A DNA stretch of 43,897 nt from positions 1 to 43,897 of the forward strand of contig CALSCO010000670.1 in assembly GCA_943704415.1 (NCBI GenBank), written 5' to 3'. Below the pieces are notes generated by a model, which made no database searches, was not told the DNA's origin, and saw nothing but the letters and a program-made list of their open reading frames with translations. Positions 1-43,897 of this stretch are shown here, in pieces. The first letter of the stretch is position 1. Each line of letters begins with the position of its first letter. Both the position numbers and the translations under genes were made by a program. The DNA comes from Parvularia atlantis (taxonomy: Eukaryota).

Positions 1-1152
1 GCATGCACGAGCGGGCGGCTCCCGGACGGGACGTGCTCGACCCAGTCGTCGCTGCCCTCGCGCAGGCCCGTGATCTGCCGCCCGCGCTCGGTCTGCGTCA
101 CTGCGACGGTCCGTCAGCAACGGCCAGCGGCGCACTGGCCGCACGCACAGGCCTCCCACGTGCGCCGCACGACGTTCTTGGCGCCGACGACGATAGGCGT
201 CTGCGCCGGGCCGCGTGAGCACGTGGAGAGGGCGCCACTGACGCGACCTGGACGCACGCGCATGAAGCCCGGCTGGATTGACACGACGGCGATGCCCCAC
301 GGCTTAAGCTCGCGGCGGAGTGCGTCGCTGAACGCTGGTGTGCAACCGTGTGAGCACATGCACACGCACACGCTCGCTGGACGCGCGCACCCTGCGCGGC
401 ATGCTTCGAGCCGGCGTACGCCGCCATGCCGTGGATGCTCAGGAAGGCCTGACCGTGCGCGGCCAAGTCAGCAGGGAGGCGGCCGCAGTGTGCTGTGCAG
501 ACGCACGCAGACGGAGGTGATGTTGATGATGCGGCTGCGGCCGGTGTTTTTGCGCAAGGCGGGCAGCAGCGCCTTGGTCATGGCGATCATGCCAAAGTAG
601 TTGACCTGGCGCGGCACACATGTGAGGAACGACTGCGTGTGTGCCGCGCGGGCCGGCGCGCCTCCATTGTCGCGCGGAAGTCCTTCATCGTGCTCCAGTC
701 GATCAGCGAGCCGCTGTTGATGCCGGCGTTGTTGATGAGCCCGCTGCGACAGCGGCGGCGTGAGTGCGTCGGGCCGCTGCAGCGTCACAAGCTCGGCGCG
801 CACTGGAGGCCCTGCGGGCACTCGCGCTCGACCAGCTGCGCGGCGGCGGCCACGTCGGCCTCCTGCGTCACATCGAGCTGGAACGCGTGCAGCAGCTTGC
901 TCGCGGCCTCGGTCTGGAGCGACGCCGCGCCGTCGGCCGTGAGGCAGCCCGCAAACACGTGGTATCCGAGTCTGCACAGCGCGATCGCGGTGCTGCGGCC
1001 AAAGCCCGTATCGCAGCCCTGGCGATCGCGGCGCTCAGCGCACCGGAGCGCAGCGGCAAACCGCGCACCGTCACGAGCACGGCCGCGCCGGCCGGCGGCA
1101 CGGGCCGCTCCTTGACGTAGAGCACGCGGAAGACCGACAGGATCAGCCCCAT
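1..1152 (-). CDS. Short-chain dehydrogenase/reductase, retinol dehydrogenase/17beta-HSD/BDH1-like; multi-exon, 3' end outside the window
   Basis: Spliced translation gives VLVT|GCDTGFG (TGxxxGxG), LINNAG, VNYFG, IINITS and catalytic YAGSK, then AFSDALRRELKPWGIAVVSIQPG; ATG at 1152. Confidence 0.9.
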
Positions 1153-1371
1153 ACGCTCACCGGGTAGATTTTGATCTATATACTGACTGCTACAGCTTAT
1201 ATAATATGGCGGGACTGGCAACCCCGCGCGCTCTTCGCGCGGCAGCACGCCGTCGCCGTCCGCGTCGCCCTCGCCAACTTCGGGCGCGTCCTCGGCCTGC
1301 TGCTCAGCCGCCGCTGTCGCCGTCGCACTCCTCGCAGTTGTGACCGCGCTGCTGTGACTACTGCGTGTGTA

Positions 1372-1628
1372 CCCCTGAGTACAAATTGGATGAGAAACAA
1401 CATTCAGTTCATTCACGTTCATTCAACATCCACAGGAAAGGAGTCAGTACCTGTCCGTGTTTCAACAGGAGCGCACCTTTTGCTTCGGGGTATAGGCCCT
1501 AGTTCAGAGCCCGATCCGGGTCGGACACGGTGTGCAATGTGTTCCTTGCCGGTGATCTTGTGAGTGAGGGAAGGCTGCACGAATGGTCAGCGCGCGATCG
1601 CCGGGCATGCCGGCGCGCCAGACAGACC
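1372..1628 (-). ncRNA. Putative Fanzor omega-RNA scaffold A; guide would be the flank starting at about 1371 and reading leftwards
   Basis: Lies between the Fanzor stop and the element end. Hairpins include GGGCUCU/AGGGCCU (1494-1512) and GGAUG/CAUCC (1388-1431). Conserved in the 43660 copy and homologous to 2340-2535. The 5' boundary is unknown. Confidence 0.7.
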
Positions 1629-1958
1629 TTAGTTGCCACGGCGGAAGGCGGCGGGTCGCTCAAGGCCGGGCATGTAGCACTTCCACAGGTAGGCGATGTT
1701 GCGCGCAGCGTTGACGTCCCTGTTCCACGACCACGAATGATTTACACTTTTGCAGTGTTTCGTGGAGTGAAGGGACGGGTGCTGGCGCATCGCGGAGTGA
1801 CACTGGCAGCACGTCGTCGCGTGCTCGAGCGAACGGTGGACGGACATCGTGACGGTCGAGTGCTTCGCCTCCGTCTCCTGCCAGTGGCCCTCCAAGGCAT
1901 CTGGCCCTCCTCCACCGCCGTCGCCGTCGTCCGGACCCTTCTTGCGCTTGGGCGGCAT
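1629..1958 (-). pseudogene. Internally deleted Fanzor ORF (109 aa): NLS plus N-terminal strand fused to Zn finger and RuvC-III
   Basis: MPPKRKK (NLS-like) ... HSTVTMSVHRSL | EHATTCCQCH ... HCKS ... WNRDVNAARNI ... ERPAAFRR. WNRDxNAAxNI is the TnpB/Fanzor RuvC-III signature. REC, most of WED and RuvC-I are absent. Confidence 0.88.
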
Positions 1959-2180
1959 TGGGCGCCGCGCTCGCGCTATGGCAGCTGACTCGGATGAAAA
2001 TGGTTTGTTGGAGTGATCCTTCGGGAGAGCGACGACGGCGTTTCGCCTGACACCTGGTCCGGCGAGCGGGTCTGGCCCACCCACCCACCCTCTTCTGTTC
2101 GTTTTTCAGTTGGTTGTTTTCTCGTAACTCATCTCTCTCTGTGTGTGTGGTCGAACCCGGATGGCTGAGAGCCACTTGAA

Positions 2181-2303
2181 CACTGCCAAAGTATCTGACA
2201 TTGGACGTGGAATGGCGACGTGAACGCTGCCCGCAACATCGCGTACCTGTTCAAGGCGCACATGGCGGGCCTCGAGCGACCTGCGGCCTTCCGGCGGGCA
2301 TGA
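2181..2303 (+). pseudogene. Second, divergent Fanzor C-terminal remnant (subfamily B), not in the ORF track
   Basis: Translation from 2181: HCQSI*HWTWNGDVNAARNIAYLFKAHMAGLERPAAFRRA*. It aligns with copy A (HCKSVNHSWSWNRDVNAARNIAYLWKCYMPGLERPAAFRRGN*) and has an in-frame stop at 2196. Confidence 0.88.
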
Positions 2304-2535
2304 TCTCAAGTTCGACATAAGCAAATTACTTGCGGGAAGGCACCCGGCCCGTGTATCGGGTTCTGAAAAAAGGACCTATACTTCGTAGCAGGTGCGTTCC
2401 GACGTTCGCTGCGCGCCATGCATGGCTCTGGCTGACGTGTCGCCCGCTCTGCACCCGATTGTTGAATCATGAATGGGCCCGGGCCTTGAACCGTTGCGTG
2501 AACGTGAATTGTTGCTTCTCATCGATTGTGTAGGG
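2304..2535 (+). ncRNA. Putative Fanzor omega-RNA scaffold B
   Basis: Follows the remnant's stop codon. Shares blocks with scaffold A (ATCGGGyTCTGAA..AGGrCCTATAC..AGGTGCGyTCC; TGAACGTGAAT..TTCTCATC) and ends GTAGGG|TA. Confidence 0.65.
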
Positions 2536-2550
2536 TAGGCAGCGAATGGC

Positions 2551-3300
2551 TTAGGAGGGGCCCGCAGCGACCAGCTTGACCACGCGGTCGCCGTGGTCAG
2601 ACACGACCTCGTCGTGCAGCACGCGCAGCCCCGCGCGCTCGACACTCGCCCGGAACGCGTCCTCGTACGTAACCGCACCAAAGTCGATTGTGGTGACATA
2701 CAGCAGCAGCGGCTTGATCGTCTCCATCAGCCACGAGCGCTCGCGCTGGAAGCTCTGCGTGAAGTAGATGACGCCTGCAAGACACTCGCCTCAGCCCCGC
2801 AACCCCCCCCCCCCCCCCCCCACGCGCGCGCGCACCCTCAGGCTTGAGCAGCGACACGGCGTGATGCAGCGTCCTCACGGGGTCCGGCAGCAGCATGAAA
2901 CTCCCGCTAAAGTACACGGCGTCGTACGGCCCGCCGTGGTGGTCCAGCTCAGACTCGCAGCGCGCCTCGACGTGCTCGCCCATGCCGGCGGCGGCGATCA
3001 GCTGCTGCGCACGCTCGACGTAGGCCGCGTCAATGTCGACACCGACAAAGTGCAGCCGCTGTCGCCGGATCATCTCGGCATGGGTCAGCAGCGCCGCGCC
3101 CGTCCCTGCGCCCGCGCATCAGCCGCGTCCCGAGCGTGCACCGCGAGCGCGCGCGCACCGATGCCCACGTCGAGCACGCGCGCGTTTATCGGCAGACGCG
3201 TGAGCACGCGCTCGTACCATGCCGCGGTCATGTGCACGATCGCCGCGTCGTATAGCCGCGCGCGCGTCGCACCCCACCACTCCCACAGCTGCTGCGCCAT
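2551..3300 (-). CDS. Class I SAM-dependent methyltransferase, uncharacterised; multi-exon
   Basis: RVLDVGIG motif I, FVGVDID, YDAVYFSGSFMLLPDP, LLKPEG|VIYFTQ; TAA at 2551-2553. Confidence 0.85.
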
Positions 3301-3459
3301 CTCTTTGCGCCCACGTCAGCACCGTGTGATGTGCACACAGAGCGAGCGAGCGAGCAAGGGAGCGAGTGCCGTCAGAGTCTTGTCTGTCCTCAGCTGCGCG
3401 ACCTGCGCGCGTGTTGCCGCCCCACCGCCCCTCGCGCCAGCCCCGCAGCGCGCGCACGC

Positions 3460-3463
<4 letters not shown>

Positions 3464-3523
<60 letters not shown>
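3464..3523. repeat. (AG)n microsatellite, about 30 units
   Basis: Perfect dinucleotide run, directly visible. Confidence 0.98.
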
Positions 3524-3526
<3 letters not shown>

Positions 3527-3903
3527 TGTTGCCCGGCCGCTTTCCGCTTGACCCTGGGTGGCTCAAAGGGATCGATCAGGCCAGGCCGGGCGGGCTGTCC
3601 GCGCGCCGCCAGCGGCAGGCGCCGACCGCGCGCGCGCGCGGCCGTGGCTTTACGGTGCGTCGGCGAACAGGCCGCTCGCGAGCACTGTGCGACCAGCGAG
3701 GGGAGAGAGAGAGCGGGCAGCACGCGGGGCGGCAGCGGCGCAGGGCGGGCGGCCACGCAGCGGGCAGAACGGCCGCGCTCGGACCTTTTACGACGTCATC
3801 ACACGGCAGCGGCGCCAGGCGGCAGCGGCGGTAGCTCCGTGACACGCGCACCTTTTTGGCTCGTCGAAACTGCGCACTACCCGCTAGACATCAAAGCACA
3901 AGG

Positions 3904-6900
3904 TCAGCTATACACGGGCGCACTGCGCGTTGCCATGAGCGAGCGCGCGCGGAACTGCACAAGCGACTTGTCGTCCAGCGAGCCCGGCTCGTGCGCGGCC
4001 AGCACGAGCACACGGTCGCCGTGCGCCAGCCGCGTCAGCCGCGTCGGGTTGGTGTAGACGTACGGCTGCGGGTTGCCGTGCAGCTCGGCTGGACGGTAGA
4101 GCGCAACGGGCACGATCTCGTGCCGCAGCAGGTAGCTCGCGAGCTCGATGTACGACGTGTTCTGCGAGCGTGTGGGCGCCGTGTTGGTGCGCAGACGCAG
4201 GCGCACGCGCGCAGGCACGGGCGGCGGCCGCGCACCACAAACTTCTCCGGCACGGGCTTGATGAACAGGTGCGCCGAGCCCGCTTGCTCCGTCATCGACA
4301 GCAGCTGGTTGACCGTCTCGATGATGAACGGCCGGTAGTACTCCTGCACGCGGTTGCGCGTCGGTCCTCGCGCACGCATGCGAGCAGCACCCGCACGCGC
4401 ACCGTGAAGAGCAGCGCGTCGGCCGCCGACGGGCAGTACAGGTTGCCCGAGGCGAAGAACGGGTTGAAGTGGTAGCTCGGGAACGAGCGCACCATGCCCG
4501 TGGCCGTCAGCTCCGACGTGGCCGAGTCATACGCCTGCGCGCGCGCATTGAGACGGCACCGTAGGCACCGCGCGCGCCACCCGCTCGCACGTCGCGGTTC
4601 GACTGCGACCGGTCGATCTCGCGCACGTAGCGCGTCCCGTCCGGCCGGTACTCGATGATCTGCTCCTTGTCGCGCGCGCTCTCGTCGTCGCCCCGGCCCG
4701 CGTCGAAGCGCACGCCACGCTCGCGCTTCCACTGCAGCATGTGCGTGTACCGCACGCGGAACGGCAGCTGGGGGCAGAACGCGCGGGGTCAGCGCGAGGT
4801 CTGGCAAAGCGCCGGGCGCGCGCACATCGGGCCTGTTGAGGTCGATACGCATGCGCGCGATCCGGTCCTCCAGCCCGTCCTCCTCCGGCGCGAGCAGGTG
4901 GAAGTAGTGCACTGCGTCGAGGCGTCAACACGCGCACACGGAGCGCCCGGCGACGCACTGAGCTCCGTGATGATGTTGGCGCTCCGGTTGAGCTCGCTCG
5001 CCAGCTTGCTGATGTACACGACCTCGGCGTCGGCCGTCTCGTCGTACTCGCTGCGGCTGCCAGTCTCTGTCGCGCGGTTCCGGCGTGAGCACTACACAGC
5101 AGCGGTAGCAGTGAGCGCGCACTGTCGAGCAGGATGATGACGGTCGAACACGTCGCGATGCCTGCGCGCTTCAGCACCGACGGCTTGCGGGGCGCGCCCT
5201 GACACGTGCGTCGTTAACCGATCCGTGGGCACGCGAGTGGCCACGCACCAGCACCAGGTACACGTGCTCGAGCGCCTCGATCTCGTTCCACAGGTCCGGG
5301 TCGGGCTCAAGCTCGCTCACAATCACCACGGGCTGCTTGCGGCGCAGGCGCGACGACCGCAGCGGCCGGATAAGCGACGCGAGGGCTGTGCCGCACACCC
5401 TGCGCGTGAGCACAGGCGCGCCGCCCTGCCCGAGTGCGCACAGAGCGACAGGCCGCAGACGATGACGTGCTGCTCAAACTCACCCTCCTGCAGCGGCTGC
5501 GCGCGGGCGGGGGCGCGTCAGCGGGCGGCTGTTGCGCCCTAGGCAGGGCGCCCCGCCTGTGCGAGGATGTCCTCAAGCAGCACGGGCTCGCTCGACGGGT
5601 CAGCCCCGCCCGCGTCCGCCTCGTGCGGCTGGCTGCCCGCATCGAACGTGTCACCCCTGCGCACATGCACCGGTCAGCCACGCGACGGCACACCACGGCG
5701 TGTGCGCACAGTTCAAACGGGTCAGTCAGCGTCGGCGTCGCCGCGGCGGTGGCCGCGCTGGCCCCTTCCGAGCCCGAGTGCGACAGCTGCGAGCGCGTGA
5801 GTGACGCGCAGCTCACGCACTGCGCGTTGTGCACCATGGACGTGCGCGAGCCCTTGCGCGCGAGCTTGCGCTGTATGTTTGTCGGCTCGGATGCGCTCTG
5901 CCGGCGCGCTGTTTAGCCAGCCGCGCGGTCGTGGTGCGCCGCCCGCAACGCACGAAAAAGTCCTTGAGCGGCACCGTGTCGGCCCCGTTCGAGTTCTCGT
6001 CCAGGAAGCCCGCGCCGTCCTGCGACGTCCTGTGCGCGTCGTCAGCACGGCAGCAGTACCAGCGGCGCCGCGGCGGCACGCACGGCTCGTCGGTGTCGTA
6101 GTAGTCGGCCGGGATGGCGTCGCCGTCGTGACAGAGCAGCAGCCCGACGTCGCCCGCCCTCACCGTGTACCCGCTGCGGCGACATCAGAGAAGTTTGAGA
6201 GCACATACGGGTCCGACGCACGTCTCGGCGCATGGCGCGAGCAGCAGCGGCTTGTTGCCGCGCTTGACGGCGACGAGGATCGCACCGTGGTCGGCAAATA
6301 TGGCCAGCGCGGCCGACCAGAACGGCTCGCCCGCAAATGCGCTCGGCATCACAAACGGCACAATGCCGTGGCACGAGCCGTACGCTGCGCCCCCCCGCGC
6401 GCGAGCATCAGATCCGCAACGCAGGCGCACAGACGCAGTCGCGCACCGTACTCCTCCTGCCAGCGCGACGGCGCCGTGTCAACCGGCTGGCGGTATGACG
6501 AGAAGATGTTGGTGATGAACGCCAGCGTGCCCGGTACGAGGCACGTGCGCCCGAGCAGGGCCATCTTGAGGTCCTCGATGCAGAGGATGCGGTCGCACTG
6601 CTGCATCATGGACGTGTCCTGTGCGTCGTGCGCCGCTTAGCACGACGCACAGCAGCAGCGTTGAGGCGCGCGCCACGCACCGCCGTCTCGGCCGTGTGCA
6701 GCTGGATGAAGACGGGCGTCTCGGGCGTGTAGCGCTTGATTGTGGAAGCGTACAGCGCCACGGTGGCGTCGGTCATGGTGGCGTTGTCGTCGGCGGCCGA
6801 GGCTGCGACGATGAACACGGCTGCGTGATGCACGCGCGCGCGCACTAAGCGGCAGCATGCATGCGAGGCCGCGCGACCGCACCTTTGGCCTGCGCCAGTC

Positions 6901-8733
6901 GCGTGCGCTGCAGGTCGACCTGCACAAGCGGGCTGCCCTGCAGGTACGTGATCTTGTCTGTGCGCGGCGGGGGCGGTGAGACGGCGCATTGTGTACGGGG
7001 CGGCACGACGCACGTCGAAAGTAGGCCTGCTCGATGAAGCTCTTGAGCTCGGCCGACGGGCTCGGGCTGGTCGACATGAGCAGGATCTTGGTCCGGCCGC
7101 CGTCGTTGGCGTTGTTGAGCATCTGCGTGCGCACGTGCGGGACGGTGTAAGGTGCCGGTGACGTGCGAGCCGCCGCCGGAGCCGCACACCTCGCGCACAA
7201 AAACGAGCGTGTTCTCGTAGTTGACGTTGCCCAGCACCACAAAGTGCGGCGTCGTGGGCTCGTACGCGCGTTCGTAGATGGTCGCGCGCTTGCTGAGGAC
7301 CTGCTCGCTTGGGTCAGCGGAAGTGCGTGTGCCCACCCCGCCACCGCGCACGCGCCTCTACGAGCCGGCCGGTGTAGATCGGGAGCATGATCAGGAAGAC
7401 GATGATCAGGCACATCATGATCACGCTGCGCCGGACGTGAGCCGCGCGCGCGCCGCCGCCGCCGCTGCACCGCGCACCGGATGGCCGTGTGCTGCGGCGA
7501 GACGTCGCCGTAGCCGACGGTGGACATGGTCACGATGATGAAGTACAACGCGTCGTGGAACAGGCTGATGTCGGCCGGGTTGGCCGGGATGCTGTTGGCG
7601 TCGTAGAAGCTCTGTCGGTGGACACGGGCTCAGCGCGCGCAGCCCCGCCTGGCGCGCGACGCACCTGGATCGCGTTGATGACCGAAGTCGACAGGAACAT
7701 GAGACTGAGGAACGGCAGCGCCAGCAGGCCGACCTCGCGCTGCACCTCTGCGGCTGAGCGTGAGCGCGCGCGGCGCGAGCGCACAGCGCGCACCCGACTT
7801 GGTGAAGTAGAGGATGCGGTCGAAGCGCAGGATACGCAGCGCAGGCAGCACGAGGATGACCTCAAACAGGTTCACGCCGATGAGCGACGGGGGTAGGAAG
7901 AAGAGCGTGAAGGCCGGCATGATCGAGAGGAGGTCGATGATGCTGTAGATCGTGAAGAAGAAGCGCAGCCTGCGCGGCGCGCCGTGTCAGCCGCACGGGG
8001 ATGCGTGGCACGGGTGTGCGCAGCAGGGCGGCACCGGTCCTGCGCCACGAGCATCAGCAGCATGTAGTCGACCATGAAGAAGAACGCGCAGAACATCTGC
8101 AGGGCCTGCAGCACCTGCCCGGCGTAGGCGATGCGGCGTGTGTATGTGCCGACGATGTAGAAGATGAGCGACGCGACGGTGAAGTAGGCCTGGAGCATGT
8201 TCTGCCGCACCCGCGTGGCGTCAGCACGCGCGGCCCGTAGGCGAAGCGCACGCGCACACGCACCCAGTACCGCCCGAGCAGGCTCATCTCAAACACGTGG
8301 CGGATGCGGTCGTTGATCTTGGCGACCCAGCTCAGCTCGGCGTCGATGTACTGCGCGCGCGTGTCGTGGACGGGTGAGAGGGTTGCACGAAGAGCCCGCA
8401 TCCGGGCGACGCACGCGCTCCATTTTCTTGCTCTTGCTGTTGAACCAGCGCAGGAAGCGCTTCGTGGCGCGGAAGAGGATGACGAGCGAGGGGATGATCA
8501 GGAACGGCAGGATCATGACCAGCGCCACCGCGACGATGTCGAGCGCGTCTGCGCGCGGGTCGGTGGAGCGACCAAGCGCAGGTCGGTGGAGCGACCAGGC
8601 GTTGTGCGCGCGCGTACGTGTGAGCAGGCCGCATCGTGCGCGGCTCGCGCGCACCCTCGGGCGAGATGTCGGTCGGCGCCGCCGTCGCGGCCGCCGTGGG
8701 CGCTGCCGTGGGCGCCGCTGTCGTCGCGGACAT
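3904..8733 (-). CDS. Slo/BK-family potassium channel alpha subunit with S0-S6 and two RCK domains; many introns
   Basis: Pore YFIIVTMSTVGYGDVSP; S4 LRILRFDR; RCK1 HFVVLG, YLQGSP..DLQR, CIEDLKMALLGRTCLVPG; RCK2 LIRPLRS, NIITEL, PFFASG. Start MSATTAAPT at 8733. Confidence 0.92.
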
Positions 8734-8793
8734 CCGGAGAGAAGCGCCTGTGTATGATGACGCTTAGGTTATATTTCTAACCGTGGCCCGTAC

Positions 8794-10909
8794 ATGACCC
8801 ACGTGGCGGCCGCAGAGGACGTCGCGCTCGCCCTCGCGCTGGACGAGACCGCGCATGACGAGGCGTCGCCGGCGCGCGCCTGGTCGCTGCTGGCCGCCCC
8901 CGCGCACCTGTGGGCGTGGCTGCGCTCGTACCGCGGCCTGGCCACCGTCTCGTACGCCTACGCCTACGTCATGCTCGGCCTCGTCGTGCGTGGCGCGCGC
9001 GTCGCGTGGGGTGAGCCCTGCCGCCCCCGCGACCCACACGCGCGCGTGCGCCACGCAGATCGCCTCCATCGGCCCCACGCTCACGCACCTCGCCGACCAG
9101 ACCGGCACGCCGCTGGCCGACCTCGGGTGCGCGCGCGCAAGCACTGCACGCGCTGCGGACTGCTTACCCACGCGCCCGCGCCCCGGCAGCTTCCTGTTTC
9201 CGGCGCGCTCGTTCTTCTACGTCATCGGGTCTGGTGCGGGGCGAACGTCGCCCTGTGCGCCGCCGTCACCCGGCTGACGCGCGACGCAGCCGTCGGCGGG
9301 CCGCTGTTTGACCGCGTGCCCGGGCACGTCGTGCTCTGGGTGTCGACCTCGTGCTCGCTCGTCGGCACGGCGCTCATCCCGCTCTGCCCGACCGTGTGGA
9401 CGCTCACGGCATGCGTGGCCTTCCAGGTGCGTGCCGTGCACGTGCGCGCGCACGCGTGGCTGACGAACCCGGGCGCACGCGCAGGGCCTCAGCTCGGGCT
9501 TCCTCGACACGGGCGGCAACGTCGCGCTCGTGTGGCTCTGGGGCGACCTGGTCGCGCCGTACATGCAGGTGCGTGGGCGCCGGCCGACTGCGCGGGCGCA
9601 CGTGCTTAGTGCTTTCGCGGCCGCCCGCAGCTCATCCACTTTGCGTTTGGCCTGGGCGCGTTTCTGTGCCCGCTGTTTGTGGAGATGTCGCTCGAGCTGA
9701 CGGGCACCTACAAGTACTCGTTCTGGCTCTTTGCGCTCATGTACGTGCCCGCGATCCTCTCGTTCATGCTCCTGCGGAGCCCGAAGCCGTCGGGCGAGTC
9801 GGTCGAGCGCATCTCGCGCAAGCGCACGCGGCTCGAGGTGCGCACGCGCGTGCATGGTCACAGTCGGCGGCTCGCGCTCACTCGCCCGCGTCGTCCGCAC
9901 AGATCGGCCTCATCCTCATCGGCGCGCTCATCCTCGCGCTCTACGTCGGCGCCGAGGTGTCGATGGGCGGGTATATCTACAGCTACTTTGTCGAGCTGCT
10001 CGGGCGGTCGGGCAGCGAGGGCGACTTCCTGACGTCGGCATTCTGGGGCTCGCTGGCGGTGTGTGTGCCGTGGCGACGCGCCTGCGCTCGTGGCTGACAG
10101 CTGCGCCGCGCAGTTTGGCCGCCTGATCGCCATCCCGATCTCGGTGTACGTCTCGGCGCGCACGATGCTGATCGTCAACATGGTCTTTGCCGCCGCGAGC
10201 TCGACGACGATTTGGATCTTCACGGGCAACGTCACCATCGTGCGCGTCTCGCGCGCAGGAGCGTCTCGGTGCGGACGCACTCACTGCGCCGGCCCACAGG
10301 TGTGGGTGTGCACGGTCCTCTTTGGCCTGAGCATGGGCTCGACCTACCCGAGCACGCTCAACATGCTCGAGAAGTACGTCAACCTGTCGGGCAAGGTACG
10401 GCTGCGCGCGTGAGCGCGCGGCTTGTGGCCTGACGCGCACGTGGTGCAGATCACCTCCGTGCTCGTCGTCGGCGGCGCGCTAGGCGAGATGGCCGTGCCG
10501 CTCCTCCTCGCCCTCCTTTTCCGTGACGAGAACAGCTGGTCTGACCTCATGGTTGTGCTCAGCCTTGACTCGATCTTCAACCTGGCCCTGCTGTGCCTGT
10601 TCATCTTTGTGCGTGTGCGGGGCTGGCGCGCGCGCGTCAGGTGCTTACGGACGCGCGCAGCTCGGACGCCAGGCACTCGCCGACAGCTACGAGCGCGTGC
10701 AGTCGTCGGCCAGCCTGGCGATGTCGCGCATGGCCAGCGACGCCAAGCTGCTCAACGGCCTGTCGTCGGACCAGCTGGACGAGCTGCGCGAGCTCGAGGA
10801 CAGCGAGCCGAACAACGACGGCCTCGACGACGACGCGTTTGCGATCGGCACCACCGCCAACGGCTACGCGCCCGTCTCGCGGCGAGGCAAGGGCTGGGAC
10901 ATTGCCTGA
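8794..10909 (+). CDS. MFS transporter, MFSD4/FucP-like; multi-exon
   Basis: ASIGPTL..LA, GFLDTGGN, PYMQLIHFAFGLGAFLCP, LYVGAEVSMGGYIYSY, FWGSLAFGR. Confidence 0.88.
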
Positions 10910-10961
10910 GCGGGTCGCCTTAGCTTGCTGTGCATAGCGCATGTACATGCCGTCTCCTCTT

Positions 10962-13900
10962 TCAACGCGTTGCGAGGCGCTTCTGCAGAGCCTCGAGCTG
11001 CTCGGGCGTGAGCGTGCCGGCCGCGCCGGTTGGCGTGCGTGCCGGCGGTGCCGTGGGCGAGACGCGCGAGACGCCGGGCGAGACGCGCGACACCCCTGGC
11101 CGCGGTGGCGCGGGCGGTGACGTGGCGACCGGGGTCGACGGCGGCGACGTGGCGGCACGCGGGGCGACGGCGGATGGCCGCGCGAGCGACGCGGCCGCGA
11201 CTGGCGCGGCTGCAGCGGGCGGCGGTGAGACGAGCGCGGCAGAGTCGGCGGCGTCGGTCAGGCGGGTGTCGGCGGGCTTGCTGGACGAGCCCAGGCCAAA
11301 GGTCTTGGTCGGCGTCTGCGCTGGCAAGGTAATCTTGACAGAGGTCGCGGGCGGCTGCGGCACGGAGAGCTTGATGACGGGCGCGGGCGGGATGTTGAGC
11401 TTGAGCACGGGGGCGGCGGGCGGGTTGACCTTGATCTTTGGCGCGCCGGACGCGGGCTCGGGCTCAGGCTTTGGCAGCGGCGGCAGCTTGAACTTGAGCG
11501 CCGGCTGTACCACCGGCACTGGTGCAGGTGCTGGTGCAGGTGCAGGTGCTGATGCTGGTGCAGGTGGCTGCGGGGCAGCGGGTGGTGCGCGATCGCTGCT
11601 GCGCGCAGCGTCCGGGCGCGAGGGCATGTTGCTCGGGCGCCGCTGCTGGTATGGTGCGTGCCTGTGCCGCACGACGTGAGATTGCGCACAGCGGCCGCGC
11701 GGGCGGGCGGGCAGCACCGATTGCGCATGTACTCCTCCTGCTGGCGCTTGTTGAGCACGCCCGTGTACGCTTGCGAGGGCTCGCTCAGCGGCTGTGCGCC
11801 AACGTGTGAGCGCAGGCGGCGGGTGGACGGCCATGGCGCACCCGCGGCAGCAGGTACTGCGTATCTTGTGCGGACAGCGGCACCGGCAGGTTGCCGTCCG
11901 TGTACTGCTCGCGTCGCTGCGGCGGCGCAGTCAGTCGGCGTGACCAGGCCGCACCTGGCCACCGCACCGTCATCAGCGGCAGGTTCCACTCCTTCAGACA
12001 CCTGTTTCGCACGTCGTCCTGGTCCACGGGCACAAGATACCTGCGCCGCGCGGCGTCAGACAGCTCACGCACAGTCGCGGCCTACGCACTGGTCCTCGAT
12101 GTACTTGTACACGTGCTCGAGCGCGACCACCTGCGACTCGCCGATCCTGCGTGCCGCGCGGTCGTGAGGTGTCCGTGCACGCCGCGGTGCGTCAACGCAC
12201 GACAGGTTGCTGCGGCGGACGTAGTCCAGGAAGGCCATGTCGGTCGTCATGAGATTCAGGTCGATCATGCTGACGACGTCGAGCGCCTCGATCGCTGCCT
12301 GCGTAACGTCAAGACGCATGCACGTGCACGCCAAAAAAAGGTCTAACCGGCGGCTGCTTCAGCTCGTTGAACTTGTCGTTCACGGCAAACAGCTGCTCAA
12401 CGACGGGCGGGCGCCGGCGCAGCAGCCCGCGCGCGACCACGTAGCGCTCCGAGTTGGCCGGGCGGCTCGTGTACGGCTGCGCGCCACGGGGTGAGCACGC
12501 ACTGCTGTGCGAGCGCGCGCGGTGCTGGAGTGGCACCTTGCAGATGGACACGTCGCGAAAGTTCTTGTACAGGACGTAGACCAGCGCGGCCGTCACGGGC
12601 GTGAAGACGTCGAAGATCTGCGGCCGCCGTCAGCAGCGCTGCCAGACTGACGTGCACGCGTGCGCGACGCGCGCCTTGCAGCAGAAGTTTCCGCCCTCGC
12701 GCAGCACGCACAGCGCCATCAGAAACTGGCATAGGACGAGCTGCCGGAGCTTCTCCTCCTGGAAGTTCTCATCGCCGTCGACGCTGAAGCCCTGTCATGC
12801 GCGCGCACTCAGGGCGGCATCTAGGCGCTTGGGCAGGGCTGCGCGCACGCCGTCCGCCGTCAGCAGGTCCAGCCCGACGCCGTGCGTGGCCTTGTCCGTC
12901 AGGCTCGCAAACGACCGGATGTTTTCGCTCACGTAGATGTCGCCTGTGCCCCGCGTGCCACGCTCAGCGATGTCAAAGCAGCCGCACGGGCAGCGCACCG
13001 GTGTTGTCCACGCCGTAGTGCGTCTCAAAGTTGGTCCGCCAGGGCGCGTCGCGGTGGAACTTGGAAAAGTTCCAGTCGTTCTCGCCGCGCAGCGTGAAGC
13101 CCCTGGCGCAAAGCTGAGCACGTGCCGCACACCGCGCGACCACGCCCACACCAGCCGCGTGCGCCCTGCCGGCGGCGCCACAGGATGTACTCGGTGAAGC
13201 CGCCCGGCCCGGCGCACACGTCGGCAAAGTGCAGCCGGTCACCCTTGCGGCGGCGTCAGGCGCCGGTACACGCGCGCACGGCATCCGCACATACCTGCAC
13301 GGGGTGCAGCAGGCCGTACAGGTGGTCTAGGTTGGCCATCTTGACGGCCGCGCGGTTGTTGAACACGCACTTGCCGATCTTCTCGTACGGGTTGGCGCGC
13401 GTCCGGGCCGGCAGAAAGTAGTTCTCGCCCACGTTATCGAAGCGGCTCTGTGCAGGGTTGGCCACAGGGCGCATGCGCACGCACGCGCGCGCGCGCACGT
13501 AGGCCACGTGCCTTGGCGGCAAAGATGCGCTGCACGAGCTCGGCCGAGGCCAGCACGTCGTAGTCGATCTCGACGCGCTGCCGCGAGCGTCAGCCGTGCT
13601 TGTGCGGCGTGCGCGTCGCGGCCGCACCTTGCCGACGACGATGTTGAGCGGCACGGGCGCGGCGACGAGCGCGTCGGGCGGCGAGCGCAGAAAGTCGACC
13701 TGCGCGGGCACGCTGGAGCGCTCGTGTGCTGCGACGCAGTGGCCACGAACCGTCTGCTCGTGCGGCACGAAGCGGTGCACGTCGACGTCGCTGTGCTGGC
13801 GGAACTCGAAGCCGCGGTCGACGCCCTCGTGGCCCAGGCCGAGCCGCCCCTCGCGCGCCTCGGGCTGCAGCGCCTCGGTGCGCCCTGCACGCGTTGGGCC

Positions 13901-14267
13901 GGATCGGGCCAGCCGTGCGGCACAGCAGGCGGTCGCGCACCTTGCCCGCTCTTGCCCAGGCCCTCACCCTCCTTCCATCCGGCGGCGGCCTGCCGCGCAC
14001 CCGGCACTGTCAGAGACTCACACACGCGCACACGGCTCGGCGCGCGCACCAGCAGCCGCCGGCCCACGCCCGTCACGGTCGGCACGCCCGTCGCCGGTGC
14101 GCTTGTCAGTGCGGCGTCGTCGGCCTCGCGCTCGCGCTTGACGGCGGCGCGCTGCCGCACGGGCGGCGGCACGGGCGAGTGCGCCGGCGTGCGCGCGTAG
14201 CCCTCGTCGTGCTCTGCGCCGCTCAGCACACGGCAGGCCGCGCCTTGAGCGCACCTGTGTACTGCAT
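10962..14267 (-). CDS. CMTR1: Cap-specific mRNA 2'-O-methyltransferase 1 (G-patch plus RrmJ-type MTase) with a Pro-rich C-terminal tail
   Basis: G-patch [71 protein letters not shown]. Start is ATG 14267 (MQYT|EHDEGY), or 14271 if unspliced. Confidence 0.93.
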
Positions 14268-14274
14268 TCATAAG

Positions 14275-15525
14275 TTACAGTGCATGGGCAACCTGCGGAA
14301 CAGCAACAGCGTCTGTAGAGGGGCGCTTGCTCGCCTCGTCGTCACTCGGCCCGGGCGACGCCGGCCGCTTGGCAGACGCGGCGGGCGCGGCGGGCGCGGT
14401 CGGCGCCGGCTCCAGCAGCTGCACGACGTTGAAGCGCTTGTAGCGGTGGTAGTCGCGCACGACGCCAATGCCGCACATGCTCTGGCGGCGGCGCGGGCGC
14501 AAGGAAAGTGAGGCCCCGGCCGCGCAGCGCGTGGCCCGTGCGTGCCTTGATCGCCTCGACGAGGATGACGACCTCGGGCTTGTCCAGGTCGACCTTGTGC
14601 TGCGTGCCCATTGCACGAGCGACGGCCTTGATCACGTCGTTGCGCTTGAGGCACTGCGAGTTGCGCGCGTTGTAGACGATCATGAACTGCGCCGGCCGAG
14701 AGCGGTCAGGCGGCGCACGTGCGCGCGCGTGCGTGCTTGGCGTGCAAACCCGCGTCGGCGGGTGGGCCTCTTCGCGGAATGGCGCCAGCAGGTCGCGCGC
14801 CATCGCCTCGACGTCGTCGTCGGTGGCGCGGCACACGCGCGTGAGCGGCGTGAAGCGCAGGCAGAAGCGCGTCTTGGCGCGGCGCGTCGTGTCGACGTCG
14901 TGCATGATGCGCGCGACGACGTTGACCGGGTCGGCGTGGTGCGGCACGCGCATGATCACGACGCAGTCCATGTCGACGTGCAGCGACATCTGCGCGCGAG
15001 CGCGCGCGCGCGTCGGTGTCAGCGTGCAGCCATCGCGAGAGGTGGCGCACGAGGCGCGGCTTGGTGGCGGCCGGTGTGCCCGCGGCGCTCGTGCCGCGCA
15101 GGCTCGCGAGCTCCTTTTGCAGCGCGTCCTCGACCGTCTCCTCGCCGGGCGGGCGCGCGTCCGCGTCGCCGGCCGGCGCATCCTCCTCTGCCTCATCATC
15201 ACCGTCGCTCTCGCGCGCGGCATCGGGCGGCGCGTCCTCGATGTACTGCGCGGCGGAGGGCCGTGTGACACGCGGGGCACGCATGCGCGTGCGGCCGGCG
15301 TGCGCACCTCGCCCAGCAGTGTGTACAGCTCGCGCACAGTTTGCGCCTCGCGGCCGCGCGGGCACGTCACGACGATCGCGGCCATCCCCGGCTGCAGCTG
15401 GCGCTTGCCCTGCTGCGCGCAAGGGGTTCAGGCACGCTGCGGCGTCCGGCGCGGCGAGCGCGCCGCACCCGCTCGCGCATGCGGAAGAGCTTGCCGCGCG
15501 AGAGGTCGCGCTTGCCGCCCCGCAT
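14275..15525 (-). CDS. THUMPD1: THUMP domain protein 1 (Tan1; tRNA ac4C adaptor)
   Basis: LQPGMAAIVVTC..E..VRELY.LL; KTRFCLRFTP; HKVDLDKPEVVILVEAIK|SMCGIGVVRDYHRYKRFNV. Confidence 0.88.
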
Positions 15526-15537
15526 CGTTGGGCGGTG

Positions 15538-16569
15538 TCACCACAGCTGCAACTCCAGACAAGACAAGTGCCCTCGCCCGTCAAACACCCGGTGGTCGGT
15601 GGCGTCGCAGTAGTGGCAGTGCAGCGGGTCCTCTCGCGCACGCTCGGGCCCGGCGTTGCCCGGGCCGAACCAGTGCGCGAGGTCCGGGTGGTCGGTCACG
15701 AGTAGGTCGGCCTGCTGCCACCACGAGGCGAGATCGGGCCACTCGCGCCGCGGCAGCGCCCACGGCTTGTCGTTGAAGTAGTGGAAGACGAGCGGCGGCC
15801 CGTCGCGCGAGACGTTGAGCCACTGGCGCTGCCACGGGATGAAGTTGTAGCGCTGGTGCACGAACGTAAACGGGACGGGCGGGCGCGCGTCCGCGTAGAG
15901 CTCGGCCAGGGCCTGCTCGTCCATTCCCGAGAGGCACAGGCTCGAGCCGTAGGGCTGGCGCGCGGGCCCGATGAGCGCCTCGAGCCGCGCGAGGTCGGCC
16001 GTGCTCGGCGCGAGCAGGACGGTCGTGCCGATGCCGACAAAGGTGCGCGAGACCCGCGCGGCGCGGACGGCGTCGCTCGGGACGCGGTCGCCGTGCCGCA
16101 GGGCGGCGTAGGGGTTGTCGATGCCGTGCGGGCGGAACGGCTTGGCCCAGGGCGAGGAGAACGTGGCGGCGGGCGGGCGGAGGTAGAAGAGCTCGCGCAG
16201 GTCGCGCAGGACGAGCACGTCGGCGTCGAGGAAGAGCACGAGCCGGTACTCGACCAGGCCGAGGCAGCGCCACTTGGTGAAGCCAAAGGCGATCCAGGCG
16301 CCGTACATCCGCCGCTGCTTCTCCGAGGCCATGGGCACGCACGCGGCCTCGAGGTAGGCCACGGGCACGACGCGGTCAAAGACGCGGGCGAGCGCGGCGC
16401 AGGCCCGGGGCGAGACGTCGTGCGTGACCATGCAGACGAGGTCGACGGCGGCGGTCTCGGCCAGCGCGGCCGCCTCGTGCGCCCTGCGCAGGCTCGCGCC
16501 CAGCACGAGCGCCCCGGGCACATAGCCGTCGCCGCGCATCACGAGCGTTGCGATGGCTCGGTCGCGCAT
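15538..16569 (-). CDS. Glycosyltransferase family 8 (glycogenin-like; resembles viral P13 proteins); intronless
   Basis: ATLVMRGDGYVPGALVLGASL, DLVCMVTHDVS, FTKWRCLGLVEY..LFLDAD (DxD), DEQAL, YNF, HYFNDKPW. Confidence 0.88.
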   Translation of the reverse strand: MRDRAIATLVMRGDGYVPGALVLGASLRRAHEAAALAETAAVDLVCMVTHDVSPRACAALARVFDRVVPVAYLEAACVPMASEKQRRMYGAWIAFGFTKWRCLGLVEYRLVLFLDADVLVLRDLRELFYLRPPAATFSSPWAKPFRPHGIDNPYAALRHGDRVPSDAVRAARVSRTFVGIGTTVLLAPSTADLARLEALIGPARQPYGSSLCLSGMDEQALAELYADARPPVPFTFVHQRYNFIPWQRQWLNVSRDGPPLVFHYFNDKPWALPRREWPDLASWWQQADLLVTDHPDLAHWFGPGNAGPERAREDPLHCHYCDATDHRVFDGRGHLSCLELQLW

Positions 16570-16680
16570 CGGGGCCGGTTGCGGTTGAGGATGAATCACG
16601 GTATTGCGCGCCTCACCCGCGCTAAGTCGCACCGCACCTCGCACCGCGCCCCGCCTCATCCCGCGCCTCACCTCGCAGCG

Positions 16681-17157
16681 ATGGAGTTTGTGCCGTACCG
16701 GGACGAGACGCAGCTGCCGCTGATTACGCGCCTGATCGAGCGCGACCTGTCCGAGCCCTACTCGGTCTACACCTACCGCTTCTTCCTCAACGCCTGGCCC
16801 GAGCTGTGCCTGCTGGCGATGGACGGCGGCGAGTGTGTCGGCGTGGTCGTGTGCAAGCTCGAGCGCCACCGCAACCAGCGCATGCGCGGCTACATCGCCA
16901 TGCTCGCCGTCGACCAGGCACACCGGCACAAGCGCATCGGCTCGACCCTCGTCGTGCGCGCGATCGAGCGCATGCGCCAGCGCGACTGCGACGAGGTCGT
17001 GCTCGAGGCCGAGGTCAGCAACACGGGCGCACTCGCGCTGTACGAGCGCCTGGGCTTTGTCCGCGACAAGCGCCTGTACCGCTACTACCTCAGCGGCACC
17101 GACGCGTTCCGGCTCAAGCTCTGGCTCACGCCGCCCCTGCCCGCGCCCGTGGCCTAG
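16681..17157 (+). CDS. NAA30: N-alpha-acetyltransferase 30 (NatC catalytic subunit, Mak3)
   Basis: DLSEPYSVYTYRFFL, RGYIAMLAVD..RHKRIG, EVVLEAE, LYERLGF.RDKRLYRYYL.G.DAFRLKL. Confidence 0.95.
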   Translation: MEFVPYRDETQLPLITRLIERDLSEPYSVYTYRFFLNAWPELCLLAMDGGECVGVVVCKLERHRNQRMRGYIAMLAVDQAHRHKRIGSTLVVRAIERMRQRDCDEVVLEAEVSNTGALALYERLGFVRDKRLYRYYLSGTDAFRLKLWLTPPLPAPVA

Positions 17158-17219
17158 ACATCATGTACACGATGCGCGCAAATACAGAACAAGACAAAAA
17201 AAAAAAGAGGCACATGCGG

Positions 17220-18596
17220 TCAGTCGGCGCCGCGTGCGAGCGCCGCCGCAACCTCGGCCGCAAACTCGCCCTGCGAAAGCCCGCTCGCGCGCCACAGCCG
17301 CTGGATCTGCACGTGCAGCTCGCCCGCGCGCCGCTCGCGCTGCCGGGCTTGCGCGGCCTGCAGCAGGCGCACGAGCTCGGGGTCGACGCGCCGCACGGCC
17401 ACGTCCAGCGCGGTCTCGCCGGCCGCCGAGCGAGCGGTTAGGTCGGTCGGCGGCTCGTGCTCGAGCAGGCGCTGCGCGATCGCGTGCCGCCCGAACTCGC
17501 ACGCGACGTGCACGGGCGTGCACCCGTCCGCGTTGCGCAGGCTCACGTCCGCGGGCGGGTCGCCCAGCACTAGCAGCAGGCGTACCACATCCTCGCGCCC
17601 GTACCGGCACGCGTCGTGCAGCGGCGAGCTCCCATCGGCCACGTTCTGGCAGTTGACGTCGGGCCGTCGCCGCAGCTGGCCCTGGACCGGCGTCAGCAGC
17701 GCCTCGACCGCGTCCGTGTGGCCCCAGAAGCACGCCTTGTGCAGCGGCGTCTCGCCGTCCTCGTCGCGCGCGTCAACGTTGACGGGCAGGGGCGCGCCCT
17801 CGAGCAAAAGCCGCACGATCTCGGCGCTGTTGGCCTCGCACGCGTAGTGCAGCGCGGTGCACCCACCCGCGTCGGCCGCGTCCGCGTCGCTCACGGGCAG
17901 AAGTAGGCGCACGGCCTCGGCGTGGCCGTTCTTGCACGCGTGCTGCAGCGGCGTCATGCTCACGAGGTCGGCCACGGCCGCAAGCGCCCCGGGCGACTCG
18001 GCCCGGGCGATCAGGCGCGCTAGGGCGATCGTGTCACCCGCCGTCGCGGCCGCGCACAGCTGCTGCGCGTGCGCGTTGGCGTACGGCCAGAGCATGCGCT
18101 CGAGCGCGCCGCGGTCCTTGCAGTCGCTCGCCGCCAGCAGGTCCATCGCCGTCTCGCCGCTGGCCGTGCGCGCCACGGCTTCGACCACGGGCACGGCCGA
18201 GAGCAGCACGCGCAGGACGTCGCGGTGGCCGCGGTCGCAGGCGTAGTGCAGCGGCGTCCAGCGCTGGCGGTCGGCGGCGCCAATGTCGGCGGGCGGGCGC
18301 GCGCCGAGCAAGGCCTGGGCGACGGCTCCGTGGCCCATCTTGCACGCCCAGTGCAGCGGCGTGCACCCGACGCCGTCGCGCGCGTCCGCCTGCACGTTGG
18401 GCTGGCGCAGGAGCGCGCGCACGACGTCGACGTGGCCCGCGCGGCTGGCCAGGTGCAGCGGCGTCCAGCGCACGCGATCGGGCGCGTTCACGTCCGCGCC
18501 GTCCTGCAGAAGCACCGCCGCCGCCCGCGCGTCGCCGTCCAGCGCGGCCGCGTGCAGGGGCGTGCGCGTCTCGTCCGCATCGGGTTGATCGTCCAT
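17220..18596 (-). CDS. Ankyrin-repeat protein (about 10 repeats); intronless
   Basis: Repeated G.TPLH.A...GH..VV..LL motifs; ATG at 18596. Confidence 0.92.
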   Translation of the reverse strand: MDDQPDADETRTPLHAAALDGDARAAAVLLQDGADVNAPDRVRWTPLHLASRAGHVDVVRALLRQPNVQADARDGVGCTPLHWACKMGHGAVAQALLGARPPADIGAADRQRWTPLHYACDRGHRDVLRVLLSAVPVVEAVARTASGETAMDLLAASDCKDRGALERMLWPYANAHAQQLCAAATAGDTIALARLIARAESPGALAAVADLVSMTPLQHACKNGHAEAVRLLLPVSDADAADAGGCTALHYACEANSAEIVRLLLEGAPLPVNVDARDEDGETPLHKACFWGHTDAVEALLTPVQGQLRRRPDVNCQNVADGSSPLHDACRYGREDVVRLLLVLGDPPADVSLRNADGCTPVHVACEFGRHAIAQRLLEHEPPTDLTARSAAGETALDVAVRRVDPELVRLLQAAQARQRERRAGELHVQIQRLWRASGLSQGEFAAEVAAALARGAD

Positions 18597-18622
18597 CGCG
18601 GCCAAGTCACTTGTATCTCAGC

Positions 18623-18714
18623 ATGGACCCTGACAGCGCGTCCGTCCGCTGGGGCGGCGTCGCCCTGCTCGCCCTGCTCGCGTTCGGCGTGCTGCAGCGC
18701 GGTGCGTGCGTGCG

Positions 18715-18750
<36 letters not shown>

Positions 18751-20019
18751 GCGTGGCAGCTACTGTAAGACGGCTGCTGAAAAACATCCGGCAGCGCTCG
18801 GCCTGCCACTCGACCTGGGGCACCTCCTGCTTCTGCAGTGGGTCATCCTGCTCTACCTCCCACCCGACGTCGCCCTGCCGTTCCTGCCGGGCGGCCGCGC
18901 GCCCTCCACAGCGGACGAGAAGGGCGCGGTGCCGGTCGCGGACGCCGGCGAGGACGAGGGCGAGGGTGAGGGCGGCGCGGGCGGCGAGGTCGTGCTCGCG
19001 GCGGCGATCGAGACCCACCCGGCCTACCCAATGGGCCAGCTGCCGGCCGACCCGACGTACCGCGCGATGGTGCAGGAGATGGTGCGCGTGTGCCGGCCAC
19101 CCCCGCACGTGTGCGCGCCTATGCACCGACACGCACGCGCACGCAGATCGACAAGTTTATGCGCCTGGTCGAGACGGACGACCCCGCGCTGTGGGAGACG
19201 CGCGTGGCGACGCCGACGATCAGCATCTACCAGAAAAAGGGCAGCACGAGCGCATTCAAGGTCGTGAGCGTGCTCGAGAACACGCCGCTGACGTGCTTCG
19301 ACATGATGTCGGACGCGCTCAAGCGCAAGCAGTGGGACTCGATGACGGACGAGGCACGGGTGGTGCAAGAGATCGACAGCGACACACGCATCGTCTACGT
19401 GCGCACCAAGGGCGTCATGTTCACGGCCGCGCGCGACGTGCTCGTGCTCAGCCACAAGACGGTCCTGCCCGGCGGGCGCCTGCTCAACGTGACGCGATCG
19501 ATCACCCACCCCGACTGCCCCGAGAGCACCGACGGGACGATCCGCATGAGCTCCGAGCTCGGCGGCATGCTCTGCACCGCGTCCAAGACGCGCGAGGGCT
19601 GCTGCGACGTCTTCCAGATCATCGACGGCGACCCCAAGGGCTCGATCCCCAAGGCCGTGCTCAACTTTGTCGCAACGCAGGCCATCCCGAACGCGACCAC
19701 GGCCATGAACAAGCGCCTGCGCGCCATGCCCTCGATCGAATCGACCCTGGCCCGGTCCGCCGCCGGCGGCGCGGGCCGGCGCGGCGGGCGGCGCGCGGTC
19801 GACCCGGCGCTGGAAGAGCGCATGGTCGCGCTCAAGCGCAAGGTGGACGTGCTCGAGGGCGCGCTGGCGACGGCGGGCAAGGCCGGGGCGGGGGGCGGGG
19901 TGCTCGGCGGCGTCGAGTCGGTGCGGGCCGCGCTCGACTGGGCGAGCCCGTTCATGCTCGCGGCGATCTACTTTGTGAGCGTGTACTCGGTCGTGCGGAT
20001 GCGTCCGCGCGACCTGTGA
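18623..20019 (+). CDS. START-domain lipid-transfer protein with N- and C-terminal hydrophobic segments
   Basis: RKQWDS, IVY.RTKGVMFTAARDVL, RSITHPDCP, DPKGSIPKAVLN; C-terminal TM. The 5' exon structure is uncertain. Confidence 0.82.
18715..18750. repeat. (TGC)12 trinucleotide repeat
   Basis: Directly visible; could be poly-Ala or intronic within the START gene. Confidence 0.9.
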
Positions 20020-20119
20020 CGACGACGACCGTGTGATGCGCGCTTAGACGGTCGTGGTGTGGCACAGCGCGCGTGTGCGCGCGCGATCGACCACGTGGTC
20101 ACATAGACCTTCCATACGA

Positions 20120-22263
20120 ATGGCTGACGACCGTGAGAAGTCGCCGCTGCTCACCGGCGCCGAGGCCGCGCCCCGTGGGCTGAACGGCCGCGACCTGACG
20201 AGGGCTGACGTGCGCGACAAGTCGCCCCTGCTCGACGGCGCGGACGCCGAGGCCGCGCTCCGCGGGCCGCACGGGCTGGATCTGACCTGGGCCGCCGTCT
20301 CGCTCACGGTCACGACCGAGGGCGGGTGCGTGCGCCGGACGACGCGCACGATCGAGGTGCTGCAGGGCGTCTCGGGCCGCGCCCGCGCCGGCCAGACGCT
20401 GGCCGTGATGGGCCCGTCGGGCGCGGGCAAGTCGTCGCTGCTCAACATCCTCGCTGGCCGCACGAGGTGCTCCACCGGCACTATCGCCGTCAACGGCCAG
20501 CCCGTCGAGCCGGCCGTGCTGCAGAGCCTCTCTGTCTATGTCCAGCAGGATGACGTGCTCCTGGGCACGTTCACGCCGCGCGAGGTCATCACCTTCTCGG
20601 CGCGCCTGCGCCTGCCACGCTCGATGTCGCTCGCGGCCAAGCTCCTGCGCGTGCGCGAGCTCATCTCGAGCCTCGGCATCCAGCGCTGCGCCGACTCGCC
20701 CATCAAGGGCATCAGCGGCGGCGAGCGCAAGCGCACGAGCATCGGCGTCGAGCTCGTGACCGACCCGCAGCTGCTCTTCCTGGACGAGCCCACGTCGGGC
20801 CTGGACTCGAGCGCAGCCCTGTCGGTGATGACGCTCGTGACCGATCTCGCCGCCAAGGAGGGCCGCACCGTTGTCACGACCATCCACCAGCCCTCGTCCG
20901 AGATCTTTGGGCGGTTCCAGCGCCTGATGCTGATCAGCCTGGGCGAGGTCGCGTACGACGGGCCGGCCTCGAGCGCGCTCGACTACTTTGCCTCGATTGG
21001 CCTGCCCTGCCCGACCTACACCAACCCGGCCGACCACTTTATCAAGGCGCTCTCGGTCACGGCCGACCCGGCCACGGTCGAGCAGGTGCGCACTATCACG
21101 GGCCGGCTCCGCCAGCGCAAGGAAGTCGCGCTTGAGGACGAGGGCATGGACCAGTCGCCGCGCGTGACCGTCAACGGCGCCGCGGCCTCGGTCGACATGC
21201 TCCTGGCCAGCAAGCCGCAGCGCGCGTCGCTGCTCGAGGAGAGCACGCAGCTGGCCTGGCGCTCCCTGCGCAACTTCCTGCGTGAGCCGCTCACGTTCCA
21301 GGTGCGCTTGATCCAGACCGTGTTTGTGGCCCTGCTCGTGGCGTTGCTCTACTGGGATCTGGGCACAAACCAGGCGTCGATCTCGGACCGCACGGGGGTG
21401 CGTGCCAGTTCTGGCTCGTGCGCCCCCGGCTGACACGCGCGCGGCACACAGGCCATGTTTTTCATCGTCATCTCGATGAACTTTTCAAGCTCGATGTCGC
21501 TCGTGCTGGCCTGTACGTTGCGAAACGACCGCACGCGCGAACGCACGCTGACGCACGACCGCACGCAGTCCCGATCGAGCGCAAAGTATTCATGAGAGAG
21601 CAAGACAACAACATGTACAACGTCCTAACGTACTACCTCGGCAAGGTCGTGAGCGAGCTCCCGTTCCAGCTCATGTTCCCGCTCGTCTTTGGCGTGATCG
21701 TCTACTGGGCGGTCGGTTTCAGCACCGTGACCGCGACCAAGTTCCTCGTCTTCTACCTCGGCCTGCTTCTGCTCAGTCTGCTCGGCCAGTCCGTCGGCAT
21801 GTTCTTCGGCTGCATCCTCCCAACGCCCGAAGCCGCGATCCAGCTCACGCCGATGTACCAGACCGTCACCATGACCTTTGGCGGCTTCTTCGTCGCAATC
21901 GACTCGCTCCCCGTCTGGTTCGCGTGGCTCGCCTACCTCTCGCCCTACCGCTACGGCTTCGAGTTCCTGCTCGTGAACGAGTACACCGGGCTCGAGCTGT
22001 ACTGCGAGGAGGACGAGCTGCGCAACGGCGTGTGCCCGTTCACAGCCGGCGAGGCGCGCGCACGATCTCTGCGCCCCCGCACGCCTCGCCTGCTCACCCG
22101 CACGTACGCACAGGCTGTGCTAAAGGCGCAGGGCATCGAGAGCGACGACCTCGTCGACGGCGCCATCGCGCTCGCGGTCATGGCCGTCGGCTTCCACATC
22201 ATGGCCTACACAGCGCTGGCCTGGCAGGTCTACCGCCGGCGCACCACGACGCTGCGCGACTGA
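20120..22263 (+). CDS. ABCG (White-family) half transporter
   Basis: Walker A GPSGAGKSS, signature ISGGERKR, Walker B LFLDEPTSGLD, TIHQP, NPAD, followed by an ABC2 membrane domain (NBD-TMD order). Confidence 0.95.
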
Positions 22264-22422
22264 TTGCTGTGCTGCGTGGGGAACTTGTCGCGACGTTGAA
22301 CACCGCAAACGTGCGACCTTTGCTTGCTGCGCACGCCGCAGCGCCCATCCATTATTCTTTCCTCGTCCCTTTGTGTTGCCAGTGTGTACAAGCACGGACA
22401 AGAGACACACGGCGATCAGCGA

Positions 22423-23000
22423 TCAGCCGTACATGGGGTCGTACGCGGGCTCAGAGTCGCGCTGCACCTCCGGCAGCGCGTTGAGCCGCCGCCGCGTGCG
22501 CTCGCGCTCGTACTCGGGGTCGTCGGTGGGCAGCTCGAGCCGGCACGCCGGGCACGTGTTGTGCACACTCAGCCACGGCCGCACGCACTCGTCGTGGAAC
22601 AGGTGCCGGCACGGCAGGCGCATCGCGGGCGTGCCCGGCGCGAACGCGTCCATGCAGACTGTGCACTCGGACCCGTCGGCCGCGTTCACGAGCGGCAGGC
22701 TGCCCACAAACTCGCGCGACGCCGGCCGCGCCCGCCCGTCGTCTGCGCCGCCCAGGCCGCCCCGCTCGCCCATGAGCCTGAGCACGAGCTGGCCGATCTG
22801 CGCGGGGGCGACGTGCGGCCCTATCTCGGCGTGCAGCTGCCTGCCGCCCGCGGGCCCGCGTCAGCTGCCGCGCTCGCTGCATCCGCGGGGATGGCACACC
22901 GCAGCAGCGCCCGCCCGTCGCCGCCCAGCCGGCTCGGCCGTGCCGCCGACGAGGTGGACGACGAGGACGAGAGGAACGCGCGCACGCTCGCATCAGCCAT
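22423..23000 (-). CDS. RING-H2 E3 ligase, RNF181-like
   Basis: PASREFV.SLP, CTVC..LPCRHLFHDECVRPWL..HNTCPACRLELPTDDPEYE; one intron inferred; ATG at 23000. Confidence 0.85.
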
Positions 23001-23088
23001 CCTCCCACGTGGCCCACCTGACACGAAATCGGCCACTTTGCACCAGGGCGCCCGGCCACGTGGCTCGCGCAAAACGCTGAGCGACTCG

Positions 23089-25352
23089 ATGGGCCGCGCC
23101 AAGAAGTTTGTCGACAAGAAGCGCGCGGCGACCTTCGCGGTCGTGCACCGGAGCCAGCGCGACCCGCTGCTTGCCGACACCGACGCGTCGGCGCTCGTGC
23201 TCGTGCCGGTTGAGCTGCCGGGCTCGGCGCGCGCGTCGCGGGCCGCGCAGAACGGGCGTGGGCGGTTCATCAGCGGCAACGAGGACTTTTTCGACAACGT
23301 GTCGCAGGTCTCGTACGACCGCGACGACGGCGACGACGACGATGACGACGACGGCGAGCGCGGCAGCGGCGATGACGTGCCGTCCGACAGCGGGAGCGAT
23401 CGCACGGCCGGCAAGCCCGAGGTACAGCGTCGGCGACGGACGCGCCCGCCCGCGAATGAGTGCGTGCAAACCCCTCCCTCCTCCCCCCCTCCGCTACCAT
23501 GGCTAGTCAGGACGCCGCGCGCTCGCACCGTCGCCGGACGACCGTTACGCTCATGGAAGAGCATACCCACGGGCCGCCCCCCTGCACGCTCCGCGCGCCC
23601 GCACATGTGCCGTCGCCTCGGGGGTTCGCGCTCTTGTTCTAAGACGCCCCCCTCCAAGACGGCACGCGGCCGCGGGTGGGGCGGCCCGGCCCTTCGGGGC
23701 GCCCAGAGAGTCGAGGCACGCCATCTAGCTCGCCGCGTGACTCATAGTGGTCGCGCCCCACATCGCAGGAACGCGGGCGAGGCGGCCAAGTACGGCATCA
23801 TGCTTGACGACACCCAGTACGACTACACCCAGCACCTGAAGGAAATCGGCACAGATCCCATGGGCGTGTTCATCGCCGCGCCCGCCGCCAGCACCGCCGG
23901 CGACGCCGCGCGGCCGCTCAAGGGTAAGGAGCGCGACATGGTCGAGTTCCGCGCCCCGTCCGGCCGCACGATCGCCCTGCCGCGCGTCGCCTTCGCCTCG
24001 GAGATGGAGGAGGACGTAGGCATCCTCAACCTGGTGCGCGCTGGCTCGGCTCGAACACGTACGGCTGAGCCTGCCTGCGCCGCCAGGCCGCGCCCACGAC
24101 CGGGCCGCAGCCGCAGCTGGGCGCCGACGTGCTCGAGGTGCTCGAGGCGCTCGAGGACGACGCGTACGTGGGCGAGCTCGACGACGACTTTCTTGCAGAC
24201 CTGGACGCGTCGGGTGCGTGTGCCGGCATCGTGTGGCTGCTTGTCTCTCACCGTGCGGCGTGCAGGCGACGATGACGTGGACGGCAACGACGACGACGAC
24301 GACGACTACGAGGACGTGAACACAGACGACAGCGACTGGGAGGACCACGATCGCTTCAACGAGAAGCCCGTGCGGCCTGAGGACTTGGCCGAGCGCAAGA
24401 CGGCGCAGCTCACGCAGTACTCGATGACGTCGTCGGTCCTTCCGCGCACGGAGGACCTGCAGCTGCTGGACAACCGCTTCGAGAAGGTGTACCGCGCCGG
24501 GGGCGGACGGGCGGCGCTGCTGACGCTTCTGCTGGCCGCAGATGATGGAGCAGTACGACGCAACCGAGATCGGCGAGCTGGACGCGGACGACCCGAGTGT
24601 GCGCGGCGTGCGGCGGGTGGACGCGCTCGAGGATGTGCTGGACGAGTTCTTGCGCGCGGAAGGGACGCAGACGGGGCTCAAGGGCGTGGTCGACAGCTCG
24701 GAGCGCTTGCTGATCAAGCATGGCCTGATCAAGCCCTCGCCGGCCGCGCTCGAGCAGATCCGCAGGGACAACGAGCGTGCGCGGCGCGCCGTGGCCGAGG
24801 ACAACGCGGGCGAGCTGCGGCCGGTTGAGCGCGAGCGCATCGTGACGGAGGAGGAGCGCGAGGAGCACAACTGGGACTGCGAGTCGGTGCTGACGACGTA
24901 CTCGAACCGCGAGAATCACCCGGTGATGATCCGCGAGCAGCGCCGTGCGCGCATCGTTGTCAACCGGCGCGGCTTCCCGGTCGTTGTCGGCGGCGGCGGC
25001 GGCGGCGGCGACAGCGCAGTGACCGACGGCGCGGCGACGGCGAGCGCGCCAGAGACGGACGAGGAGGACGAGGAACAACAGGAGCAGCGTGGGCCAGACG
25101 GCACGCCGCCGCCCAATCGCCGGCCGCGCAACGAGACGCCCGAGGAGCGGCGGCTGCGCAAGCAGGCCGTAAAGGAGCACCGCCGGGTGCGCGCGCCTGG
25201 CCTTCTCGCCCGCGCGTCGCCTGACTGGGGCCGCGTGCGCCGCGCAGCACCGACGCATCGAGAAGAAGACGACCAAGGCGTTGTTCGCGTCTGAGAAGCA
25301 GCGGCAGGAGCGTGAGCGGCGCTCTGATCAGCAGCAAGTCTTGCACCTGTAG
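23089..25352 (+). CDS. LTV1: 40S ribosome biogenesis factor LTV1
   Basis: KKFVDKK.A.TF.VVHRSQRDPL; GEAAKYGI..DD..YDY.QHLK; YSMTSS; WDCESVLTTYSN..NHP; ETPEERR.RKQAVK. Confidence 0.95.
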
Positions 25353-25737
25353 AACCTTGTGACAGCATGCCCGTTGTTTGCATTAGGAAGCTGAAAGGGC
25401 GAGGGCGCCGATGGGCACGTCGCTGCTCGCGCCGCGGCACGACCGACGCTCGGAAGCTCGCATGTGCGCGCCCGCGCCTGGGGGGTGCGTGTGCTGGCCG
25501 CAGCCTACGTCCTGCTAACTGTGCCACGAGCGCGTGCAGCTCGGCCGACGCCGCGACGAGGCCGGCCATGTGAAGCGCGTCGCGGGCACCGTCTGGTGCG
25601 TCAACCGCCGGTGCAAGGCGTACGGCTTCGGCCTTAGCCGCGGGTGCGTGGCACACGGCCCGGCGCTGGAACATCGTCTTCCGGCTCCGCCGCCGTGCTC
25701 ACGGTAGTGGTGACGGGGCTGTCACTAATTGTTTTGG

Positions 25738-27256
25738 ATGGGTGGGGGTGGGTCCAAGCCGCGCCGGCGCGTGCCGGAGCTGCCGGCCGAGTACACGTCG
25801 CCGGACGCGCTCGCGCCCGAGATCGCGCCAAAGCCGCAGCCACAACAACAACAACAGCAGCAGCAGCCACCGCCCATCCTGCACCCTAAGCCGCGCCGCG
25901 CTGGCCCGCCGCCCGTCGCGCCAAAGCCCAACAAGTTCTCAACGCACAACCTCGACCTCGGGTGGATCGTGCAGCGCGAGGTGCCCGTGGCGGCGGCGGC
26001 GGCGGCGACGGTGGCGCACGAGGGCGAGGACGCCGCACCAGGAGCGCCAACCACGCCCTCAGCAGCACCGACCACGCCAGCAGCGCCGCGCAAGCCCGTC
26101 GGCGTCGCGCTGCTGCCGCCCGTCGCGCCCGGCGGGGTCGCGCTGCGGCCGACGCCCGCAGCCGGCTCGAGCGCGACCATGGGCAAGCTGCCGCCGGGCG
26201 ACACCGGGCTGCGCAGCAGCAGCAGCCCCGAGGCGGGCGCCGGCAAGTCGGCCACGCTGGGCGACGCGCTGCGCCGAGGCCGGTCGATGGTCGTCGAGGC
26301 CGGGGAGCACGACGCCGGCGCATCGGCGCCCTCGCTGGCTGCGTCTGCGTCGTCGCTCGCGCCGTCATCGTCGTCGTCGCCGGCTCCGGAGCGCGCCGCC
26401 ACGCCCTTTGACGATCTGCGCTCCGACGCGATGCCGCTCTCGCCCTCGCCCAAGAAGGACATCGCGCGCCTGCAGAAGGGCCGCAAGCGCCCGCCCAGCA
26501 AGGCCACGCGCGTGTACCTGCTCGACGAGACGTACAAGGCCATCCCGCTGTCAACCGCGGCCACGGCCAAGGACGTGCTGACAGAGCTGATCGTGCGTGC
26601 GCTTCGTGGCCGGCGTGCAGAGCGGCTCACGGCGCTCGCGCGGCGTGCAGGAGAAGGCACACGTGGAGGAGAAGGACGCGCCCAGCTACTGCCTGTACGA
26701 GGTCGACGCCGACAGCGCGGCGCAGCGCGAGCTGGCCGACGACGAGCTGCCGCTCGCGGTCGTCCTCGGCTGGCCCGAGACGATCAAGGCCAACATGCGT
26801 CTCTACTTCAAGCCAAAGACCAAGACCGCCGCCGCCGCCGCGCGCAAGGTCGGCAAGGCCACCCTCAAGCGTCAGAAGGCCGTCCAGCCCCTTCTCGTGC
26901 GCCGCACTGCGTACAAGGGTGTGGTCGCCCTGCCGGACGAGCGCGAGCTCGAGGTGCCCGTCACGGCCGAGACGACCGCGGGCGACCTGGTCGAGCTCGT
27001 GGTCAAGAGCCTCAAGCTCAAGGGCAAGACGCCGTGGCAGCTGTTTGAGGTGCAGGGCGCGGACGAGCTCAAGCTGCTGGCCGAGTCGGCGAGCGCGTTT
27101 GGTGCGTCTCTGCGGCCCGCATGCCCTGCCCTGACGCGTCCGCATGCCCTGCTCTGACACGCCCGCATACCCTGCCCTGACACGCCCGCAGACGTGTTGC
27201 TGGGCTGGCAGGGCCGCCCTGACTACAAGTTTGCGATCAAGCCGGCAGCGGCGTAG
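25738..27256 (+). CDS. Putatively myristoylated Pro-rich protein with two C-terminal Ras-association (ubiquitin-like) domains
   Basis: MGGGGS start; PPPVAPKP; RVYLLDETYKAI..TAKDVL..YCLYEV..RELADDELPL.V..GW; second copy TTAGDLV..WQLFEV..DVLLGW. Confidence 0.7.
27118..27186. repeat. Intronic 23-bp tandem repeat, 3 units
   Basis: CGCATGCCCTGCCCTGACGCGTC / CGCATGCCCTGCTCTGACACGCC / CGCATACCCTGCCCTGACACGCC, then the CGCAG acceptor. Confidence 0.9.
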
Positions 27257-27344
27257 GTGCCGCGCGTCGTAACGTTGTTGTCTGTCGCCGCAGCCGGATG
27301 CATCCACACCGCAGCCGGTCCGGTTCGCCACCCATCAAGTACAG

Positions 27345-30300
27345 TCACACGCCACGCTTCTTCAGCTCCTTGCGCAGCCGGTCCACCTCCATCCCCATCG
27401 AGTCGATCACGCGCTGCAGCTCCATGTTCTTCATGTGGTACTCCTCGACCTGGTGCTGCAGTTTGCGGTTGGTCTCGGTCAGCTCGACCTGCTGCGCCGT
27501 GGGCTTGCGCTTGAGGATGTTGGAGATCGGGCTGTGCGCACATCAGCCACGTCGCGGCTCTCTGTGCACATTGCACCTCATCAGGTCGGCACCGGTCAGC
27601 TCGCCGCTGGCGGCTGGCGCTGCCCCTGCCGACGCAGCCGCTGCGCACACAGCCACCGCTCAGTACGCGCGACCCCGCCGTAACAAAGACGCACGCAAAA
27701 TGCCCGTCCGCTCGCGCATCAAAAAGTCCTGGATGATCTTGGCCTTGGCCTCGTTGTCCTGCTGCAGCACCTTGACGTCGCTGCTGAGCAGCCGTACCTT
27801 CTCTTCAAGCATCGCCGCGCGCCCATTGTCGCCGCCGCGCTGCGCATGCACCGTCAGCACCGACACAAAGCGCTGCTGCTCCTGCCACGCACGTCGTCGC
27901 CGTGCTCGGCCCCGTCGCGCGCGTGCGGCCGCGGCGGCAGGTTGGGCGGCTCCAGCGAGTCGGACGAGCTGCCAAAGTTGAGGCGCGACCCGCGGCTCAG
28001 GCGCTCGACCTCCTTCTTCAGGTCCTTGACCTGGAGCGCGCGTGAGTGAACGAAGCGGCAGCGACGCCGCACCATCTGCATCTGCTTGCGCTCGGCGATC
28101 TTGCGCTCGTTCTGCGCGTCCTCCAGCTGCGCCCGCAGCTCGTCGGCCTCCTTCTCGGCCACCTCGAGGCTGTGCGACGCCTCGGCCAGCTTGGCCTGCG
28201 CCGCCGTGAGCTCGGCGCGCACGTCCTCCATCTTTGTCGCGCGTCGTCAGCTCGCCGCATGTGCGCACACGAAGCGCACCTCCTTGGCGTGGCGCTCCTT
28301 GCGCTTGTCGTGGCGCTGCTGCAGGTCGTCGCGCGCAGCCGTGACCTCGTCCAGCTTGCTCTGCGCGCGGGGTTACCTCAATCGTCACGCCCGGCACCAC
28401 GACGCACCTGCAGCTCCTTCACCTGGCCCTGGGTGTCGCTCAGCGTGGTCGACAGCTGCGGCGGCGGCGGCGAGTCAGCAGGCAGTCCACAGCTGCACAC
28501 GCGTGCACCTGGTCGCGCTCGACCTTGAAGCCCTCGACTTTGCTGTTGAGCGTGAGCCGCAGCTGCTCCGACTCCTGCTTCAGCAGCTCGTTCAGGCGCT
28601 GGATCTCGGCCATCTCTTTGAGGTGCTTGTTGATGAGCTGCGCGGGAGGATCAGCAGCGCACACGCCGTGCCCGCGCCGCACGCACCTCGTCCTTGTCGC
28701 GAGACAGCTGGTCGACACTCTGCTTGCGGCTCTCGGCCAGCTGCTCCGTCTTGCCCAGCTGCTCCGACAGGGCATTGAGACGGTCTGCGCAGGGCGGTGA
28801 CGATGAGATGCTGTGGCGCCCTCCGTGGGCTGATCGCGCCACCGGTCAACTGCTTGTTCTCGTCCGTGAGCGAGTTGACGCGCTTGTTGAGCGCCTCCAT
28901 CTGCGTCGTCAGCGACTTGAGGTTCTCCTTCATCTGCTTGGCCTGGTTCGTCTTGACACCCACCGCGCGGTGTCGGCATGGGCGCATGGCCGACGGAGCC
29001 GCGGCTCACGCACCCTAATCTCGACCGCCTCCTTCGCCAGCGCCAGCTCCTTGTCGAGCGCCGCCGCGCGCGTCTCGCTCTGCTTGCGCGCCTCCTCGGT
29101 CTGCTTCAGCTGCGCCTCCAGCTCGCGCGAGTGGTCGGCCTTGACAGGCACGGCGGGTGCCGGTGCGGTCGCGAGCTGTGCGCGCATGCGTCATTGTCAG
29201 TCGTGCGCCCAGTCAGCGCAGCGGACGCACCTGCTTTCTGAGCTTTTGCAGCTCGTCGTTCTGCACACACGCACAACCGGTCAGACGGCACGGCCCAACG
29301 CGCACGCACGCCACTGCACCTTCATGATCATGTCCTCCTCGTGGTGCCGCTTGAGCTCCGACAGCTTGGTGTCGACGCTGTGCTTGAGCGCCGAGTTGGC
29401 CTCCTCGAGTGCGCGAACCTGCGCCTGCACCCGCGCGACGTCTCAGTCAGTCTTTGACCTACACGGCCCGCGCACCTTGGCGGTCTCGAGCTGCTTCTCA
29501 AGCATCGGGTCGCGCGCCTGGCGCGGTCGACGTCAACGAAAGAGGCACACGGCGCAGCGCGGCGCACCGGCGCGGCGTCCGCGCTCTGCGCGTCGATCGA
29601 CGACGTCACGGCCTCGTGCAGCCTCTGCGCGACCGTCTGCGGCGCAGCGTCAGCGGGGCGCGCGCACAGCCCGCAAAGCGCTTGACCTGGTCGGCGGCCT
29701 CGGCCAGGGCTTCGTCGATCAGCTCGTGCTGGTACGCGCCGATGTCAGCACGCGCACGGGACACGCGCCGCCACCGCTGCCGCACCAGCCGGTGCAGCCG
29801 CTCGGATGAGAGCGCGAAGGTGCTCGTGCTTCCGTTGGTGGCGGGCGACGCCACGGCGGCGGCCTGCAGCTGCTCCTGCAGCTTGCGCAGCTCCTGCGCA
29901 TGCTGCTCCTCCGCGGCCTTGAGGCGCGCCTCGAGCTCGTCCTGGATCGTGCTCATGTGGCGCATGTTTTCGCGCATCGCCTGGATCTGCGTGGCGGCGC
30001 GGTCAAGAGGGCGGACGGATGCCGCTGCGCCGTGCCTGCGAGTCCTTCTCGCTGTACTCGCGCTTCATGTTCTTGTTCTCGAGCAGGATCGCGCGCAGGT
30101 CCGCCTCGCTGTGCGTTGCCGCCGCCGCGTTCGGCTCGCCCGCGGCCGCGGAAGGCGCGGGCGGGTGCGCAGGGCTTGCCGTGGTCGACTTGGCGCCGCC
30201 GATCGAGTTGTCGAGCGCGGCCGCGCCCTTCTTGGCCTTGTCGAGCAGGTTGCCGAAGCTGAAGCCGCCGGTGCTCTTGGCCGCGCCCTGGGCGGGCGAC

Positions 30301-30583
30301 GCCGTGCCGGTGGGCGCGGCGGGCGCGGGCGCGGCGGGCGCAGGAGCCTTGCGCACGTGTTCGAGCTCTGCGCCGCGCCCGGTCGGGCTCTGCGCGCACC
30401 GCTCGCCTGCACGCACCATCGCGCAGCTTCTTCTCGCGCTGTTGCGCCTCGTACTGCGCCTCCTTGAGGCGGATGAGCTCGTCCTGGAGCCGGTTGAACT
30501 GCGCGGCGCGGCGGCGCGGCTCGCTGAGAGGCGCCCCACTCCGCGGCCACGCTGCGCACGTCTTCAAGCGACACGCCGCTCAT
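27345..30583 (-). CDS. GRIP1-associated protein 1-like long coiled-coil protein; many introns
   Basis: N-terminus MSGVSLEDV|QFNRLQDELIRLK..QY and C-terminus KAKIIQDFLMRE...NRKLQHQVEEYHMKNMELQ..I..MG.EV.RL both resemble GRIPAP1 termini as recalled. Confidence 0.7.
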
Positions 30584-30616
30584 CTTGCCGATCAAATCGC
30601 AGCGTGTGGTACATGC

Positions 30617-31922
30617 ATGGACGCCGCCGATGTCGATGCCGAGCGCGAGGACGACGCGTTCAAGTCGTGGGAGGGGGTGCGCTCGGCGCGGCACGTCGGG
30701 GGCGCGCTCCAATCGCGGCGCGGCAGGCGTACCAGCGCAGCTGGGACGTGCTGCAGGAGGACCAGGACGGGTCGCTGCACACGGCGGTCAACTCGCTGCA
30801 GCAGCAACTCAAGCGGCGCCGCGTCAAGCAGATCCGCCAGATCCGCCGCGGCATCATCCGGCACGTCGTGCTCGTGATCGACCTGTCGCGCGCGATGGAG
30901 GAGCGCGATCTGGCGCCGTCGCGCCTCGAGCTTACCCTCACGCTGGCCGAGAGCTTCCTGGCCGAGTTCTTTGACCAGAACCCGATCAGCCAGGTCGGCA
31001 TCGTCGTCACGCGCGACGCCGCGGCCGAGAAGCTGACCGAGCTCAGCGGCAACCCGGCCGAGCACATGCGCCTGCTGCGCGAGAACAAGGCTACGGTCGG
31101 CGAGCCGTCGCTGCAGAACGCGCTTGAGCTGGCGCGGCAGTCGCTCGCGTGCGTGGCACGCACAGTGCTGGGACAGGCGCGGCTCAGACTGGGCGCACGC
31201 GCGCACGCAGACACGTGCCCAAGCACGGCAGCCGCGAGATCATCCTGATCGTCGCGAGCCTCACGACATGCGACCCGGGCAACATCTTCCACACGATCGA
31301 CGCGCTCAAGCAGGACCGCGTGCGCTGCTCGGTCATCGGCCTGTCGGCCGAGCTGCACGTGTGCCGCACGCTCGCGCGCGAGACCAACGGCGAGTACCAC
31401 ATCGTCCTGCACGACCAGCACATGCGCGAGGTCCTGCTCGACCACGTCGTGCCCCCGCCCGTCACCGCGGCCACGACCGCGTCGGACCTGGTCATCATGG
31501 GCTTCCCCGTGCGCAAGCAGGAGACGCACGCGTCGCTCTGCAGCTGGTGCGCGCGCGCGCGCGCGTGCGCGTCGCCCGCCGCGCGCGGGGCTGAGCGTGC
31601 CTGCAGTCATCAGCGCTGGACCTTTGGCGGGTACATCTGCCCGCGCTGCCTGGCCAAAGTCTGCGACCTGCCGTCCGAGTGCCCCACGTGCGCGCTCACG
31701 CTCGTCTCGTCGCCGCACCTCGCGCGCTCCTACCACCACTTGCTCCCGCTCGAGCCGTTCAAGGAACAGCCGCCCGCGGGCACGAAGCGCTGCGGCGCCT
31801 GCGACCGTCCCGTCGCGCGCGGCGAGAACGTCTTTGCGTGCCCGCGCTGCAGCCGCGCGTTCTGCATCGACTGCGACGTCTTCATTCACGACGTTTTGCA
31901 CAACTGCCCCGGCTGTGTCTAG
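30617..31922 (+). CDS. GTF2H2: TFIIH subunit p44 (Ssl1)
   Basis: vWA domain RGIIRH..IDLS.AM..DL.P.R, EFFDQNPISQ, GEPSLQNAL, SLTTCDPG; CPRC..KVC.LP.ECPTC.L.L.SSPHLARSYHHL; C-terminal C4C4 finger LHNCPGC. Confidence 0.96.
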
Positions 31923-34115
31923 GCTGATGTCGGCGCCGCGTGTGTCTTCTTACGCCTGTGCTTGCCGCCGCCGCCACCGGCCGGGGCCATGGCCGACGGC
32001 GCCTCGAGCAGACCAAAGCTGCGCGTGCGGCGGGGGTTAAGCGAGGCGGGCGTGGCGCGGGCGCGGGCACGGCGCGGCGTGCCTCTTGGCGAGGTGGCCG
32101 AGGTGGATACGCTTGACGTGGAACACGGCGCGCTGCTTGTGGCCGTGCGTCGCGTACGAGCGGATCCACTGGTGGAACGCCTGCGTCGCGAGCTCCTTGA
32201 GCTGCGCACGGCGGTCAGCAACGACAGCCAGGCGCGATCGTGCGCCGCCACCTTGGCGTCCTTGGCCACGCACTGCTCTATCAGCGTCTGCACGTACGTC
32301 GCCGCGCGCTGCGCGTCCGTCTCTAGGCCCTGCTGGCGCACGCGCGCGCGCTCGAGATCGGCCGCGCTCGCGTGCGGCAGGGCGGCGATGAACGCGTCCG
32401 GCGGCAGCTCGGCCGGCGCCACGCCCTTGGCCGCGAGCAGGTCCAGGTACTCGCCCTCGCTCGGGATCAGAAACAGCACCGACTCGCCGGCCGCGCCCAG
32501 GCGCGCCGTGCGCCCGACGCGGTGCACGTAGTCGAAGATGTCCTGCGACGGCGTGAGTGTGTATGTGTCTCTGTCCGGGCGAGAGCGGGGCCGCACGCAC
32601 CTGCGGACAGTCAAACTGAACCACAAAGTCGATGCCGGGCAGGTCAATGCCGCGCGCGACGACATCCGTGCAAAACAAAACGCCGCGCTCGCACCGTCGG
32701 AACTCGTCGTATGTCTCGGTGCGCACGCGCGAGGGCAGGTGGCTGTGCAAGCGGAAGAGCGGCACGTCTGGCAGCACGCCGGCCCCGGTCAGCGAGGCGT
32801 GGTGAAAGTCGCACGAGAGGCGCGTGCTGAAAAAAACGATGCCCTTGCGGGGCGTGCCGACCGCACCCGCGCTGCGCATGAGGCAGCCAACGAGCGACAC
32901 GAGCCGCTGCTTGACGGGGATAGTGGCGTACGCCTGGCGCAGCTGCGGCGGGAAGGCGTAGGCCGCGTGGGACGCGTCTTCGTCCGGCTGCTGCTCCTCG
33001 GCGTCCTCGGCATCCTCGTCCGAGTCCGAGTCCGAGTCGAAGCGGCGGTCGGCGACGGCGTGCGGCGCGGTCGAGGCGGCGGGTGCGGGCCCCTCGATGT
33101 GGATGAAGACTGGGTCGGTGAGGGCGCGCTTGAGCATGCGCTGGAGCGTGTCCTGCACTGTTGCCGAGCACAAGATGGTCTGGCGGCGCGTGGGCAGGCC
33201 GGACGGGACGGCTTCGGGCCCTGCCGTGGCGCGCTGCTCGTCGATCAGGTCGAGCAGGGCCGTGATGTCCTTCTCAAAGCCCTGGTCGAGCATGCGGTCG
33301 GCCTCGTCCAGGATGAGGAAGGCCAGGCGGTCGAATGCGACCAGGCGCGTCTTGCGCACGTACTCCATCAGCCGGCCCGGGGTGGCCACGAGCACGTTCA
33401 CGCCGCGGCGCAGGCTCTGCTTCTCGGACTTGCGGTGGTCGCCGCCGGTGACCAGGCCCGGCACGCACAGGATCTGGGCAGCGAGGATGCGCTTGAGCAC
33501 GTCAAAGGTCTGGGCGGCGAGCTCGCGGGTCGGGCTGAGGATGAGCGCGACGATACCCGAGTCGCGCCGGTTGATCCTGGCCGGGAGGGCGAGGATGCGC
33601 TGGACGAGCGGCAGGACAAAGGCGAGGGTCTTGCCGCTGCCCGTGCGCGAGTCGAGCACGACGTCGTGCCCGCGCAGGATGGCCGGGATGCCGCGCGCCT
33701 GCACCGGCGTGGGCTGCGTGATCGGCGGCGACATCTTGCTCGCCAGCAGCCGCACGATGCGCCCGTCCAGCCCAAGCTCCTCGAACGAGCGCGCGTCGGC
33801 CGCAAACTCGTACGACGCCGCGGCGGGCGGCGCTGGCGGTGGCGGTGGCGGCGTCGGCGCGCTGGGCGCTGATGGTCGGGCCGTGCCCGAGAACAGCGAC
33901 GAGATGACGACGCGACGCGGCTGCTTCGCCTGCTGCTGCTGCTCGCTCGGCGGCGGCGGCACTGGCGCCTCGGCGCGGCGGCTGCGCTTGACCACGGGCG
34001 CCCGCGCGCCGCCGGCCGGGGCCGCCCGCCGCTTGGCGCCGCGATGGGCCGGCGCATCATCGTCGGCGCCGCCCGTGCCCGTCAGGTGCAGCAGCAGCCC
34101 GTCGGCGTCGCTCAT
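31919..34115 (-). CDS. DDX31: DEAD-box RNA helicase DDX31/Dbp7
   Basis: MSDADGLLLHL start; TGSGKT, PTRELA, RKSEK..LR.GVN, DEAD, SAT, YVHRVGRTAR, HLGHLAK|SFGL. Confidence 0.92.
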
Positions 34116-34129
34116 CGCACAAGAAAGTC

Positions 34130-34924
34130 TCACCCCGTCAGGTAGCCCAGCCACGACCCGAGACTGCTGTGCAGGCCAAGCTGCTGCGCCTGCTGCCGCG
34201 CGTAGAAGAAGAGGAGGGCAAGGGCAACGAGCTTGGTGCCCTGGTGCAGCACGGCGCGGCGGCGCCCGCCCCCGGCGACCGTCGCGGCGGCCGCGGCGAG
34301 CGGGTAGTCGACCAGGGACAAGTTGACGGCCCAGAGGCACAGCGCCAGCAGCACGCCGTCGACCACGCGGTCGCGGTTGAGCCGGCTGCGCATGAGCCCG
34401 TCGGTCAGGCGCTGCTGCTCGGCCAGCAGCTCCTTCTGCCGGGCCATCTCCTCGGTGTACTGGCCGGCGGCGCATCAGCAACCCGCGCGCGCGCGCGCGC
34501 ACACGCACACATGCACGCCGCGCACCTGCGCCATCGTCTGCTTGAGCAAGTCCTCGTTCGTCTCGAGCGCCGCGCGCAGCTCGCCCGCCCGCTCGCGCTG
34601 CTCGTCCATCTGCGCGTCGAGCGAGTGCACGTCGGCCTCGAGCCGCTCGATCGTGTCGCACTGGCGACGGATGTCGTCCTCGAGCTGCCCGATCCGGCGC
34701 CGCCCCTCGGCCAGGGCCTGCTGCAGCTGCCGGTTGCGCACGGCGTTGGCAACGTTGGCGATGTAGTTGGCCATGCCCAGCCGGGCCTGCGCCCGGTTGA
34801 TCTCGGCCTGGCGCCGGAAGGCCTCGTCGAGCTTGGTCACGAGCTCGCCGTACGCGGGCAGGCGCGCGACCGTGCCCTGCGTGCCCTGCGCCGCGGCCGA
34901 TGCGGGCACCAGCTCCCTGTCCAT
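34130..34924 (-). CDS. Hypothetical coiled-coil protein with C-terminal transmembrane segments
   Basis: Heptad-rich ORF (MDRELV...) spliced to YTEEMARQ...VLLALCLWAV...LVALALLFFY; codon bias looks coding; no family recognised. Confidence 0.65.
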
Positions 34925-34978
34925 GTGCTGCGGTTGTGGCGCAGTGCGGCAGAACAAAGTTGTCACAACGTCAGCAGA

Positions 34979-37900
34979 TCACTCGTCGGCAGGGTCGAGG
35001 TCGAGCGTGCTGCTCTTGTACTTTTCGCCGGCCTCCTCGGTCTCGCTCGGGTCGACCTCGTTGCGGATGCCGACGAGCACCTTGCCGACGGCCTCGACGC
35101 TGCCGATCAGAGGCTTGAGCAGCGCGGACGGGATCGCGCGCAGAGCCGTGCGGGCTGACGCGGCGGCGCCCTGCGCGACCCGAGGTCAACTTTCCCCCCG
35201 CGCGCAGTCACGACAGAGGCGCACGCACGTGCTGGTGGTAGGCCTCGATCGGGAGCGTCACGGCCGAGTAGAGCGCGTCGCCGAGACGCGCCTGGAGCGA
35301 GTGAAGCCCCTGCTGCGCGCCCTCGCGCACGTTGGCCGGCGGCGACGCGAAGAACGAAGGGTCGAACGACTCGGTGCTGCGCGACTCGCCCGCGGCCGCC
35401 TCGTCGCCCTCAACCGGCTCGCGGCTGGCCACGGCCGAGTTGGCGAAGAGCAGGATCATCTGCGTGCCGACGACGAGCTTGGTCGAGAGCTTGATTGTCT
35501 CAAGCGTGAGCGTCTTAATGACCGTGCCGGCCCCCTGTCGCAGCACGCTGCACACATGCGGCGCGCACGAGCTGTCTGTCAGAACCGGGCGCGTGCGCGT
35601 GCGCGTGCAGCCGACAGCGTGCGCACCGGCCGTCGCCGCGCGTGGGTGTAGCGATCAGGTTGAGCAGCGCCGACGCCAGGTTGACGATCGAGCCGACGAC
35701 GGTCACGCCGGACGCCACGCCGACGCCCGTCGCGACAAGGTCGATCAGCTGGTACTTGGCCAAGACGCCGTCGCGCACGCGCTCAAAGCCCTCGAGACCG
35801 GCCAGCCGCACGGCCGGCAGCCGCACGACCGAGCCCTCAATGTGGAACCGCTTGGCGAGCTCGATCAGGTCGCCCTCGAGCAGTGAGTCCCAGTGCAGCA
35901 CCCCGGGCATGTAGTCGACCTTGACCGCGACCGGCGCGATCGTCACCAGCTGGTAGAACGTCTTTGGCCCGTCTGTGGGCGACGGCGGGGCGACGCCGTA
36001 CGGCCCGGGCACGGACGGCGGGGTGTGCGTGAAAAAGTCCAGCAGGAAGTCAAACACGCCCTGGTCGATGTAGAGGCGCACGGGCAGGATGCGCAGGCGC
36101 AGGCGGGTCTCGATCGTGGGCACGCGCGGGCTCTGGCGCACGGCCGTGCTCTGAAACTCGAGCATGACCGAGCCGGTCTCGCGCGGCGGGTCGTTGGGCC
36201 CAGGCAGCCAGTACGTCAGTAAGTGCTTGAACTGGGACGAGCGCAGGAGGTCGCGCACACGCAGATCGCGCACGGTGATGGTCAGGTGCGACGCGACCAG
36301 GTCACCCGGAGCAAACGTGCGCCACCCGATCGCGAAGGCGAAGGCGTACGCCTTGAGCACGGGCGCGGCCGAGCGGGCACGCTGGAAGCGCAGGTGCGCA
36401 CGCCTGTGTGCACACACGCGCGGGCGGTCAGATCGAGATGCGCCGCGCACGGACGCCCACGCACAGGTCCGCCGACTTGGCCGTGCGCGCGTCCAAGTAC
36501 GCCTTGGCGTCGTTGAGCTCAATGTTGGTGAAGTCGTCGCAGCCGTGGTCCGCGTCAGGTGCGGCGGCAGGGTCGTCGTCGGGCGTGGGCGGGGCGCTGG
36601 CTGCAGGCTCGGCGGGCTCGTCGTTGTCGTCGTCCGCGCTGGCACTGGCGGCTGGTGCAGCTGCGAGGGCCGCGCGGGCCGGGGGCGGGGTGCTAAAGTC
36701 GAGGCCGTCGTACAGGCACCAACAGAGGACGTCGACGGTGATGTCGAGGTGAAAGGCGGGGCGCTCGGGCAGGGCGTACTCCTTGGCGCGGTCGTTGTTC
36801 TCGTGCGCGTGCGTGCGATCAAAGTGGTCCTCGTCAAAGCGCAGCGGCGCGTCGTCGATCACGCGGATGACCTCGGCCGGGGCGTCGGCCGCGCCAAAGG
36901 TGAGCTGCGACTCGTCCGGCGTCCTCAGCGCGGGCAAGTCCTCGGGCGGCTCCGCGGGCGGCTCCATGTCGAGGCGGATCTCACTGCCGCTCAGCAGGTC
37001 CATCCGCGCGCGTGGCCGCGGCACGTCGTCCAAGTGGTCCCAGTCGAGGTCTGGCTCGCCCTGCATTGGCTCTGGCAGCGTGCCGGAGTCAGGTGCGGAT
37101 GTCGGCGCGGACGAGCCGTTGCCGTCCGCCGGGGAGCCGTGGCGGGGCGCTGACCGCCCGCCGCGGTAGCCAGCACCGGCGATGGGCGTCTCTGGCTGGA
37201 TTTCGCCTGCGCGGTGCACAAATGTGGTCTCGTCCACGGCGTCGAGGGCCTCCTGGTCCACCACGACAGCGTCGTGGGCGGGCGCGGACGTGTCGGCTGC
37301 CGCGGCGTCGGCTGCCGCGGCGTCGGCGTCCAATGGGCGCGACAGATCCTTGCCCTCGACCAGGTAGTTGATCGCGCGCACAAAACAACTAAAGCTGTCG
37401 GCGCACGTGTCGATGACGGCGCGGCCAAAGCGCAGCTGCACGAGCGACTCGAGTCCCGTGCGGATGAAGAGCGTGGCGTCCTGCACGGTCAAAACGGCGA
37501 CGTAGCCGAGGGCCTGCCAGGGCGGGCTGTCGGCCGCGATGATGGTGCCAGTGGGCACGAGGGCGCCGTCGTAGTCACGCAGCCAGACGCGCAGGCCGGT
37601 GCACGCGAGGTTGAAGGCGAGCGTGGGCGAGCCGACGATGATGAGGCTGGAAAAGTCGCCGCGGGAGACGGCGAGGACGGCGTGGAACGAGTCGAGCCTG
37701 GGGCGGTACTGCGCGGCGATGTCACTCAAGGCCACGTCGAGCTTGATCGTGCGGTGGAGGTAGTCGGCGTAGAGGCCCTCCATCGGCGGCTCGTCGAGCA
37801 GGCGGGGCAGGCGCGTCATCCAGTCGGACGCAGGCAGGTACTGCAACACGAGGCCGTGCACGCGCAGGGCCACGGCGATGTCTTTGATCCGCGCGACCTT

Positions 37901-40860
37901 GTCCCAGCCGATCGTGAGGAGCATGTCGAGCACGGGCGCGGCGGTGGCAGCGGCGGCCGCGGCGGACGAGGACCTGTTGATGAGGTCCAGGGGCGCGCTG
38001 GCGTCGGTGACGTCGGCCAGGCCGGCGTCAGTCACGGTGAGGTGAAGAAAGTTGAGATTGTACCCGCGCAGCTGGATCACGCGGAAGGCGCGCAAGTCGG
38101 CCACGTCGATGGCGTACAGGGTCATGCCGTCGGTGATCGAAAAGGCAATCTTGCCGACGACGGCGTCGGCGCAGAGCAGGTGCACGTTGGCCGAGGGCGG
38201 GCGCAGGCTGCGTCGCACATACACATGGGCCGTCTTGTCATCGTCCTCGCCGGCCGCTCGGAAGACAATGTCGCGCGCGGGCGCGGCGCGCTCGGCCAGC
38301 GTGCCGACAAAGCGCGGCGTCCACTCGGTGGCCTCGTTGAAGATGAGGTCGGCCATCTCAAACTGGGCGCGGTCCATGTGCGCAATCACGCGCCAGATCG
38401 TGCACGTGAGCAGCGCCTTTGCCATCTGACGCGCGGTGGCGTTGAAGCCGCTCGGGTCGGCGCGGTGCTCGCGCATGAGCTCGGCGGCGTCGGGTGCAGT
38501 CGTGAGGCTGGCACCGCATGGGTCCTGCCAGTGCACGATGGCCGACGACGTCTGCGCGTGGTCGCCGCCGTCGACGAGGGCGATGGCCGTCATCTGCGCG
38601 GGCGTAAGCGCGCGCGCGCGTGTGTGTGTGCGCACGAAGAGAGGTGCCCGCGCACCGTGTACTGTCGCGACGCGGCCACGGGTTGCCGCAGGCACACGAG
38701 CACCTTGTTGAAGCCGACGTACAGGTCGCGCGGGTCCAGGCCGATCAGGCCGACCTCGTTATGTCCCGCGAGCACGGCCAGGTCGTGCAGGTCGACGACG
38801 GTGCTGGCGGGGTACGTGTACAGCCCCGGGCGGAAGTCTGAGCGGGTCGGGTCGACGACGACGCGCGCCGTGGCCAGGTCAAGGCGGAGCATGGGGCAGT
38901 GCAGCGAGACGGCCGTGGGGCGCGTGCGGCGCGCGCTGCGCGTGTGTGCGTGGGCGTCCTGGCCGTCCTCGTCGTCCTCGGGGTCCTGCGTGCGGGCGTC
39001 CGGGTCGAGCGGCGGCACAATAAAGTCGTGCAGGCGGTCGAGGACGCGCAGGTCGAGCCGGAGGAGGAGCGGCTGGAGCTTGATGGCGACCGAGGTGCGC
39101 GCGGCGTGCTGCTCGACGGTGACGACAATGTCCGGCTGCAACGACGCGGCCGCGCCGGCCATGGCGCTGCGCGGGGCGTTTGCAGGGCGCGCAGAGGGGC
39201 GGAAGAGCCCGCAGGCGGTCATGGCCGCGGCGAGCTCGGGCGCGCGCTCCGGGGCGACAGCGGTGGTGTCGGCAGGCAGGGCCGCGGTGAAGGCGAGGAC
39301 GGGCACGACGGGCTCGACGGGGAAAGGGAAGAACTCGACGACGGACGGGGCGAGGAGCTCGGGCGGGAGGCGCTCGTGGGCGGTCATACTCTGTACGGTC
39401 ACATTCACGGCGAGCTTGTGCTTGGCCTGGGTGAGTTCGAGCGCGAGGCTGTGGATGTGCAGGCCCACGTGCGAGGCCGGCCCCGTCAGCAGCTGCACGC
39501 CCACCTGGCGCAGGTGCAGCTGCAAGTGCAGCGTGGTCGGCAACTGTGTGGTCGGCGACGGCTCGCTCGGCACGGTCGCGGGTGCGGTTGGGAGTGTGGG
39601 CGCGGCGGCGGGCTCGTAGTCGCTGCGGTCGTCGTCGTCATCGTCGTCATCATCGTCGTGGCGGCCCTCATCGTCGTCGTCGTTGGCACGGTCGTGCTCG
39701 CGGTTGAGGCCGAGGTCAATTCGGGCAAAGTCGGCGGCGCCGAGGCTGCGCCCGAGCATGGGCTCGGCGTCAGTGCTGGAGACGCGCGAGCGCGCGAGCG
39801 GCGTGTGGAAGGCCGACGCGGCCGGCGAGTCGACTGAGACGAGGCTGCCGGGCGAGGCGGCGCGGGCGTCGTCGTCGTTGCCGTCGTCGCCGTCGTCGCC
39901 TTCATCGAGCCCGTCGCGGCGCGCGGTGAGGGCGGTGGCGAGGGCGACGAGGGTGTGCAGGTGCTGCGGCGCGAGGACGACATCGACGCTGCGGAGGAAG
40001 CAGTCGATGTCGTAGGCCGGGCTGACGTTGGCGAGGAGGGCAAGCTTGAGGTTGATGTAGTTGCTCTTGTCGACGTGGACGAGGACGTCGGTGTCGTTGA
40101 AGCGGAGGTCGGCGCCGGCGAGGCGGATGACTTTGAGCGCGACGGGGGCCGTGGTGGCGGCGTCGGGCGGGGGCGGGGTCTCGTCGCGCACGGTGACCTC
40201 GGGCAGGTGAAGGGCGATGTCGGCATCACTGTAGCGCAGCACGAGGGTGGTGTCGCGCGCGTCGACCTTGACGCGCGAGAGCATGCGGTTGATAAACTGC
40301 GTGAGGATGGCGCCGACATCGTCGCCGCCGGGCGCGGGTGTGGCGGGCACGGGCGCTGGCTCAGCTGCGGACTTCTCTTGGCGCAGGTACTCGTCGGCGA
40401 TTTGCTGCGACGTGACGAGGCTCTCGAAGACGGACGCTGCGGTGGCGGCCGGGCGCTCGGGAACGTGCTCGAGCACGACGTGCGTGCCCTCGACGGTCAC
40501 GGTGAGCGTGGCTGGGCGCGGCGCCACGTCACGCGTCGACACACGTCAGCGACCGCCCCCCCAACGCGCGCGCGCGCGGCGCGCCCGCGCACCCTGCCAG
40601 AGGCTCTCCCACGTCACCTGGACGGTGACCGCACCTACGCGGCCGCTGACGACGCGCGCGGGCAGGGCCTGGACGAGGCGGTTGAGCTCGTCTGTGTTGA
40701 GTTCGATGTCGCGCAGGACGACGACGCCGCGCGACGACGAGACCTCGACGTCGAGCTGCTCGAGCGCGAGGTCCTGACGGAAGAAGGGCCCGAGGGTGCG
40801 CTTGAGCGCGAACTTGACCACGCGCGCCTGCACCCGCTGCGTGAAGCCCCAGAAGGACAT
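34979..40860 (-). CDS. ATG2: Autophagy-related protein 2 (chorein-N lipid transfer protein)
   Basis: N-terminal RVVKFALKRTLGPFF..L.LEQLDV; RLRILPVRLYIDQ...FL..FF; VKVDY.P; C-terminal PANVREG...VRAIP.A.LKP.IG..EAV.K.L.G.RN..DP...KYK. Confidence 0.92.
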
Positions 40861-41013
40861 CGCGTGCGGGGGGCGTGCGGCGGTGCTGTTTGGTCGCGTC
40901 TGTGTGTCACCGAACTTCAATGTTGCGTGCCGTCGTTTGTCGTCTACAACAACCGCGCGCGCGACCAACACCGACACAGAGGAAGCTATCATTATTGTCG
41001 TTTGCCGCGGCAG

Positions 41014-42023
41014 TCAGACCATCTCGACATAGCGCGAGGCCAGCGCGAGAAAGTCGAGGCCGCGGAAGGCCGGGAGGGTGAGCGTGAGGGCGGCGGCGGC
41101 GGCGGCGGCGGGCTCGGCGTGCACGAAGACGGCGGGCAGCGCGAGCTCGGCGGGGCTGGGCGGCGCGGTGGGCGGGGGCGTGTCGTTGTCGGCGTGGATG
41201 AGGTCGCGGATGGTCAGGCGCGGGCGGTTGTGGTGGGCGAGGCGTCCGAGCTGGGCCTGGAGCAGCGCCATGTCGCCCGCGTGCAGCGTCCCGCCGGACG
41301 TCTTGACAAACGGGGCCGCGCTGCCGTAGCCCGAGGCCGGGCTGTCGAGCGAGGCGAGCGAGTCGGTGTCCTCGGTGTCGGACGAGCGCAGGGACAGCTG
41401 CGAGCTCGTGCTGCCGCGCCGTGCCGCGACGATGGCCGACGCGGGCGCCGATGCCCGCCGGCGCTGGGTTGAGGCGCGGAGCCAGGCGCGCGTGTCGTCT
41501 GCGAGGGGCGTGCCAGCTGTGGCGGCTGCGGCGGCGTGCGGCGAGGACGGCGGGCAGAAGAAGCGCTTGAGCGCGAAGACGCCCTGGGCGGGCTTGACGA
41601 AGGGCGTGGCGGGGTTGTCCTTGATGTCCTTGTTGAGGCGCGCGTTCATCGAGTTGATGGGCGTGTTGCCGCTGCCGCGCACAGAGTTAGTCATGAACGC
41701 GGAATGTGCAGGGGGAGCAACGGGGCGCATGGCAACCCGACCAGTGTGGGAATCGGAGGCAAACAAATGGCACGAGTGCCATGACGCCGTCGCCACACAG
41801 ACAGATCCCGTGGGCGTGTGCCCGGGAAGCATATCGCGCGCGACGGGCGCGGCGTGCGGGCAGCGAGAGGCTGGGGGCAAGAGGGGGGCACGCACACGAG
41901 CTGGACGAGTTGTCGGCGGCAGATGCCCTCGAACAGCTGCTGGTTGGTCAGGCCGGCCGTGCGGCCGCGGATCTGCGCCTCCTCCTCGAGCACGGCCTCG
42001 GCGGCCTCGGTCCACTTGAGCAT
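41014..42023 (-). CDS. HARE-HTH (HB1/ASXL-type winged HTH) domain protein
   Basis: WTEAAEAVL...LT..QL...I..RQLVQLV|GNTP.NSMNARL...F.K...GVFALK after removing intron 41672-41895. Confidence 0.75.
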
Positions 42024-42580
42024 GTCTGTGCGGGCTGCGTACGTGTGCGCGGTGGCGGCGGCGGCGGCGCGCGGGATCAGCTGCCACGGAACTCAGCGCG
42101 GCGCGTGCGCGGTGTTGCGTGCGGCGGCCTGAAACGGGGTGTGTCGCCGTCGCAGCTGACGGAGGGGGGCCGCGACGCAAAAGCGCGGAGATGCGCGGCG
42201 GCCCGGCAGCGGAGGCAGCACGCTCACCGCGGCGCAGCACGGCCAGCGACAGGAGGAGGACGGGCCAAAGGTGATTTGAGGGCGGCGCGTGCGGCGCGCG
42301 GCACGCGGGCGCAGGGCGACGCGAAGGCCGGGCAGAGCGGCGAGCAGCGAGCAGCGGCGAGGCGGTGGCGGCGGCAGGCGGTGGCGGCGGCGGGCGAGGG
42401 CCGCGGGGGGGTGCGTGAGAGCGTGGTGTGCGCTCGCAAGCAAAAGTGATGCTCTCTTCGCACGCGCTGTGAGACAAGGACTCGGAAGGGTTGCGTGCCA
42501 AGCGTTGGTAAGTGACCGGTTTTGCCGGCGCGATTGCGGGCGCGATTGCCGATGTGTTGGCGCGCGTATGGGCGGCGTGG

Positions 42581-42652
42581 GTGCGCGGACACGGCCGGCT
42601 TGGCTTGGCGCGCGGAACACGGCCGGCACGGGCTGGCGCGCGGAACACGGGC
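42581..42652. repeat. Three imperfect copies of GCGCGGA(A)CACGG at about 28-nt spacing in a divergent promoter region
   Basis: Directly visible between the HARE-HTH and RING genes. Confidence 0.7.
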
Positions 42653-42767
42653 GATGATCTGCGTGACAACGCTTAATGTTTGGTGATGTACCCAGTGTGG
42701 CCGCGCGCATACCGACGTGGCTGCCAGATGGCGCGGGCCGTCGCTCACACTGCTCACGCCGCCGCAG

Positions 42768-43024
42768 ATGGACACGACGGACCAGCAGTGCTCGGTCTGC
42801 CTCGACCCGATCGACCTGCGCGAGCACGCGGTCGCGCGCCTGACCTGCGGGCACTACTTCCACCTGAGCTGCATCGGCAGCACGTTCAACTTCCAGGGCA
42901 AGATGCGCTGCCCCAACTGCCGCGAGCCGCAGGACAACCGCCCGGGCGAGTGGACCTTTGCCGAGGGGCCGATGCACAGCTTCTACGACGACCACTACGG
43001 GGCCGGCGCAGAGCCCGACGCCGA

Positions 43025-43056
<32 letters not shown>

Positions 43057-43542
43057 ACTACCCAGACTACGACATCGACCCGGACGTCGACCTGGCGTTC
43101 GAGGCCGATGTGGACCTGGACGAAGACGCCAACATGATCTACGAGCACGACTACGGCCACGGGTGCGCAGTGCGCACACGCGGGCGGGCGGTTGTCGGCG
43201 CGCCTCAAGCCGCGCGTGCGCGCACGCAGGGAGACGGCCTGGCACGGCTGGCACAACCACCTCGAACTCGAGGCGCGCCGCTACGCCGAGGCGTACCTGG
43301 ACGTGGCGGACGAGGACGAGCCCGACTATGACGACACGGTGGGCGGCATGCGCGCGTATCCGGTGATTCCGAGGCGAGTCGACATGTGCCTCGACTACTG
43401 GGAGAACGTGGGCGAGTACGACGAGTACGACGACGACGTGGACGAGCCCCTGCCCGCGCCCGCGCCCGCGCCCGACGATGCCGCCGTGGCCGCCGTCGTC
43501 GCCGCCGTGGCCGCTGTGGCCGCCAACGACTCCTCGCCGTGA
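42768..43542 (+). CDS. RING-H2 protein, RFI2-like finger with acidic tail
   Basis: CSVCL...LTCGHYFHLSCIGSTFN..GKMRCPNCR; one intron at about 43163-43229. The ATG directly follows a CGCAG acceptor, so an upstream exon is possible. Confidence 0.8.
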
Positions 43543-43659
43543 TGAAGGGGGCTTGTTTACGATCTGGTGTACAAAGCCGTGCCCGCGCGCGCGCGCGCAC
43601 GCGCCCGATGATGCCGCCGCAGCTGCGATGAACGAAGTCGCGGTCATGTATGGGGCTTA

Positions 43660-43897
43660 CCCCTGAGTACAAAATGGATGAGAAACAACATTCACTTCAT
43701 TCACGTTCAACATCCACAGGAAAGGAGTCAGTACCTGTCCGTGTTTCAAAAGGAGCGCACCATTGCTTCGGGGTATAGGCCCTAGTTCAGAGCCCGATCC
43801 GGGTCGGGCACGGTGTGCAATGTGTTCCTTGCCGGTGATCTTGTGAGTGAGGGAAGGCTGCACGAATGGTCAGCGCGCGATCGCCGGGCATGCCGGC
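43660..43897 (-). mobile_element. Right end and omega-RNA scaffold of another Fanzor element, same subfamily as copy A; runs off the window
   Basis: Aligns with 1372-1614 with about 5 substitutions and 5 gapped nt; same TA|CCCCTGAGTAC boundary; unrelated flank. Confidence 0.92.

Follow-up and report, generated by a model that had tools for sequence, protein, structure and literature searches.

Probable one-off join of two Fanzor1 element ends, with a candidate intron in their putative omega-RNA templates, in Parvularia atlantis

Our analysis of a 43,897-nt stretch of Parvularia atlantis DNA (GenBank contig CALSCO010000670.1; hereafter the window) points to a 1.16-kb block in which the ends of two different Fanzor1 elements, termed A and B, were probably joined head to head as a one-off. 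A belongs to a many-copy family and has lost the interior of its gene; B, a 5'-truncated and decayed right end from a sister subfamily, is likely the older of the two. The right ends of both still close on TA, and a functional nuclease is encoded by neither. The locus, as read here, is ordinary debris of an active Fanzor1 family; what sets the family apart is that its 3' ends are fixed at TA and that its omega-RNA may harbour an intron.

Materials and methods

Depth, flank and joint data were taken from assembled contigs of four (X1 to X4) of nine public sequencing runs listed, of which X1 matches the window best and is possibly the very sample behind the window assembly; X2 and X4 are RNA-type runs. 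Contig depth is not copy number, rare variants are dropped from contigs, and contigs are able to show the presence of an allele, not its absence. The contig evidence comprises the 24 loose ends listed out of 105, with 344 further pieces lying outside the listing. Among metagenome loci, 38 relatives were found, and the 16 closest were compared. The Fanzor1 fold (REC/WED/RuvC/TNB) was tested on the full-length relative P0005, not on A or B. MAFFT applied to whole tails put their cores out of register; the hairpin and terminal stem described below were anchored by hand and not by automatic consensus.

Results

The contig that makes up the window is eukaryotic and 70% GC; it holds ordinary genes with short GT-AG introns, TA is scarce in it (10 per kb), and no transposase family was detected among the 73 of 254 open reading frames scanned. 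DDX31 was used in trying to place the host, and its best matches were 29-41% identical. Both genes flanking the A+B block are on the minus strand: one encodes a short-chain dehydrogenase (weak Pfam match), the other a methyltransferase, the stop codon of which occupies 2551-2553. A preliminary description had reported two Fanzor remnants pointing away from each other with TA on both outer sides, and both observations stand: a minus-strand reading frame (1629-1958) and a plus-strand coding piece (2181-2303) face outward, with TA at 1370-1371 and 2536-2537. The coding ends of A and B are 77-80% alike, in inverted orientation.

Element A (1370 to ~2174, minus strand) is an internally deleted Fanzor1 gene in which the deletion is in frame. 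Direct reading and contig ends place a TA at its right end (1370..1371) in all A copies seen, and loose ends and pieces in X1-X4 start at 1369/1370, marking the right-end border. Inward from this TA lies a 257-nt non-coding tail (1372..1628), a candidate omega-RNA template, followed by a 109-residue reading frame (1629..1958) in which a Fanzor1 N-terminus (residues 1-47, 1958-1818) is joined in frame to a zinc finger/RuvC-III end (1814-1632). The N-terminal part matches the N-termini of P0009, P0004 and P0005, while identity over the C-terminal part reaches 86% with P0003 and 65% with P0004; the Pfam match to Cas12f1-like_TNB (E 5.5e-4) falls under the curated cut-off. A had been taken for a plain Fanzor remnant; its pieces are indeed Fanzor, but the fusion of an N-terminus to the C-terminal end makes it something other than a plain remnant. 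Approximately 550 residues are removed, including two catalytic motifs (RuvC-I and RuvC-II), and the product is therefore not a nuclease. Nesting of A within an intact B is contradicted by a tblastn search, which gave no Fanzor sequence to the left of 1629.

The 5' non-coding part of A (1959..2174, minus strand) is also multi-copy and carries a 5-bp hairpin at 2162-2174. Multi-copy contigs (X1 record 5, X3 record 21) depart from the window sequence after 2174, and neither a TA nor a terminal repeat is present there, so that A has a TA at its right end only. The possibility that A copies end near 2124 with a TA of their own was rejected, given that these contigs continue to 2174 and the shared sequence thus reaches ~2174. 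As possible counterparts of the asymmetric terminal inverted repeats and 5' hairpin of Helitron2-type Fanzor1, A offers the 2162-2174 hairpin and a 10-11-nt inverted match between the right-end motif (1392-1401) and 2113-2123; the match sits 50 nt inward of the boundary, and chance may account for it.

In X1, depth over the A right end (1367-1690) is 20,030-27,692 and drops stepwise to 1,634 at 2096-2176; flank depth is ~100-320 in most bins, making the right end ~100-fold deeper than its flanks. By read depth, which is not copy number, the family would hold ~100 young non-autonomous copies. A-type right ends are joined to other flanks in all four runs and at window position 43658, where a second A right end (A2, 43658-43897, minus strand) is 96% identical, bounded by TA, set in another flank and runs off the window; the two window copies were resolved as different sequences. 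The first copy has private variants at 1670, 1816, 1976, 2102 and 2132 that are absent from the high-depth contigs, and a second truncated A-type end (~360 nt) occurs in X2 record 11. In an X3 derivative, different upstream DNA is also joined at 1814, a breakpoint that may have been reused by several deletion subfamilies. A2 faces a RING-finger gene on the plus strand, from whose stop it is separated by ~115 nt; the B right end likewise faces the methyltransferase stop. Insertions of these elements may favour 3' UTRs.

Element B (~2174-2537, plus strand) is a 5'-truncated, decayed right end of a sister Fanzor1 subfamily. Its C-terminal coding piece (2181..2303, ~40 codons) has an in-frame TGA at 2196-2198 and reads NGD in place of NRD, with G replacing the R ahead of the RuvC-III D that is present in all 70 regex-matched family proteins. 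The stop codon and this replacement make B look older than A. Since A lacks the first two RuvC motifs, and B lacks both and carries NGD, the two are non-autonomous. The B tail (2304..2535, plus strand) is 232 nt long and ends at a TA (2536..2537) 13 nt from the methyltransferase stop. In X1, B and its flank form one contig (record 6, 2169-2812, depth 127.8), which alone covers bins 2258-2338 and 2501-2743; a single further contig resembles the B tail (record 7, 81 nt, 4 mismatches, 6 gaps).

In X2, one contig of the spliced methyltransferase transcript (record 14) continues antisense into the B end, to 2496. Depth in the same run over the last 80 nt of A (1367-1447) is 191, ten times that further in (19), and host transcripts may commonly end inside these right ends. 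A 6.4-kb X2 contig (record 13, depth 158) ends in a third subfamily, which matches window 2181-2241, is 85% like the B coding piece and provides a lead to the living relatives of B.

Assignment of the family to Fanzor1 follows from the modelled fold of P0005 (pLDDT 88.9), which is far closer to SpuFz1 (E 3e-16 to 1e-15), PpFz1 (1e-13) and GtFz1 (4e-11) than to TnpB/Fanzor2 (~1e-3); the best 7 PDB matches are all Fanzor1. A sequence search of solved structures with P0004 returned 0 matches, the family being placed by fold search only, and the full-length relatives share just 16-18% identity with SpuFz1. These relatives carry the RuvC D-E-D residues, with E just before the zinc finger (FDPG; DE..TSK.C; RD.N). 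Scans of viral and prokaryote sequences yielded distant relatives only (22-35% and 27-43%), and tail core patterns had 0 matches in viral contigs. Across the related loci, right ends are exact and end at TA, flanks vary, and 5' sides are truncated, inverted or different: L008-L010 is a 5'-truncated copy, L006 has a 5' inversion, and L003 and L005 differ in their 5' ends. The inverted DNA of L006 (1-455) amounts to ~330 nt of Fanzor coding sequence at the 5' side of a truncated copy.

The two tails had been described as homologous, and this is confirmed (local score 39 against a shuffle maximum of 29; 0/500 shuffles), with the likeness confined to two blocks, ~1462-1530 vs 2335-2404 (the core) and the final ~45 nt, between which the tails do not align. 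What had been presented as imperfect terminal inverted repeats are merely two homologous right ends. Against shuffles, A-L001 homology is clear (0/500) and A-L013 marginal (12/500), while B-L001 (95/500), A-L002 (190/500) and B-L013 (214/500) are not significant.

Whole-tail folding of A and B was no better than that of shuffled sequence (z -0.98 and -0.22), Rfam gave 0 matches, and RNAalifold on the cores, in an alignment without the element ends, yielded no net covariation (term +0.31) and missed the hairpin. In the hand-anchored comparison, A, A2, B, L001 and L008 all have a 6-7-bp hairpin, in which base pairs have changed in a compensating way, from C-G to U-A in B and from G-C to A-U in L001/L008. 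The 7-bp SL1-like hairpin of A occupies 1494..1512 (minus strand), and that of B 2358-2377 (plus strand). Right after the hairpin, an arm starting with TA is predicted to form a stem with the five bases that end the element, the terminal TA included: in A, the arm TACCCC (1487..1492, minus strand) is predicted from minimum free energy and a cross-pairing matrix to pair with 1370-1375, which would place the TA at 1370-1371 inside the terminal omega-RNA stem, and in B the 5' arm lies at 2379-2383 (plus strand). Hairpin and terminal stem pairing extends to A, A2, B, L001, L008 and L002, with compensating changes between families. In all six tails, the 5' arm pairs with its own end at least as well as with the end of any other family (5/5 within a group vs 3-4 across groups; L002, 4 vs 3-4).

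These tails, structured and ending at TA, agree with the earlier proposal that each right end could template an omega-RNA with a flank-derived guide; A and B are both plausible templates on sequence grounds, usable in trans in the manner of ghost loci. In the omega-RNA architecture set out in PMC13565253, the guide lies in the flank past the right end, a position that for A would correspond to 1350..1369 (minus strand). Contigs in X2 and X4 cross A-type ends into the flanks; strand and RNA start or end are unreadable from such contigs.

The loop of the terminal stem is bordered by splice-like words, raising the possibility of a spliceosomal intron. In A, a 102-nt loop (1375..1476, minus strand) has the borders GTGCGC and CAG, and in B a 142-nt loop (2392..2533, plus strand) has GTGCGT and TAG; that of L001 is 167 nt, all three running from GT[AG]CG to YAG. 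Counted from the stem arm, the donor-like word comes 13-16 nt later in five tails (A, A2, B, L001 and L008), and YAG lies 2-3 nt ahead of the terminal TA in A, B, L001 and L008. A donor-like word also follows the hairpin in L013 and is missing in L002-type tails; in a scan of 13 further loci, it was present in L013 and L015 and absent in 11. The likeness between A and L001 ends just past the GT. Three of three host introns read from spliced X2 contigs begin G|GTGCGC, the same border as that of A. Donor and host usage agree here (GTG, 3/3) and in L008 (GTA in 3/3 predicted thioredoxin introns of its host), and are unclear in L013, where coding introns are mostly GTA, with GTACGT a predicted donor in the coding region, and the tail has GTG. 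The base before the GT is identical to the last base of the candidate intron, so that removing the loop leaves the terminal stem intact; in silico, this removal shortens the distance from hairpin to TA to 36-41 nt in five tails, versus 138-205 nt unspliced. A scaffold of this shortened kind in the A and B families would be in line with the 75-90 nt of SpuFz1 and PpFz1 RNAs.

On the other side, spliced tail RNA was found in 0 of the 2 RNA-type runs, both borders are crossed by unspliced contigs in X2 and in X4, and depth shows no step at the A intron border, with equal values at 1466 and 1488. This unspliced picture carries no readable strand and could be produced by DNA or by antisense host read-through, which into these right ends is evident in X2. 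Words of the GT[AG]CG type turn up roughly once per kb on each strand, and common descent explains their sharing among these tails; L002-type tails lack them, the region beyond SL1 is known to vary freely (PMC11423790), the donor-like word can alternatively pair with an upstream GCACC (B, z -3.29), and the folds of in-silico spliced tails are not significant (z -1.81, -0.63 and -1.49). We put forward only tentatively, and at somewhat worse than even chances, that in this Fanzor1 clade the spliceosome matures the guide RNA by removing a 102-167-nt GT-AG intron located in the terminal-stem loop. Separately, ~63 nt after the A stop (window 1564-1628) are missing from an X2 variant and from L001/L006/L008; the reading frame of these relatives continues through the hairpins, and its TAA stop, ~10 nt ahead of the donor-like GT, is part of the sequence making up the terminal-stem arm.

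The A/B junction falls at 2174..2180 (plus strand), with an X2 loose end placed before 2181. Sequence comparison suggests that 2174-2180 matches the upstream sequence of a B-like relative, given a 16-nt loss in B; with these bases read as B's own upstream DNA (one 30-nt X2 consensus), A and B would directly adjoin. An 8/9-nt likeness between 2161-2169 and the B flank was treated as chance, and a long target duplication was rejected, the longest words shared between flanks being 5-6 nt.

Discussion

Of the readings weighed for this locus, we favour as probable the one-off join of two separate element ends; the alternative already raised in the preliminary description, two independent adjacent insertions, fits the data better than a composite unit, with B decayed and the B end at flank depth. 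B would have come first, at a TA just beyond the methyltransferase stop. A would have joined later via its right end at another TA, its variable 5' side being resolved against B at 2174, in an event that would have removed the upstream part of B along with any host DNA between the two; as no pre-insertion allele was seen, we infer this loss of intervening DNA. A point against two events is that outer TAs without host DNA between A and B also fit a single one, unrepeated and two-ended, in which both ends of one cut TA site captured right ends (from an A donor and a B donor), the copied strands met at 2174, and the TA was duplicated, the empty site being a simple one-TA join. The exact right ends and the 5' inversion of the relative L006 speak for such an event as well, but a near-identical B donor would then be expected, and none covers 2258-2338 or 2501-2537 in X1; moreover, B is more decayed than A, and since a TA follows every right end of the family, two TAs are expected without any duplication. 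We consider it unlikely.

Slightly less likely again is that the join was made by assembly, the repeated 5' part of A having been wrongly linked to a unique contig that begins with B. Misassembly retains this share of probability because no contig listed for X1-X4 bridges 2174/2175 with 31 nt per side, and none listed spans the whole A+B stretch. Against it, the window copy has private variants missing from the high-depth contigs, copies 1 and 2 are resolved apart, and X1 record 6, starting at 2169, reaches 6 nt into the A side. Still further down, at a very low probability, we place the composite first envisaged for this locus, in which two right ends would together form a 1.16-kb mobile unit that recurs and makes two guides against its own empty site. 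Its outer ends are homologous inverted sequences bounded by TA, the predicted stems are kept in both tails, and the 5' region of A between the tails might conceivably drive both strands. However, the B end is at single depth in X1 and continuous with its one flank, other A copies diverge at 2174 (X1, X3), and the empty-site joint (1369-2538) is absent from the five joints listed across the four runs, contigs showing presence only. An end pattern fitting both A and B had 0 matches in metagenome and viral contigs, which is weak evidence, since the pattern missed A alone as well. Within the contig data of the four runs, the A family is amplified and the B end is not, the A+B pair does not recur, and the 1.16-kb block itself does not move.

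Under the favoured join of two separate ends, each tail would template an omega-RNA composed of the hairpin, a terminal stem closing on the TA and a flank-derived guide, and these RNAs could be loaded in trans by full-length Fanzor1 made elsewhere, like ghost omega-RNAs. The solved Fanzor1 omega-RNA has SL1 (7 bp) followed by SL2 next to the guide (PMC11423790), an arrangement resembled by the 7-bp hairpin and guide-adjacent stem of the A family, and the region past SL1 is described there as varying freely. In insect-virus Fanzor1, fixed end bases are paired in the last stem (10.1101/2023.08.09.552727), as is predicted here for the fixed TA. Unlike in SpuFz1, PpFz1 and GtFz1, the terminal stem here encloses 102-167 extra nt with GT..AG borders, and neither A nor B has an intact protein.

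Ghost Spu-1 loci (PMC10432273) are many copies that keep the omega-RNA region without a working gene and are possible trans guides. A and B resemble them in this respect, whereas ghost Spu-1 has 30-nt inverted repeats at both ends, A has no left repeat, and A, unlike ghost Spu-1, keeps an in-frame mini-ORF of N- and C-terminal parts. Terminal inverted repeats with TA at both ends, of the Tc1-mariner or ghost Spu-1 type, were not found in A. In the Chlamydomonas Fanzor1 elements CRe-1/2/3, copies are often truncated at 5' or deleted internally, 3' ends are over-abundant, and extra DNA has been captured at 5' ends (PMC3627910); the A family likewise displays a 3' depth gradient, 5'-truncated relatives and an internal deletion. 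CRe-1/2/3 are of the Helitron2 type, with a 7-19-bp target duplication for truncated copies and an upstream TTTT, both lacking here; the 3' side here has a fixed TA, and no RepHel was seen. No clear Helitron2-type 3' DNA hairpin was present at the two ends (folds of -0.4 and -0.3 kcal/mol). Finally, IStrons are bacterial self-splicing group I introns in which the whole element is removed (PMC13565253). Splice-type signals and the omega-RNA share the right end in both cases, but the candidate here is a spliceosomal intron inside the omega-RNA, the removal of which would keep the terminal stem.

Should the intron be real, it would constitute a eukaryote-specific route of omega-RNA maturation that is absent from the literature searched, in which the element keeps a long subterminal DNA end and its mature RNA is nevertheless compact, with a uniform 36-41 nt from hairpin to TA, followed by the guide. 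Flank-derived guides would then be supplied, under host splicing control, by hundreds of copies with dead protein genes, A and B among them, and omega-RNA scaffold prediction for tool mining would change, as the mature RNA would differ from the genomic tail. Neither splicing of a Fanzor guide RNA nor a composite of two right ends was described in the literature searched. Independently of the intron, the family is tractable for studying how Fanzor1 elements without clear inverted repeats move and for asking whether ghost guides act in trans.

Several minor observations concern neighbouring DNA and relatives. An AT-rich, TATA-like patch lies at window 1175-1207, and short plus-strand frames with hydrophobic stretches end near 1357; from these letters, 1196-1360 is possibly a small gene. 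In L001 (1995-2215), a Fanzor1 right end immediately adjoins a TnpB/Fanzor2-like gene at its 3' part, within AT-rich DNA, and looks like an insertion into that gene. L015 holds a distant Fanzor-like gene on a contig with 102-nt, 95% identical inverted ends (1-102 and 2957-3058). In L005 (5594-5625), a strong DNA hairpin occurs ~20-45 nt upstream of the Fanzor start, after short C-rich tandem repeats; it is missing from the 5'-shorter copy L003 and may mark the true left end.
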